A stretch of 64,000 nt of DNA from Myxococcales bacterium (GTDB lineage: Bacteria > Myxococcota_A > Polyangia > Polyangiales > Houyiibacteriaceae), in NCBI GenBank assembly GCA_029862185.1, contig JAOTXX010000002.1:23162-87161 (forward strand), given 5' to 3'. The notes beneath the pieces were generated by a model, which searched no databases, was not told the origin of the DNA, and saw only the letters and a list, made by a program, of their open reading frames with translations. A program made the translations under genes and the position numbers. Positions within the stretch are counted from its first letter, which is position 1; each line of letters starts with the position of its first letter. Positions 1 to 64,000 of this stretch are shown here, in pieces.

Positions 1-1
1 C

Positions 2-1963
2 TCCTCCGTCCTTTTGCGCCGCCTGCACCACGTAGAAGCGACGCGCCTTCGCATCACCGAGGGGCGGGTGGGCCTGCCGGAGCTCGCATCCGGGCACGAG
101 TACTTCGGTTTGCACTTTAGGGATGGTCACTGGGTGCTTCGCGAGTGGGCGCCCAACGCGGTTTCGATCCACGTGAAGGGGCCATTCTCCGATTGGCGGC
201 CGGATCCGAGGTATGCGCTTTCCCGCGAAGGAGGAGAGGGCGTCTGGAAGATCGAGCTTCCCGAGGCGATGCTCTCTCACGGGGATCCCTATCGGCTCGA
301 GGTTCGCTGGCCGGGCGGGGGCGGCGACCGGCTGCCCGCCTGGGCCCGCCGGGTCGTGCGCGATGAGTCGTCGGGCAGCTTCAACGCGCAGGTCTGGCGC
401 CCGTCGAGTCCCTACGTCTGGCGTCATTCGCGGCCCGCTCGTCCGTCGGCGCCGCTGCTCGTCTACGAAGCCCACGTCGGGATGGCGCAAGCGGAACCGA
501 AAGTCGGCACCTACGAAGAGTTCCGCACCAACGTCCTGCCGCGAATCCGGGATGCCGGCTACGAGGCGGTGCAGATCATGGCGCTTGCCGAGCATCCTTA
601 CTACGCCTCGTTCGGGTATCAGGTGTCGAGCTACTTTGCGTGTTCGTCGCGCTTTGGAACCCCCGAAGAGCTCAAAGCCCTGGTCGACGACGCGCACGGG
701 ATGGGGCTGCGCATCTTCATGGACCTGGTCCATTCGCACGCTGGACGAAACGAGGTCGAAGGCATCTCCTCGCAGGACGGCACCCAAAGCCTGTACTTCC
801 ACGAAGGCCCGCGCGGCGAGCATCCGGCGTGGAACTCGCGCTGCTTCGACTACGCCAAGCCTCAGGTCCTCCACTTCTTGCTCTCGAACTGCCGTTTCTG
901 GATGGACGAGTTCCGCATGGACGGCTTTCGATTCGATGGCGTCACGAGCATGCTCTACCTGGACCACGGCCTTTCGCGCGTTTTTGCAGGCTACGACGAC
1001 TACTTCGGTCCGAACGTCGACGAGGACGCGCTCGCTTACCTGACTCTCGCGAACGAGCTGATCCACGAGCTCTGGCCCGACGCGGTGACCATCGCCGAGG
1101 ACGTGTCCGGGTATCCGGGGCTGGCCTCGCCTCTCTCCGACGGTGGCGCGGGCTTCGACTGCCGCTTCGCCATGGGCGTCGCGGACACCTGGATCGAGCT
1201 CACCAAAGACGTGCCCGACGAGAAATGGTCGCTCGCCGAGCTCTGGCATGAGCTGACCAACCGCCGGCGTGACGAGGGGACCATCAGCTATGCGGAGTCC
1301 CACGACCAGGCCTTGGTCGGGGACCAGACCCTCATCTTTCGCCTCATCGGGCCGCGCATGTACGACAGCATGTCAGTCCATAGCCAGGACCTCTCGGTCG
1401 AGCGCGGCATCGCCCTGCACAAGATGATTCGACTCGCCACCTTGGCCACGGCGGGGCAGGGCTACCTCAACTTCATGGGCAACGAGTTCGGGCACCCGGA
1501 GTGGATCGACTTCCCGCGCGAAGGGAACCAGTGGTCCTACGCCTATGCACGGCGGCAGTGGCCGCTCGCTGACGATGAAGAGCTACGCTTTCGCCACCTT
1601 GCCGCCTTCGACCACGATTTGATCGCGATGGCCCGCGCATACGGCATCCCGGACGGCCGGGACGAATTCCTGCTTCATAGCGACGAAGAAAACAAAATCT
1701 TGGCTTGGCTGCGCGGGGAGCTCGTAATTGCCATGAACTTTCATCCGAGTCGCTCGTTCACCGACTACAGGATTCCCTCGTCGCCGGGCACGTACCGCAC
1801 GGTCCTCGATACGGACCGGCCCGAGTACGGCGGCTTCAGTCGACAGGCCGCCGACATTTCCCACCACGCGATGCCCGATCGAATCGAACGGCACTTTCTG
1901 AGCTTGTACCTGCCGTCACGAACAGCCTTGGTGCTCGCACCGGCGACTCGGACAGATCGGTGA
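2..1963 (+). CDS. glgB: 1,4-alpha-glucan branching enzyme, GH13 (eukaryote-like GH13_8 type); 5' end probably outside the window
   Basis: Motifs REWAPNA, YEAHVGM, YYASFGYQV, DGFRFDGVTSMLY, IAEDVSG, YAESHDQALVGD, YLNFMGNEFGHPEWIDFPREGN. The frame is open to the window edge. Confidence 0.93.
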   Translation, partial: SSVLLRRLHHVEATRLRITEGRVGLPELASGHEYFGLHFRDGHWVLREWAPNAVSIHVKGPFSDWRPDPRYALSREGGEGVWKIELPEAMLSHGDPYRLEVRWPGGGGDRLPAWARRVVRDESSGSFNAQVWRPSSPYVWRHSRPARPSAPLLVYEAHVGMAQAEPKVGTYEEFRTNVLPRIRDAGYEAVQIMALAEHPYYASFGYQVSSYFACSSRFGTPEELKALVDDAHGMGLRIFMDLVHSHAGRNEVEGISSQDGTQSLYFHEGPRGEHPAWNSRCFDYAKPQVLHFLLSNCRFWMDEFRMDGFRFDGVTSMLYLDHGLSRVFAGYDDYFGPNVDEDALAYLTLANELIHELWPDAVTIAEDVSGYPGLASPLSDGGAGFDCRFAMGVADTWIELTKDVPDEKWSLAELWHELTNRRRDEGTISYAESHDQALVGDQTLIFRLIGPRMYDSMSVHSQDLSVERGIALHKMIRLATLATAGQGYLNFMGNEFGHPEWIDFPREGNQWSYAYARRQWPLADDEELRFRHLAAFDHDLIAMARAYGIPDGRDEFLLHSDEENKILAWLRGELVIAMNFHPSRSFTDYRIPSSPGTYRTVLDTDRPEYGGFSRQAADISHHAMPDRIERHFLSLYLPSRTALVLAPATRTDR

Positions 1964-3915
1964 GCGACGGAGGTCATGACTGGAAGCCGGAGCAGGCCCG
2001 CAAGTCCTTGGGGCGTTTGCTTCCCGAGCTCGAAGAAGCGTTTGCGGCGCAACTGGAGCCGTTCGCGTTCGACTGGCACCGCTTCAAGAACCGGCTTCAA
2101 CGCGAATGGGAGCGCTTGTTCACGTATCTGCACGAGCTCTACGGCTGGCAGTACGATTTTCACTACACCTTGGAGCGCGTTCTACGCTCATTGATTCAGT
2201 CGTGGCTCGAGCGTCCCGAAGCTTTGCGTCGCCTCGACGAGAGGCGTGAAGCGGACCCCGAGTGGTTCCAGTCGCAGGAGATGGTGGGCATCGTCCTCTA
2301 TGTGGATCTCTTCAGCGACCGCTTGGCCAAGCTCAAGGACCACATCCCCTACTTCAAAAAGCTGGGGCTCACCTACCTGCACTTGATGCCTCTCTTCGTC
2401 TCTCCACACGGAGAAAACGACGGGGGCTACGCAGTCAGCGACTACCGCTCCATCAATCCCGACCTCGGAAGCATCGACGATCTCGAAGAAGTCACCGCGG
2501 TCTTGCGCGAGGAGGGAATCAGCGTCGTGCTCGACCTGGTATTTAACCACACGTCCGACGAACACCAGTGGGCCCTGCGGGCGAAGGCTGGCGATCCAGA
2601 CTTCATGGCCTTCTATTTCACCTTTCCCGACCGTGAGCTCCCCGATCAGTTCCAGCGCTACTTGCGGGACATCTTCCCAGAGGCGCGTGCGGGCAGCTTC
2701 ACCTGGAACGATGAGCTCGGGCGCTGGGTCTGGACCACGTTCAACAGCTATCAGTGGGACCTGAACTATGCCAACGCAGAAGTCTTCCGCGCGATGGCCG
2801 AAGAAATGTTGTTTCTCGCGAACCGCGGCGTCGAGGTCTTGCGGCTCGACGCGGTTGCGTTTCTTTGGAAGCGGCTAGGCACGGACTGCGAGAACCAGCC
2901 TGAGGCGCACACGATCATCCGCGCCTTCAACGCCATGGCGCGAATCGCCGCGCCGGCTTTGCTCTTCAAGTCCGAGGCGATCGTTCACCCGAACGAGGTG
3001 ATCCGGTATGTCCACCCCGACGAGTGCCAGCTGTCCTACAATCCTCTTCTCATGGCGCTTCTTTGGGAGGCCCTGGCGACCCAGGACGTGCGGCTCCTCT
3101 CTCACTCGATGCGCACCCGCTACCGGCTTGCTGCGGGTTGCGCCTGGGTGAACTACTTGCGCTGCCACGACGACATCGGATGGACTTTCGACGATGACGA
3201 TGCGCGCAGCATCGGCATCAATCCAGCCGCACATCGTCGGTTTCTAAGCCAGTTCTACACCGGTGAGTTCCAGGGCTCTTACGCACGCGGGACGAAGTTC
3301 CAGCAAAACGCGCTGACGGGTGACGTTCGCGTCGCCGGGACGCTGTCTTCGCTCGCCGGCCTCGAAGATGCGATCGAACGAAACGACAGCGAGTTGATCG
3401 AGCGCGCTGTCCGGCGGATCACCTTACTCATGGGGATCCAGGTGAGCATCGGCGGCCTCCCGCTTCTGTACGCGGGCGACGAGTACGGCATGATCAACGA
3501 CTACACCTACCTGACCGATCCACGAAAGGTCAACGACAGCCGCTGGGTGCACCGCTGCAAAAAGCGCTGGGAGGCCCAGGAAGACCTCGCCGATGTCGAT
3601 ACGATCGAGTGGCGCTTCTTCCGCGAGACCTCGAAACTGTTCAAGCTCCGAAAACAGCTCCCAGCCCTCTACAACGGTGGCATGGAGGTCGTCGACACGG
3701 GCAATCCCCATCTGTTCGCCTACCTTCGGTCGCACGCCGAGCAGCGCTTGCTGGTGGTCGCCAATTTCTCCGAAGCGACTCAAACGTCCGACGCAAGGTT
3801 CATGCTCCCCTGGGTTCCCGAGGGCGAAGCGCTCGACTGCCTGAGTGGCCACCGGGTCGCGCTCGCCGAGGGGCTCGTCCTCGAGCACCACCGCGCGGTC
3901 TGGTTGGAGCTGTGA
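1960..3915 (+). CDS. amylosucrase/sucrose hydrolase-like GH13_4 enzyme
   Basis: NDGGYAVSDY, RLDAVAFLWK (nucleophile), FKSEAIV (acid/base), YLRCHDDIGW, DSRWVHR. GTG at 1960 overlaps the glgB stop (GTGA). Confidence 0.88.
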   Translation: MSDGGHDWKPEQARKSLGRLLPELEEAFAAQLEPFAFDWHRFKNRLQREWERLFTYLHELYGWQYDFHYTLERVLRSLIQSWLERPEALRRLDERREADPEWFQSQEMVGIVLYVDLFSDRLAKLKDHIPYFKKLGLTYLHLMPLFVSPHGENDGGYAVSDYRSINPDLGSIDDLEEVTAVLREEGISVVLDLVFNHTSDEHQWALRAKAGDPDFMAFYFTFPDRELPDQFQRYLRDIFPEARAGSFTWNDELGRWVWTTFNSYQWDLNYANAEVFRAMAEEMLFLANRGVEVLRLDAVAFLWKRLGTDCENQPEAHTIIRAFNAMARIAAPALLFKSEAIVHPNEVIRYVHPDECQLSYNPLLMALLWEALATQDVRLLSHSMRTRYRLAAGCAWVNYLRCHDDIGWTFDDDDARSIGINPAAHRRFLSQFYTGEFQGSYARGTKFQQNALTGDVRVAGTLSSLAGLEDAIERNDSELIERAVRRITLLMGIQVSIGGLPLLYAGDEYGMINDYTYLTDPRKVNDSRWVHRCKKRWEAQEDLADVDTIEWRFFRETSKLFKLRKQLPALYNGGMEVVDTGNPHLFAYLRSHAEQRLLVVANFSEATQTSDARFMLPWVPEGEALDCLSGHRVALAEGLVLEHHRAVWLEL

Positions 3916-3951
3916 CGCTGCCGTCAGCCGAGCCGAGCCGGGCGTAGGCGC

Positions 3952-5430
3952 CTAGGCGTTTGCGATCGCCTCGGCGGTTCGCACGCCGCCGAGCGCAACA
4001 GCAAGCGTGCTCTGCCCAAGCAGGACGGAATCACCCACGAGATAGAGGCCCGGCGTCGCCTCGCGCGGCCATAGCGCCCGAGGTCGGTAGTGCTTCCATC
4101 CGACGCGCCTCGGCACCCCACCGACGTAGCCCAAGTGCCTTCCGGTGAACCGGGCGAAGGTCCGTGGGCTCGCCGTCATCTGGAACTTGGCATGGTCGAG
4201 AAGCTCGGGCGCGCGCCGTCCGATGGTCTCTCGCATTCGGTTTTGGATGTCCGCAATGTAGACGCCCTGATGTTCGGGCCCGAGCGCGCGGAGCTTCTGC
4301 ATGGGTACGTGGGTCGAAATCGTTGCGGTTCGCTGTCCCGCCGGCGCCCGTTCGTGCTCGTCGGCTGCGCTGATCGAGCAGAAAACGTGATTGCCTTCGA
4401 TGAACGGGGCGCTTTCGTCATCGACGAGCTGCAAATGCTTTGCGTCTGATCCACCCACGGCGTCGGAGTCAACGGCGAGGTAGAGCATGGCAGCGCCCCA
4501 TCCGGACGCCACCGCGGCTTCGACATCGTGAAGCGCGCCATTCACCTCGGGCCCTGCGATTCCCGGGAGCGATTGAGGCAGTACGTTGGCGACGACGGTT
4601 CGCGCTTGGAGCTCCCCATTTCGCGTGTCGACGCGCCAACCTCCGCCTTGGCGCCGAAGCCCCCGAACCCGATTGGCAAGCGAGACCGTGCCACCGGCCC
4701 GATCGATTGCATCGGTCAAAGCCCAGGCGAGGCTCCCAATGCCACCGTGTACGTGGCCTGTGCCGCGGAAGAAGTAGTCGACCGCGGCCATGGCAAATGG
4801 TGCTTCGGCCTCTGCAGAGCTTGCCTGCACCGTGATCTGGCTGACCGCGTCGAGGTAGACCCGCAGTGGTTCCCAGCCTGTCAGACCGTGACTCGACACG
4901 ACGTCCGAGAGCGGTCGTCCCATCCACCGGACGACGGGCGCGTACGAAAGCGACCGGCTCAGATGGCGCAAGACGGCGCTGCCACTCAGTGGCGGGAGGA
5001 GGGTCGGGTCTTCGAACAGCTTCCACAGCGCGTTGGCGACACCGCGCTGCGTAGCAAAAAAGGAGCGCAGGGCTTTCGAATCGGCGCCCGGCAGCTCCGC
5101 GAACCGGCGAACAAAGGCGTCGGGGTCCGGGGGGATCGGGAGCGACCACTGCCCCGTTCGAAGCTCGACGAGCGGATCGAGCGGGTCGAACCGAACGCCA
5201 AGGTCCCACTTGTCGTTCCAGTTGGAGAAGAGCTGCCCATCGCCGAGCCCGGAGAACAGCGTGGCGCCGGCTTCGAACTGGTAGCCGCTCCGCGTGAAGG
5301 TGCTCGCGCAGCCTCCCGGATAGCGAAGTGTTTCACAAAGCACGACGTCGGCGCCGAGCTCGGCGAGTCGCAGCGCGGACGCAAGGCCTCCAAAGCCAGC
5401 GCCAATCACGACGACATCGGGATTTTTCAT
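3952..5430 (-). CDS. FAD-dependent phytoene desaturase family oxidoreductase (CrtD/CrtH-like)
   Basis: VVVIGAGFGG Rossmann motif, PGGCASTF.R.GYQFEAGAT, SPRTFARFT, GLYLVGDS. Start placed at MKNPD. Confidence 0.82.
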   Translation of the reverse strand: MKNPDVVVIGAGFGGLASALRLAELGADVVLCETLRYPGGCASTFTRSGYQFEAGATLFSGLGDGQLFSNWNDKWDLGVRFDPLDPLVELRTGQWSLPIPPDPDAFVRRFAELPGADSKALRSFFATQRGVANALWKLFEDPTLLPPLSGSAVLRHLSRSLSYAPVVRWMGRPLSDVVSSHGLTGWEPLRVYLDAVSQITVQASSAEAEAPFAMAAVDYFFRGTGHVHGGIGSLAWALTDAIDRAGGTVSLANRVRGLRRQGGGWRVDTRNGELQARTVVANVLPQSLPGIAGPEVNGALHDVEAAVASGWGAAMLYLAVDSDAVGGSDAKHLQLVDDESAPFIEGNHVFCSISAADEHERAPAGQRTATISTHVPMQKLRALGPEHQGVYIADIQNRMRETIGRRAPELLDHAKFQMTASPRTFARFTGRHLGYVGGVPRRVGWKHYRPRALWPREATPGLYLVGDSVLLGQSTLAVALGGVRTAEAIANA

Positions 5431-5479
5431 CGAGACCGCTCTAAGGCCCATCGCCAGAAACGTCAGGGCTGAACCAGCG

Positions 5480-5944
5480 CTAGACACCCATGCGTGTGCC
5501 CGCATCGAGCGTCTGGTGCAGCCAATAGGTCACCAGGCCGGCCCTTGCCGACCAGGCGATTGTCCGGAGCCAGTTCGAGCGCACGAGCATGCGCCAGCTT
5601 CGTTCATCGAAACCGGAGGCGAGCTGGCTGTGCGCCGGAACCTGGAGCAGAAACGTCGACGTCCAGATGAACGCGATCAGCCCGATTCCAAGCCAGATTT
5701 GCGATGGGGTCTGGACGCGAAGCGGCGCCCAAAGAAACGCAAGGCCCGAGATCGCTTCGGCGATCATCAAGGGTGCGACGATGAGCGAAATCGAGTTGGC
5801 GTGATGGGTATGAAATGCCGGGAAAGACGCAGAATCCACCTGCGCGAACGACGGATATTGCACCAGCTGTACGAACCAGATGATGCCCGTCATCGCCCAG
5901 GTGGTCGCGGCTTGGATGAGAAGCGTCACCATGGTCACGCCCAT
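5480..5944 (-). CDS. conserved 4-TM membrane protein of unknown function
   Basis: Four hydrophobic segments with MTGIIWFVQLVQYP, QVPAH and NWLRT motifs. Its start overlaps the upstream regulator stop (TAATG). Confidence 0.75.
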   Translation of the reverse strand: MGVTMVTLLIQAATTWAMTGIIWFVQLVQYPSFAQVDSASFPAFHTHHANSISLIVAPLMIAEAISGLAFLWAPLRVQTPSQIWLGIGLIAFIWTSTFLLQVPAHSQLASGFDERSWRMLVRSNWLRTIAWSARAGLVTYWLHQTLDAGTRMGV

Positions 5945-6243
5945 TAGGAACGGACCGCTCGGACGAGCTCGCCTACCGAGTGCTCGGCCTCGATCGGGTG
6001 GCGAAGGGGCTCGCCCTCATTGACTTCGTAGTGGGTTCGGCGTCCCTGTCGGGTTCGAACGATCACCTTGGCCTCCTCCAGCTCCCTGAGGATACGCTGC
6101 ACGGCGCGCTCGGTGACACCCACGGCCTGTGCGATTTCGCGGACGCGGACGTTGGAGTCTCGGGCGATGCAGACCAGTACATGCCCGTGATTACTGAGAA
6201 AAGTCCATGTTGTGGAGGTTTTTGGCGGCCCGTTGCTATTCAT
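5944..6243 (-). CDS. winged helix-turn-helix transcriptional regulator (MarR/ArsR-like)
   Basis: WTFLSNHGHVL...VREIAQAVGVTERAVQRILRELEE...RQGRRTHY...LRHP. Confidence 0.88.
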   Translation of the reverse strand: MNSNGPPKTSTTWTFLSNHGHVLVCIARDSNVRVREIAQAVGVTERAVQRILRELEEAKVIVRTRQGRRTHYEVNEGEPLRHPIEAEHSVGELVRAVRS

Positions 6244-6313
6244 ATGACTTCCTTTACATAAAACACAATGCAGGCATTGACAAGCCTGTATTTCATATCA
6301 TGTTTCAAATCTC
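6244..6313. promoter_or_regulatory. divergent promoter region with an inverted repeat around a TTGACA box
   Basis: AT-rich 70-bp gap between divergent starts. AATGCAGGC (6267-6275) and GCCTGTATT (6284-6292) flank TTGACA (6277-6282). Confidence 0.6.
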
Positions 6314-7996
6314 ATGAATGAAAGGCCTGTAGCCGTCAGTTCCTCACGTCCGTCGCCGCTTCGCCGCGCCCGTCAGCTCCTTGCGCTCGACGGGCAGGAC
6401 ATCGGCGTCATCGTCGTTTACGGCGTGGCGCTCGGGCTCCTCTCGCTCGCGGTGCCCGTCGCGGTCCAGTCCCTCGTCAATACCGTCGCCTTCGGCTCTT
6501 TGATTCAGCCGCTCGTCGTCTTGACGGTCCTGTTGGCCGTCGCGCTGACGGGCGCGGCCATTCTTCGCGCGCTCCAAGTACGCGTGGCCGAGATGCTGCA
6601 GCGCCGGCTGTTCGTCCGCATCGTGACCGAAATCGGTGCTCGTTTGCCGCGCGTCAGCGGCACGGCGCTTCGGGATGCCAATGGGCCCGAGCTACTGAAC
6701 CGGTTCTTCGACGTGTTCACGATCCAAAAGAGCGTGGCCTCGCTGCTCCTTGGCGGCGTCGACGCCGTCCTGATTGCACTGGTCGGCCTGATGGTTCTGG
6801 CGTTCTATCACCCGGCGCTCCTCGCGTTCGACCTGGTGCTCATCGTCGGAGCCGTGCTCGTCTTGATTCCGCTCGGGCGTGGCGGCACAGGCACGAGCGT
6901 CGCCGAGTCCAAAGCCAAGTACGCCGTGGCCGGATGGCTCGAGGAGATGGCGCGGCATCCCCTGTCGTTCAAGCTCGCTGGGGGCGAGGAGCTTGCGCGG
7001 ACCCAAGTGGAGACGCTGGCCAGATCGTATCTCGACAAGCGTGATCGACACTTTCGAGTCGTTTTTCGTCAGCTGGTTGGCGCATTCGCAATCGAAGTCG
7101 TGGCGAGCGTGGCCTTGCTCGCCGTAGGCGGTTTGCTCGTGATCGAGCGTCAACTTTCGATTGGTCAACTCGTCGCCGCCGAGCTCATCGTGACCGCAGT
7201 CGTCGCGTCGATTGCGAAGCTCGGAGGTAAGGTGGAGATTTTTTACGACCTCGTGGCCGCTGTTGACAAGCTCGGCGAGATCCTCGACCTGCCCTTGGAA
7301 CGCCCCGATGGCGAGCTCTCGCCGCCAGGCGGCGGAGCCAGCCTTGGGCTCGTCCTTCACAAAGTGGAGGTCGATCGGGAGCCGGGTGTTGCCCCGCTTC
7401 GAGTCTCGTTCAAGGTCGAACCCGGTGAGCGCCTGGCGATCGCTGGGATGGAACGGGATACCACCGCGACGATCGACGCCATCTTTGGACTACGCGCTCC
7501 GTCCGCAGGCGTGATCGAAATGGACGGGCACGACGTCCGCGACCTTGCCTTGCGCGAGCTGCGCAGCCGCATCGCGCTCGTCCGCGGCACAGAGATATTC
7601 CCCGGCTGCATTTTAGACAATCTTCGCGCCGCGAACCCAGACCTAACTGCCGAGGAGGCATGGGAAGCCTTGGGCCAGGTCGGCCTGGCCGAGACGGTGA
7701 AGGCTCTTCCAATGGGGCTGCAGACGCCGATCCTCAGAGATGGCGCGCCGCTCACGCGAACCCAGGGGATTGCGCTCACGATTGCAAGAGCGGTGGCTGG
7801 AAGGCCCTCCTTGTTGATCCTCGACCGTACCTTGGATCGGATGGCCTCCGACGCAGGCGTCCGCATCGCCGATCGCTTGTCGGCCAAGCGCGATTGCTCG
7901 CTGCTGATTGTTGCCGAGGACGCTGCCGTCTTGGGACGAATGGATCGGCATCTTCAGGTGTCCGACACAATCCGACAGGAAGGAGAGGCAGCATGA
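6314..7996 (+). CDS. type I secretion-like ABC exporter (TMD+NBD) with degenerate nucleotide-binding domain
   Basis: ABC transmembrane domain (VPVAVQSLVN, ELLNRFFDV, IGQLVAAELIV) followed by an NBD-like region (IEMDGHDV, IFPGCILDNL, LPMGLQT, RPSLLILD). There is no Walker A GxxGxGK. Confidence 0.85.
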   Translation: MNERPVAVSSSRPSPLRRARQLLALDGQDIGVIVVYGVALGLLSLAVPVAVQSLVNTVAFGSLIQPLVVLTVLLAVALTGAAILRALQVRVAEMLQRRLFVRIVTEIGARLPRVSGTALRDANGPELLNRFFDVFTIQKSVASLLLGGVDAVLIALVGLMVLAFYHPALLAFDLVLIVGAVLVLIPLGRGGTGTSVAESKAKYAVAGWLEEMARHPLSFKLAGGEELARTQVETLARSYLDKRDRHFRVVFRQLVGAFAIEVVASVALLAVGGLLVIERQLSIGQLVAAELIVTAVVASIAKLGGKVEIFYDLVAAVDKLGEILDLPLERPDGELSPPGGGASLGLVLHKVEVDREPGVAPLRVSFKVEPGERLAIAGMERDTTATIDAIFGLRAPSAGVIEMDGHDVRDLALRELRSRIALVRGTEIFPGCILDNLRAANPDLTAEEAWEALGQVGLAETVKALPMGLQTPILRDGAPLTRTQGIALTIARAVAGRPSLLILDRTLDRMASDAGVRIADRLSAKRDCSLLIVAEDAAVLGRMDRHLQVSDTIRQEGEAA

Positions 7997-9330
7997 AGGG
8001 GAGATCGATCAACGCCGATCACTGGTCTGGCTTCGAACGCGACACGCTTCCGGAGACCCTGGGTGTCCCCGCACCACGGCGAACGATTGTGGTCGCCCGA
8101 ATCTTGGTTGCCGTCTTTCTCACGTTTTCCCTGGCGGCGCTTCTCGCTCCCTGGACGCAGAACATCCGTGGAAGCGGGCGCGTGTTCGCGTATGCACCCG
8201 ATCAACGCCAGCAGCCCGTCGAGGCGACCATCTCGGGGCGCGTCGAAAAGTGGTTCGTGCAGGAGGGGACGCAGGTCAAAAAGGGTGATCCAATCGTGCA
8301 GCTGACGGACAACGACGAATCGATCCTCGACCGTCTTGGGGCGGAGCGAGCAGCCATCGAAGTCCGACGAATCGCGCAGGCGCAGCGCACCGAGACGCTG
8401 AGCAACCGGATCGAATCCGTGCGTCGCTCGCAGCGCGCGGAGATCGCGGCAACCGAGGCGAACATTCAGATTGCACAGCGCGGCGTCGAGGCAGCCCAGC
8501 AGGATGTTGGGGCAGCGACCGCCGAGCTCGAAACGAACGAGCTCAATCTGCGCCGTCAGCGCGGTCTGTTCGACGATGGTCTCGCGTCTCAACGAGAGCT
8601 CGAGCTTGCAGAGCTCGCGGCGCGACAGAGTAGGGCCAAGGTCGCGTCGGCCAATGCAAGGCTATCGGCCTCACGCAATAAGCTGACTCAAAGCCGCGCA
8701 GCGCTCCGACGAGTCATCGCGGCCACCGAGGCGGAGATCGAGAACGCCGAAGCGAGTTGGCGGAGCGCGGAGACCGAGGTCGCATCGACCAACGCGGCAC
8801 TCGCTCGCCTCGACGTGGGAATTTCGCGTCAACGGGCCCAAACGATCAAGGCGCCGACCGACGGGACGATTCTTCGCGTCGTCGGTCGACTCGGCGGTGA
8901 GCAGGTCAGCCGAGGCGATGTGCTCGCCGTGCTCGTGCCCCAGACCGAAGATCGCGCGGTCGAGCTCTATGTCGACGGCAACGATGCCGCCCTCATCAAG
9001 GCCGGCAGCCCCGTTCGGCTTCAGTTCGAGGGCTGGCCCGCTGTCCAGTTCTCCGGCTGGCCTTCGGTCGCAGTCGGAACATTTGGCGGCCGCGTCGCCT
9101 TTGTCGATGCCAGCGACGATGGGCGTGGAGACTTCCGCATCGTGGTCGTGCCTGACCCCGAGGACAGTCCCTGGCCCGCTGCTAGCTATCTGCGGCAGGG
9201 CGTGCTCGCAAAGGGTTGGGTCTTGCTCAATCGGGTCTCCCTCGGGTTCGAGGTGTGGCGGCAGTTCAATGGTTTCCCGCCAACGACCGATCCACCGCCC
9301 ATGGCGACGACCGGCATGGACGCCAAATGA
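7993..9330 (+). CDS. HlyD-family membrane fusion (periplasmic adaptor) protein
   Basis: N-terminal TM, PWTQNIRGSG, lipoyl-like ISGRVEKWFVQEGTQVKKGD, long coiled coil, IKAPTDG, VRLQFEGWPAVQFSGWP. ATGA overlap with the ABC gene. Confidence 0.9.
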   Translation: MKGRSINADHWSGFERDTLPETLGVPAPRRTIVVARILVAVFLTFSLAALLAPWTQNIRGSGRVFAYAPDQRQQPVEATISGRVEKWFVQEGTQVKKGDPIVQLTDNDESILDRLGAERAAIEVRRIAQAQRTETLSNRIESVRRSQRAEIAATEANIQIAQRGVEAAQQDVGAATAELETNELNLRRQRGLFDDGLASQRELELAELAARQSRAKVASANARLSASRNKLTQSRAALRRVIAATEAEIENAEASWRSAETEVASTNAALARLDVGISRQRAQTIKAPTDGTILRVVGRLGGEQVSRGDVLAVLVPQTEDRAVELYVDGNDAALIKAGSPVRLQFEGWPAVQFSGWPSVAVGTFGGRVAFVDASDDGRGDFRIVVVPDPEDSPWPAASYLRQGVLAKGWVLLNRVSLGFEVWRQFNGFPPTTDPPPMATTGMDAK

Positions 9331-10766
9331 GCCTCGCCCAGCGTTTGAGCGTTTTCGTCTTGGGCTTGCTCACGCCGATGGTGGCGCTGGCGAGCGAGGA
9401 GCGAGGGCGGCCGCTCCATTTCGAGGAGGTCCTGCAGTCGGTGAACGAGCACGATCCTCGCATCCGCCAAGCGGTTGCGCAGCTGCGCAAGGCGGAGTCC
9501 AAGACGATGGCGGCCCGCGGCGCGTTTGATCCAAGGCTCGAGGGCGACGGCAAGATCCTCACTGGCGCGTACTACGACTTGCGAAGGGCCAACGTGGAGC
9601 TTCGTCAGCCCACGACGCTATGGGGCTCGGAGATCTTCGTGGGCTATCGCGTCGGTCTCGGCATCAACGAGCGTTGGCCGACCTATCGGGACGATCAAAC
9701 GCTCTCGGGTGGCGAGGTTCGTGCGGGAATCGAAATGCCGATCTGGCGCGGTGGGCTCATCGATCCGGAGCGTGCCGAGCGTGCCCGCGCGATTCAACTG
9801 GAAGAAGCCGCCGACCAAGCCTTGTCGGCCGCAAGGCTCAACCTCGAGCTCGCTGCGGCGCGGACCTATTGGAATTGGGTCGGCACGGGACAGAATAGGG
9901 AGGTCGCCAGAGCCTTGCTCGATTTGGCCGAGCAGCGTGACGCGCAGCTCCGGCGCCGTCTCGCGGCCGGTTCGATCGCGTCTTTTGACGTCGTCGACAA
10001 CGAGCGGATTTTGCTCGAGCGAAAGGCTTTCCTGGTCGCCGCAGAGCGCGCCTTCGAGAAGGCGACCTTCGAGCTGTCGTTGTTTCTGCGTGATTCTCAG
10101 GGTATGCCTGTCGTCGCTGGCGCCCAGCGTGTCCCCGAAAAGGTGTCGGTCATGCCGCTCGAAGAGCTTTCAGTCGAGCGCGCGATCGACGAAGTCCTCG
10201 CCTGCCACCCCGAGCTCAAGAAAGCTCGCGCAGACCTCGACGCGGCCGAGGTTGGTCAAAAACTCAGTCGCAACGAGGTCTCTCCCGAGCTGAACGCGGT
10301 GGTCGCGTACTCCCGCGACCTCGGGGATCTCACCAACACGGATCTAGATTTCACGCTTCCGGGCAATGTGTTCGAGGTCGGCGTGAAGCTGTCGATGCCT
10401 TTGCTGCTTCGCAAGGAGCGCGGTTCGGCGGGGGTCGCAAGGGCGGACGTGGCCGACAAAGCGGCGCAGGTACGCTTGGTGTCCGACCAGCTCCGCGCCA
10501 GGACCCTCGACGCGGCTTCGGCGGTCGAGGCCGCCCAGCGCCGAGCCGAGCTGACCGATGATGTAGTCGACACGGCCGCCGAGCTTGCGGAGGGAGAGCG
10601 ACGGCGATTCGAGGTCGGTTCGAGCAATCTGGTATTCGTCAATCTTCGCGAGCAGCAGGCCGCCATGGCTCAGATGCGCTACATCGAAGCGGTCGCGCAG
10701 GCCGAGATTGAGCGAACCCGCTGGGAAACCACGACCCGTGTCCGATGCGGCGGAGTCCCCCCCTGA
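9327..10766 (+). CDS. TolC-family outer membrane channel
   Basis: Signal peptide, ARGAFDP, PIWRGGLID..RA, YWNW, ERRRFEVGSSNLVFVNLRE. ATGA overlap with hlyD. Confidence 0.88.
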   Translation: MSLAQRLSVFVLGLLTPMVALASEERGRPLHFEEVLQSVNEHDPRIRQAVAQLRKAESKTMAARGAFDPRLEGDGKILTGAYYDLRRANVELRQPTTLWGSEIFVGYRVGLGINERWPTYRDDQTLSGGEVRAGIEMPIWRGGLIDPERAERARAIQLEEAADQALSAARLNLELAAARTYWNWVGTGQNREVARALLDLAEQRDAQLRRRLAAGSIASFDVVDNERILLERKAFLVAAERAFEKATFELSLFLRDSQGMPVVAGAQRVPEKVSVMPLEELSVERAIDEVLACHPELKKARADLDAAEVGQKLSRNEVSPELNAVVAYSRDLGDLTNTDLDFTLPGNVFEVGVKLSMPLLLRKERGSAGVARADVADKAAQVRLVSDQLRARTLDAASAVEAAQRRAELTDDVVDTAAELAEGERRRFEVGSSNLVFVNLREQQAAMAQMRYIEAVAQAEIERTRWETTTRVRCGGVPP

Positions 10767-10836
10767 ACTTGGCACCGTGCTGAGGCTTGCCGAAGTCGAC
10801 TCAAGGCCTAAGAGCTTGGTTCGAAAGGAGTTCGCC

Positions 10837-11307
10837 ATGGATCTGAATACCGGCATCTCATCGGAGCACCGCGAAAAGCTGGCAGCCGAGCTCTCGAGGC
10901 TCCTGGCCGACAGCTACACCCTGTATCTCAAGACGCACAACTTTCACTGGAACGTCACGGGGCCGATGTTCCAAACGCTTCATTCCATGTTCGAGCTGCA
11001 GTACACCGAGCTCGCGATGGCCGTCGACGCGGTCGCGGAGCGCATCCGAGCCCTTGGCCTGCCTGCGCCGGGGAGCTATGCCGCGTTCGGAAGGCTTGCG
11101 AGCGTTCCCGACACCGATGGGGTTCCGAAGGCGCTCGAGATGGTGAAGTTGCTCGTCGAAGCGCATGAGACGGTGATTCGCACCGCGCGCGAAGTCGTGC
11201 GCGCCGCCGAGAAGGCTGGCGATCAGGCCACCGCCGACCTGGGAACGCAGCGCCTCCAGCTCCACGAGAAGACCGCCTGGATGCTCCGAAGCCTGCTCGA
11301 GGACTGA
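10837..11307 (+). CDS. dps: Dps DNA starvation/stationary-phase protection protein (mini-ferritin)
   Basis: LYLKTHNFHWNVTGPMFQTLH...DAVAERIRALG...HEKTAWML. RBS AAGGAG upstream. Confidence 0.95.
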   Translation: MDLNTGISSEHREKLAAELSRLLADSYTLYLKTHNFHWNVTGPMFQTLHSMFELQYTELAMAVDAVAERIRALGLPAPGSYAAFGRLASVPDTDGVPKALEMVKLLVEAHETVIRTAREVVRAAEKAGDQATADLGTQRLQLHEKTAWMLRSLLED

Positions 11308-11362
11308 GTCATCGGCGCGGCAAGGATTTGGCAAACCACCCGCCTGGCTTTAGGGCAGGGGC

Positions 11363-12139
11363 ATGGCTAGAGGCATACGCGACGTGATCCGGCGGGCTGC
11401 GAAGGGCAGCTCGTGGTCGCACTTCATGGATTACGCGTCTCCCGCTTTGTTCGAAGTCATGCCGCTGCGGGCGCTCTTGGCACAGGGCAAAGAGTTCGTT
11501 GCGAATGGTTCGGACGCGCGACGCTACGCGAAAGTGCGCGAGACCATCGCGTCTTCACTGAGCGCGCGCGGCGTCGCTGTCGAGCTTGGGCCACAGGATG
11601 ACGGTGCGGAAGGCCTCGCGCCCCTGAGCCTCTCCGAGCCTTTGCGGCGGAAAACCGGCCATCAGATTCTCGAAATCTATTTCACGCAGATCCTCGCAGG
11701 CCCTGACACGATTCTAGACTTGCGGGCGGATTCGTTCTCCGCGTCCGAGGGCTCGACGCTTCGTTGGCGACCCAAGGCGTTCTATGTCCAATGGCAACCC
11801 GAGTTTCTGACGGGGCTTCGCGACCTCTACTCTGGCTTCTACCTCGATGACGAACCGCGCTTTAAATCGGGCTTGTACCAGTTGGGCCTGCAAGATTCAG
11901 GAGACGCCCTGGTCAGCCATCTGGGCAGCGGCGACCAGCGAAGCGTCCGCTTCGAGACGAGCGCATTTCACACGAGCTTTCACGACACCTTCTTGGCGTG
12001 CCGCGATCGCGGCGTGGCGCTCCATCGAAACTTCCTCGCGCTCGGCATCTATCTAGCATGTCTTTATGACGTGCTCGAGTCACTGGACCTCGAATTCGAT
12101 GTGCGGGGCGCGTTCGAGCGAACCTGCGGGCACAGCTAG
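11363..12139 (+). CDS. hypothetical protein, possibly resembling the C-lobe of ABC1/UbiB atypical kinases
   Basis: 258-aa ORF in the co-oriented gene run. ILEIYFTQIL and LHRNFLALGIYLACLYDVLESLDLEFDV echo UbiB C-lobe patterns (by eye only). Confidence 0.6.
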   Translation: MARGIRDVIRRAAKGSSWSHFMDYASPALFEVMPLRALLAQGKEFVANGSDARRYAKVRETIASSLSARGVAVELGPQDDGAEGLAPLSLSEPLRRKTGHQILEIYFTQILAGPDTILDLRADSFSASEGSTLRWRPKAFYVQWQPEFLTGLRDLYSGFYLDDEPRFKSGLYQLGLQDSGDALVSHLGSGDQRSVRFETSAFHTSFHDTFLACRDRGVALHRNFLALGIYLACLYDVLESLDLEFDVRGAFERTCGHS

Positions 12140-12145
12140 CAGGCG

Positions 12146-13111
12146 ATGAACCCCGACCAAGCAACATCTCGAAGGCTGCTGCTCACTGGGGCCACCGGTT
12201 TCGTCGGCCGACATCTCGATGCGGCGCTGGCAGAAACGAGCTGGGACGTCGTCCGTGCCACCAGAAATCCGAAAATGGCGTCTCAGCCCGGTTGGGTCTA
12301 CCTCGACGTGTCTGACCCGAGCTCGATCGGCCCCGCCATCGCGGGGTGCGACGCCGCGGTATATCTCATCCACTCGATCGACGACTCGAAGGACTATCCT
12401 GCGCGGGAGGCAAGGGGAGCCGAAGCGTTCCTCGCGGCCGCCGAGCGGGCCGGCGTCCATCGCATCGTGTACCTGGGCGGCGTGGCTCCAAAGGGGAAAG
12501 CCTCTAGGCATCTTCTCAGCCGATTGCACACGGGTGAAATTCTGCGTTCGGGGACCGTCTCGACCATCGAGCTTCGCTGTGGGCTGATCATCGGCGCCGG
12601 GGGCAGCTCTTGGATGATGGTTCGCGACCTAGCGGCGCGACTCCCTGCCATGCTTCTTCCGCGCTGGCTTCAGTACTCGTCTTGGCCCGTGTGGATCGAA
12701 GACGTCGTCCTCGCGATCGTCCGTGCGCTCGACTTACCCGAACAAGGGAGCGCCTGGTACGACGTGCCGGGACAGGAGCGCATGACCCATGCCAATTTTC
12801 TTTCGCGCATCGCCAAGAGCATGGGGAAAGATCCGAGGCTCATCGGCGTGCCCGTCATCACGCCAAGGCTCTCGAGCTATTGGATCGCGCTGGTGACGCG
12901 GGCGAGCTTGGCGCTTGCACAAGAGCTCGTTCAGGGTCTGCAAAGCGATCTCGATCCAAGCGGTGAGTCGATCTGGGACCGACTCGGTGACGAAAATCCG
13001 ACGGAGTTCCAAACTTCGGTGTACCAGGCGCTGGAAGACGAGACGGCCCCCAACACCCCGACACCGAAGCTGGTGAGCAGGATGCGTGCCCGTGTGAAGG
13101 GTAGAGGCTAG
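12146..13111 (+). CDS. NAD(P)H-binding atypical SDR (YbjT-like)
   Basis: LLLTGATGFVG, AVYLIHS, IVYLGG, SRHLLSR, IIGAGGSSW, PRLSSYWIALVT. Confidence 0.85.
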   Translation: MNPDQATSRRLLLTGATGFVGRHLDAALAETSWDVVRATRNPKMASQPGWVYLDVSDPSSIGPAIAGCDAAVYLIHSIDDSKDYPAREARGAEAFLAAAERAGVHRIVYLGGVAPKGKASRHLLSRLHTGEILRSGTVSTIELRCGLIIGAGGSSWMMVRDLAARLPAMLLPRWLQYSSWPVWIEDVVLAIVRALDLPEQGSAWYDVPGQERMTHANFLSRIAKSMGKDPRLIGVPVITPRLSSYWIALVTRASLALAQELVQGLQSDLDPSGESIWDRLGDENPTEFQTSVYQALEDETAPNTPTPKLVSRMRARVKGRG

Positions 13112-13738
13112 GTGGAGCGCGTCGAAAGAGCCGAGGCCATGGCGCTCGCTGCTTGCGTGGCGGCGTTTTGCGTGGCGATGGGCTTGCGCGAGGTCCTCAA
13201 CATTTGGATCGGCACCGGCGTTGCGGCGCTGAGCTCGGTGCTCGTGCTCTGGCTCGGTGCGGGTCCCGTGCTTCGATCGAACCTTCGAGCGCCGGCGGCG
13301 CTGAGTCTGGTCGTCGGGCTCGCCGTCGGGGTGCTCATGTCTTTGGCAACCTGGTGGCTCTATCCCATCAGCGTATCGATGTTCCCACCCATTCAAACCG
13401 AGGTCGAGACCTTGTACGCGCTCCTTCGCGAAGCGCCAGGGCCGGTCCGCGCGTTTCCCTTGCTCCTCTTGGTCGTCGCGGCCGAGGAGCTGGTCTGGCG
13501 TGGGGTCGCCATCGATCTCTTTTCGAAATCGCTCGGTCCATGGCGGGCGATGCTCGTTTCTGCGCTTCTCTATGTTCTTCCACAGGTCGCGCTTCGGTCG
13601 CCCTTGCTCATCATCGTGGCCCTGTGTTGCGGCCTGCTCTGGGGAGCTCTGAGGGTACGCACCAACGGCCTTGCGGCGCCGTTCGTCGCGCACCTGGTCT
13701 GGGACATCCTGGTATTCGTTTGGCACCCGGTCGCTTGA
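13112..13738 (+). CDS. CPBP (Abi/Rce1 CAAX protease-like) intramembrane glutamic endopeptidase
   Basis: Multi-TM protein with AEELVWRG and AHLVWD motifs. Confidence 0.85.
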   Translation: MERVERAEAMALAACVAAFCVAMGLREVLNIWIGTGVAALSSVLVLWLGAGPVLRSNLRAPAALSLVVGLAVGVLMSLATWWLYPISVSMFPPIQTEVETLYALLREAPGPVRAFPLLLLVVAAEELVWRGVAIDLFSKSLGPWRAMLVSALLYVLPQVALRSPLLIIVALCCGLLWGALRVRTNGLAAPFVAHLVWDILVFVWHPVA

Positions 13739-13757
13739 GTGGCGTGACGAAAAGCCG

Positions 13758-14981
13758 CTAGGAGATCGTAAACGAAGGCTCTTCGCCACGCAGGATGCGC
13801 CTTAGGTCGCCTCGAACCGCCCGGTTCCCGACCTCAGAGGCAAGCTGGCTTGCGCCTGGTACGCGCCGGCGAAGCCATTCGAACGGCGCAACGGCCGCGC
13901 GAATCGGGTAGACCGAGTACTGCCATAGGTCATCGGGAATGCCGAGGTCGTCTGCGATCTCGGCACCGTTGAACGCACGGGCCAACCCGTTGTGGATTCG
14001 ACTCACCGCGAGCGCGAGGACCGGAGGTGCCTTTCCCTTCGCGTTCTGCCCCGGCACCTGAAGAAGCTGCTCGGTCAAGGCGCGCGAATCTTCGTCGGGG
14101 CCAGGCTGCACCAGCCGAAGAAGGTCGGCGAGGCGCCGGGTCTTGGCCTCGCTGCTGAGCGCCTCGAGCAGCCACGGGTCGACCCCGCTCAAGTGCCCGC
14201 AGTATCGCCACATCGCGAGAATCGCTTCCCGCTCCTCTGGGGTCAGGAAAAAACCAAGGCGTTGCGCGCCATCCATCATTAAGAGCGAAAACTCCAATAG
14301 CGTGCCGAACATGTCGGCCTGGTTGATCGGCAGGCCCCAGAGATCGGTGCGCCACCGGCCCGAGTCCAAACAAGCACGGCGCACGTGCGAGTGAATCAAA
14401 CTCACGCGCAGCGAGATGTCTCGACCGGGGCGTCCAGATCGAAGGCCGTCGACCTGGGTTGCCTCACTCACGAACCGCGCGGTTTCGGCCAGGCGTCGCT
14501 GGGGGCGGTGGCGAAGCTCCCCGGTGAACGCCAGCGGCTTGACGGCTGCGCTCGAATGATACCCGTTGATGAGAGACCAAGCGCTGAGGACGATCATGCC
14601 GAGGATTCCGAATCGCTGGTATGCGAGTGCCCCGGTTCGAATCTGATCGAAGTCGACCCAGGCCGGAAGCGCGTCGGCGCGCTCGAAAAACCCTCGGAGC
14701 TCGGGGGAAGCCTCCGGAACCGCTGAAGTGCCGTCGCGAAGCGTACGCTCGAACTGCGCCTTGGCCGACTCGCCGTGCCGCTCGATCCATCGAACGAGCG
14801 CATCGGCCAGCGGATCGCCGACGAGATAAAACCCCGCGTAGCGATCGGCATCGTCGCCGAATCGCCGTCGGGCTTCCTCTCGATTCTCATAGCGACTCGG
14901 AAAAGCGGTGTCGGTCATCGGCTCGCCAAATCTAAGGCTCGTGGCGTCACGCGGCCAGCTTCTGGTCCCCTGCGGGCTCAT
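13758..14981 (-). CDS. DUF2236 / MpaB-Lcp-like heme oxygenase family protein
   Basis: GDPLAD, PAWVDF, RRLAETARF, RVSLIHSHVR, WGLPINQADM, WRYCGHLSGV. ATGA overlap with the upstream gene. Confidence 0.85.
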   Translation of the reverse strand: MSPQGTRSWPRDATSLRFGEPMTDTAFPSRYENREEARRRFGDDADRYAGFYLVGDPLADALVRWIERHGESAKAQFERTLRDGTSAVPEASPELRGFFERADALPAWVDFDQIRTGALAYQRFGILGMIVLSAWSLINGYHSSAAVKPLAFTGELRHRPQRRLAETARFVSEATQVDGLRSGRPGRDISLRVSLIHSHVRRACLDSGRWRTDLWGLPINQADMFGTLLEFSLLMMDGAQRLGFFLTPEEREAILAMWRYCGHLSGVDPWLLEALSSEAKTRRLADLLRLVQPGPDEDSRALTEQLLQVPGQNAKGKAPPVLALAVSRIHNGLARAFNGAEIADDLGIPDDLWQYSVYPIRAAVAPFEWLRRRVPGASQLASEVGNRAVRGDLRRILRGEEPSFTIS

Positions 14982-15850
14982 CGTCGAGGTGGGCGGGGAA
15001 TCAATACTGACGTTCGGGCCTTGTACCGGCGATAGCCTTCCTCATCGCCCCATCGTTCATCGGATCGCTTCTCGAGGAGCGGGATGCCGCTGACGCGCGT
15101 GAGCAAAACGATCACGAAGATCGGAGAGATCATCGTGGCCCATTGCCAGCCTGCCAGAGTCGAGGCCGCGATCAGAGACACGCCGAACCAAAGCACGATC
15201 TCGCCAAAATAGTTCGGGTGTCGAGACCAGGCCCAAAGGCCCGTGTGGACGTAGTGACCCGGGTTGGCCGCTCGGAACTCGCTTTTTTGCAGATCGGCGA
15301 CCACCTCGATCGTGAAACCGATCACCCAGACCGCAACGCCCAAGGCGTCGAGCGAGCCAAGCGGCGACGGCGACACCGTCGCGATCGCAGCGAGCGCCGC
15401 GCAGAGCGTCAAGAACACCCAAAGCCCTTGAAGCGTCCAAGCGACGAAAAAGCGCGAGGCGCTCGGCTTGATCTCGTCAAAGCGGGGATCGGAGCCCGCA
15501 TTCCGGACGCGCCGGAATAAGAAACTGCCGAGGCGGGATGCCCAGATGAAAACCAGAAGCCCGAGGATGATGGAGCGGCCGTCGCTCGGGCGGGAAGCAA
15601 AGAGCGCAAAGCCCGTAACCAGCATGTACGTGAGGCTCCCGACGAGGTCGTAGAAATGCTCGGTCTGCTTCCAATAGGCCGGCACGAATGCAAGCCACTG
15701 CACGCCGAATGCGATGGCGGCACAAAAGAAGAGGACCGGAACGCCGCCCATCTCTGCGCTGCCGTGACTTCCTGCCCAGGCGATCGCCGCGGCGACCATC
15801 ACCGCTCCTGAAACCACCGTCGATGCGAGCGCAATGCGCTTAAAAGCCAT
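14978..15850 (-). CDS. DUF1295 steroid 5-alpha-reductase-like membrane protein
   Basis: TEHFYDLVGS, WASRLGSFLFRR, DPRFDEIK, EVVADLQK, GLWAWSRHPNYFGE, SGIPLLE. Confidence 0.9.
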   Translation of the reverse strand: MAFKRIALASTVVSGAVMVAAAIAWAGSHGSAEMGGVPVLFFCAAIAFGVQWLAFVPAYWKQTEHFYDLVGSLTYMLVTGFALFASRPSDGRSIILGLLVFIWASRLGSFLFRRVRNAGSDPRFDEIKPSASRFFVAWTLQGLWVFLTLCAALAAIATVSPSPLGSLDALGVAVWVIGFTIEVVADLQKSEFRAANPGHYVHTGLWAWSRHPNYFGEIVLWFGVSLIAASTLAGWQWATMISPIFVIVLLTRVSGIPLLEKRSDERWGDEEGYRRYKARTSVLIPRPPRR

Positions 15851-15955
15851 GATTCCCCAGCCAATAGCAGCAGGGGATGCCGTTTGTCGAACATCACTTG
15901 GCGTGGTCGAGCGTTTCGACTAAACACGCACGATCATGGGACTCAGGAGTCAACA

Positions 15956-16423
15956 ATGACGAGACGCAGCACACTTCAGATGTTACCCCTGGCGCTAGCG
16001 GCGTCCGGTTTGTCGTCACTCGCCGCGGCCGACGAAGAGACGGCGAGCCCTCCAGCGGTTTTGACCGTCAACGTTTCGAACATTCAAAACGACAAAGGGC
16101 AGATCGGCTGTTCTTTGTATTCGAAAGAAGATGGCTTCCCCTCGAAGACTAAAAAGGCGGATTCCATGCTCTTCGTCAAGTCCAAGGCCGGGAAGGCGAC
16201 CTGCGTGTTCAAGGGCCTCAAGCCTGGCAAGTACGCGGTCTCGGTCATGCACGACGAGGATAAGGACGGCGAGCTCAAGACCAGCATGGTTGGGCGTCCG
16301 AAAGAATGGTGGGGTGTTTCGAACAACGTCCCGCCAGAGCGATTCGGCCCCCCGAAATACGAGGCCGCCCTGTTTTCGTACACTGGCGATCCAAAGACGA
16401 TTAAGGTTAAACTCCGGCTCTAG
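15956..16423 (+). CDS. DUF2141 family exported protein
   Basis: Signal peptide (MTRRSTL, possibly Tat), PGKYAVSVMHDED.DG.L...GRPKE..G.SNN. RBS AGGAG. Confidence 0.85.
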   Translation: MTRRSTLQMLPLALAASGLSSLAAADEETASPPAVLTVNVSNIQNDKGQIGCSLYSKEDGFPSKTKKADSMLFVKSKAGKATCVFKGLKPGKYAVSVMHDEDKDGELKTSMVGRPKEWWGVSNNVPPERFGPPKYEAALFSYTGDPKTIKVKLRL

Positions 16424-16456
16424 CCGTGGCGCTTCTGCGCCCCATACACAGGAACT

Positions 16457-18004
16457 ATGACTTACGACCGTCGATACTTAGCGGACGACGTCCGTGCAGG
16501 GATTGTGGTGTTCCTCGTGGCGCTGCCGCTGTGCCTCGGCATCGCGCTCGCGTCCGGCGCGCCCCTTTTCAGTGGACTCATCGCAGGGATTGCTGGCGGG
16601 CTCGTCGTCACGGCCGTCAGCAAGTCACGGCACGGGGTGAGCGGGCCGGCGGCGGGGCTCGCGGTGATGGTCGCCGCTGGCATCGAAGCGCTCGGGATCG
16701 AGGCGTACCTCTTAGCGGTCATCGTTTGTGGGGTGGCGCAACTGGTGGCTGCCTTTCTTCGAGCTGGCGTCATCGCGCACTACTTTCCATCGAGCGTCAT
16801 CAAAGGGATGCTGGCAGGCATCGGTATTATCCTCATCCTCAAGCAGATCCCCCATGCGTTCGGGTACGATCACTCCTGGGAGGGCGAGCTCGAGTTCTTT
16901 CAACGTGACGGCCACAACACCTTCAGTGAAATTGGCTTTGCGCTACAGGCACTGAGTCCAGGCGCCATCATCGTGACCGCGCTGTCCTTGGCCATTCTGC
17001 TCCTGTGGCAGGGGCCAAGGTTCAAACAAACCCGCCTCGCGAAAGCCCTTCCGGCACCACTGCTCGTGGTGCTTCTTGGGGTAGGGCTCAATCGCCTCTT
17101 CGGTGCGGTCCGGCCGGGGCTTTCGATTTCCGACGAGCACCTCGTCAACGTTCCGCTCTCTTCTTCGCTGGGGGAGTTCTTCTCCAACTTCATACGGCCC
17201 GATTTCTCGCAAATCACGAACCCGGAGGTCTACGTCATTGGGCTGACCCTGGCGCTCATCGCGAGCATCGAGACCCTGCTTTCGGTAGAAGCCACCGACA
17301 ATCTCGACCCCGAAAAAAGAGTCACCCCCACCAACCAAGAGCTCAAAGCGCAAGGTCTCGGCAACATCGTCTCTGGGCTGCTCGGCGGCATCCCGGTCAC
17401 TCAGGTCATCGTGCGGAGCACGGCGAACATCGAGTCGGGCGGCAAGACGCGCCTCGCTTCGTTCATTCACGGCGTTCTCCTCCTGATCTGCGTCGCTACA
17501 ATTCCAGGGCTGCTCAACGAGATCCCACTCGCCAGTCTGGCGGCCATCTTGCTGGTGATTGGATACAGGCTCGCTCGCGTGTCCCTGTTCAAAGCGATGT
17601 GGGAGGAGGGTTTCTGGCAGTTCGTGCCCTTTGTCGTGACGATCGTGGGTCTGGTCTTCACCGACTTGCTCACGGGCATCATGCTTGGCATGGCCGTCGC
17701 CTTTTTCGAGATTCTGATCTACAACTACCAGCTAAACTTCTATCGGGAGCAGACGAGCGAGGGCTCCTTTACCATTCGTTTCACCGAGCACATGACGTTC
17801 CTCAACAAGGCGTCGGTCAAGCGCCTTCTTCGGGAAATTCCCCCAGCCTGCGCTGTCACGATCGACATGTCGGCTACTCGGATTCTCGATCACGACGTGC
17901 GCGAGGTCATCGAAGACTTCGCCGCGCACGCGGAGGCAGACGGCATCGATATCACTGTCCTGGGCTCGACGCGCCCGAAGATTGCGCTCACCGACGGCGT
18001 CTAA
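16457..18004 (+). CDS. SulP/SLC26 inorganic anion (bicarbonate/sulfate) transporter
   Basis: AGIVVFLVALPLCLGIALASGAP, VSGPAAGL, ELKAQGLGN, VIVRSTAN, C-terminal STAS-like domain. Confidence 0.93.
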   Translation: MTYDRRYLADDVRAGIVVFLVALPLCLGIALASGAPLFSGLIAGIAGGLVVTAVSKSRHGVSGPAAGLAVMVAAGIEALGIEAYLLAVIVCGVAQLVAAFLRAGVIAHYFPSSVIKGMLAGIGIILILKQIPHAFGYDHSWEGELEFFQRDGHNTFSEIGFALQALSPGAIIVTALSLAILLLWQGPRFKQTRLAKALPAPLLVVLLGVGLNRLFGAVRPGLSISDEHLVNVPLSSSLGEFFSNFIRPDFSQITNPEVYVIGLTLALIASIETLLSVEATDNLDPEKRVTPTNQELKAQGLGNIVSGLLGGIPVTQVIVRSTANIESGGKTRLASFIHGVLLLICVATIPGLLNEIPLASLAAILLVIGYRLARVSLFKAMWEEGFWQFVPFVVTIVGLVFTDLLTGIMLGMAVAFFEILIYNYQLNFYREQTSEGSFTIRFTEHMTFLNKASVKRLLREIPPACAVTIDMSATRILDHDVREVIEDFAAHAEADGIDITVLGSTRPKIALTDGV

Positions 18005-18110
18005 GCCGAACGCTTGGCCAAATGGGCGCGAATCTCGTCGACCGCTTCGCGAAGCGCCTCGCGTAGCGGCGTGTATCGCATCCCGAGCTCACGCTCCACG
18101 CCCGTCCCCT
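18001..18110 (-). pseudogene. C-terminal remnant of an extended SDR/NAD-dependent epimerase gene
   Basis: The minus strand reads ...GVERELGMRYTPLREALREAVDEIRAHLAKRSA*, resembling an epimerase tail. No N-terminal part is present. Confidence 0.45.
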
Positions 18111-18118
18111 TTTCGACG

Positions 18119-18514
18119 CTAGACGGGCTTGCGGTTGTCACGGCGCAGCGGGTGACTGGCAGGAACCTCAACCAGGATCAGCATCAATCCGTCCGGATCG
18201 GGAGCCCGGAGCTCGATCAGGCCCCAGGGTTTTTCAACCGCGCTTTCGGTGATCGGAACCCCTGCGGCGCGCAGCTCGCGTTCTGCCTGATGCACGTCAC
18301 GCACTTGCAACCAGAGCTCCGTCGACGGCGCGGGCGGCTCGACCTGCCGGTCGGTGATCTCCAGGTAGCCGCCCCCTAGGAAGAACACAACGCCGCGCGA
18401 TCCGCGTTCGCCAAACTCCCGCATGGGATGAAGACCGAGGGCGTCACGGTAGAACGCCACGCTGCGGTCAAAGTCGCGCGGGTGGAGCATGATACGGCTG
18501 GAAAGGATCTCCAT
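18119..18514 (-). CDS. VOC (glyoxalase/bleomycin resistance) family protein
   Basis: DFDRSVAFYRDALGL, LWLQVRDV, KPWGLIE...DPDG. Confidence 0.9.
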   Translation of the reverse strand: MEILSSRIMLHPRDFDRSVAFYRDALGLHPMREFGERGSRGVVFFLGGGYLEITDRQVEPPAPSTELWLQVRDVHQAERELRAAGVPITESAVEKPWGLIELRAPDPDGLMLILVEVPASHPLRRDNRKPV

Positions 18515-18717
18515 TGAGCTCGGCAGTTGGACCTTACCTTGTCTGACGGGAATCGCGGCGCATAATTGACTTGCAGGCTTTCCTCGATTCAATCTTCGAG
18601 ACGGCCATTCGGGGTGTGGGGCTCGTGTTTTTTTGGGGGGTTGGCACGTTCCTGCGGGCCACGGATGCGTGAGAAACCGTACCCCTTTTGCCGCCGAGTT
18701 CGGATAGACTCGCGTCC

Positions 18718-19095
18718 ATGAAATCCCGTTTCAGGCTCCCGGCCTTCGTTCTCGGCGTCTCTCTATTTTTGATTTCCTGCTCTTCGGAGGACAGCGCGGC
18801 GACCGGCCCCAACATCGAGGTCGATCCGTTCGGCGACAACGGCGTGTTCCTGAAGGTGCTGCCACCCGGATCGGCCGACGCGAACGATGGAAACATCGCG
18901 ACCGACCCGAATTCCACCAACCAGCTCGTGATGTACGAGAATCTCGTCTTCAGTGATTCATATCCGACACCGGGGCAGTTGGATGATGGCAATCTCGTTC
19001 CGAGCTACTTCAAAGATGAACTGTTTCTCGACGAGACCGCATTCGACGCATTGACATTCGTGACCAACGGAACGAACAGCGCGCGCATCGTTAGG
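18718..19095 (+). pseudogene. N-terminal fragment of a penicillin acylase (Ntn-hydrolase) family lipoprotein
   Basis: Lipobox LISC, then VLPPG...YENLV...YFKD...ARIVR. Similarity stops just before the expected D.xGVPHI motif and the frame runs into antisense sequence until 19236. Confidence 0.6.
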
Positions 19096-19482
19096 ACCGG
19101 CGAGAAAGCCTTTCTCGGAGCAATCGATCAGGCCCTTGTTGCGCTCCTTGAGCGCTTCATAGCGAAAGCCCAATCGGTCCATGGTTCCCGGGCGAAAATT
19201 CTCGACCAGCACGTCCGCGCCGTCGACGAGGCGTAGCACCGCCGCTCTCTCTCCGGGCGACTTGAGGTCCACGCAAAGCGAACGCTTGTTCCGGTTGTAA
19301 GCCGGAAAGTAGCCCGCGCCCGACCCCGGCAAGCCGCGGGTCTTGTCCCCATGCACTGGCTCCAACTTGATCACGTCGGCGCCCATGTCGGCCAGAACGA
19401 GGCCCACCGCCGGGCCCATCACCATGTGGGTGAACTCGATCACCTTGACGCCCGCCAGGGGCAGCGATTGTTCATCCCTCAT
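19091..19482 (-). pseudogene. N-terminal fragment of a CaiB/BaiF family III CoA-transferase
   Basis: PLAGVKVIE, GP...LADMGADVIKLEP..GD, NRNKRS, ADVLVENFRPG, SEKGFLAGP, then abrupt loss of similarity after about 130 aa (the family is about 400 aa). Confidence 0.8.
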
Positions 19483-19490
19483 CGCCAAGC

Positions 19491-20087
19491 CTATGGGCGG
19501 TATTTCTTCCGGATCTTCACCGCGCCCTTGGGCAGCTTGGCGAGAAGGGTTCGGTAGGCCCGTCGTTTGGACTTCTCGTCGGTCGCCCCGGCCATGACTT
19601 CGTCGTACCCCAAGCTCTGAAAGGAAGCGCGCGTCATGTTGATCTCTCCAACGCGCTTTTCCTTTTGATTGAAGACCAGTTGGAGACCGTCGACGTCCTC
19701 GGTGCGGTCGTACAGGAGCGGCGCTGTATAGAACGCCGCAAACATCATGGCATCGCTCACCGTCTGAGGCGGGGATTGTTCGTCGACCTTTGGGGAGGCC
19801 TCCAATGGGAATGTGATCTTGATGCCGGTATCGGTCTCTTCGACGGTTCTCATCTGCGTGAGTCCCATGACCTTGGACACCAGGGCGCTGAACTCGGGCG
19901 GGCTTTCAGGGGCGGGCTCGCTTGGAGCTGAATCCTCGGGCTCTGGGGCCTCCGTCTTCGCCTCCTCCTCAACGACCTCCGCGACGCCACTCGAATCTGC
20001 GCTACTGGGGGCTTCCTTGCGTTCTTGACAGCCAAGCACGAGGACCGCTCCGATCCACAGTGCAACAACGTTCATGTGACCCTTCAC
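19491..20087 (-). CDS. hypothetical lipoprotein
   Basis: GTG start with AGGAGGT RBS, lipobox VLGC, Pro/Glu-rich linker, globular C-terminal domain. Confidence 0.7.
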   Translation of the reverse strand: MKGHMNVVALWIGAVLVLGCQERKEAPSSADSSGVAEVVEEEAKTEAPEPEDSAPSEPAPESPPEFSALVSKVMGLTQMRTVEETDTGIKITFPLEASPKVDEQSPPQTVSDAMMFAAFYTAPLLYDRTEDVDGLQLVFNQKEKRVGEINMTRASFQSLGYDEVMAGATDEKSKRRAYRTLLAKLPKGAVKIRKKYRP

Positions 20088-20177
20088 TCCGTACCTCCTG
20101 GCGACTTGATGACAAACCACTCCGTCTTTCGACGACCTAGCCTCGCACTCAACCTATCTTATCGTAAACTTCTGTCG

Positions 20178-20960
20178 ATGCCGCCGCTTTCCCACGGGCT
20201 CTGGGCTTTCTTGACGGCCTTGGTTTGCTTGTCCAGCTGTGCGATGCGCACACCGGGTACCACGGAGACGGCGCTCGCTACGACGCCCGTGGGCACCAGC
20301 GAAGTTTCGCCGGCCGCCGAATCGACTGAGCCCGCAAAAGACGAGCCCAGCGCCCACCCGGGTATCAACGACCCCTATTTCCAGCCCGATGGGCCCGAGC
20401 GGTACCGTCGCATCCTCGAGGCTGAATCCCGCGAGATCGTCCAGCGGCGTAGCGACATCGTGGACGCCATGGGCCTTCACAGGGGGATGGTGGTCGCAGA
20501 CATTGGCGCCGGCACCGGCCTGCTGACTACGGAGATCGCACAGCGCGTAGGGGCGCGGGGCTGGGTCTACGCCGTCGACATCGTGCCTGAGTTCCTCGAC
20601 CTGATTCGCAGTCGCGCCGCCGAGCAAGGCCTGCGCAACGTCACCGTGATTCAAGGGGAAGAGAAAGCCGCCGGCCTGGGTCCCGGCTCGCTCGACTTGG
20701 CGTTCATGTGCGACACGTACCATCACCTCGAGTTCCCCCGGGCCTACATGCGCTCCGTGTTTCTCAGTCTGCGGCCTGGCGGAAGGCTCGTCTTGGTGGA
20801 CATGAAACGCGTAGAGGGCGAGAGCAGTGCAAGCGTCCTCAAGCACGTCCGCGCCGGCAAGGCCGCGGTCATCGAGGAGGTCGAGCGGGCGGGCTTCGTC
20901 TTTCAGTCCGAAACCGAGCTTCTCGAGGAGAACTACTACCTGCATTTCCGGCGCCCCTGA
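20178..20960 (+). CDS. class I SAM-dependent methyltransferase with lipoprotein-like signal
   Basis: VADIGAGTG, VYAVDI, DTYHH, LRPGGRL. N-terminal hydrophobic stretch ending in LSSC. Confidence 0.88.
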   Translation: MPPLSHGLWAFLTALVCLSSCAMRTPGTTETALATTPVGTSEVSPAAESTEPAKDEPSAHPGINDPYFQPDGPERYRRILEAESREIVQRRSDIVDAMGLHRGMVVADIGAGTGLLTTEIAQRVGARGWVYAVDIVPEFLDLIRSRAAEQGLRNVTVIQGEEKAAGLGPGSLDLAFMCDTYHHLEFPRAYMRSVFLSLRPGGRLVLVDMKRVEGESSASVLKHVRAGKAAVIEEVERAGFVFQSETELLEENYYLHFRRP

Positions 20961-21140
20961 GGCGGCGCTGCCAGCCCCACCAGGGTGTGAGCTTTCATAC
21001 AAGTCCGGACTCTCGGCCGTTGAAGTCGGGCTTCCGAATCGGCCGAATTCGGACATCGACGACCGCTGCGTCATCCTGTCTTCCACGACCGGCTGATCTT
21101 GGGTATACCGATCCGAGCCCGAACCCGGAGAGTGTTTCTG

Positions 21141-22847
21141 ATGAGACGCGAATGGTTGATAGCACGCAAGCGCTCACTGCTGGTCCTTCTGATCCTGCCC
21201 ACCATGGCCATGGACTGCGAGCCGATGGACCTCGTCCAAATGACCCTCGACCGGATGTCGCCGGACGCCGCGGTCGATCCGGCCAGCGTCGATCCGCCGG
21301 ATCCCAGCGAGCAGCCGACGGGTCAATACCGAAGCATCGACGGCACGGGCAATCACGAGACCCACTTCGAGCTTGGAGCCGCGAACACCACGCTCCGCCG
21401 CGGGATGTCCGTCCACTACGGGGACATGGTCGCCTCAATGGGCGGAAGCTCACGGCCGTCGCCCCGGGCCATCAGCAACGCGGTCTGTGCGGATTCGCAG
21501 CGTCCGCCAAACGCACTCGGCGCGAGTGATTTCCTTTGGCAGTGGGGCCAGTTTGTCGACCACGACATCGACTTGAGCGGGGAGCAAGAGCCGGCGGAGC
21601 CGATGCCGATTCCCGTTCCTTCGGGTGACCCCTTCTTCGACCCGGCCGGCACTGGGTTCATGACGATCGACGCAAACCGCAGCATATACCATCCAGGAAC
21701 AGGAAACGACCCCGCCTACCCACGACAGCAGCTCAACCAAATCACCCACTTCATCGACGCATCGAACGTCTATGGCTCCGATCTGATTCGGGCCGCCATC
21801 ATGAGGACCAACGATGGAACGGGGCGCCTATTGGTGAGCACTGGTAATTTGCTTCCGTTCAACACACCGGGATTGCCCAATGCCGGGGGCACGGGTCCTG
21901 AGCTCTTTCTCGCAGGAGACGTCCGGGCAAACGAGCAAGTCGCTCTCACCGCAATGCACACGCTTTTTTTGCGGGAGCACAACCGCTTGGCAGCCGAGAT
22001 TGCGACAAACAACCCAGCCCTGACAGGCGAGGAGATCTACCAGGAGGCGCGGCGCATCGTTGGCGCGCTGATGCAGGTCATCACCTACAACGAGTTTCTG
22101 CCGGCCCTGCTAGGGCCCAACGCGTTGAACCCGTACACGGGCTACCGCTGGAGCACGAGCCCGGCAATCATGAACGAATTCTCGACGGCGATTTATCGTT
22201 TTGGCCACAGCGCCCTGAGCCCCACCTTGCTGCGTCTGGATGCGGCCGGTAACGAGATCCCTTCGGGACACCTTTTGCTTCGTCAGGCGTTCTTTCGGCC
22301 GGACCGTCTGGTCAACGAGGGGGGCATCGAGCCTATCCTGCGCGGGCTGGCCAGCCAACCCTGTTCGGCCATCGATACCGAGCTGGTGGACGATGTTCGC
22401 AACTTTCTCTTCGGTCCTCCCGGATCGGGGGGCTTCGATCTCGCGTCGCTCAACATTCAGCGTGGACGCGATCATGGCTTGCCTAGCTATAACGAAGCCC
22501 GCAGGGCGCTGGGCCTCTTGCCGATAGCCAGCTTCACGGAGTTCGGCAGCGATCCGGCAACTCAGGCACGGCTTGCATCGGTCTATGCGGACGTGGACGA
22601 GATCGATTTGTGGGTCGGGGCGCTCGCGGAGGATCCCGTTAACGGCGGCCACGTTGGCGAAGTCGCGTTCCGGGTTATCAAAATGCAATTCGAAGCCCTT
22701 CGTAACGGAGATCGCTACTGGTACAGGGCGGGTGGTTTTTCACCTCAGGAGGTCGCCGACCTCGAGGGCACGACGCTTGCCGACGTGATCCGGCGCAACA
22801 CGACGATCGGCGCCGAGCTCAGCGACGACGTGTTCCAAGCCAACTAA
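21141..22847 (+). CDS. secreted heme peroxidase, peroxidase-cyclooxygenase (animal peroxidase) superfamily
   Basis: YRSIDGTGN, PSPRAISN, WGQFVDHD, ITHFIDASNVYG, AGDVRANEQ, REHNR, YRFGH, NIQRGRDHG, GDRYWY. Confidence 0.93.
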   Translation: MRREWLIARKRSLLVLLILPTMAMDCEPMDLVQMTLDRMSPDAAVDPASVDPPDPSEQPTGQYRSIDGTGNHETHFELGAANTTLRRGMSVHYGDMVASMGGSSRPSPRAISNAVCADSQRPPNALGASDFLWQWGQFVDHDIDLSGEQEPAEPMPIPVPSGDPFFDPAGTGFMTIDANRSIYHPGTGNDPAYPRQQLNQITHFIDASNVYGSDLIRAAIMRTNDGTGRLLVSTGNLLPFNTPGLPNAGGTGPELFLAGDVRANEQVALTAMHTLFLREHNRLAAEIATNNPALTGEEIYQEARRIVGALMQVITYNEFLPALLGPNALNPYTGYRWSTSPAIMNEFSTAIYRFGHSALSPTLLRLDAAGNEIPSGHLLLRQAFFRPDRLVNEGGIEPILRGLASQPCSAIDTELVDDVRNFLFGPPGSGGFDLASLNIQRGRDHGLPSYNEARRALGLLPIASFTEFGSDPATQARLASVYADVDEIDLWVGALAEDPVNGGHVGEVAFRVIKMQFEALRNGDRYWYRAGGFSPQEVADLEGTTLADVIRRNTTIGAELSDDVFQAN

Positions 22848-22851
22848 CGCG

Positions 22852-25800
22852 CTAGCGACGACGAACGGTCCGCCTGCGGGTTCCAATGCGCAGCGCGAGG
22901 AAGATCATGATGAAGCCGAGTAGACCGTCCGCAGGATCGATGCGACCCACGCGGCAATCGCGTGGGGGGAGGGCGAGCTCTCGATTGGAGCCCGGGGCCC
23001 CGCAGTCGGGGTCAGCACCGAAGTCTGCGACGCCATCTCCGTCATTGTCGAAGCCGTCGCTGCACTCTGGGTTCTCGATTCGGCCCCCAGCGCTCGGGCA
23101 ACCCGTGTCCGCAAGGTCGATTGTACCGTCGCCGTCGTTGTCGATCCCATCGCTACAGGCGCCTATGATGCTGCCCGGATTGGCCGGATCCGTGCTCGAC
23201 TGAATCTCGTCGTAGTTGCGCATCCCATCTTGGTCGCGATCCAGAGCGATGCGCGAGCCAGATCCTGGGGGCACGCAGGTGAAGGTCGTCGCCTGTCCAG
23301 GAACCTGCGCCATGGTTCGCATGCTCGACGGCGACAACGATGGATCGGTCAAGGAATCTGGGATGTAGCTATTGGTACCGGGATCGTAGAGGGCACTGCG
23401 TTCGAAGCCGTTCCGCATGCCGTGAGCGACGAGATCGCACTCGGTGGTCACGCCTCCGAGAACCGCCGACACGAATGTCGCGCCTGCTCGCTGTTCGAGC
23501 AATGAGATGCGGGCATCGACGTCCGAAAAGTTCGTGTCGTCGAGCGTGACCTGCTGCCCGACGATCGGGGCCAAGTCGGAGTCGAATGCAAGCAACGCAT
23601 CCTCGACGTCTCGGCGCTGTGGGTCACCACCGTCGAAACCGACGTTGGCTTCATTGAAAAGAAGACCCGGGTTCTGAAACACGTCCGCAGTGAAGAAGCG
23701 GAAAAGCGTGTCGGTCGCGCCATCGTGGAGATAGCCCGTGCCGCGAACCTGGTCACCCATGTGGCTGCCATCGCCCGGCAGGTTGAAGTCGACGTTCGGC
23801 ATGCCGAACATTCCGACCTTTTGATAGAGATTCCGAAAATGCGGGATTTTGAAGATCTGTGGTTCGGCCTCGAAGCTCGCCTCGCGTCCGGTGCCAAAGA
23901 ATCCCTGGCTCGGGTCGTGGCGGTGGCAGCCCTCACAGGTAAAGCCATTGACGTTGGCGCCATCGGAGAGCTGACCCGTGCTGCCGTCGAAGAAGTCCAT
24001 TCCGGCCTGTTGGTTTGTCGTCAAGCTGTTATCGAGAGCGCGGACAGGGTTAGGAGGCAAGGTGACCTGCAGCGCAAAGGTCGTGAAGTCGGCCATGTCG
24101 GATTGCAGCCCTGGGTCGGTGGGCGGTGTGTTCCCGCCGACCAGCCCGGAGAACGCGCCGATGAAGTTCATGAACGAGGTGAATTCGTCGGTTGGACTGA
24201 GGCCAAAAAAGCCATTGGACCGATCGCCGCGCCAGTGCATCGCCCCGCTGGTCGACAAGCCGCGAAGCGTTTGCGTCGTCATCGGACCCTTCATCGGATG
24301 GAAATCACGTACGACACCTGTGCCGTTGAGCTCGGATGTATCGACTGGAAAGAACTGAAGGACGTTCTCGAAATTGATCGTCATCGTATTGAGCGTCACG
24401 CTCTCGTCGGGATTGCCGAGATCCCAGGACAAGCTGTCGAAGTCCCCAAAAATGTGGCAGCTCGAGCATGAGGCCTCGCCATTGCTCGATGTCTTGAATG
24501 CGTCATAGAGCATGGGCCGACCGTCGACGATCGAGTCGGGCTCGGGGTTGTGAAGCGGGAAGTGGTTGACCTCCGTGCCAGTCCCCACGTCGACCACGGA
24601 GATCGCGTTGTCGAACCGGGTCAGTACGAAGAGGTTCCCATTGGCTTCGTCAAGCGCCAAGCCGCTTGGCCCGCCGCCCGATACCGACAGGTAGTTCGGG
24701 CTCGCGGCGGTGGGGCTGAACGTTGTGTTGTCCAAGTCGGACGTCGAAATCACACCGACTTTGCTCGAGCCAAAGGCCGCGACGTAGAGGGTGGAACCGT
24801 CACTCGTCACCACCATGTCGAGCGGCGTCGCGAGGCTATGATCTTTGGTCCCCGCTGGTGCGGGTGTGATGTTGTAGTTGATGTGTGAGTTCAGGTGCAC
24901 AGGCGAGACGCTGGCTCCGTCGATGACGGTGATGCGAGCCTGGTGGAGGTTTCCCTGCACCGTGGATCCGCCGAAGATCCCGGGGCCCTCGAAGCGGGTC
25001 AGGTTCTGCGCGTCGGTGTTCGAGACGTAAACGTTTCCGTTGGCGGGATTGACCGCCATGTTGAAGTTGATGGTGCCGACGTGCGCAAAGCTCGCAGTTT
25101 CGTTAAGCGTCGTTGCGTCGATCTCGAAGACGTCGAGGTCTGGAAGAAAGAAGCGAATGCCGTTGCTCCAGTTCCGCCCACCCTCGTCGCGCCATTGCCC
25201 CGAACTGTCGTCGAATTGAACGATCAGACCGGTCTCTGGCGCGTTGTCTCCGTCGACATTCGTGGAAGGGCCCGGAAGGCCCCCTGGGAGCCTTCCGCTG
25301 TTGAGACCGTTTGGCGAGCTAATGCCGTCACCGTTGCACTGGCTGCCGCCGAAATTGTCACAAACCATCCCTTCATTGACCACCGCCGTTACGTTGCCGG
25401 AATGAAAGATCGCGGCGTAGACCGAGGTGCCGTCGGCGCTGACGGTGAGCGCGCGTGGTGTGTCACCAAACAGCTCCACGATTTTCAGAGGGGTTCCGCC
25501 CACGCCTGCTCCGGGGGTGTCGGCATCGAAGACCCAAACGTCGGCGCGAGGCACGCTAGGTGTGGTCAGCTCCGGGTCGCCAGCGCCGGGAACGCTAGCA
25601 ATCGATGAGTCGCTGCGGTGCTGTCCGCGGTGAGCGGTCGTGATGAACACGCGGTCTCCTAGCGGGCCGGCGCCATCCGGGTCGGTGACGACGATGTCGC
25701 GCGGTTCGTCTCCGACGAGTAAGGTCCGCGTCACGGTGCCCGTCACCAAATCAACGATGCTCACGCTGTCTGACAGGTGGTTGACCACCCAAGCTTCACT

Positions 25801-26061
25801 GCTGCCCGGCCGAATGGCCACTGCGCAAGGTTCGAGGCCGACCGGGATCGACATCCGTCGAGTGATACCGTTCGGTACGACGTCGAAGGTCTCCAACGCG
25901 TTGTCGGGGGTATTGACGGCAGCCAAGATCCCGCCTTCCATCGCAAGTGGCCGAACGGGGCCGGTCTCGAACGCGACAAACGAGGGCTGAGCGATGGTCG
26001 GATTGGCGGTCAGCGCTAGGACGGCGCAGGCCAGCAGAGGCAAGCGAACGGATCGGTGCAT
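22852..26061 (-). CDS. surface-anchored YncE-like beta-propeller / di-heme cytochrome c peroxidase-like protein
   Basis: Signal peptide; YVTN-type repeats (VVNHLSDSVSIVD, VLTRFDNAISVVD); CSSCH and CEGCH; MHWRGDR, FKIPHFRN, YLHDG; C-terminal Cys+TM+Arg tail. Confidence 0.82.
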   Translation of the reverse strand: MHRSVRLPLLACAVLALTANPTIAQPSFVAFETGPVRPLAMEGGILAAVNTPDNALETFDVVPNGITRRMSIPVGLEPCAVAIRPGSSEAWVVNHLSDSVSIVDLVTGTVTRTLLVGDEPRDIVVTDPDGAGPLGDRVFITTAHRGQHRSDSSIASVPGAGDPELTTPSVPRADVWVFDADTPGAGVGGTPLKIVELFGDTPRALTVSADGTSVYAAIFHSGNVTAVVNEGMVCDNFGGSQCNGDGISSPNGLNSGRLPGGLPGPSTNVDGDNAPETGLIVQFDDSSGQWRDEGGRNWSNGIRFFLPDLDVFEIDATTLNETASFAHVGTINFNMAVNPANGNVYVSNTDAQNLTRFEGPGIFGGSTVQGNLHQARITVIDGASVSPVHLNSHINYNITPAPAGTKDHSLATPLDMVVTSDGSTLYVAAFGSSKVGVISTSDLDNTTFSPTAASPNYLSVSGGGPSGLALDEANGNLFVLTRFDNAISVVDVGTGTEVNHFPLHNPEPDSIVDGRPMLYDAFKTSSNGEASCSSCHIFGDFDSLSWDLGNPDESVTLNTMTINFENVLQFFPVDTSELNGTGVVRDFHPMKGPMTTQTLRGLSTSGAMHWRGDRSNGFFGLSPTDEFTSFMNFIGAFSGLVGGNTPPTDPGLQSDMADFTTFALQVTLPPNPVRALDNSLTTNQQAGMDFFDGSTGQLSDGANVNGFTCEGCHRHDPSQGFFGTGREASFEAEPQIFKIPHFRNLYQKVGMFGMPNVDFNLPGDGSHMGDQVRGTGYLHDGATDTLFRFFTADVFQNPGLLFNEANVGFDGGDPQRRDVEDALLAFDSDLAPIVGQQVTLDDTNFSDVDARISLLEQRAGATFVSAVLGGVTTECDLVAHGMRNGFERSALYDPGTNSYIPDSLTDPSLSPSSMRTMAQVPGQATTFTCVPPGSGSRIALDRDQDGMRNYDEIQSSTDPANPGSIIGACSDGIDNDGDGTIDLADTGCPSAGGRIENPECSDGFDNDGDGVADFGADPDCGAPGSNRELALPPRDCRVGRIDPADGLLGFIMIFLALRIGTRRRTVRRR
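23002..23160 (-). repeat. two tandem Cys/Asp-rich putative Ca-binding peptide repeats
   Basis: CSDGIDNDGDGTIDLADTGC and CSDGFDNDGDGVADFGADPDC. Confidence 0.75.
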
Positions 26062-26164
26062 GGGTATTTCCCTCGGGCAACGGGTCCCCTAAGGTACCGC
26101 GGGGGTCGGCCGGGCGCCAAGGCACTTCGATCCTCGGTTTTTCGGTGCATACTCTGGCTGAAAT

Positions 26165-27454
26165 ATGCCCACGCAGCGTGAATTGACGGTTCCCACCCTC
26201 GGGTCCTGTGCCTTCGAGTCGCCCCTTCGGTCCCAGGGTCGGATGTTCGCGGACGAGTCGATTCGGGTCCGGGTGAAGCGCCACATTCGTGACGATGCAG
26301 CCGAAATCGACACGCTCTCCTTCGAGGAGGCGGGCCCACGGCGCAAGCTCTTCTTCAATCCGGCGGAAACGACTGCGGCGTTCGTGACCTGCGGCGGGCT
26401 GTCTCCCGGCTTGAACAACGTGATCCGATCCGGATTCCTGGAGCTGACGCACAACTACGGCGTGAAGCGCGTCCTGGGGATCAGAAACGGCTACGCCGGG
26501 CTCAACCCCGACTCCGAGCTCGAGCCGACGGTGATGACAGAACGCTTCGTCCGGAACATCCACCATCTGGGTGGGACTGTGCTCGGAAGCTCACGTGGTG
26601 CGCAGGAGCCGGGGGTCGTCGTGGATTTCTTGGAGGCGCGCGAGATCGACATCTTGTTTTGCATCGGTGGCGATGGCACACAGCGTGGCGCCCATTCCAT
26701 TCAACTCGAGATTGCAAAGCGCGGTCTCCCCAAGTCTGTAGTCGGGATCCCCAAGACCATCGACAACGACGTGCCCTACGTCGAGCTCAGCTTCGGCTAT
26801 GTCACCGCACTCGAGGCAGCCAGTGAAGTACTGCGCGGCGCGCACGTCGAAGCGGTCGGCGCCCCGAACGGCATTGGCTTGGTCAAGCTCATGGGCCGCG
26901 CCGCGGGCTTCATCGCTGCGGGCGCGTCCCTTGCGAGTCAGGAGGCCAACTTCGTTCTCGTGCCAGAGGTTCCGTTTCCTCTCGAGGGCGACGGCGGGCT
27001 ACTTGAGGCCCTGGAGCGGCGAGTTATGACCCGCGGACATGCGGTGGTCGTCGTTGCAGAGGGGGCAGGGCAGCATCTGTTCACGGACAAGAAAGCCGTG
27101 AGCGACGCTTCGGGTAACATCGGCTTCGAAGACATCGGCGTCTTCTTGCGTGACCGAATCAAACGCCATTTCAGTGAGCGAAACCTCGAGCTCAACATGA
27201 AGTACATCGATCCGAGCTATGCGATCCGCAGTGTGCCCGCCAACGCCTGGGACCGGATCCTGACCGACCGAATGGGGCGCGCGGCTGTCCATGCTGCGAT
27301 GGCCGGAAAGACCGACGCCATGGTGGGCTACTGGAACCAGGAAATCATCTACGTGCCCATTTCGACGGCGGTCGCGGAGAAGAAACGGATGTCGCTCGAA
27401 AGCGACTTGTGGAACGCCGTGCTGTCCAGCACGCGTCAACCGAGCTGGCGATAG
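26165..27454 (+). CDS. pfkA: ATP-dependent 6-phosphofructokinase (group X type)
   Basis: VTCGGLSPGLNNVIR, GGTVLGSSRG, IGGDGT, PKTIDND, KLMGR, VAEGAGQ, YIDPSYAIRS. Confidence 0.92.
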   Translation: MPTQRELTVPTLGSCAFESPLRSQGRMFADESIRVRVKRHIRDDAAEIDTLSFEEAGPRRKLFFNPAETTAAFVTCGGLSPGLNNVIRSGFLELTHNYGVKRVLGIRNGYAGLNPDSELEPTVMTERFVRNIHHLGGTVLGSSRGAQEPGVVVDFLEAREIDILFCIGGDGTQRGAHSIQLEIAKRGLPKSVVGIPKTIDNDVPYVELSFGYVTALEAASEVLRGAHVEAVGAPNGIGLVKLMGRAAGFIAAGASLASQEANFVLVPEVPFPLEGDGGLLEALERRVMTRGHAVVVVAEGAGQHLFTDKKAVSDASGNIGFEDIGVFLRDRIKRHFSERNLELNMKYIDPSYAIRSVPANAWDRILTDRMGRAAVHAAMAGKTDAMVGYWNQEIIYVPISTAVAEKKRMSLESDLWNAVLSSTRQPSWR

Positions 27455-27476
27455 CGCAAACCAAAGGAATCGAGCC

Positions 27477-28121
27477 ATGGGTCTCAATGCAGTGGGTGAA
27501 TGGATGACAGCGCTGGGGCTTGCCGTGCTCCTCTATGGGGAATGGAAGGGTCGGCCCGGGCTGCGCGCGCTGGGCAAGCCCTTTGCCTCGCTCGGCTTCA
27601 TCGTGGCGGCCATCGGCTTTGGGGCCCTCGAATCGCGCTACGGAAACATCGTCCTGGTGGGCTTGGTCTTGGGAGCGATCGGAGATGTGTGCCTGCTCTG
27701 GTCTGCGAAGCAGTACTTCATCGCGGGCCTCGTTTCCTTTCTGCTCGGTCACGTAGCCTATGTCATCGCGTTCGCGGGCCTTCCCATCGACACGACGTTC
27801 GCGCTGGTGAGCGCGGGCGCGCTTGCGGTGGTCATGGTCGTAATCGCACGCTGGGTGTTTCCGCACGCTCCAGACATGCGCGGTCCCATCGGCGCATACA
27901 TGCTGGTGATTTCCGCGATGTGCGTCTTCGGGGTCGGAGCGGGTGGGGCAGGCGCGCCATGGATGATTCCGCTCGGTGCGCTGATGTTCGCCGCGTCCGA
28001 CATCGCCGTGGTGCGAGACCGCTTCGTCGCGCCGGGCTTTGTGAATCGCCTCTGGGGGCTACCCCTCTATTATGCGGCGCAGCTCATCATCGCGTGGAGC
28101 ATCATGGCGGTTGACGGCTAG
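27477..28121 (+). CDS. YhhN/TMEM86 lysoplasmalogenase family membrane protein
   Basis: KP, GDVCLL, F.AGL.SFLLGH.AY, F..SD, YYAAQ. Confidence 0.88.
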   Translation: MGLNAVGEWMTALGLAVLLYGEWKGRPGLRALGKPFASLGFIVAAIGFGALESRYGNIVLVGLVLGAIGDVCLLWSAKQYFIAGLVSFLLGHVAYVIAFAGLPIDTTFALVSAGALAVVMVVIARWVFPHAPDMRGPIGAYMLVISAMCVFGVGAGGAGAPWMIPLGALMFAASDIAVVRDRFVAPGFVNRLWGLPLYYAAQLIIAWSIMAVDG

Positions 28122-29998
28122 GCGCCGCTTTCGAGGCACTCGCGGTACCAGAGCTCCAAGATCATCATCGACCAGAGCTGAAACCCTCGCGGCTCTCCTC
28201 GTTGATGGCGGGCCAGCATGTCTTCGACGGCAACGGGGTCGAAAATGCCGCGTTCGCGAGCGCGCTGGTCGAGGAGCACGTCGCGCGAAAGCGGCGCGAG
28301 GTCTTGCCGCATCCAGCGATCGATCGGGAGCCCAAAGCCCTGCTTGGAGCGCGTGAGGATCGGCCGGGGCAAAAGCGTTTCCGACATCCGGCGGAGCAGA
28401 AACTTCGTCGTGAATCCGCGGAGCTTCAACGAACCCGGCAGCGAGGCTGCAAAGTCCATGAGCTCCTGGTCGACCAGTGGACAGCGCACCTCGAGCGAAT
28501 GGGCCATGGAGGCGATGTCGACCTTGGTGAGGATGTTGTCGGTGAGGTAGGTTTGAATGTCGACGTCGAGAAGCCGGTTGACGGGATCTTTCGCGCGCGA
28601 GGCCTTGAACAGGCGTTCGAATTCCACAGCCATCTGGTCGTGCGCGAAGCGCTCCCGCATCGCAGGCGTGTAGATCGCCATGCGGTCTTTGTGCGGGATG
28701 GGTGAGGTCAGCCCCAAGAAGCGCTGGAACTCCGGCTGCATGATTCGTTCGCCGTAGTCCCGGACTTCCTGTGCCTGTGGCGTGGGAAGGTGCGTGAGCA
28801 CGCCGGCCAGGAGCTGCGGCAGCGGCCAGGGAAGCCGACGAATGTTCCGGGCGGTGCGGCAATGCTTGTAGCGCCGGTAGCCGGCAAATGCCTCGTCTCC
28901 TCCGTCGCCGCTCAGCGCAACGGTTACACCGGTTCGTGTGTATTCGCAGAGGTACCAAGTTGGCAGCGCCGACGTGTCCGCGAAGGGCTCGCCGTAGTGC
29001 CGCACGAGCTGTGGCACGACGGAGGTCATGTCGGGGTCGACGATCATCTCGTGGTGATCGGTCTCGTACCGTTCGGCGACCAGCTTGGCGTAGGGAAGCT
29101 CGCTGTTGTCCTTGCTCGTGAAGCCGACTGAGAACGTCTTGACCGGTTGAGAGGATTGGCGCGCCATCAGGGCGACGATCAGCGAGGAATCGAGGCCTCC
29201 GGAAAGGAACGCGCCGAGGGGGACATCGGACACCATGCGCACGCGGACGGCCTCTTCGACGATCTCGCGCAACTCTTCGGTCAGCGCATCGATGTCGCCG
29301 CCGTCACGAGGCTCGCCGAAGCGGAGACGATAGTAGGGCTCGGGCTCGTGGAACACACCAGCTTCGCAGACCAACCGGTGCCCGGCCGGCAGCTTCTTCA
29401 CACCTTCGAATGCCGTCATCGGCGCTGGCACGTACTGCATGGTGATGAACGCATCGATCGCGTCGAGGTCTGGCCGCTTCGCGAAACGCCTCGAGGCAGC
29501 CAGGGCGCCGAGCTCGGAGGCGAACACCAAGTCGTGCGAACCGGCATGATAGAAGAGGGGCTTCTTTCCGAACCGATCGCGCGCAAGCACGAGGCGCTTG
29601 CGTGGCCGATCCCAGAGCGCGATGGCGAACATGCCGCGCAGATGGTCCACAAAATCAACGCCGTGCTCTTCGTAAAGATGCAGGACGACCTCGGAGTCGG
29701 AGCGCGACTTGAAGCGGTGTCCGCGCTGCTCGAGCTCCTTGCGAAGCTCGATGAAGTTGTAAATCTCCCCGTTTACGACGACCGAAATGGTGTCGTCTTC
29801 GTTGGTCATCGGCTGTGCGCCCTCGTGTCGCAAATCGATGATGGACAACCTACGATGGCCGAGGCAGCAGGGGCCGTCGGTCCGCAGGCCGTGGTCATCC
29901 GGGCCACGGTACGTCATCGCGTCGCACATGCGACGAACCGCATCGGCCTCTGGTGCGGCGTTCTGATCGAGCGTTAGCAATCCTGCGATGCCGCACAC
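28118..29998 (-). CDS. asnB: asparagine synthase (glutamine-hydrolysing)-like amidotransferase
   Basis: MCGIAG, RGPD, GHRRLSIIDL, NGEIYN, RDRFGKKPL, FLSGGLDSS, LSGDGGDE.FAGY, SMAHSLEVR, KQGF. Confidence 0.93.
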   Translation of the reverse strand: MCGIAGLLTLDQNAAPEADAVRRMCDAMTYRGPDDHGLRTDGPCCLGHRRLSIIDLRHEGAQPMTNEDDTISVVVNGEIYNFIELRKELEQRGHRFKSRSDSEVVLHLYEEHGVDFVDHLRGMFAIALWDRPRKRLVLARDRFGKKPLFYHAGSHDLVFASELGALAASRRFAKRPDLDAIDAFITMQYVPAPMTAFEGVKKLPAGHRLVCEAGVFHEPEPYYRLRFGEPRDGGDIDALTEELREIVEEAVRVRMVSDVPLGAFLSGGLDSSLIVALMARQSSQPVKTFSVGFTSKDNSELPYAKLVAERYETDHHEMIVDPDMTSVVPQLVRHYGEPFADTSALPTWYLCEYTRTGVTVALSGDGGDEAFAGYRRYKHCRTARNIRRLPWPLPQLLAGVLTHLPTPQAQEVRDYGERIMQPEFQRFLGLTSPIPHKDRMAIYTPAMRERFAHDQMAVEFERLFKASRAKDPVNRLLDVDIQTYLTDNILTKVDIASMAHSLEVRCPLVDQELMDFAASLPGSLKLRGFTTKFLLRRMSETLLPRPILTRSKQGFGLPIDRWMRQDLAPLSRDVLLDQRARERGIFDPVAVEDMLARHQRGEPRGFQLWSMMILELWYRECLESGA

Positions 29999-30131
29999 GT
30001 GAAGAAATGTCCCCGCTTCGAGCTAGAAGAGTGGCGGATAGTTGTGCATCGTTTCGAGCGCGTCAAGCAGCCCGGACTTGCGGCGCTCCCATCGATGACC
30101 CATCGTTGCTCGCGATAAGAACCCGTTGATC

Positions 30132-31292
30132 ATGCCTGCCGCCGCCACCGCCGACTCGACGCGTCCCGACCTCGCGCTCTTGATTCCTTCCTATGCTGGA
30201 GGAGGAGCCGAGCGCGTGGCCTTGTTTCTGGCCCGCACCCTTGCCGAGTCCGGCCTGCGGGTCGATCTAGTCGTCGCCTGTGCGCATGGAGAGCTCCGTG
30301 ACGAACCGCTGCCCGGCGTGAACAAAGTAGAGCTCGGGGCGATTACCGAGATCCTGGCCGCTCCGGCGTGGATTCGCTACATTGGGCGCGTTCGACCCCG
30401 CTGCGCCATGTCGATGATCCACACGGCGAACTTCTCGGCGGGGCTCGGAGCACGCTTCAATTCTGAAGTTCCAATCATCGTCAACCTGCGTATCGCTCTT
30501 CAGTGCGACCCTGCCGCGCAGTGGTGGTTCCGAAAATGGTTTGGTTTCGGAATGGAACGCTTTCTCTACCAGCGCGCCGCGCGGGTGGTGGGAGTCTCGC
30601 AGGGCGTCGCAGAAGAAGCTGCGGAGCTCTTCAACCTAGCGCCGGAAAAGGTGCTATCGATTCCCAATCCTCGGCGCTCGCGGGACGCGTCGATGCAAAT
30701 CGCCGCAGAGCACGAGCCCTGGTTCGACAAGCCGGTCGTCCTCGGGGTTGGGCGCCTCGCCGCCCAAAAGGATTTTGCGATGATGCTTCGCGCGTTTGCC
30801 GAGCTAGTTCCCGAGCGAGACCTGCACCTGGTCATCCTGGGTAAGGGCCCCGAGCGCGCCGCCCTGGAGACTCAGGCGCGGGAACTCGGCCTCGCTGATC
30901 GCGTATTCTTCTCCGGCTTTGTGCCGAACCCCGAGGCCTATATGCGTTGCGCTCGCGTCTTCGCGCTCTCGTCGCGCAATGAGGGATTCCCTGGGGCTCT
31001 GATCGAGGCCCTGGAAGCGGGGGCCGCCATCGTTTCGACGGACTGCCCCTTCGGTCCGCACGAAGTTCTCGACAAAGGGCGATGGGGCCAACTCGTCCCC
31101 GTCGGAGATTCGCATGCGCTGGCGCTGGCGATCGTTGCCGAGCTCGAGCGACCGGACGTCGGTCATGCGGCGCGACGTGACGAGCGCGCCAACTGGATGA
31201 GACGCTACGACCCCCACGTGATCACCGATCGCTACGCCGATCTGGTGCGAACGGTTATCGAAGAGTCCGGGGACGCCGATCACCCTAGATGA
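30132..31292 (+). CDS. GT4 glycosyltransferase
   Basis: GGGAER, VGRLAAQKDF, SSRNEGFPGALIEA, STDCPFGPHE. Confidence 0.9.
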   Translation: MPAAATADSTRPDLALLIPSYAGGGAERVALFLARTLAESGLRVDLVVACAHGELRDEPLPGVNKVELGAITEILAAPAWIRYIGRVRPRCAMSMIHTANFSAGLGARFNSEVPIIVNLRIALQCDPAAQWWFRKWFGFGMERFLYQRAARVVGVSQGVAEEAAELFNLAPEKVLSIPNPRRSRDASMQIAAEHEPWFDKPVVLGVGRLAAQKDFAMMLRAFAELVPERDLHLVILGKGPERAALETQARELGLADRVFFSGFVPNPEAYMRCARVFALSSRNEGFPGALIEALEAGAAIVSTDCPFGPHEVLDKGRWGQLVPVGDSHALALAIVAELERPDVGHAARRDERANWMRRYDPHVITDRYADLVRTVIEESGDADHPR

Positions 31293-31406
31293 GCGGGAGC
31301 CCGGAAGCCTCTATCACGGCCTGTTTTCCCGCGGGACAGCGCTGGGAACAAGGCCGCAGGCCGTGCCGGCTTCTACGCACCCAGCAAGGGTGGTACTCTT
31401 CGGCCA

Positions 31407-31838
31407 ATGACCACCGTAGCGCAGTTACTCGATCACAAGGGCCACGATATCCAAGCCGTTTCACCCGATGACACGGTCTACGATGCGATCAAACGCATGT
31501 CCGATCTCGACATCGGCGCACTGGTCGTGATCGACGGCGAGAAGGTCATTGGCCTGATTACCGAGCGCGACTACGCCCGTAACGTCTTTCTCCTCGGCAA
31601 GGCTTCGCCGACCACCCGAGTGCGCGACGCGATGGCCGAGGAGGTCCTGTCCGTCGGCCGCAAGGCAACGACACGGGAATGCATGGCGATCATGACGGGA
31701 AAGCGAACGAGGCATCTGCTCGTGATGGAGGCTAACGAGCTCCTCGGCATCTTGTCGATCGGTGACCTCGTCCGCAGTATCGTTGCCGAGCAGGACATGA
31801 CGATCGATCAGCTCGAGCAATACATCCTACGCGGTTGA
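31407..31838 (+). CDS. CBS domain pair protein
   Basis: IGALVV...GLITERDY...RHL.V...GILSIGDLV. Confidence 0.92.
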   Translation: MTTVAQLLDHKGHDIQAVSPDDTVYDAIKRMSDLDIGALVVIDGEKVIGLITERDYARNVFLLGKASPTTRVRDAMAEEVLSVGRKATTRECMAIMTGKRTRHLLVMEANELLGILSIGDLVRSIVAEQDMTIDQLEQYILRG

Positions 31839-31841
31839 TTC

Positions 31842-32789
31842 GTGGGGAAACGCAGCAAAGCCTGGCTCGAGCAGTTTACCACCGACGAGATTCGGGAGCT
31901 TCGCGCCATTCGCGAGCATCGGGCCTGGCTCACGCTGTTCGTCAACTATGGGCTGATCGCCGCGTCGATGGCCTTGGTCGCCTCCCTGCCCAACGTATTC
32001 ACGGTCGTATTGGCGCTTTTCATCATCGGTGCGCGACAGCTCGGGCTCGCGGTCGTGATGCACGAAAGCGCGCATTACACGCTCTTCAAGAATCGCAAGT
32101 TCAACGACTTCGTGGGCAACTGGCTTGCGGGCTACCCGATCTATCTGAGCGCAAACATGTACCGGGCGCATCACCTCGAGCATCACGCCAAGACCTGGAC
32201 GGACGGCGATCCGGACCTCTCGCTCGCGACGACGTTTCCGGTCTCGAAAGCCAGCATGGCGCGAAAGGTCATCCGCGACCTGCTCGGCATCACCGGGTTG
32301 AAGAAGCTAATCGGCACCACCTATCTCGTGGTCAAGGTGATCGGCGGCGAGGAGGTCGATTCCGGGACGCTTCCGATGCGAATGGAACGCCGTCCGGCGA
32401 TTCGGATGGTCGTTGGCACAGTGCTCACCAACCTGATCCTCCTTGGAGTGCTGTGGGCCTTCGGCCATCCCTTGCTGTACCTCCTCTGGTTTGGCGCCTG
32501 GATGACGACGAACAATCTCGTCGCCCGCATCCGGTCGATCGCCGAGCACGCGGTCGTCCCTGATTCGGGCGATCCGATGGGCCAAACCCGCACGGTGCGC
32601 GCCGGTTGGCTCGAACGGCTGTTGATCGCGCCCAACTGCGTTCAGTACCACCTGGAGCACCACCTGGTGATGACCGTGCCGCACTACAACCTCCCGAAGT
32701 TCCACGCGATGATGCGGGAGCGCGGGTTGCTCGAGGGCGCCTGCGTCGCCGACAACTACGTTCAGGTCCTGCGCGCAGCCGTCGCCTGA
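31842..32789 (+). CDS. membrane fatty acid desaturase family protein
   Basis: His boxes HESAH, HHLEHH, YHLEHH; AEH; VPHYNLP. Confidence 0.88.
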   Translation: MGKRSKAWLEQFTTDEIRELRAIREHRAWLTLFVNYGLIAASMALVASLPNVFTVVLALFIIGARQLGLAVVMHESAHYTLFKNRKFNDFVGNWLAGYPIYLSANMYRAHHLEHHAKTWTDGDPDLSLATTFPVSKASMARKVIRDLLGITGLKKLIGTTYLVVKVIGGEEVDSGTLPMRMERRPAIRMVVGTVLTNLILLGVLWAFGHPLLYLLWFGAWMTTNNLVARIRSIAEHAVVPDSGDPMGQTRTVRAGWLERLLIAPNCVQYHLEHHLVMTVPHYNLPKFHAMMRERGLLEGACVADNYVQVLRAAVA

Positions 32790-32808
32790 GGCGTGGAGGG
32801 CGTCTGCC

Positions 32809-33708
32809 TCAGCCCCGAGTCGCGGCAAGTGCTGCGATTAGGATCGTCAGGGCTACATAGCTGCTGGCGACACGCCGGTGCGACCAGCCCGACTGGTTCA
32901 GTCGCTGGTAGATGTGCGACTTGTGGGCCTCGAAGATGTCCTCGCGCTTGAGGAGTCGACGCATCAAGGTGAAGATGGCGTCGCCGAGGAGCGGCGCAGT
33001 TACGGCGCCGGCCCACCACATCGTGCTTGCGTCCGGTGCGCGGAGGAGGGCCAATGCGACGGCGCCGCCGAGGACAGTGCTTCCCGAGTCTCCCATGAAG
33101 ATCTTTGCTGGCGGCCAGTTCCAGAATAGAAAGGCTACGAGAGCGGCGACCAGCAGCCACCAGCCGGGCTGGTTCAGGTACAGGGCAAAGAACCCCAGTT
33201 GGACGGCGCAGCAGCCGCCGACTAGGCCGTCGAGGCCGTCCATGAAGTTGTAGAAGTTGATCAGCGCCGTGATCGCGATAACGCTGAGCAATTGGGTCAA
33301 CCACGGGGCGCCAAGCTGCCCGAGGACAGAGTCGAGGCCGGGGAACGAGCCGAAGAGAAACACCGCGAGACCTGCAGAGATGAGCTGAACGAGGTAACGG
33401 AGCTGCACCGAAAGCCCGCGTGCGTCGTCGACCGTGCCGACCGCCCAGAGCGGCAGGAGCACGAGGATCGATCCTTTCAATAGAGACGGTGTGCCGTCTG
33501 CTTCCTCGTTCATGACGATGGCGGCGAGCATTGCCGTCACAAAGAATGCGGCTACGAATGCGATGCCTCCGCCGCTTGGCGTAGGCCGTGTGTGTGAGCT
33601 TCGTTGGTTTGGGACGTCGATGAATTGGTCGGACAGACGGCGCGCAACGACCCAAATTCCAGTCCAGCTCAGCGCAAACGAGAGGATCGAGAGCATGGCC
33701 CAGCTCAT
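32809..33708 (-). CDS. MraY/WecA-family polyprenyl-phosphate sugar-1-phosphate transferase (WbpL-like)
   Basis: DVPNQRSSH.RPTP.GGG, DD, NFYNFMDGLDG, NWPPAKIFMGDSGS, AHKSHIYQRL. Confidence 0.9.
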   Translation of the reverse strand: MSWAMLSILSFALSWTGIWVVARRLSDQFIDVPNQRSSHTRPTPSGGGIAFVAAFFVTAMLAAIVMNEEADGTPSLLKGSILVLLPLWAVGTVDDARGLSVQLRYLVQLISAGLAVFLFGSFPGLDSVLGQLGAPWLTQLLSVIAITALINFYNFMDGLDGLVGGCCAVQLGFFALYLNQPGWWLLVAALVAFLFWNWPPAKIFMGDSGSTVLGGAVALALLRAPDASTMWWAGAVTAPLLGDAIFTLMRRLLKREDIFEAHKSHIYQRLNQSGWSHRRVASSYVALTILIAALAATRG

Positions 33709-34694
33709 GGTGCAGCCAACATGCGTCCTAGGCCTTCGTCCACGCCAATTGGGGGAGTCCAGCCGAGTTTTTCGTAAAGCGGTTCGATGTCAACGTACAG
33801 CGACGATTCCAACCGGCGAAGGGTGGCGCGGTCCAGAGGGAGAGACCAGCCCGTTGCATCGGCGATTGCTTCTGCCCCTCTGGCAACGCCGCGCAAAAGG
33901 GGCATCGGGACGGAAACGAGCCGCGTACGGCTCCCAGTCAGCGTGGCGATCCGGCGAACTAGCTCGGCCGTAGACAGGTCCTCGCCGTCGCCAAGCAAGA
34001 ACACGGCGTCGGCGGCGTTGCGATGCGTGAGGGTCATCATTACAGCCTCGACGAGGTTCTCGACGAACGTGAAGCTGCGGCGATTCGCGACGGCGCCGAG
34101 AGGGAGAGGCAGGCCGCGGCGCACGAGGCGTACGAGTCGGCCCATGTTCCCGGGGTTGCCGGGCCCATAGACGAGGGTGGGGCGAAGAATCGTCCAGACC
34201 AGGTTTGTCCCGCGGCTTTGATCGATGAGCACGCGCTCGGCCGCGAGCTTGCTTCGCCCGTACGGCGTTTCGGGTTTGCAAGGAGTGTCCAGCGTGACGA
34301 GCCTGTCCGACGAGGCCGTCACGGCTCCGATCGAGCTCATCAGGATGAATCGTCGTACGCCCGCCTCGATCGATTGCTCTACCAACTGTGACGTCCCGCG
34401 TGCGTTCACGCTCATGAACGCCTCTTCGTCCTCGGCTGTCTCGTCGAGCACATGCGCACGCGCGGCAAGGTGGATGACGGCATCGACGTCCCGCAACGCT
34501 TCGCGCCAATCGGTGCCCGCGTGGATCTCGCCGATCACCAAGAGGCGGCGCGTGTTCGGAGCGATCGATTTGGGCAGCCGAGCTTCGGCGCCGGAGTCCC
34601 GTACGGGGAGGGTGAGCGAGTGCCCACCGCGTTCCAATGCTGGAAGGAGATGGCTGCCGACAAATCCTGTCGCACCCGTGACCAACACTTTCAT
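33705..34694 (-). CDS. NAD-dependent nucleotide-sugar epimerase/reductase (WbpV-like)
   Basis: VTGATGFVG, IHLAARAH, YGRSK, RPTLVYGPG..GN, NRRS. Confidence 0.88.
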   Translation of the reverse strand: MKVLVTGATGFVGSHLLPALERGGHSLTLPVRDSGAEARLPKSIAPNTRRLLVIGEIHAGTDWREALRDVDAVIHLAARAHVLDETAEDEEAFMSVNARGTSQLVEQSIEAGVRRFILMSSIGAVTASSDRLVTLDTPCKPETPYGRSKLAAERVLIDQSRGTNLVWTILRPTLVYGPGNPGNMGRLVRLVRRGLPLPLGAVANRRSFTFVENLVEAVMMTLTHRNAADAVFLLGDGEDLSTAELVRRIATLTGSRTRLVSVPMPLLRGVARGAEAIADATGWSLPLDRATLRRLESSLYVDIEPLYEKLGWTPPIGVDEGLGRMLAAP

Positions 34695-35851
34695 GCGAAG
34701 CTCACGCCGAGCTCGCGGTAGCAGTTTTCCAAGCGCGCAAAGACGAACTGCTCGTCAAACGTGGTCACGACTCGCTCCCGGCCGGCTTCACCAAAACGCT
34801 GCGCAAGCTCACGGTCGGAGAGGACTTGCGCAATGGCGTGTTTCAGCGCGCTGCCGTCCCGAGCTGGAACGAGCAAACCCGTGACCTGATCTGCCACGGC
34901 CTCCCGGCAACCGCGGATTCGAGTCGCGACGACGGGGAGCTCCATAGCCATCGCTTCGAGGACCGAACGCGGCAGACCTTCGCGGTACGACGGCAAGACG
35001 AATACATCCAGGAGTCCCAACAGGTCTTGAACGTCGTCGCGAAACCCCGCGAACGTGACGTGTGAGTCGAGCCCGTGTTCGCCGATGAAGTCGACGAGCC
35101 GGTCTTGAAAATCATCGCGTTCGGTCGACAGCTGGCCGCCGATCACGATCAAATGGGCCTCTGGGAAATCCTCGCGGAGGAGTGACATGGCTTCGATGAG
35201 CTCGCCGAAGCCCTTTTCTTCGGTGATGCGTCCGGTGATGCCGAGGATCGGTCCATGGCTTTCGGGAACACCGAGCTCCCTTCGGAGCTCCCTTCGGCGC
35301 TCCTCGTTCAGGGTCGTCCGGTCGAAGCGTCCCAAATCGATGCCGTTGCCAAGATACCGAATCTTCTCGGCCGAGCCGAGCCCCGTCGTCACGGCCGTGT
35401 CGAAGTCTTCTTGGCTTTGCACCAAAATGCGGTCGGTGATCTGGGCAACCGATTTCTCGATGCCATGGTAGAGCGCGTACTTCTGCCGGGGCATGTCGTC
35501 GTGAAAATAGAACCCGTGCGCCGTGTACAGGATTCGTTCTATGCCGGCGAGCTTTGCCGCGACGCGTCCCAAGACCGAAGCGACTGGGGCGTGTGTATGC
35601 ACCAGGTCGTAGTTCTGCGCGCGCATGAGCTTGCTGAGATCCAAGACGCTTTTCGAATTCGGCACCGGCGAGATTCTTCTGTCGATCTGAATTTCGTGAA
35701 TGGTGTAGCCGCGGGCGCGCAGCCTCTCGACTCGCGGGTCAGGCGAGCATACCGCCTCCACCGAGAGCCCGCGCCCCCTGAGAAAGTCGATCTGGGGCAA
35801 CAGCAGGGTCTCGAGACCGAATGCCACCGCGCAGACGTGGAGCACCTTCAT
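34691..35851 (-). CDS. GT4 glycosyltransferase (CapM-like)
   Basis: VHTHAP, YTAHGFYF, GNGID, GR...EKG, LPSYREGLPRSVLEAMA. Confidence 0.9.
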   Translation of the reverse strand: MKVLHVCAVAFGLETLLLPQIDFLRGRGLSVEAVCSPDPRVERLRARGYTIHEIQIDRRISPVPNSKSVLDLSKLMRAQNYDLVHTHAPVASVLGRVAAKLAGIERILYTAHGFYFHDDMPRQKYALYHGIEKSVAQITDRILVQSQEDFDTAVTTGLGSAEKIRYLGNGIDLGRFDRTTLNEERRRELRRELGVPESHGPILGITGRITEEKGFGELIEAMSLLREDFPEAHLIVIGGQLSTERDDFQDRLVDFIGEHGLDSHVTFAGFRDDVQDLLGLLDVFVLPSYREGLPRSVLEAMAMELPVVATRIRGCREAVADQVTGLLVPARDGSALKHAIAQVLSDRELAQRFGEAGRERVVTTFDEQFVFARLENCYRELGVSFA

Positions 35852-35916
35852 GACGCGGCGGAGTCTAGCAGCCCGCCTGGAGAACGGGCACAAACCGTCG
35901 TAGGCTGCCCTAGCCG

Positions 35917-36693
35917 ATGCAAGAAGGATTGGTCACCGCGCTCTTGTGGCTCTTGTTTGGCGGCAGTCATGTCGTCCTTTCCATTCGGGCGATTCGCACG
36001 CGCATGGTCGCGCGATTGGGTGAGGTGGGTTTCATTCTCGTCTACTCGCTCGTGGCGATCGGGACCTTTGCTGCACTGATCCACTACGTCGCGCTGCATC
36101 GCTTGGCAGAGCCTCAGACCTCTCTCCTGGTGACGGTTCCTCCGGTGCGCGGCGCGCTGATCGCGCTCTCAGTCATCGGCTTTTCGCTTTTCGTTGCGGC
36201 GGTGCTGGTCTACCCGAGGCTTCCAATGGCGACGTTTCGCCATCGCGTGATGCCCGCGCGAGGGATTCAACAGCTCACCCGACACCCGTTCTTCTCGGGC
36301 ATTGCGATTTGGGCAGCGTCCCATGCATTGCTCGCGCCCTCGAGGGTGACGTTCGTCTTCTTCATCGGAGTGGTCGTCCTTTCGTTCGTGGGAGGCATGC
36401 ATCAGGATCGCCGGCTCATAGCCGAGCTGGGGGAGCCCTACCGCGCCTATGTCGCGGCGACTTCGTTCTGGCCGTTCGTCGCGGTCATCACCAAACGGCA
36501 AACGATCAACTGGCGCGAGCAACCGTGGTTCGCGTACGGCATCGGCATCGGGGCGAGTCTCGGCCTCTACGAAGTGCATGACGACATTTTCAATCGCGGT
36601 GGCGCATATGTGATCGCCGCTGTCACCGTGGGATCGATCCTCGCCCTCGTGAATTCGCGTGCACGCGCGCGGCGCCCACGGAAGGAATCTTGA
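35917..36693 (+). CDS. NnrU family membrane protein
   Basis: F.GSH, R...GE..F...YS, GIQQLTRHP, WAASH, HQDRR, TSFWPF. Confidence 0.82.
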   Translation: MQEGLVTALLWLLFGGSHVVLSIRAIRTRMVARLGEVGFILVYSLVAIGTFAALIHYVALHRLAEPQTSLLVTVPPVRGALIALSVIGFSLFVAAVLVYPRLPMATFRHRVMPARGIQQLTRHPFFSGIAIWAASHALLAPSRVTFVFFIGVVVLSFVGGMHQDRRLIAELGEPYRAYVAATSFWPFVAVITKRQTINWREQPWFAYGIGIGASLGLYEVHDDIFNRGGAYVIAAVTVGSILALVNSRARARRPRKES

Positions 36694-36694
36694 C

Positions 36695-38182
36695 GTGTTC
36701 GAAGACTACGTCGACTACGATGGACTCGGCCTCGCGGCGCTCGTTGCAAACCGTGAGGTCCATCCGAGCGAGATTCTGGAGGCCGCCATCCATCGTGCGC
36801 AGAAGCTGAACCCGGAGCTCAACGCCATCGTGACACCGCTCCACGACCATGCGCGTGCGCGTGCACGAAATGAGCTTTCGGGTCCGTTTGCCGGCGTGCC
36901 CTTTCTTCTCAAGGACGCCCACCACGCGCTCGAGGGCACGCCGATGAGCAACGGGAGCCGGCTTCACCGAGGCGAGCGGTCTTCATTCACCGCGGAGATC
37001 GTTCGACGCTTCCTCGACGCTGGGGTCATCGTCTTCGGAAAGACCAACACCCCCGAGTACAAGCTCTCCGTTTTCACGATGCCCAAGGCCTGGGGCGCAA
37101 CCCGGAATCCCTGGGACCTGAGTCGATCGGCGGGGGGGTCGAGCGGGGGCTCGGCGGCGGCCGTTGCGGCGGCGATCGTGCCCATGGCGTCCGCCACCGA
37201 CGAGGGGGGCTCGATCCGGATGCCGGCCTCGGCCTGCGGCGTATTCGGCCTCAAGCCGAGTCGCGGCCGCAATCCGATCGGGCCGGACTTCGGCTGGGAG
37301 TACGAGGGACAGTCGACCTCCCACATCGTGAGCCGGACGGTCCGCGACTCCGCCGCGATGCTCGACGCCACCGCCGGCCCAGAGCTCGGCTCGCCCTACG
37401 TGGCGCCCGGTCCGACTGGATTTCTGGCGGGCCTCGAGTCGGATCTGGGCCAATTGCGTGTCGGTATGTCGACAGCCAGCCAAGTGTTCGGCGTGACGAT
37501 GGAAAGTCCCTGCACCGAGGCGGTGCGCGCGACAGGCCGTCTTTTACAGGACTTGGGCCACATCGTCGAAGAAGTCCCGCTCCCGTTTGACGAATGGGAG
37601 GTGCTCCGAGCGTCCATCATCCTCGGCGCAACCAATACAGCGGCCGTCGTCTCCGACTTGGAGGCAAGATACGGTCGCGCCAAGGTCCGGGGCTCACTTG
37701 AAGAGGTCGTCCTGCTCCTCGCCGCGGTGGGGAGGGCGCTTCCGGCCGAGCAGGTGGGCTCGTCTCGGTGGACAGGCAGGCGTGTAGGTCTAGCGCTGGC
37801 GAAGTTCTACACGCGCTATGACCTTCTCCTGATACCGACCATGGGTCGGGTGCCGGTGCTTCTCGAGGAGGCGGCACCGACCAAAGCGGAGCAAGGGTTG
37901 CTTCGCTGGCTGGTGTCTCGGCCGGCCGCGGGCCTGTTTGGAGTCCGCGCGCTCCGCGAGCGCGTCATGGATGCCCAGATGAAGGCCTTCTCCCAGCAGG
38001 TGCTCCATCGGACGATGGTGGCCAACTTGACCGGTGTCCCGGCGATGTCCGTGCCGCTTCATCGAACCAAGAAGGGCTTGCCGGTCGGGGTACAGTTCGT
38101 TGGACCGTACGGAGACGAAGGGCGAATGCTGAGGCTCGCGGCTCAGCTCGAGCAGGCCAAGCCCTGGCCGTTCCGCCGATGA
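36695..38182 (+). CDS. amidase signature family protein
   Basis: GVPFLLKD, GKTNTPE, GGSSGGSAAAVAA, DEGGSIRMPA, GLKPSRGR, GLPVGVQ. Confidence 0.92.
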   Translation: MFEDYVDYDGLGLAALVANREVHPSEILEAAIHRAQKLNPELNAIVTPLHDHARARARNELSGPFAGVPFLLKDAHHALEGTPMSNGSRLHRGERSSFTAEIVRRFLDAGVIVFGKTNTPEYKLSVFTMPKAWGATRNPWDLSRSAGGSSGGSAAAVAAAIVPMASATDEGGSIRMPASACGVFGLKPSRGRNPIGPDFGWEYEGQSTSHIVSRTVRDSAAMLDATAGPELGSPYVAPGPTGFLAGLESDLGQLRVGMSTASQVFGVTMESPCTEAVRATGRLLQDLGHIVEEVPLPFDEWEVLRASIILGATNTAAVVSDLEARYGRAKVRGSLEEVVLLLAAVGRALPAEQVGSSRWTGRRVGLALAKFYTRYDLLLIPTMGRVPVLLEEAAPTKAEQGLLRWLVSRPAAGLFGVRALRERVMDAQMKAFSQQVLHRTMVANLTGVPAMSVPLHRTKKGLPVGVQFVGPYGDEGRMLRLAAQLEQAKPWPFRR

Positions 38183-38189
38183 CGGTCGC

Positions 38190-38945
38190 TCAACCCAAGC
38201 TCATGTAGAGCAGGCGGCCGGCGACGTAGAGAACCAACAGGGCGGTGAGTCGCTTCACGACGCGGCCCGAGAGAACGCGGGTGCTGAGCCGGCTGCCTAT
38301 CTGACCGCCGATCAGAACGGCCACGCCAAGCCAGATGTAGTTGAAGAGCTCTGCCAGGTGTGTGGTCGTCCCTTGCTTCGTCGCCTGGCCGACGAGGCCG
38401 GCGATTGAATTCACCATGATGAAAAAGCTCGCGGTGGCGGCGATGCGCTTCGGTTCGGCGAGCCGGAGCAGATGCAATGCAGGCGCCAAAAAGATTCCGC
38501 CGCCGACGCCCACCATGCCCGAAAGAAAACCGATCGCACCGCCGAGGGGTACGCCCACGAGCCAATTGATCATAGCGACGCGCGGTGGAGACGCCCTTGC
38601 CTGTGACGGCTGAAACCACATCGCAATGCCGGCCGCGAGCAAGGAAAGCCCGAGCAAGAGGACGAAGGTTTGCCTTTGGATTGGAACGCTCCCGCCGAAC
38701 CAGGCCATGGGAATCGAGAGCGCCACGAACGGAAGCGCAAAACCGACGCTGAGCTCGCCCGAACGCCGGTACTGCCACACGCCACCGGCGACCACGATGA
38801 GGTTGCAGGCCAGTGCGACGGACGGAAGGATGCGGTAATCCGTATCGGCGAGAACCAAGAGGGCGTTGTAGGTGGAACCGCCGCCGAAACCGACCGATGC
38901 GTAAAGCAGGGCAGTCACGAGGAAGAGCAGGGCGAGGATCAGCAT
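38190..38945 (-). CDS. TauE/SafE (TSUP) sulfite exporter family membrane protein
   Basis: YASVGFGGGS.Y, GFLSGMVGVGGGIFLAP, NSIAGL. Confidence 0.88.
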   Translation of the reverse strand: MLILALLFLVTALLYASVGFGGGSTYNALLVLADTDYRILPSVALACNLIVVAGGVWQYRRSGELSVGFALPFVALSIPMAWFGGSVPIQRQTFVLLLGLSLLAAGIAMWFQPSQARASPPRVAMINWLVGVPLGGAIGFLSGMVGVGGGIFLAPALHLLRLAEPKRIAATASFFIMVNSIAGLVGQATKQGTTTHLAELFNYIWLGVAVLIGGQIGSRLSTRVLSGRVVKRLTALLVLYVAGRLLYMSLG

Positions 38946-38990
38946 GCAGGCGCTGGATACGTCACGCTGCGAGCCCTTGCAACGACGAAG

Positions 38991-40307
38991 CTAACGCTGG
39001 CGCCGTTCGGCGCAGCGAGCCGTCGCAGTCGCCACCGCGACGGGACGCAGGTCGCCCGGTATGAGGCCGCCAAAGCAATTGGTGACGATGGCGACGCCGA
39101 GCTCGCGTTCCGGATCCGCCCATGCGCCTGATCCGCCAAAACCAAAATGGCCGAATGCATGGGGGTTCGGAAGCCCGAAGTCGAAGTGACGCTGCGCGAT
39201 GGAGAAACGCACGCCGAGAGAGACGGGCCGCATGTAACCGACCTTGAAGCGAAGCGGAAAGGGAATCACGCGCCCGATGCGCCGGTTCTGATCTTCGGTG
39301 GCCTCTGCGAGGGCCGAAGCCGATAGGATCCGGACTCCGTTGAGTACGCCCCCGCGACTGAGGGCGCCGTAGAGCCGGGCCAAGGACCGAGCGTTGAACA
39401 CGCCGTTGCCCGATGGAATGACCGAGGTGAGCCAGCGCGGGTCGCCCAGCACATCGCCGAGCCCGGGCGGGATCATCGCATCGACAAACTGTCCAATCGC
39501 AGAGTGCCATCGCGCGGTGGTGGACGCCGTTCGGCGAACCTGTGCGCGAACGCCCCGCGGTCGCCCACGAAGAACTTTCCGCGGAAACTTCGGGATGAGG
39601 AACTCGGCCACACGGGGCAGCTCGCTCTCGGGGAGCCCCATGTAGAGTCCGTCGAGCTCGAGTGGGTCAGCGAGATTCTCTTTGATCAGTTGGGGGAAGG
39701 GCTTGCCGGTCGCACGCTGGAGGACCTCGCCGATGATCCAGCCGCCGGTCCAGGCGTGGTAGCCAAAGTCCGTGTCCGGCTGGTGTACGGGCCACATGTC
39801 TTCGATGACGCGAACCATGTGATCCCAGTCGAACATTTCTTCGGACGAGTCGATGACCCGGGCGATCGAGTAGAGGCCTGCGCGGTGTGATGCGGCTTGT
39901 CGTAGCGTGATGGCCCCCTTGCCGTTCTTGCCAAACTCCGGCCAGTACCTCGCGACGGGCGCATCGAGGTCCAGCACACCTCGGTCGACCATTTGGTGGA
40001 ACAGCGTTGCCATGACGCCCTTGCCGGTCGACATGCTCAAGGCGAGCGTCTCCGGCTGGAAAGGGGTTCCGTTCCTGTCGCGTGTGCCGCCAGCGAGATC
40101 TGCCACGAGCTCTCCACGGTGATACACGGCGATGGCGACGCCGCCCGGGCCGTGGGCAGGCGTGCACCAGCGAACGGTGTCCCGCAACGAACGAAAATCC
40201 GGATGGCTGTATCCGCGTACCTGCATGTTCTCCGACGGTGACCTCGATATCCCGATGACACTCCGACGATCGGCCGCTGACACGCCCTTTGTCAAAGTAG
40301 ACGCCAT
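38991..40307 (-). CDS. serine hydrolase (beta-lactamase-related esterase family)
   Basis: SxxK (STGK), D.PVARYWPEFG.NGK..IT, HRAGL, GYH, FGHFGFGGS..WADP. Alternative start at 40226. Confidence 0.88.
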   Translation of the reverse strand: MASTLTKGVSAADRRSVIGISRSPSENMQVRGYSHPDFRSLRDTVRWCTPAHGPGGVAIAVYHRGELVADLAGGTRDRNGTPFQPETLALSMSTGKGVMATLFHQMVDRGVLDLDAPVARYWPEFGKNGKGAITLRQAASHRAGLYSIARVIDSSEEMFDWDHMVRVIEDMWPVHQPDTDFGYHAWTGGWIIGEVLQRATGKPFPQLIKENLADPLELDGLYMGLPESELPRVAEFLIPKFPRKVLRGRPRGVRAQVRRTASTTARWHSAIGQFVDAMIPPGLGDVLGDPRWLTSVIPSGNGVFNARSLARLYGALSRGGVLNGVRILSASALAEATEDQNRRIGRVIPFPLRFKVGYMRPVSLGVRFSIAQRHFDFGLPNPHAFGHFGFGGSGAWADPERELGVAIVTNCFGGLIPGDLRPVAVATATARCAERRQR

Positions 40308-40515
40308 CCCTGGCGCGACTCACCCTGTTCGATCCGCTCTGGCTTGCAACCGGCGTGCCGCGCCCAGAAGCTCGTCGTTCGTGTAAGCAATTGGCTGCAC
40401 ATCGGACGCTTGGCGCGCAGAAACTGCGCTGCTCGCCGACGCCGGTGCAGTCATTGCGCGGTCTCGTTTCGGGCCCTTGCCGCAATGAAGCGCAACCTCG
40501 GGTAGAATCCCGACG

Positions 40516-41745
40516 ATGCCCGAGGATTCAGTCCCACAGCCTTTCGACGAGGTAGAAGATCTGCTCGACGTCTTTCGAAAGCACGTCGCGCCCAACAAGC
40601 TCGCGTACTACCAGCGAATGGGCCTCCAGATGGTCATGGGGAAACGTGAGGGGATCTGGTTCGAAGATGCGTACACCGGGCTTCGGCTCATCAACTGTCA
40701 TTGCAACGGCGGTGTCTTCGGCCTGGGGCACTGCAACCCTCGCGTCACCGCCGCGGTGGCCAACGCCTTGGGCCAGCTCGACATCGGCAATCATCATTTC
40801 GTTTCGGGTCAGCGCGCACAGCTAGCGGCGCGACTCTCGGCAACGTTCGACCATGCGCTTCCACGGGTCGTGTTCGGCGTTTCCGGAGGCGAGGCCATCG
40901 ATGTCGCGATCAAGGCGGCGCGAGGCGCGACCGGCAGGGGCGAGATCATCTCCGCGCACGGTGGCTATCACGGACACACCGGACTTTCTCTGGCGGCCGG
41001 CGACGCCCAGTTCCGGGACCCGTTTGGTCCGAACCTTCCCGGTTTCGCGCAGGTTCCATTCAACGATCGGAGCGCGATGGAAGCGTCGATCGACGATGAC
41101 ACGGCAGCCGTGATTCTCGAAGCCATTCCCGCCACCTTGGGTATGCCGATTCCGGAGCCTGGCTATTTCAGCGCTGTTCGGAAGCTTTGCGATGATCGAG
41201 GGGCTCTTCTGATCGTCGACGAGGTCCAGACTGGACTCGGTCGCACAGGGCGCTGGTGGGGTGTCCAACACGAAGACGTGACCCCGGATGCGCTCGTCAC
41301 CGGCAAGGGGCTCTCTGGAGGGATCTATCCGATCACGGCAACCCTCATGACGCGCGACATGCACGAGGTTCTCGATTCGGAAGCCAATCCCTTCGTTCAC
41401 ATCTCGACCTTTGGAGGCTCCGAGCTGGGTTGTGTCGCGGCGCAAGCAGTGCTCGACATCGTCGGCGCGCCTGGCTTTCTCGACCACGTCGGCGCCTTGT
41501 CGGAACGGTTTGTCGAGGCGTTCGATCCGCTGCCTTTCGAGCTTCGACGCCGAGGCCTCTTCATGGGACTCCGTTTTTCGAGCGAGATGGACGCGCTCGG
41601 CGCGCTCCTGCGGATCATGCAGCAGGGTGTCTTCTGTTTTCCTGCGGGCAATGACCGAAGCGTGCTTCAGTTTTTGCCGCCCTTGATTTTGACCGACGAC
41701 GAAGCGGAAGGCTTGATTATACGCATGACGAAAGCTTTTGCGTAG
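40516..41745 (+). CDS. class III PLP-dependent aminotransferase (putrescine/ornithine aminotransferase-like)
   Basis: SGGEAID, GYHGHT, LIVDEVQTGLGRTG, GKGLSGG (PLP lysine), STFGG. Confidence 0.92.
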   Translation: MPEDSVPQPFDEVEDLLDVFRKHVAPNKLAYYQRMGLQMVMGKREGIWFEDAYTGLRLINCHCNGGVFGLGHCNPRVTAAVANALGQLDIGNHHFVSGQRAQLAARLSATFDHALPRVVFGVSGGEAIDVAIKAARGATGRGEIISAHGGYHGHTGLSLAAGDAQFRDPFGPNLPGFAQVPFNDRSAMEASIDDDTAAVILEAIPATLGMPIPEPGYFSAVRKLCDDRGALLIVDEVQTGLGRTGRWWGVQHEDVTPDALVTGKGLSGGIYPITATLMTRDMHEVLDSEANPFVHISTFGGSELGCVAAQAVLDIVGAPGFLDHVGALSERFVEAFDPLPFELRRRGLFMGLRFSSEMDALGALLRIMQQGVFCFPAGNDRSVLQFLPPLILTDDEAEGLIIRMTKAFA

Positions 41746-42641
41746 TGGCGTTTACGAGCGCGGCGGAGATCGAGGCCTTCGAGCGTCGGCTGGCCGATGC
41801 CGTTCGGACCGGGCATGCGGAAGACCTAGACATCATCGGGTATGGCGAAGTGACCATCGCAGTGAAGCTCGCGACGCCGCACGGCGATTTCGCATGCAAG
41901 CGCCTGGTCCCGTTTTCGTCGCGAGACGCCGCGGAGCACACGGCGGCCTTGATTGCGTCGTACATCGCGCAGCTCACGGACTCAGGAATCGACGTCGTCG
42001 AGACCGAAACGCCGATCCTGACGCGCCCTGAGGGTCATGTCCTCTACTGCGTTCAGCCCTTGCTCCGGTCAGGGACACTTGGCCCTGATTTCCTCCGGGG
42101 CAAGACCGCAGAGGAAGCCGCTCCCCACGTTCGGCGGATCTTCGAGCACATCAGAGATGCGGTCACGCCCAGGCTTGCTCCAGATGGTCAGCTCTCCAAT
42201 TGGGTCATCGACGGAAATCGGCTCCGCTACCTCGACGTGGGAACCCCCTTCCTACGCAATGAACGCGGCGAAGACCTCTTCGATTTCACCGAACAGACCC
42301 GTGCTCTACCCGCGCCGGTCCGAGTCATCGTGAACCGATTCCTTCTGCACGGAATCCTGGACAACTATCATTCGGTTCGTGGGCAGGCGATGGACTTCCT
42401 CGGGAACCTCATCAAGGAAGGGCTCGCTGACATCTTTCCACCGCTGATCCCGTTGGCCAACGAAGTGTTCGCGCTGTCACCGGAGATCACCGAAAAGGAG
42501 GTGCGAGCGCACTACAAGAGCGACGCGCAAACCTACGCATTCATCCAATCGGCGCGCCGGGCCGATCGATGGGTCTATCGCAAGCTCCTGCGCAAGCCAT
42601 ACCCATACCTGCTACCACCTCCGATCGACCGCTTCGGCTAG
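41745..42641 (+). CDS. DUF6206-like protein with protein-kinase-like motifs
   Basis: IIGYGEVT, ACKRL, DGQLSNW, YLDVGTP, NLIKE. 1-nt overlap with the aminotransferase stop. Confidence 0.7.
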   Translation: MAFTSAAEIEAFERRLADAVRTGHAEDLDIIGYGEVTIAVKLATPHGDFACKRLVPFSSRDAAEHTAALIASYIAQLTDSGIDVVETETPILTRPEGHVLYCVQPLLRSGTLGPDFLRGKTAEEAAPHVRRIFEHIRDAVTPRLAPDGQLSNWVIDGNRLRYLDVGTPFLRNERGEDLFDFTEQTRALPAPVRVIVNRFLLHGILDNYHSVRGQAMDFLGNLIKEGLADIFPPLIPLANEVFALSPEITEKEVRAHYKSDAQTYAFIQSARRADRWVYRKLLRKPYPYLLPPPIDRFG

Positions 42642-42665
42642 CGTTCAAGCGATGCCGCCGGGCCG

Positions 42666-43085
42666 CTACGCCGAGAACGGTCGGAAGATGGCGAGTGTGA
42701 TGATCAGCACGGCGAGAATCGACAACGCCCAGGCGAGCTTACCAAAGACCTTTGGCGAAACGTCTTGTCCCTCGGCCCAGCGTCGGAGCTTACCCGTGAG
42801 CACACCGGTCGCACCGGCCAGGACGAGCAAGAGCGCCAGCTTCGTGTGCATCCAACCTTGTTTCGCGTAGAGCTCCGCGAAGTTCGGAATTAGCATTCCA
42901 AAGCCCCCAGCAAAGGCGAAGAGCATGGCCGGCGTGGTCACGCGTATCGATATTTTGCGGAGTGATTGGGCGATGCCGCTTTCCCATGGGCTTGGCGCGG
43001 ACGCCGCGATTGCGACCGCCACGGCGCTGCCGATCCAGAAGGTAATACCCAAAAAATGAAGGTACCGGAAAACGATGATGCTCAT
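42666..43085 (-). CDS. 4-TM CopD/HemJ-like membrane protein
   Basis: LH.....W in TM1, GWMHTKL in TM3, C-terminal RPF. Confidence 0.65.
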   Translation of the reverse strand: MSIIVFRYLHFLGITFWIGSAVAVAIAASAPSPWESGIAQSLRKISIRVTTPAMLFAFAGGFGMLIPNFAELYAKQGWMHTKLALLLVLAGATGVLTGKLRRWAEGQDVSPKVFGKLAWALSILAVLIITLAIFRPFSA

Positions 43086-43112
43086 TGCGTGCGCTCCTCC
43101 GCGCGCCGGAGT

Positions 43113-43742
43113 CTAGCTGCCATAGACCAGCGGCACAAAGACGCATCGACAAAGCTCTTCCGTTTCGAGCTTGTCGCCTCGCTTTCGCAAGGTCTGAAGG
43201 GATTGGCCCCATTTGCCGCCCACCGGGATGACGAGACGGCCGCCTTCTTGCAGCTGGTCGACCAAAGCCGATGGGACTTCCTCTGCCGCAGCGGCGACGA
43301 CGATGCCGTCATACGGAGCACCTTCGGGCCACCCTTTGCGCCCGTCGGCGCAGATGAGCTCGACGTTGTCGATGCCCAACGAGTCGAGGGCATGCCGCGC
43401 GTGTTGGACCAGCTCCGGGATGATTTCGATCGCGTAGACCTTCTTGGCCAGCTTGGAAAGAACGGCCGCTTGGTAGCCTGATCCAGCTCCGATCTCGAGA
43501 ACGGTTTCGTGCCCCTCGAGCTGCAGGGCCTCGACCGACATCGCGACCATCAGTGGTTGCGAGATCGTCTGCCCATGCGAAAGCGGGAGAGCGCTATCCG
43601 CGTATGCATTTCGCTTCTGCGCTTCGGGAACGAATGCCTCGCGAGGCACTTCGCCCATTGCGGCGAGCACGCGGCTGTCGCCGATCCCCCGACGCCGAAG
43701 CTGGCGCTCCACCATGGCCGCGCGCTCTTTCCCCAAGTCCAT
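43113..43742 (-). CDS. pcm: protein-L-isoaspartate O-methyltransferase
   Basis: VPREAFVP, AYAD..LP...GQTISQP, LEIGAGSGYQAA, APYDGIVV.AA, VFVPL. Confidence 0.95.
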   Translation of the reverse strand: MDLGKERAAMVERQLRRRGIGDSRVLAAMGEVPREAFVPEAQKRNAYADSALPLSHGQTISQPLMVAMSVEALQLEGHETVLEIGAGSGYQAAVLSKLAKKVYAIEIIPELVQHARHALDSLGIDNVELICADGRKGWPEGAPYDGIVVAAAAEEVPSALVDQLQEGGRLVIPVGGKWGQSLQTLRKRGDKLETEELCRCVFVPLVYGS

Positions 43743-43828
43743 TGCGCCCCTAAATAGCATCCAAGCTCGCAGCGCGACAGCCCCGACTTTACGGGCTAGA
43801 GTCGCTCCGTCGCAAACGAGGAAATGAC

Positions 43829-44902
43829 ATGGCCAAGACCAATCCAGGCAATTTTTTCGAGGATTTCGAAGTGGGTGCAGAGCTCGTCCACGCCGTGCCG
43901 CGCACCATCACCGAGGGCGAGGCGGCGCTCTACATCGGTCTTACGGGCTCCCGCTATCCGCTGCATTGTTCCGCGGAGTTCGCGCGCTCTCTGGGCCATC
44001 CCCGCGAGACGATCAACGACATGCTGACGTTCCATATCGTGTTCGGAAAGACTGTCAACGACGTCTCGCTCAACGCAGTGGCGAACCTCGGCTACGCCGG
44101 GGTGAGGTTTCTGGCACCGGTTTACCCGGGCGACACGATGCGCTCCGTCTCCAAGGTCATCGGCAAAAAGGAGAACAGCAACGGCAAGACGGGTGTCGTC
44201 TGGGTCAAGACGGTCGGGACCAATCAACGCGGTGAAGCGGTCCTCGAATTCTACCGCTGGGTCATGGTGCACAAGCGAGACCCGTCCACGCCCACCGGTG
44301 CAGCCGACCGCCCACCGATGCCCAAAGAAGTCGTTCCGGCGGACTTCGTGGTGCCAGCCAATCTCGATTTGAGCCGGTACGAAGACTGGCCCGCGGGCGG
44401 CAGCGCGTACTTCGAAGATTACGAGCGGGGTGAGAAGATCGACCACGTGGACGGGATGACGATCGAAGAGGCGGAGCATGCAATCGCGACGCGGCTGTAT
44501 CAAAACACAGCCAAAGTTCATTTCGATGCAGTCCAAACGAAAGATACCCGCTTCGGTCGCCGTTTGATGTATGGCGGTCACGTGATAAGCGTGGCGCGCT
44601 CGCTTTCCTTCAACGGGATGGAAAAGGTCCTAGGAATCCTTGCCTGGAACGGCGGCGCTCACGCAAACCCCACTTTCGCGGGTGACACCATCTACGCCTA
44701 CAGCGAGATCCTCGACAAAGCCGACATTCCTGGCCGCGGCGATTGTGGGGCCCTGCGGGTCAGATTGGTGGCGCTGCGCAACGTTCGGCCGACCGAGGCT
44801 GGCTTTCCGCTCAAGGTTTCCAAGGAGGGGAGGGAGGTCTATCACGAGGATGTCCTCCTCGACCTCGACTACTGGCTGCTCGTGCCGCGACGAAATCGCT
44901 GA
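43829..44902 (+). CDS. mch: double hot-dog MaoC dehydratase, mesaconyl-C1-CoA hydratase-like
   Basis: KTNPGNFFEDF...HAVPRT, FHIVFGKTV.DVSLNAVANLGY, IDHVDGMTIEEAEH..ATRLYQNTAKVHFD, YGGHVIS. Confidence 0.82.
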   Translation: MAKTNPGNFFEDFEVGAELVHAVPRTITEGEAALYIGLTGSRYPLHCSAEFARSLGHPRETINDMLTFHIVFGKTVNDVSLNAVANLGYAGVRFLAPVYPGDTMRSVSKVIGKKENSNGKTGVVWVKTVGTNQRGEAVLEFYRWVMVHKRDPSTPTGAADRPPMPKEVVPADFVVPANLDLSRYEDWPAGGSAYFEDYERGEKIDHVDGMTIEEAEHAIATRLYQNTAKVHFDAVQTKDTRFGRRLMYGGHVISVARSLSFNGMEKVLGILAWNGGAHANPTFAGDTIYAYSEILDKADIPGRGDCGALRVRLVALRNVRPTEAGFPLKVSKEGREVYHEDVLLDLDYWLLVPRRNR

Positions 44903-44962
44903 CGGCGGACGGCTTGCGCAGCTCTTGGCCATCCCCTACATGCGGCCCTCCAGGAGTCAGCC

Positions 44963-45097
44963 ATGTACTTGAACATCGTGAACAGCGACCGGTCCCGTAA
45001 GCGCAACAAGGCAGCGCGCCGCAACGCCAAGCGCAAGGCGAAGAACCGTCGTCGCGTCAATCGCATGCACGGGCGCAAGCTGGGTCGCCGCCTCTGA
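44963..45097 (+). CDS. small highly basic protein (44 aa), not in the ORF track
   Basis: AGGAG RBS, then MYLNIVNSDRSRKRNKAARRNAKRKAKNRRRVNRMHGRKLGRRL*. Codons are GC3-rich and the ORF fills the gap before psrp. Confidence 0.75.
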   Translation: MYLNIVNSDRSRKRNKAARRNAKRKAKNRRRVNRMHGRKLGRRL

Positions 45098-45108
45098 GCC
45101 CAGTCTCG

Positions 45109-45957
45109 ATGGATGCGAAGGTTATCTATGTGGTGAGCGACTCGACCGGCGAAACAGCCGAGCGGGTGACGCGGGCCACGCTTCTTCAATTCCCCGCCCA
45201 TGGCGTTCGCCTCAAGATCGAACGTCGCCTCCGTGATCGACGCGCGCTGACAGCCGTTCTGGAGAGCGCGGCAGCCGACCAAGCGATGGTCGTATTCACA
45301 CTCGTTCGCCCAGAGCTGCGCGACCATTTCAATGAGCAAGCGACTCGGCTCAAGGTACGTCACGTGGACGTGATCGGTTCGCTCATACTTCAGATTGGCC
45401 ACTACCTCGAAGCGGATCCGGTGAACATCCCGACCGCCGAGATGCCGCTTTCCCAAGAGTACTTCCGCCGAGTCGAGGCGATCGAGTTCGCTGTGAAGAG
45501 CGACGACGGCAAGGAGCCGCGCAATCTCAACAAGGCCGACCTGGTCTTGGTGGGTGTGAGCCGAACGAGCAAGACGCCGCTGTCGACGTACTTGGCAGGG
45601 CGTGGACTCAAAGTGGCGAACGTGCCGCTTGTGCTCGGCGTGGAGCCGCCCGAAGAGCTCTACCAGCTCCCGGGCTTTCGGGTCGTCGGCCTCACCATCG
45701 ACGTGGACCAGTTGATGTACATCCGCCAGCAACGCCTGCAACAGCTCGGCATGCCGACCGACGCAAACTACGGCCTTCGCGACCACGTCAAAGCCGAGCT
45801 GGAGTACGCGCACGGCATCCTCCGCAGTAACCCCGAGTGGATGGTAATCGATGTGACGAACTGCGCCATCGAGGAGACGGCGACGATCATTCTCGAGGGA
45901 CTCAAGAACCACGACGCGATCAAGGCACTGACCTCGCCCCCACCGGGCGTTTATTAG
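45109..45957 (+). CDS. PEP synthase / pyruvate-phosphate dikinase regulatory protein (kinase-pyrophosphorylase, DUF299)
   Basis: VSDSTGETAE, YFRRVEAIEFAV..DDG, LVGVSRTSKTPLS.YLA, IDVT..AIEETA. Confidence 0.93.
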   Translation: MDAKVIYVVSDSTGETAERVTRATLLQFPAHGVRLKIERRLRDRRALTAVLESAAADQAMVVFTLVRPELRDHFNEQATRLKVRHVDVIGSLILQIGHYLEADPVNIPTAEMPLSQEYFRRVEAIEFAVKSDDGKEPRNLNKADLVLVGVSRTSKTPLSTYLAGRGLKVANVPLVLGVEPPEELYQLPGFRVVGLTIDVDQLMYIRQQRLQQLGMPTDANYGLRDHVKAELEYAHGILRSNPEWMVIDVTNCAIEETATIILEGLKNHDAIKALTSPPPGVY

Positions 45958-45976
45958 CCGCTGTTTCTGAAGGGCA

Positions 45977-46486
45977 CTAGCCTTGCGGCGTCGGGCCGTA
46001 CTGATGAGAGAGCGCGGCGTAGAACTGTGCGAGGATTCCGTCTGCGACTCGGAGGCGGCGGCTGAGCTCACGCGCGATGTTCATGATGAAAAGGGCGTAG
46101 TCTTTGACGTTGCGGCGGTAGAGAAGGTTCTCCACGTGGTCGGCCGTGACCGAGACCACCAAGGTCGGTGCAACGGCGCGCACGCTTGCCGATCGGGGTT
46201 GGACGTCGATGATTGACATCTCGCCGAACCAGTCACTCGGGCCGAGCACCGCAACACGCACGTCGCCGCCGGACTCGCCTTTCTTGATGACCTCGAGCTC
46301 GCCGGCAATGACGACGAACATCTGCGTCGACATGTCGCCCTCTTCGACGACGATCTGGCCTGCTTCGACTCGGGTCGTTGGAAGTGAGGAAGCCAGGATC
46401 TCGAGCGTCTCCTTGCTCAGGCCTCCAAAGAGGCCGATGTCGGCTAGGTGTTCCGAGTTGAGCTTAGGCGTAGGTGGTCGACTCAT
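45977..46486 (-). CDS. cyclic nucleotide-binding domain protein (Crp-like, no HTH)
   Basis: LFGGL, EGD....MFVVIAG, FGEMSIID..PRSASVRA. Confidence 0.88.
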   Translation of the reverse strand: MSRPPTPKLNSEHLADIGLFGGLSKETLEILASSLPTTRVEAGQIVVEEGDMSTQMFVVIAGELEVIKKGESGGDVRVAVLGPSDWFGEMSIIDVQPRSASVRAVAPTLVVSVTADHVENLLYRRNVKDYALFIMNIARELSRRLRVADGILAQFYAALSHQYGPTPQG

Positions 46487-46533
46487 GGTTCAAGCATACG
46501 CGAACCGCTCGTCCGAGTCATGATCGCGGCCAA

Positions 46534-47391
46534 CTAGGGACGGGGGTCTTCGCCGAGCACCAGATTGTCGATCAGGCGGGTCGAGCCAAGGTGCGCCGCC
46601 ACCGCGATCAACAGGCGGCTAGGCGAGGGCGGCGAGGGCGCCAGCGTTTCGGGATCGGCGGCGGCCACGTAGTCCAGGCGATCGAAGGTCGGGCGAATCA
46701 CTTCCTCAGCCAATGACCTGAGCGTGTTGGGGTCGCGTTCGCCATGCGCCCATGCATCGTACGCGTGACGGAGCCCAGAGACGATGCCGAGGGCGCGCTC
46801 GCGTTCCGACGGGCTGAGATAGCGATTGCGAGAGGAAAGGGCGAGGCCATCGGCCTCACGAATGATCGGGCAGCCGACCAGCTCGATCGGCATGTGGAGA
46901 TCCAGCGCCATCCGCGAGAGGATTTTCCACTGCTGGTAGTCTTTGCGGCCGAACATCGCCGTACAGGGACCGGTGAGATTGAACAGCTTCGTCACGACCG
47001 TGGTCACGCCATCGAAATGCGAAGTGCGAAACCCACCTTCGAGCGGCTTGCCTAGCTCTTTGACCGAGACCTCGGTTTGAAACCCCGGTGGATACATCGC
47101 GTTCGGCTCGGGCGCGAACACCAGATCGACCCCTCGTTCACGACAGCCAGCGAGGTCGCTCTCGAAGGTTCGCGGATAGCATGCCAGATCTTCTCCGGGT
47201 GCGAACTGCAACGGATTGACGAAAATCGTTAGCGCGATGAAGTCAGCGCGCGACCTGGCTTCGTCGATCAACGAGAAGTGACCCTCATGGAGCGCGCCCA
47301 TCGTGGGCACCAGCCCGACGCGTCGTTGAACCGCGCGCGCATCTTCGCAGGCCCGCCGAAACTCGGTAGGCTTGCGAACGACTTCGCTCAT
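46534..47391 (-). CDS. panC: pantoate-beta-alanine ligase
   Basis: VPTMGALHEGH, IFVNPLQF, HFDGVTTVV.KLFN, FGRKDYQQ, READGLALSSRN, RLIDN. ATGA overlap with panB. Confidence 0.96.
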   Translation of the reverse strand: MSEVVRKPTEFRRACEDARAVQRRVGLVPTMGALHEGHFSLIDEARSRADFIALTIFVNPLQFAPGEDLACYPRTFESDLAGCRERGVDLVFAPEPNAMYPPGFQTEVSVKELGKPLEGGFRTSHFDGVTTVVTKLFNLTGPCTAMFGRKDYQQWKILSRMALDLHMPIELVGCPIIREADGLALSSRNRYLSPSERERALGIVSGLRHAYDAWAHGERDPNTLRSLAEEVIRPTFDRLDYVAAADPETLAPSPPSPSRLLIAVAAHLGSTRLIDNLVLGEDPRP

Positions 47392-48290
47392 CCCTTTGGC
47401 CCGTACACGGGGCGAACGTGCTGCACCAGGCTGAGCCCGGACGCGGGTTCCTCGTTCTTCTTCACGTTGCCGAAGCTGTACTTCTGGCTCGGAAAGACAC
47501 CGTCCCGAACCTCGTCGCAATAGCGTCGGGCAGCGGCCACGCCTTCTTCGAAGAACTCCGCGTATCGCTTGACGAACTTCGGCTTCAGATCGGGCGTCAG
47601 GCCGAGCAGGTCATAGCAGACCAAGACTTGCCCGTCGCAGTGAGGACCTGCGCCGATCCCAATGGTCGGGATTTCAACGGCTTCTGTAATCTGCTGGGCA
47701 AGGTTGCTGGGAATGCCCTCGAGCACGACACTGTACGCGCCCGCCTCCGCGACCGCCTTGGCATCGGCCAAAACCCGGGCGGCGGTCTCTTCGGTCTTGC
47801 CTTGCACCCGAAATCCGCCCATCGCGTGGACGCTCTGCGGAGTGAGACCGACATGCGCCATCACCGGGATGCCCGCTTGAACGATACGCTCGATCGTGGG
47901 TGCCGCATCGACGCCGCCTTCGAGCTTGACCGCCTGCGCGCCTCCCTCGGACAAGAAGCGGCCCGCATTGCGAAGCGCTTGCTCGGAGCTCAGCTGCCAA
48001 CTGAGGAAGGGCATGTCTCCGACGATGTGCGCGCGTCGCGTGCCGCGTGCCACCGCTCGGCTGTGGTAGATCACCTCGTCGACGGTGACCGGAAGCGTGG
48101 AGTCCAGCCCTTGCACGACCATTCCTAGCGAGTCGCCCACGAGCAGGATGTCTACGCCGGCATCGTCGAACAGGCGCGCGAAGGTCGCATCGTAGGCGGT
48201 CACCATGGTGATCCGGGTGCCCTCTCGCTTCATCTTGCGAAGCCGGGGGACCGTCACGGGCCGCTCCTCGGAGGCGTGTCCTCGGTTCAT
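47388..48290 (-). CDS. panB: 3-methyl-2-oxobutanoate hydroxymethyltransferase
   Basis: TAYD, LVGDSLGM, DMPF, VKLEGG, HVGLTPQS, IGIGAG..CDGQVLV. Confidence 0.96.
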   Translation of the reverse strand: MNRGHASEERPVTVPRLRKMKREGTRITMVTAYDATFARLFDDAGVDILLVGDSLGMVVQGLDSTLPVTVDEVIYHSRAVARGTRRAHIVGDMPFLSWQLSSEQALRNAGRFLSEGGAQAVKLEGGVDAAPTIERIVQAGIPVMAHVGLTPQSVHAMGGFRVQGKTEETAARVLADAKAVAEAGAYSVVLEGIPSNLAQQITEAVEIPTIGIGAGPHCDGQVLVCYDLLGLTPDLKPKFVKRYAEFFEEGVAAARRYCDEVRDGVFPSQKYSFGNVKKNEEPASGLSLVQHVRPVYGPKG

Positions 48291-48416
48291 GGATTTGCTT
48301 CGCTTTGGTCGCGGCCAGGTCGATTCCCGGTCCACGCCGCTACGCCCGATAAAGATAGCACCGATTTCGAATGCGTCATCGGCCCCAAAAGGGTCGTGAT
48401 ATCAGCCGACTAGCCC

Positions 48417-49661
48417 CTAGGCCTGCAGTAATGCGGCAACCTTTTCCCCGAGCTCGCCGTCGTCTTTGCCGAGGAGCGCGTCGGCGCGAGTGAGCATCCG
48501 CCTGGCCTCCTCGTCGAGACCAAGCGATTGGAGAAGGCGTCCCGCTTCGTAGTGGTAGAGCGCATGACGACCGCCGTCGCTGCCTTGGCTCAGCGCGCGG
48601 TACAGGTCCGCCGCACGATCCAATCGCCCGTCGGCTTCGTAGAGCTTGGCCAGGGTCGTCGCCGTGGTCGGCGGGAAGTCCGTGATCTGATGTTGGGTAA
48701 AGAACTCGACCACCTGATTGAGGAAGCTCCGCGCTTCTTCAGGTTTCCCCACGAGCTCCGAAGCGAGCCCGAGCTCCTCCAGCAGCCGCCAGTCCGTCCC
48801 GGAGGTCTTGCTCAGCTCGAGCGAAGTCTGCAGTACATCGAGGGCCTCTTGGCCGTGACCCTTGCCCCGGAGAAAGGCGCCCATCGCGAGGTAGGGGCGG
48901 TAGTCCTCGGGAAGCGCATGCACCGCTCCTTCGAAGTAGGCCATCGCCTCCTCGAACTGTTCGGCTTCGTCGGCAAGGCGGGCGAGGGCGAGGTTCGCGG
49001 CCAACTTCGTCTCGCCTCCTTCGTCGTCGGGCAGGGCATCTAGAAAGCTTTGCAAGGCCTCTTTGCCGCCGGGGACATCCTCGCTCAGCAGCCGCGCGCG
49101 CCCGACCTCGAGCCAGAGGTATCGCGGGTCTGGCGCCCGCGCGACCAGGGCATCGAGCTGGACCCGCGCCTCGTCAAACTCTTCTCTGTGCATGGCAAGC
49201 AGCGCCTCGAGAAACACATCGCCATAGCCTTCGTACTCGTCCGCTTGACCCTCCTCCCACTGACCCATCAGCAAGGCGATGCGCTCTTCGTCGGTCATCT
49301 CGGGCGATGCCGCCTGCTCTTGCGCTTCTTTCGCTTCGAGCCCGTCCAGCAGCGCCTGAGCCTGCTCCCGAAGCGACTCGTCGCTCAAGACCTCCAATGC
49401 GCCTTCGAGCTCCTGCGCGGCCAGCTCGATCGAGCCCTGCTCGAGATACGCCCGCGCTTCTTTGATCCGCTGCCGCGCGATCCCATCGGTGCAGAGCCGA
49501 GCCTTCTCGGAGAGCGCCTCTCCCGCGCTTTCGGGAGATGCGGCCCGGGCCTTGTCGTACGCGAGCTTGGCTGGGCCATAGTCGCCGGCGGCGAAGAGCG
49601 CATCGGCTTTCTTCTCGAGTGCCTCGGGGTCAGCGGAAAACAATTTCTTGAGGAAGCTCAT
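48417..49661 (-). CDS. tetratricopeptide repeat protein
   Basis: Repeated helical TPR-like units (e.g. AMAYFEGAVHALPEDYRPYLAMG). ATGA overlap with the upstream gene. Confidence 0.78.
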   Translation of the reverse strand: MSFLKKLFSADPEALEKKADALFAAGDYGPAKLAYDKARAASPESAGEALSEKARLCTDGIARQRIKEARAYLEQGSIELAAQELEGALEVLSDESLREQAQALLDGLEAKEAQEQAASPEMTDEERIALLMGQWEEGQADEYEGYGDVFLEALLAMHREEFDEARVQLDALVARAPDPRYLWLEVGRARLLSEDVPGGKEALQSFLDALPDDEGGETKLAANLALARLADEAEQFEEAMAYFEGAVHALPEDYRPYLAMGAFLRGKGHGQEALDVLQTSLELSKTSGTDWRLLEELGLASELVGKPEEARSFLNQVVEFFTQHQITDFPPTTATTLAKLYEADGRLDRAADLYRALSQGSDGGRHALYHYEAGRLLQSLGLDEEARRMLTRADALLGKDDGELGEKVAALLQA

Positions 49662-50770
49662 GACTGGAACTGCTTGGACCTTCGCTTGGCGGCTTGCTTG
49701 AGCGGCCCGGGGATCCCCCGGCTCCGCGACAAAGACTGGAGGTCGTTTCGACGAAGATGGTTCAGAAAGGTCATCGAAATTGCGATCGGCGTCTTCGGGT
49801 TGTTGCAGAGGTGCCGCTTGATTTCGTAGCTCTTCAGCCACTCGCGCTTTCTGCCGATGTAACGAAGCACGTCCTCCGAGACCTCGCGACTCTGCGCGGC
49901 GTTTTTCGCCTCGCTCTCGCTCATCGCCGGCGAAGCAATGGCGGACATCGAAACGACTCGATTCGGGTCCCGCACCAGGATTGAGCGCGCGGCGGCGTTG
50001 CCCAGAAGCGCCATTCGGATCTTCTCGCCCACGCTCATGCCACGCAGCTTGGCCTGAAGCGGGATGAACTCTTCCTTGGTTTCTTCGGTCCCGTCGAACT
50101 TGTCGCGCTCGACCGCGTCCTGTTCATCGTCTTCGGCCAGCGCGCTCGCAAAGAGTTGATCCGACGGAAGCGGAGTTTCGCTTGGCTCGGGGATGAGCTT
50201 GCCCTGAACCGCCCTCTTGAGCTCTTCGAACATCGGAATGCCGGTTAGCTCGACCTCGCGCCGCGCAGCCAGCTCGATGAGCCGGTCGGCCGTCGACATT
50301 CGGGTGTTGCGGTTCTTGTAGAGGGCTTCGATGATCGCGGGCGCGCCGAGGAGCCGCTGCTGATTCACCGAGATGATCTCCGTGATGCGCTCGGGGCAGT
50401 GCGCCGAGATTTTCGCGATGGTCGCGTCGGCGACCGAATGGTTCGAAGCCAAGCGCGCCAGCACCTCTTCGTCGCTCGAGAATCGAATCGCGATCTCATG
50501 AAAGACCGCGGGATGCAGGTCTTCCTTGCAGGCGGGATGAAGAACGTTCTCGGGTAAGCCTTCGAGCGTGTCGCCCGCCGACTTGGAGACCGTGGGGTCC
50601 TTGTCGGCGCTGAGCTGTGCAAGCAGCATCACGAGGTCGCCGCCTTTGACCGGGACCATGCCGCGGGCGGCCATCATCTTGGCGGCTGCGGGTGCCTTCG
50701 GATCGGCAAAGCGGCGGAGCCGTTCGGGCACGGCGTCGAGGGGAATCGGTAATTGGGGGATTGCCAGCAT
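49658..50770 (-). CDS. conserved helical-repeat protein of deltaproteobacterial/myxobacterial type
   Basis: EKIRMALLGN..ARSILVRDPN..V, V.EDVLRYI, W...Y.....L..NPKTP. Confidence 0.7.
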   Translation of the reverse strand: MLAIPQLPIPLDAVPERLRRFADPKAPAAAKMMAARGMVPVKGGDLVMLLAQLSADKDPTVSKSAGDTLEGLPENVLHPACKEDLHPAVFHEIAIRFSSDEEVLARLASNHSVADATIAKISAHCPERITEIISVNQQRLLGAPAIIEALYKNRNTRMSTADRLIELAARREVELTGIPMFEELKRAVQGKLIPEPSETPLPSDQLFASALAEDDEQDAVERDKFDGTEETKEEFIPLQAKLRGMSVGEKIRMALLGNAAARSILVRDPNRVVSMSAIASPAMSESEAKNAAQSREVSEDVLRYIGRKREWLKSYEIKRHLCNNPKTPIAISMTFLNHLRRNDLQSLSRSRGIPGPLKQAAKRRSKQFQS

Positions 50771-50774
50771 GGGT

Positions 50775-51560
50775 CTATCGACCCGTAAACTCGGGTTCAC
50801 GCTTCTGCAAGATCGCGGCGATGCCTTCGCTCGCATCCTCGGTGCCGAGGCTCGCCGCCTGCAGGCCCGCCTCCGCGAGCGCCGCCTCGCGGATCTGCCA
50901 GCGAAGCCCACGGCGAATCGAGGCCTTCATCTGCTGGACGGCCATCGGCGCGGACCCCGCGATCGCACGCGCCAGCCCCATCGCATGTGGCAGGACTGCA
51001 TCGGCCGGCACAGCGTGTGTCGCCAGGCCGATCTGCAGCGCTTCGGTTCCCCGAATCAGCTTGCCTGTGAAAAGAAGCTCGGATGCGTGTGCCAGGCCGA
51101 CCAGGCGAGGAAGCAAGTAACTGATACCGAGTCCAGAATGGATGCCTAAACGTGCGAAATTCACGCCGAATTTTGCATCGACGTTGGCGACCCGGATATC
51201 GGCCAGCAGCGTGAGCCCGAAACCGCCGCCGACGGTGTGACCGTTCATCGCGGCGATCACTGGAACGTTCAGATCCAGTACCCGCAGAAAGGGTTCGTAC
51301 ATGGCGAACGAGGCTTCCGTGGACGGCTTACCGAGGTCGCTACGCTGAAGGGAGGAGCGAAGATCGGCCCCGGCACTGAAGCAGCGGCCCTTGCCGGTGA
51401 TGACCAGGCATCGGATCTCCGGGTCGGCGAGCGCCTCGTCGATGGCCTCGGAAAACGCGTCCAGCAGCTCTGGCGTCATGGCGTTCCGCTGATCGGGACG
51501 ATTCAAGGTGATCAGTCCGATCCGGTCCACCCCGTCATACAAGACCGCCCGCTCGCTCAT
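50775..51560 (-). CDS. enoyl-CoA hydratase/isomerase family protein
   Basis: ITLNRP..RNA, FSAGADL, PVIAAMNG..VGGG, LPRLVG, D..EG..A...KR.P.F.GR. Confidence 0.92.
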   Translation of the reverse strand: MSERAVLYDGVDRIGLITLNRPDQRNAMTPELLDAFSEAIDEALADPEIRCLVITGKGRCFSAGADLRSSLQRSDLGKPSTEASFAMYEPFLRVLDLNVPVIAAMNGHTVGGGFGLTLLADIRVANVDAKFGVNFARLGIHSGLGISYLLPRLVGLAHASELLFTGKLIRGTEALQIGLATHAVPADAVLPHAMGLARAIAGSAPMAVQQMKASIRRGLRWQIREAALAEAGLQAASLGTEDASEGIAAILQKREPEFTGR

Positions 51561-51655
51561 GCTGAGGGCACTCTAGCCGGACCGGGGCCCTCGGCAACCG
51601 CGGATTCTTGGCCGATTTCTTGCCCGGGGGACGCTGAACGGGTTAGCGGGACTCT

Positions 51656-52444
51656 ATGCAGGAAACCAAGGTTGTTCGGCCGTTTCCGTTTTTTCGGGCG
51701 GGCGCACGCGCGAGTCAACCCCAGCTGTCGAAGCCGATTCTGGTGTTGGAAGACGTCTACAAGTTTTTCCGGCCTGACCAGCCGACCCTACGCGGTGTCG
51801 ATCTGAAGGTTGAGCGTGGGGAGTTCGCGTTCATCACGGGGCCCAGCGGCGCAGGCAAGAGCACCCTGTTGAAGCTCGTTTACCGTGAGCTCACCGTCGA
51901 CGAGGGGCGCGTGCTGTTCTGCGGTCGAGACATCTGCAGGCTGACCGACAAGTCGATCCCATTCCTGCGACGAAACCTCGGCGTCGTCTTTCAGGACTTT
52001 CGAATCATCGACCATTGGACGGTGTTCGAAAACGTCGCCGTCGCGCTGGAGATCGTCTCGATGCCCAAACGGCTCATTCGATCACGGGTTGCAGAAGCGC
52101 TCGAGCGGGTTGGCCTCGCTGGTCGCGGTCCGGAGCTGATCACGAACCTATCAGGCGGCGAGCAGCAGCGCGTCGCCGTAGCAAGGGCGATCGTGCCGGA
52201 GCCAGCGCTCATCTTGGCGGACGAGCCCACCGGGAACCTCGACCCACATCTCGCCATCGACATTCTGACTCTCTTCGAGGAGATCAACTCGACCGGAACC
52301 ACCGTGCTGTTTGCAACGCACGACCACTCCCTCATTTCCAAGCGAGACCACCGTTTGATCTCGATCGACGAAGGCCGAGTTTTGGAGTCTCAGCAGGGCC
52401 TCAAGCACTGGCCAGGCAGCGGCATTCACACGATGGCAGGGTGA
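51656..52444 (+). CDS. ftsE: cell division ATP-binding protein FtsE
   Basis: GPSGAGKST, IPFLRRNLGVVFQDF, LSGGEQQRV, ADEPTGNLD, ATHD. Upstream of ftsX. Confidence 0.93.
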   Translation: MQETKVVRPFPFFRAGARASQPQLSKPILVLEDVYKFFRPDQPTLRGVDLKVERGEFAFITGPSGAGKSTLLKLVYRELTVDEGRVLFCGRDICRLTDKSIPFLRRNLGVVFQDFRIIDHWTVFENVAVALEIVSMPKRLIRSRVAEALERVGLAGRGPELITNLSGGEQQRVAVARAIVPEPALILADEPTGNLDPHLAIDILTLFEEINSTGTTVLFATHDHSLISKRDHRLISIDEGRVLESQQGLKHWPGSGIHTMAG

Positions 52445-52448
52445 AACG

Positions 52449-53330
52449 ATGGACTTGAAGAACGCAATCGTGCGGGCGAGGCGAGGGCTTCGCGAAGAAC
52501 GGCGCCTCTACGTGGTGGCGGTGACGAGCTTGGCTGTCGCCTTCATTTGCCTCGGGGCGACGCTGCTCGGGGTGACGAACCTCGATGCAGCCGCGACGCG
52601 CTGGGGGCAGAGCGGGCGCATCACGGTCTTCTTGAAGGACGGCGCCGATGCGCAGGACGTGGCCCAGCTTCGGGTCGTGCTGGAAGGTTTGGCCGATGTG
52701 GAAGCAGTGACGCACGTCACTCCGTCGCAGGCGCGCAATTCGTTCCTCGAAGAGGCCGACGTCGGTGCGGACCTGAGCGCGCTTCCGTCCGATGTGTTTC
52801 CGGCCTCCCTCGAAGTGACCCTGGTCAACGGAGTCACCAGGGAGCGCGGCGAATCGATCGCGTCGCGACTCGCGCAGTTCCGTGCGGTGAGCGATGTGGA
52901 AAGCTACGGGGCGTGGTTCCAAAAGCTGGACCAGCTGCTCTGGGGAGCCCGAATGCTGGCTCTGGGCCTCGCGCTGCTGGTCATGTTTTGCGTGGTGGCG
53001 GTCATCGGCAACACGATCCGATTGGCCGTCGCGCGTCGGCGTCAAGAGATCGAGGTCATGAAGCTGTGCGGGGCGACCAACGGCTTCGTCAGAGGTCCGT
53101 TCGTTTTGGAAGGGATGTTCCAGGGCTTCGCCTCGGCGCTTGTTGCCGTGCTTGCGCTCCTGGTTGGCTATCTCGCCCTTCACGAATCGGTGGATTCGAC
53201 CTTAGCTGCCCTGACCGGAAGCCGCGTGGTGTTTCTCGGTGCTTGGACGCTCGTGGCGCTCCTCGTCGGCGGCGCGCTGATCGGCGCAATTGGCAGCGCC
53301 GTCTCGGTGCGCCGTTACCTTTCGGTGTGA
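52449..53330 (+). CDS. ftsX: cell division permease FtsX
   Basis: TM, periplasmic domain, then 3 TM; NTIRLAV..RR.EI.VMKL.GAT..FVR.PF..EG. Confidence 0.93.
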   Translation: MDLKNAIVRARRGLREERRLYVVAVTSLAVAFICLGATLLGVTNLDAAATRWGQSGRITVFLKDGADAQDVAQLRVVLEGLADVEAVTHVTPSQARNSFLEEADVGADLSALPSDVFPASLEVTLVNGVTRERGESIASRLAQFRAVSDVESYGAWFQKLDQLLWGARMLALGLALLVMFCVVAVIGNTIRLAVARRRQEIEVMKLCGATNGFVRGPFVLEGMFQGFASALVAVLALLVGYLALHESVDSTLAALTGSRVVFLGAWTLVALLVGGALIGAIGSAVSVRRYLSV

Positions 53331-53331
53331 C

Positions 53332-54324
53332 ATGAAAACCAAAAGTAGATTCTGGGTTTGGGTTTCGGTTGGGCTTTTGGTCGTGGCCGCTGGCGCCGCG
53401 GCCGAGCAGGACCTGGGGATCGGCGGCCTCACCGACGTGGCAGCGGTCGAAGGGAAAATCGCAGAGAACCTCGCTCGTGTGGAGCACGCGCAGACGCGAC
53501 AGGCCCAAATCGACACCGAGATCTCCGGCTTGGCCGACAAGCGCGAGGAGGCCGAAGGACGGCTGCACGAGCGCGCAAGGGCTCTCTACCGCATTCGACG
53601 CGCAGGCATGCTTCCGGTGGCGGGCGGATTCGACGCCTTGATGGGTCACTTGGCTCGGGTTCAGCGGCTCTCGCGCATGGTCAAGAGCGATCTGGAGACG
53701 ATGGACTTTCTCGGGGAACGAGGCTCGGCGCTTCGTATCGAAAAGAACGAGCTTGCCGATGTGCTAGAGGCGGCGCAGCTGGCATTGCATGCGCTCGAAG
53801 GCAAGAAGGTAGAGCTCGAGCACAGCAGCAGAAGCGCATCGTTGTTTCAGGACACACTCCGCGGCGAGCGGCAAGATGCTCCCCGCGACGACGAGGGCAT
53901 GAGCTACGGCCGCATTCGAGTTTCCGGTGACATGGATGACCTCGGCGACGGCTTCGCGCAGATGCGCGGCCAGCTGGCTCTGCCGGTGCAGGGCTCGATG
54001 CGGATCGGCGAAAGCTCTAGGGAAGGCGCGCCCGGCCTGGAGTTCTACGGACGGCCCGGCGGCCCGGTCCGCGCCGCAGCCGATGGAAGGGTGGCCTTTG
54101 CCCGCGTTTACGGCGCCTACGGACTGATGGTCATCATCGACCACGGAAGCAGCTTTTACACAGTCTATGGCGGTCTCGGCTCGACCGACGTCGAGGTCGG
54201 CGACTGGGTCGGCATGAGCACTCGGATTGCGACCCTCGAGAGCGTTGGGCCCGATGCGATTCTCTTCTTCGAAGTCCGAAGGGGAACCCGACCGCTAGAC
54301 GCCCGTAGCTGGCTCGGGTTGTAG
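53332..54324 (+). CDS. envC: EnvC-like murein hydrolase activator (coiled coil + degenerate M23/LytM)
   Basis: Follows ftsEX. Signal, coiled coil, G.L..PV.G, VRAAADGRV, YG.MVIIDHG, FEVR. The Zn ligands HxxxD/HxH are absent. Confidence 0.82.
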   Translation: MKTKSRFWVWVSVGLLVVAAGAAAEQDLGIGGLTDVAAVEGKIAENLARVEHAQTRQAQIDTEISGLADKREEAEGRLHERARALYRIRRAGMLPVAGGFDALMGHLARVQRLSRMVKSDLETMDFLGERGSALRIEKNELADVLEAAQLALHALEGKKVELEHSSRSASLFQDTLRGERQDAPRDDEGMSYGRIRVSGDMDDLGDGFAQMRGQLALPVQGSMRIGESSREGAPGLEFYGRPGGPVRAAADGRVAFARVYGAYGLMVIIDHGSSFYTVYGGLGSTDVEVGDWVGMSTRIATLESVGPDAILFFEVRRGTRPLDARSWLGL

Positions 54325-54363
54325 CGCTGCGCTCATGCTAGGCTTCGCCCGAGCGGAGGCGCC

Positions 54364-58195
<3,832 letters not shown>

Positions 58196-58227
58196 GGACG
58201 GCGTCTGTTTACGGCCGTCGCAACGCG

Positions 58228-58587
58228 CTAGCGCTTCACAGCGCCGAAGGTCTCGACGTAGGCCAGGACAGCCTCGAGATCGGCGTCGCTGATCTTCTCG
58301 GGGCCGAAGGCGGGCATGTCGTCGCCCCCCGAGCGAACCCTCCAGCGAACCTCCGCGGGAGTATCACCTTCGCCGGCGATTCTCGGACCATCGCCCGCCT
58401 CGCCGCCCGGGTGGCAGCCTTCGCAGAACTCTGCGTAAACCTCGGAGCCGGTTGCGACGTCGGTAGACTCGAGCGGGAATTCGAAGCTTGCCAGCGACAG
58501 TGCGGTCGTTCCACCGGACTCTTTCGAACAAGCGAACGCGAGTGCCAATAGGCCGATCATCAGGACCGCGAACAGATTCTTCCCCAT
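58228..58587 (-). CDS. mono-heme cytochrome c lipoprotein
   Basis: Lipobox AFAC, CEGCH, GP, MPAF, DL.AV.AYV. Confidence 0.88.
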   Translation of the reverse strand: MGKNLFAVLMIGLLALAFACSKESGGTTALSLASFEFPLESTDVATGSEVYAEFCEGCHPGGEAGDGPRIAGEGDTPAEVRWRVRSGGDDMPAFGPEKISDADLEAVLAYVETFGAVKR

Positions 58588-58611
58588 CTTTTCTCCTCTC
58601 CTCGAGCGCCG

Positions 58612-60390
58612 CTATGCGCGTCGCGCTCCCTCATTCCCCTTGCGCCGCAACTGTAGCAGCTTTTCCGTCTGAACCCGAATAGCTTCGGTCTCGTCTTTCA
58701 CGACATCGCTGTGGCATGCCGCCTTTTCTGCCGCGCCGACGGCGTTCTTCGTCTTGCCGGCAAGGCGATGGATCTCCTCGGGCGACAGATGGCCGCGCGT
58801 GCGGAGAATCTCCTGCTGATCGGGCGTGAGCGCAGGAGACTTCATCACCTTTTCGCGCTCGAAGCCGTCCGCCTGGCCCGACTCGAACTCGACGATTTCT
58901 TTCGAGATGCGGACCGAGCACCAGTCATGCCCGCACATGGCGCAGAAGTCCGTGTCCACATCGAGGTCCTCGTCGTGAAATGCCCGAGCCGTGTCGCTGT
59001 CGAAGGCCAGGTCGAAGTGCTTTTCCCAGTTCAGGGCAGCACGCGCACGGGTGAGGTCGTCGTCCCAGTCCCGCGAACCTGGTATCCCGAGGGCGACGTC
59101 CGAGGCGTGGGCCGCGATCTTGTACGCAATGCAGCCCTGCTTGACGTCGTCACGCTTGGGCAGGCCGAGGTGCTCTTTCGGGGTCACATAACAAAGCATC
59201 GCTGCGCCGTGGTAGCCGGCAGAGGTTGCACCGATGGCGCTGGTGATGTGGTCGTAGCCGGGAAAGACATCGGTCACGAGGGGGCCGAGCACGTAGAATG
59301 GCGCCCCGTGGCAGCGCTGCCGTTGGAGCTTCATGTTGTATTCGATTTGATCAAAGGGCACATGGCCGGGGCCTTCGACCATGACTTGGCAGCCTCGTCG
59401 CCACGCGCGTTCGGTCAGCTCACCCAAGCGATCGAGCTCACCGAGCTGCGCGGCATCGGTCGCGTCGGCCAGGCCGCCTGGGCGCACACCGTCGCCGAGC
59501 GAGAACGAGACGTCGTACTCGCGCATCAGGTCACAGATCGCCTCGAAGTGCGTGTACATCGGATTCTCTTCGCCGTGGTGCAGCATCCACTTGGCAAGCA
59601 GAGATCCGCCGCGCGAAACGATCCCGATCAATCGTTTGCGAATGAATGGCAGGTGTTCACGTGCAACGCCCGCGTGAATCGTGAAATAGTCGACCCCTTG
59701 ACGAGCCTGATGGCGCAAGCTTTCGAGGATGACCTCGAGCGTAAGCTCTTCAATGCTGCGGCCGATGATCATCGAATAGATGGGCACGGTGCCGATCGGC
59801 ACGCGCGCATGACGGATGATCGCCTCGCGAGTCGCGTCGAGGTCGCCGCCGGTTGAGAGGTCCATCACCGTGTCTGCGCCCCAGCGCTCCGCCCAGTGCA
59901 GCTTCTCGACCTCTTCGTCGGTGCCGGAAGAGATGGGTGACGCGCCCATGTTTGCGTTAATCTTCGTGAGGCCCGCTCGCCCGATACACATCGGATCGAG
60001 CTCGTAACCGAGGTGGACCTTGTTGGCCGGGATGATCATTCGACCCGCGCCGACTTCGTCCCGCACCTGCTCGGCGCTGAGGTGTGCTTCGCGCTCGGCG
60101 ACGCGCTTCATTTCGGGCGTCACGAGCCCGAGCCGTGCGTGCTCGAGCTGGGTCACCGGGACAAAGCCGGCAGGCGGCTGCCAGCGACCGTCTTCGAATC
60201 GCCAGTCCGCGGGCATGAAGTCCCAGGCGGTCTTGTCGCTTGGCTGCGGCATGCCTGGGGTGTCGGGCGAGGAGAATGTTCGGGGGCCGCCGATGTCCGG
60301 GGCGTTTGCAAACGAGCCCGGTGTCGTGCCGGCGCGCTCGGTGGACGGGTTGTGAGCGCCGCGAAGAGGGATTCTGAAATCAGTCATCAT
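58612..60390 (-). CDS. thiC: phosphomethylpyrimidine synthase ThiC
   Basis: [50 protein letters not shown]2CX4C (CAMCGHDWC). Confidence 0.96.
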
Positions 60391-60419
60391 GCTTCTCCAG
60401 TAGGGAAGAAGCCGATGGT

Positions 60420-60493
60420 TCGCTTCCCTACGCCGGTTTGAGCCGGATCAGGTTCGACGGGTTCTTCTCAGCCCATTGTGGCGCCCCGAGCGA
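60420..60493 (-). ncRNA. TPP riboswitch (THI-box) upstream of thiC
   Basis: Minus strand reads TCGCT-CGGGGCGCC...GGGCTGAGA...ACCCGTCGAACCTGATCCGG...ACCGGCGTAGGGA-AGCGA, with the conserved CTGAGA, ACCTGA and GCGTAGG cores and P1 TCGCT/AGCGA. Confidence 0.95.
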
Positions 60494-60557
60494 GGACCGA
60501 CTCTAGCATGGCCCTCGGAGCGCAGCTATCCTCGGCCGCACCGTCCTCGGAAAGACC

Positions 60558-61844
60558 ATGACCGCGACGCCTCTCTATCGCTCCCGCCCCTCTGGCTTCG
60601 ACATTCAGCCGGCCTCGCAGCCCGCGGCTCGCAGGATCAACGACTTCATTTATCTCTCGGAGGGGCTTTCCAACTCGTATTTGATCACGACAGTCGAAGG
60701 GCGCGTAGTGGTCAACGCTGGGATGGGGTTCGAAGCGCCGATTCACAAACGAAATTACGACGCCATCGATGAGAGCCCGCTTCGCTACATCCTGCTCACG
60801 CAAGGCCACGTCGACCACGTCGGCGGCGTCGACCTGATGCGGGAGGAAGGGACCAAGCTCGTCGCCCACGCCCGCAACCAAGCACATCAGGCCGACGACG
60901 CACGCATCGCGTCGTTTCGAGCCTCGCGTAGTGCGTTCGCCTTTGCTGATGCAATCGCGCGTGCTTGGACCTACATTCAACAACAGGTTGGCGGCGGGAT
61001 CCCCGCGCAGTCGCGTCCGATTCCTGACATCACCTTCGAAGCGCGCCACGAGCTCGAGCTGGGCGGGCTTCGGATGGAGCTCATCTGGACACCGGGCGGG
61101 GAGACGACCGACTCGATGGTCATCTGGTTGCCGGAGCACGGGATCTGCTTCACCGGCAATCTCTTCAGCGCGCTGTTTGGACACTTTCCGAATCTCGTCA
61201 CGGTGCGGGGCGATCGGTATCGCGAGGCGCTGGGCTTCATCGACTCGCTCGAGACCGTGCTAGCGCTCGAGCCCGAGCTGCTGCTGCCCGGGCATCACGG
61301 ACCGGTCGCGGGCAAGGAGACCATTCGCGAGGAGCTGACACGGCTTCGCGATGCGGTTCGCTACGTCCACGATCAAACCGTGCGGGGCATGAATCACGGC
61401 AAGGACGTCCACACCCTCATGCGCGAGATTCAGCTGCCGCCGGAGCTGGACGTAGGCGAAGGGTACGGAAAAGTGGACTGGAGCGTGCGGGCGATCTGGG
61501 AGACCTATGCTGGCTGGTTTCACCACAGCTCGACGACAGAGCTGTATTCGGTGCCCCCTTCGAGCGTATACGACGATTGGATAGCACTCGCCGGCGGCGC
61601 AGACGTCGTGGCGCGGCGCGCCGGCAAGAAGCTGAGCGGAGGCGAGCCGCTCCAGGCGATTCACCTCGCCGAAGCCGCGCTCCACGCTTCGCCGAGGAAC
61701 ATCGCCGCGCTCGAGGTCATGATCCGCGCGCACGAGCAGCTCGAACGCGAGAGCGAAAACTTCTGGCTGACGCAGTGGCTTCGCAAGCAGCTCGCAGCGC
61801 TTCGTCCGACCCTCGAAGCCGCACAGAGGGGGGATTCGAAGTGA
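60558..61844 (+). CDS. metallo-beta-lactamase-fold alkyl/aryl sulfatase (SdsA1-like, with dimerisation domain)
   Basis: TQGHVDHVGG, PGGETTD, FPNLVTVRG.RYR, PGH..P, YVHDQT..GMN.G, YGKV.W.VRAIWE.Y.GWF. Confidence 0.85.
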   Translation: MTATPLYRSRPSGFDIQPASQPAARRINDFIYLSEGLSNSYLITTVEGRVVVNAGMGFEAPIHKRNYDAIDESPLRYILLTQGHVDHVGGVDLMREEGTKLVAHARNQAHQADDARIASFRASRSAFAFADAIARAWTYIQQQVGGGIPAQSRPIPDITFEARHELELGGLRMELIWTPGGETTDSMVIWLPEHGICFTGNLFSALFGHFPNLVTVRGDRYREALGFIDSLETVLALEPELLLPGHHGPVAGKETIREELTRLRDAVRYVHDQTVRGMNHGKDVHTLMREIQLPPELDVGEGYGKVDWSVRAIWETYAGWFHHSSTTELYSVPPSSVYDDWIALAGGADVVARRAGKKLSGGEPLQAIHLAEAALHASPRNIAALEVMIRAHEQLERESENFWLTQWLRKQLAALRPTLEAAQRGDSK

Positions 61845-63100
61845 TCGAGCGGGTGAACGACATTCGAATCGACGACCTCGGTGCGCCAGTCCTCACGCCC
61901 ATGCAAAAGATGGTGGTCGAGAGCTTTGCCGGTGCGGAGGTCGAGCTCAGCGAGGATGCGGTGCTGACCGAGGCCCGGACGCGAACTGGGCTTTCCGAAT
62001 TTGGACCGGAAGATTTCCGCGAGCGCTTGGCCGTCTGGTGCCGCGCGGTCGACGAGGATGCAGAGCTCGGGCCGATGGGGCGGGTTCGGTTCTTTGGCGA
62101 CATGGTGCGCTACGCCTCGAACCGGTTGCGGTTTCACGACGTTCTTCGGCGACACCCGGAAATTCTCGACCTGGAGATCCGCACCCCGATCATCATTGCA
62201 GGGCTTCCCCGCTCGGGGACCACGCACCTGCTCAACTTGATCGCCGCAGACAGCCGACTCCGATCGCTTCCCTATTGGGAGAGCCTCGAGCCAATTCCCG
62301 ATCCGAGCCATGTGCCCGGGCGCAAAGCGGAGGACCCGCGCTACCTGAAGTGCACCGCCGAACATCAGATGCTCGGTCAGGTCGCCCCCTTACTCAAGAA
62401 CATGCACGACCTGGCTCCCGACCATGTTCACGAAGAAATCGAGGTCGCAAATCTCGATTTTTCGTCCTACCAGCCCGAGTGGCTTGCCGTGGTTCCGCGT
62501 TGGCGTGACTACTACTACGCCCACGATCAGCGCCCGCACTACGAGTACATGAAGAACGTGCTCAAGGCCCTGCAGTGGATGCGAGGTCCCGATCGATGGG
62601 TCCTGAAGTCGCCCCAACATCTGGAGCAGCTTGGCCCCCTGATCGAGACGTTTCCGGATGCGACCGTGGCCATCACGCATCGAGACCCGGTGTCCGTGGT
62701 CGCTTCGGCGATCACGATGCTCACCTACGGGGACCGCCTGCGGCGCACCAGGGTGGATCCGCCCGCCGTGGCGGCGTATTGGATCGATCGGGTCGAACGA
62801 CTTCTGCGCGCCTGCGTGCGTGACCGCGAGCTTTTGCCTGAATCGCGAAGCATCGACGTGCTCTTCCACGAGTTCATGGCAGACGATGTGGCAATGGTGG
62901 AGCGCATCTACGAGGTCGCGGGCATCGAGATGAACGGTGACGCGAGGTCCGCGCTCGAACGCTACATGGCCGCGAACCCCCGCGGGAAGCACGGCCGCAT
63001 CGTGTACGACCTTCCAGGCGATTTCGGGGTCGACCCAGAGCTGCTTCGCAAGCGCTTCGATTTCTACTACGAACGATTCCCTATCAAGGCGGAGAGATGA
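61841..63100 (+). CDS. PAPS-dependent sulfotransferase (Sulfotransfer_3 type)
   Basis: 5'-PSB loop IAGLPRSGTT, WVLKSPQH, 3'-PB THRDP...AS. GTGA overlap with the sulfatase. Confidence 0.88.
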   Translation: MIERVNDIRIDDLGAPVLTPMQKMVVESFAGAEVELSEDAVLTEARTRTGLSEFGPEDFRERLAVWCRAVDEDAELGPMGRVRFFGDMVRYASNRLRFHDVLRRHPEILDLEIRTPIIIAGLPRSGTTHLLNLIAADSRLRSLPYWESLEPIPDPSHVPGRKAEDPRYLKCTAEHQMLGQVAPLLKNMHDLAPDHVHEEIEVANLDFSSYQPEWLAVVPRWRDYYYAHDQRPHYEYMKNVLKALQWMRGPDRWVLKSPQHLEQLGPLIETFPDATVAITHRDPVSVVASAITMLTYGDRLRRTRVDPPAVAAYWIDRVERLLRACVRDRELLPESRSIDVLFHEFMADDVAMVERIYEVAGIEMNGDARSALERYMAANPRGKHGRIVYDLPGDFGVDPELLRKRFDFYYERFPIKAER

Positions 63101-64000
63101 TCAAGCAGGTCAAGATTCACGGTCCGGGCAAGGTTGGACTCGATGATGCGGAGAAACCCGAGCCGGGGCCTCGTGACGCCATAGTGCGCGTTGCGGCCTG
63201 CGGCGTCTGTGGCACCGACGTCCGATACGTTCGCATGGGGGGTCTCGGGCGTGCCATGCCGCTCGGGCACGAGCTCTCCGGGGTCATCGCGTCTGTGGGC
63301 GTCGAAGTGTCCGATCTGAAGCCAGGAATGCGGGTCGTGCTCAACCCGACCGCGTCGGCGAACATGATCGGCAACGGCGGCTCCGAAGGTGGCTTCACGC
63401 AGGAGCTCCTGGTTCGAAACGCTGCCGACGGCGGTTGCCTGTTTCCAATCCCCGATGCGCTTCCGATGCACCTTGCCGCGCTCTCGGAGCCGCTCGGCGT
63501 TGGGATGAACGCGGTCGACCGGACGGATGTCGCGCCGGGGGACAAAGTCGCGGTCTTCGGGGCCGGCCCCATCGGGCTTTCCGCAATCGCCACCCTGCGT
63601 GACCGAGGCATCACGGATGTCGTCGCCATCGATCTCTCGCCGCGGCGGCTGGGGCTGGCCACCGCACTTGGCGCGCGCGCGACGGTGAACGCTTCGGAAC
63701 GGGACCCTTGGGTCGAGCTCAAGAAGCTTCATGGCGAAGCCCCGCTGATGGGTGCGCCGATGGCAGGCACCGACGCCTACATCGAGGCGTCCGGCGCGGG
63801 CAAGGTGATCACCGACGTCCTGCAAAACGCAAAGGCCGAGTCACGCCTCACGGTGGTGGCGCTCCACGAGCAGTCGGTCAACGTGAGCTTCCTTTGGGTC
63901 ATGATGAAGCAGATGACGATCCGCGGTGCGATGGAGTATCCGGCGGACTACAGAGAGGCTGTCGAGCTGCTGACCCGCTGGGACCTCTCGCCGATGATCA
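63097..64000 (+). CDS. zinc-binding medium-chain dehydrogenase, truncated at the window end (not in the ORF track)
   Basis: MIKQVKIHGPG...ACGVCGTD...PLGHELSG...VAVFGAGPIG. ATGA overlap with the sulfotransferase. Confidence 0.88.
   Translation, partial: MIKQVKIHGPGKVGLDDAEKPEPGPRDAIVRVAACGVCGTDVRYVRMGGLGRAMPLGHELSGVIASVGVEVSDLKPGMRVVLNPTASANMIGNGGSEGGFTQELLVRNAADGGCLFPIPDALPMHLAALSEPLGVGMNAVDRTDVAPGDKVAVFGAGPIGLSAIATLRDRGITDVVAIDLSPRRLGLATALGARATVNASERDPWVELKKLHGEAPLMGAPMAGTDAYIEASGAGKVITDVLQNAKAESRLTVVALHEQSVNVSFLWVMMKQMTIRGAMEYPADYREAVELLTRWDLSPMI

Follow-up and report, generated by a model that had tools for sequence, protein, structure and literature searches.

An ABC-fold subunit without canonical ATP-site motifs in a conserved ABC-HlyD-TolC operon of a myxococcal bacterium

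Introduction

Can a protein with the fold of an ABC exporter be kept by selection in an envelope-spanning export system after the motifs for binding and hydrolysing ATP have gone from its NBD? This question is raised by an operon in the window (the whole stretch of 64,000 nucleotides analysed here, from a Myxococcales bacterium), where by Pfam the ABC, MFP and OMF genes stand together, as in a type I secretion system (T1SS). The power of tripartite envelope pumps is thought to come from inner-membrane engines of the ABC (ATP), RND (proton-motive force, PMF) or MFS (PMF) kind. An initial annotation made from the DNA letters had described the ABC protein as an exporter with degenerate Walker A, signature, Walker B and H-switch motifs, and had proposed ATP-independent export, a regulatory or scaffolding pseudo-ATPase, or a heterodimer with an ABC subunit encoded elsewhere.

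Results

The operon and its ABC subunit

The three genes lie in the order ABC, HlyD, TolC, with a regulator gene pointing away from them (Table 1). Their reported coupling through ATGA overlaps was confirmed, with the HlyD start (7993) overlapping the ABC stop and the TolC start (9327) overlapping the HlyD stop, and the expected domains are present in both downstream products. A sigma-70 consensus scan of positions 5400-11500 gave no site, and no RNA runs carrying the operon were listed. The 154-aa hydrophobic protein downstream of the regulator is kept in closer relatives only, and its tie to the export system is uncertain.

Table 1. Positions in the window of the operon, its flanking features and the former nucleotide motifs of the ABC subunit
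Feature	Position	Strand	Evidence
Hydrophobic protein, 154 aa, downstream of regulator	5480..5944	-	without Pfam match
ArsR/SmtB-like winged-helix regulator, 99 aa, divergent	5944..6243	-	NHxH and RHPIE motifs conserved
AT-rich intergenic region, 70 bp, between regulator and ABC gene; presumed divergent promoter/operator	6244..6313		sequence
ABC half-transporter gene, 560 aa	6314..7996	+	frame without stop; sequence, Pfam, phmmer, AF2, Foldseek
Walker A site: AIAGMERDTTAT vs canonical GSSGCGKST; no GK[ST]	residues 375-386, nt 7436-7471	+	phmmer alignment
Signature site: LTRTQ vs MSGGQ in P-glycoprotein; differs from the LSGGQ consensus	residues 480-484, nt 7751-7765	+	phmmer alignment
Walker B remnant: LLILDR vs LLLDE; Asp kept, catalytic Glu replaced by Arg	residues 500-505, nt 7811-7828	+	phmmer alignment
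H-loop site: IVAED vs VVAHR; His replaced by Glu535	residues 532-536, nt 7907-7921	+	phmmer alignment
HlyD-family periplasmic adaptor, 445 aa	7993..9330	+	HlyD_3 46 bits, Biotin_lipoyl_2 42 bits
TolC-family outer-membrane factor, 479 aa	9327..10766	+	OEP 156 bits, two stretches

Motif positions were read from a phmmer alignment of the 560-aa ABC protein to P-glycoprotein, in which the degenerate strings that had been noticed sit exactly at the canonical positions. The Walker A site reads AGMERDTTAT in place of GxxGxGK[ST], and the alignment also revealed a loss that the first reading had overlooked, the Q-loop Gln being replaced by Arg424; among the Walker B, H-loop His and Q-loop Gln residues, the protein keeps the Walker B Asp only. 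It matches PF00005 (ABC_tran) at 33.2 bits, above the cut-off of 25, as against 76-131 bits for the canonical NBDs of the same genome (n=30), and PF00664 (ABC_membrane) at 19.6 bits, under the cut-off of 28. Judged by these motifs, the NBD can in all probability no longer bind or hydrolyse ATP, and the same residues would argue against ATP-driven translocation.

The fold is nevertheless complete: the elbow helix and the six TM helices occupy about residues 14-330, and the degenerate NBD about 345-550. The AF2 model (pLDDT 85.2) is a whole type-IV exporter with NBD, its secondary structure and Foldseek matches showing six long TM helices, an elbow, two coupling helices and a domain-swapped arrangement, and Foldseek matches it to TmrAB, PCAT1 and HlyB (TM 0.84-0.88). 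A homodimer prediction for the NBD returned a score of 0.00, which counts neither for nor against. Assembly error is excluded as the cause of the lost motifs because contigs from independent sediment runs match the region without differences (one spanning 7059-7773, another 7271-7550) and none of four runs has an indel there; among the runs carrying the region, the best DNA match may be the window's own source sample.

Search for a partner ABC subunit

No partner ABC gene had been seen beside the operon, and this holds for the whole window by Pfam: the sole other PF00005 match on the contig is FtsE, the only other protein of the window with an NBD, which lies beside FtsX and an M23 peptidase (51656-54324). 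The genome (4.29 Mb, scored 100% complete) encodes only two other TMD-NBD half-transporters, one MsbA-like (605 aa, contig C88) and one CydD/MsbA-like (573 aa, contig C168), both with strong matches to PF00005 (113 and 87 bits) and to PF00664. Paralogous half-transporters of the kind envisaged by the initial annotation are thus present, but they resemble housekeeping exporters of the MsbA/CydD types, and the 3.6-3.8 kb examined around each showed no gene for an HlyD-type adaptor. Nor did the flanks of related operons contain a second type-IV ABC gene in about 100 loci examined for an adjacent partner; the ABC matches in these flanks were one unrelated CcmA/CcmB pair at one locus and MacB-type genes at up to five loci.

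According to the available text of PMC7756269, two NBDs share an ATP site: one contributes Walker A, Walker B and its A-, Q- and H-loops, the other its signature and X-loop. In the window protein the P-loop side and the signature side are both degenerate, and therefore a heterodimer containing it could form no consensus ATP site. A heterodimeric exporter would be recognised by a second half-transporter gene and one consensus composite site; here we found no adjacent partner gene, and degeneracy on both sides.

Conservation and selection in the genus-level clade

We compared the protein with its 120 nearest cluster representatives (67-94% identity), and the degeneracy proved to be conserved in these orthologues. 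GK[ST] is present at the Walker A site in 0 of 120, so that none has the Walker A Lys, while in all 120 Walker B reads (L/I)DR and the Q-loop position is Arg, and the first Gly position of the signature is Arg in most. Two acidic TMD residues are likewise fixed in the clade, D150 in TM3 (120/120) and E261 in TM5 (119/120), at positions where the wider family mostly has a small residue and Gln. Of 24 other genomes in the genus, 20 have the gene; it is dispensable, since the remaining four are without a match to this query, two of them being 95-100% complete.

For Nei-Gojobori dN/dS we used 12 orthologous genes, keeping the 27 of 66 pairs with dS <1.5 (the rest were saturated). The ratio ranged from 0.025 to 0.159 in the TMD and from 0.128 to 0.341 in the NBD, the NBD value being the higher in 27 of 27 pairs, yet always well below 1. 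Because these ratios are far below 1, purifying selection acts on both domains, the constraint on the TMD being 2 to 5 times stronger. The reading frame is open in all orthologues listed. The lost motifs reflect neither decay nor an assembly error, and the earlier argument against simple decay is strongly supported by the dead motifs of all 120 nearest relatives and by purifying selection on the NBD. As the NBD is under such selection it has some role; that this role is purely one of a passive clamp is what we infer.

A multi-phylum family with mosaic loss of ATP motifs

Orthologues with 34-54% identity and the same ABC-HlyD-TolC order occur in other families of the order, a sample of 301 genomes of the phylum showed family members in 60, and a species-level genome collection holds at least 593 loci, whose record titles name Myxococcota, Planctomycetota, Acidobacteriota, Verrucomicrobiota, Bdellovibrionota, Leptospira, methanotrophs and Ca. 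Uabimicrobium. The gene order is kept in 11 of 12 distant loci, the twelfth being cut by a contig end, and in most of 80 further loci across phyla.

Among 148 family representatives (E<1e-118), a strict Walker A together with the Glu and His is present in 12, Walker A only in 54, and all three are lost in 33. The Walker B Asp is followed by Gly in 64 representatives and by Glu in 42. Seven have the Q-loop Gln, and Asp504 of Walker B is conserved in 98% of the family. The 81 rows taken from genome loci comprise 35 with Walker A only, 16 with all three lost and 8 canonical, three rows that are cut by contig ends having been counted as without the missing motifs. Both paralogues of one genome (G033) are fully canonical, and other members lose the Glu, the His, the signature or Walker A in varied combinations. 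A FastTree phylogeny of 149 rows, inferred from the TMD columns only, requires 33 or more changes in Walker A status and 36 or more in the Walker B Glu, counts that tree error inflates. With such repeated changes on the tree, ATP hydrolysis looks dispensable in the family lineage, and since about 8-10% of the family is fully canonical, the ancestral machine was ATP-driven. In this large family, whose NBDs have decayed in mosaic fashion, the window protein stands at the extreme, a setting that the first reading could not show.

The TMD of the family has invariant residues at P48, E93, R98, N129-R130, K139, Y165-H166-P167, S199, K202, Q253, G284-Q285, A288, E290, Y311-D312 and K319, several of which are predicted, from the helix register of the model, to lie at periplasmic turns. 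An N-terminal extension of about 165 aa is present in 119 of 148 members. It gave no Pfam match in the 8 representatives scanned and contains no invariant Cys or His across the family; its model (pLDDT 90.7) has a C39 peptidase or C39-like fold (PCAT1 PEP, ComA, HlyB CLD; TMq 0.5-0.58). A profile of this domain against PDB sequences returned low-complexity TAL-repeat noise only, and it was the fold search that showed the C39-like fold. In the sense used in the accessible part of PMC8277102, the family lineage is of CLD type. The C39-like domain is absent from the window protein, which has lost it. A His-rich linker just before the elbow helix, found in 44 of 148 and 25 of 80 members (about 30%), is also absent from the window protein.

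Neighbouring genes and the search for cargo

The flanks were surveyed by Pfam on 117 ORFs of 12 loci and by clustering of 3695 ORFs of 78 loci, and in neither set was there a conserved cargo or partner gene. Recurrent flank genes were LysR regulators (14 loci), ArsR-type regulators (13 + 6 loci), a ribosome hibernation factor (7 planctomycete loci) and a SulP-carbonic anhydrase (4 loci), the rest being unrelated genes. The ArsR regulator of the window type adjoins the operon in the genus loci, in L017, L022 and L025, and it occurs in six further loci of other phyla, where it is divergent beside the ABC gene in 4 of 6.

The sole RTX-repeat protein of the genome (L107, 4321-8031) was considered as cargo and rejected, since its N-terminal Sec signal, C25-peptidase domain and C-terminal sorting tail are not of T1SS type. 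A search of the flank genes and the genome's RTX proteins thus yielded no cognate T1SS cargo. With no cargo gene adjacent and with divergent regulators of the ArsR or LysR type, the substrate is more likely to be a small solute or ion than a protein cargo of its own. In raw counts, an acidic residue at position 150 or 261 is present in 19 of 48 Walker A-negative and 11 of 101 Walker A-positive rows; a tie between these acidic residues and Walker A loss was dismissed as evidence, and retained as a lead, after a phylogenetically independent-pairs test (0.7 pairs in the same direction, 1.6 in the other, median p = 1).

Discussion

We propose, with moderate confidence, that the protein is a homodimeric ABC-fold conduit that is not driven by its own ATP hydrolysis and whose NBD is kept as a structural clamp. 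Two of the original proposals, ATP-independent export and a scaffolding pseudo-ATPase, are both viable and are combined in this reading. Within a tripartite ABC-HlyD-TolC conduit across the envelope, the ABC protein would form the inner-membrane part, probably as a homodimer, its NBDs surviving to hold the coupling helices; conservation of the Q-loop/X-loop region, the D-loop and the Walker B Asp suggests this clamp role. Passage of substrate through the TMD-HlyD-TolC duct would be driven by something besides ATP hydrolysis by this subunit, most likely by the proton-motive force or membrane potential acting on conserved polar or charged TM residues, unless the protein is a gated facilitator. 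Candidate coupling residues are H166, E290 and Q285, with D150 and E261 as clade-specific additions, and the case for proton or ion coupling lies in these conserved or clade-specific polar residues, whose membrane positions are taken from the helix register of the model. That an ABC-type TMD can be powered by protons is illustrated by SbmA, as described in the accessible portions of PMC8442886 and PMC13316013.

Four rival readings, given here in decreasing order of likelihood, have to be set against this conduit. We judge it unlikely that the ABC-HlyD-TolC assembly is kept as a non-transporting structural or signalling scaffold across the envelope, for example in tethering or sensing. The strongest family conservation does fall at periplasmic TMD turns (NTVAFG..QP, AFYHP..LLAFD and GQLVAxE) that could form an adaptor-docking surface, no cargo gene was found in the flanks, and the one RTX protein of the genome has a Sec signal together with a sorting tail at its C-terminus; against this, TM-lining residues are also near-invariant (P48, E93, R98, K139, Q253, E290, K302), canonical and presumably pumping members have the same TMD motifs, and three-gene efflux-type operons under a regulator are typical of transport. 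The third original proposal, a heterodimer with a distant ABC subunit, is disfavoured by the joint degeneracy of signature, Walker A, Walker B and H-loop, and it seems distinctly unlikely that either the MsbA-like or the CydD/MsbA-like half-transporter supplies one working ATP site to the dead subunit. Both candidates have strong matches to PF00005 and PF00664, and many ABC exporters are heterodimers in which one site is degenerate, as stated in the text available from PMC7756269. Known degenerate subunits, however, keep a consensus signature for their partner, whereas LTRTQ is itself degenerate and would impair both composite sites; moreover, no partner gene stands beside the operon in the roughly 100 loci, and the candidates are housekeeping-like and without an HlyD-type adaptor nearby.

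It is improbable that the ABC protein binds nucleotide in some unconventional way and is still an ATPase or ATP-gated. Its NBD fold and the Walker B Asp504 are conserved, its NBD is under purifying selection, and the 54 of 148 members that have Walker A without the Glu and His suggest that ATP binding without hydrolysis is useful in the family; the window clade, on the other hand, lacks at once the Lys/Ser of the P-loop, the Ser-Gly-Gly of the signature, the catalytic Glu, the His of the H-loop and the Gln of the Q-loop, and we know of no P-loop NTPase that works without the GK[ST] Lys. Least credible of all, to the point of being very hard to sustain, is that the gene is under relaxed selection and heading for loss, or that its sequence is a sequencing or assembly artefact. 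The faster evolution of the NBD (2 to 5 times that of the TMD) and the 4 of 24 genus genomes in which the gene is unmatched would fit decay, but every orthologue listed has an open frame, both domains have an omega far below 1 and all 120 relatives share the same fixed replacements, while an artefact is contradicted by identical sequence in independent runs.

Within the preferred reading of a conduit not driven by its own ATP hydrolysis, a more specific version can be put forward tentatively, and we consider it rather doubtful: that these multi-phylum CLD-type exporters made ATP hydrolysis dispensable and that the window clade may be a secondary, proton- or cation-coupled tripartite exporter, possibly of divalent metal cations. 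Metal cations come to mind because of the His-rich linker in about 30% of the family, the recurrent ArsR/SmtB regulators, the invariant His, Glu and Gln of the TMD and the extra carboxylates D150 and E261. If true, the window clade would be the first ABC-fold counterpart of the RND- and MFS-TolC pumps.

Whatever the driver, this is an ABC-fold engine kept by selection without a possible ATP site, as judged from its motifs, amid relatives that are canonical, binding-only or fully dead. Such a natural series makes it possible to ask how ATP binding and hydrolysis matter to type-IV exporters and to T1SS-like machines, and it bears on how a primary transporter may become a secondary transporter or a channel. 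In the literature searched, with subscription journals outside its scope, we found no account of this family, nor of any naturally occurring ABC exporter whose two sites are both dead and whose gene stands in an MFP/OMF operon. Thousands of such genes are misleadingly annotated as 'ABC transporter ATP-binding protein'.

Comparison with known systems places the protein near several but inside none. The best-scoring NCBIfam model is that of the NHLP bacteriocin export ABC2 (TIGR03797), at 150.7 bits far under its cut-off of 709.4. TIGR03797 proteins work with a second ABC subunit, TIGR03796, encoded alongside, and a subunit of this kind is absent beside the window ABC gene. The established T1SS models likewise fall far short of their cut-offs: the ABC models with 88 against 726 bits for TIGR01846, 125 against 693 for TIGR03375 and 82 against 510 for TIGR01842, the MFP model TIGR01843 with 89 against 209 (exactly 208.65, the match being the window's HlyD adaptor, which is the top match of the genome to this model) and the OMF model TIGR01844 with 43.5 against 225. 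Heterodimers such as TM287/288, TmrAB, BmrCD and MsRv1273c/72c are among the top structural neighbours and show that a non-consensus Walker B Glu, H-loop and signature are natural and tolerated, but they keep Walker A in both subunits and one full consensus site, and the window protein has neither. A single gene degenerate on both sides of the site therefore implies a homodimer without a working site.

SbmA/BacA (SLiPT), a proton-driven peptide transporter, uses an ABC-exporter-like TMD without ATP hydrolysis, as we propose for the window protein. SbmA, however, is an importer with no NBD and no HlyD or TolC, and a protein of its kind would be a TMD alone, whereas the AF2 model of the window protein retains a dead NBD. 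The closest architectural parallel is with the HlyB-HlyD-TolC T1SS and PCAT-type systems (7SGR/8DCK; PCAT1 4RY2/8VOX), which have the same three components in the same gene order and the type-IV fold (TM 0.84-0.86). The N-terminal domain of most family members resembles the HlyB CLD in being C39-like without a conserved catalytic Cys or His, going by the portion of PMC8277102 that describes it. In contrast to these systems, the window protein lacks the ATP motifs and the CLD and has no RTX or leader-peptide cargo gene nearby, and the TMD of its family carries invariant motifs of its own, YHP and GQLxAxE.

Variant members of the ABC family

A second, distant clade of the family, from Verrucomicrobiota and Phycisphaerales (loci L079, L083, L091, L096, L104 and L105), has lost the Walker A lysine (GSGxST) and carries Glu at the TM5 position corresponding to E261 of the window protein, a position occupied by Gln in most of the family. 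The Walker B Glu is retained in four of these six loci. An orthologue in another genome, G037, has a nucleotide-binding domain with a canonical Walker A (GGAGAGKST), and its transmembrane and nucleotide-binding domains lie in two separate, overlapping frames, a split that reflects a frameshift or else an error in the sequence data.

Directly before the elbow helix, 44 of the 148 representatives and 25 of 80 loci (among loci L030-L106 and proteins P0124-P0273) have a linker rich in His, Gly and Asp, with 4 to 12 His within 40 residues and a conserved (H)P(S/T)P motif at its end. These linkers suggest metal binding in the cytoplasm. No His-rich linker precedes the elbow helix in the window ABC protein.

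Gene neighborhoods and other genes

Within the window, FtsE is the only ABC ATPase besides that of the operon, and it belongs to a cluster of the type that activates cell-division amidases. Synteny of the GlgB-like, TreS-like and CrtD-like genes upstream of the operon extends to the two closest genomes (L027 and L028) and not further, and the hydrophobic protein encoded beside the ArsR-like regulator, which has no Pfam match, is kept only in closer relatives (L004-L011, L027 and L028).

Elsewhere in the family, a gene for a ribosome hibernation factor (Ribosomal_S30AE) lies directly upstream of the operon at seven loci, mostly planctomycete, which hints at operon expression in stationary phase or under stress. 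At four other loci (L045, L058, L069 and L079) genes for SulP-carbonic anhydrase fusions are found upstream; together with an SbtA-like neighbor, these raise a possible link of the family operons to anions or inorganic carbon.

The window's own genome also encodes an RTX protein that begins with a signal peptide and has about 12 calcium-binding RTX repeats close to its N-terminus, followed by a peptidase domain of the C25 (gingipain) type and a Gly-rich spacer. It ends in a hydrophobic, Arg-containing tail with Cys, which we take to resemble the myxobacterial C-terminal sorting signal.

Locations of the genes discussed, in the window and at fetched genome loci (L-numbers)
Feature	Location	Strand	Remark
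GlgB-like branching enzyme, TreS-like alpha-amylase-family protein, CrtD-like FAD desaturase	window 14-3915; 3952-5505	+; -	
Hydrophobic protein, 154 aa	window 5480-5944	-	co-directional with ArsR-like regulator
FtsE-FtsX-M23 peptidase cluster	window 51656-54324	+	
RTX/C25 protein, 1236 aa	L107:4321-8031		own genome, contig C100
Split ABC orthologue	L025:2236-4685		G037
Ribosomal_S30AE gene	L036, L038, L040, L049, L062, L066	same as ABC gene	
Ribosomal_S30AE gene	L077	opposite to ABC gene	
SbtA-like bicarbonate transporter gene	L023:7339-8457		downstream of family operon
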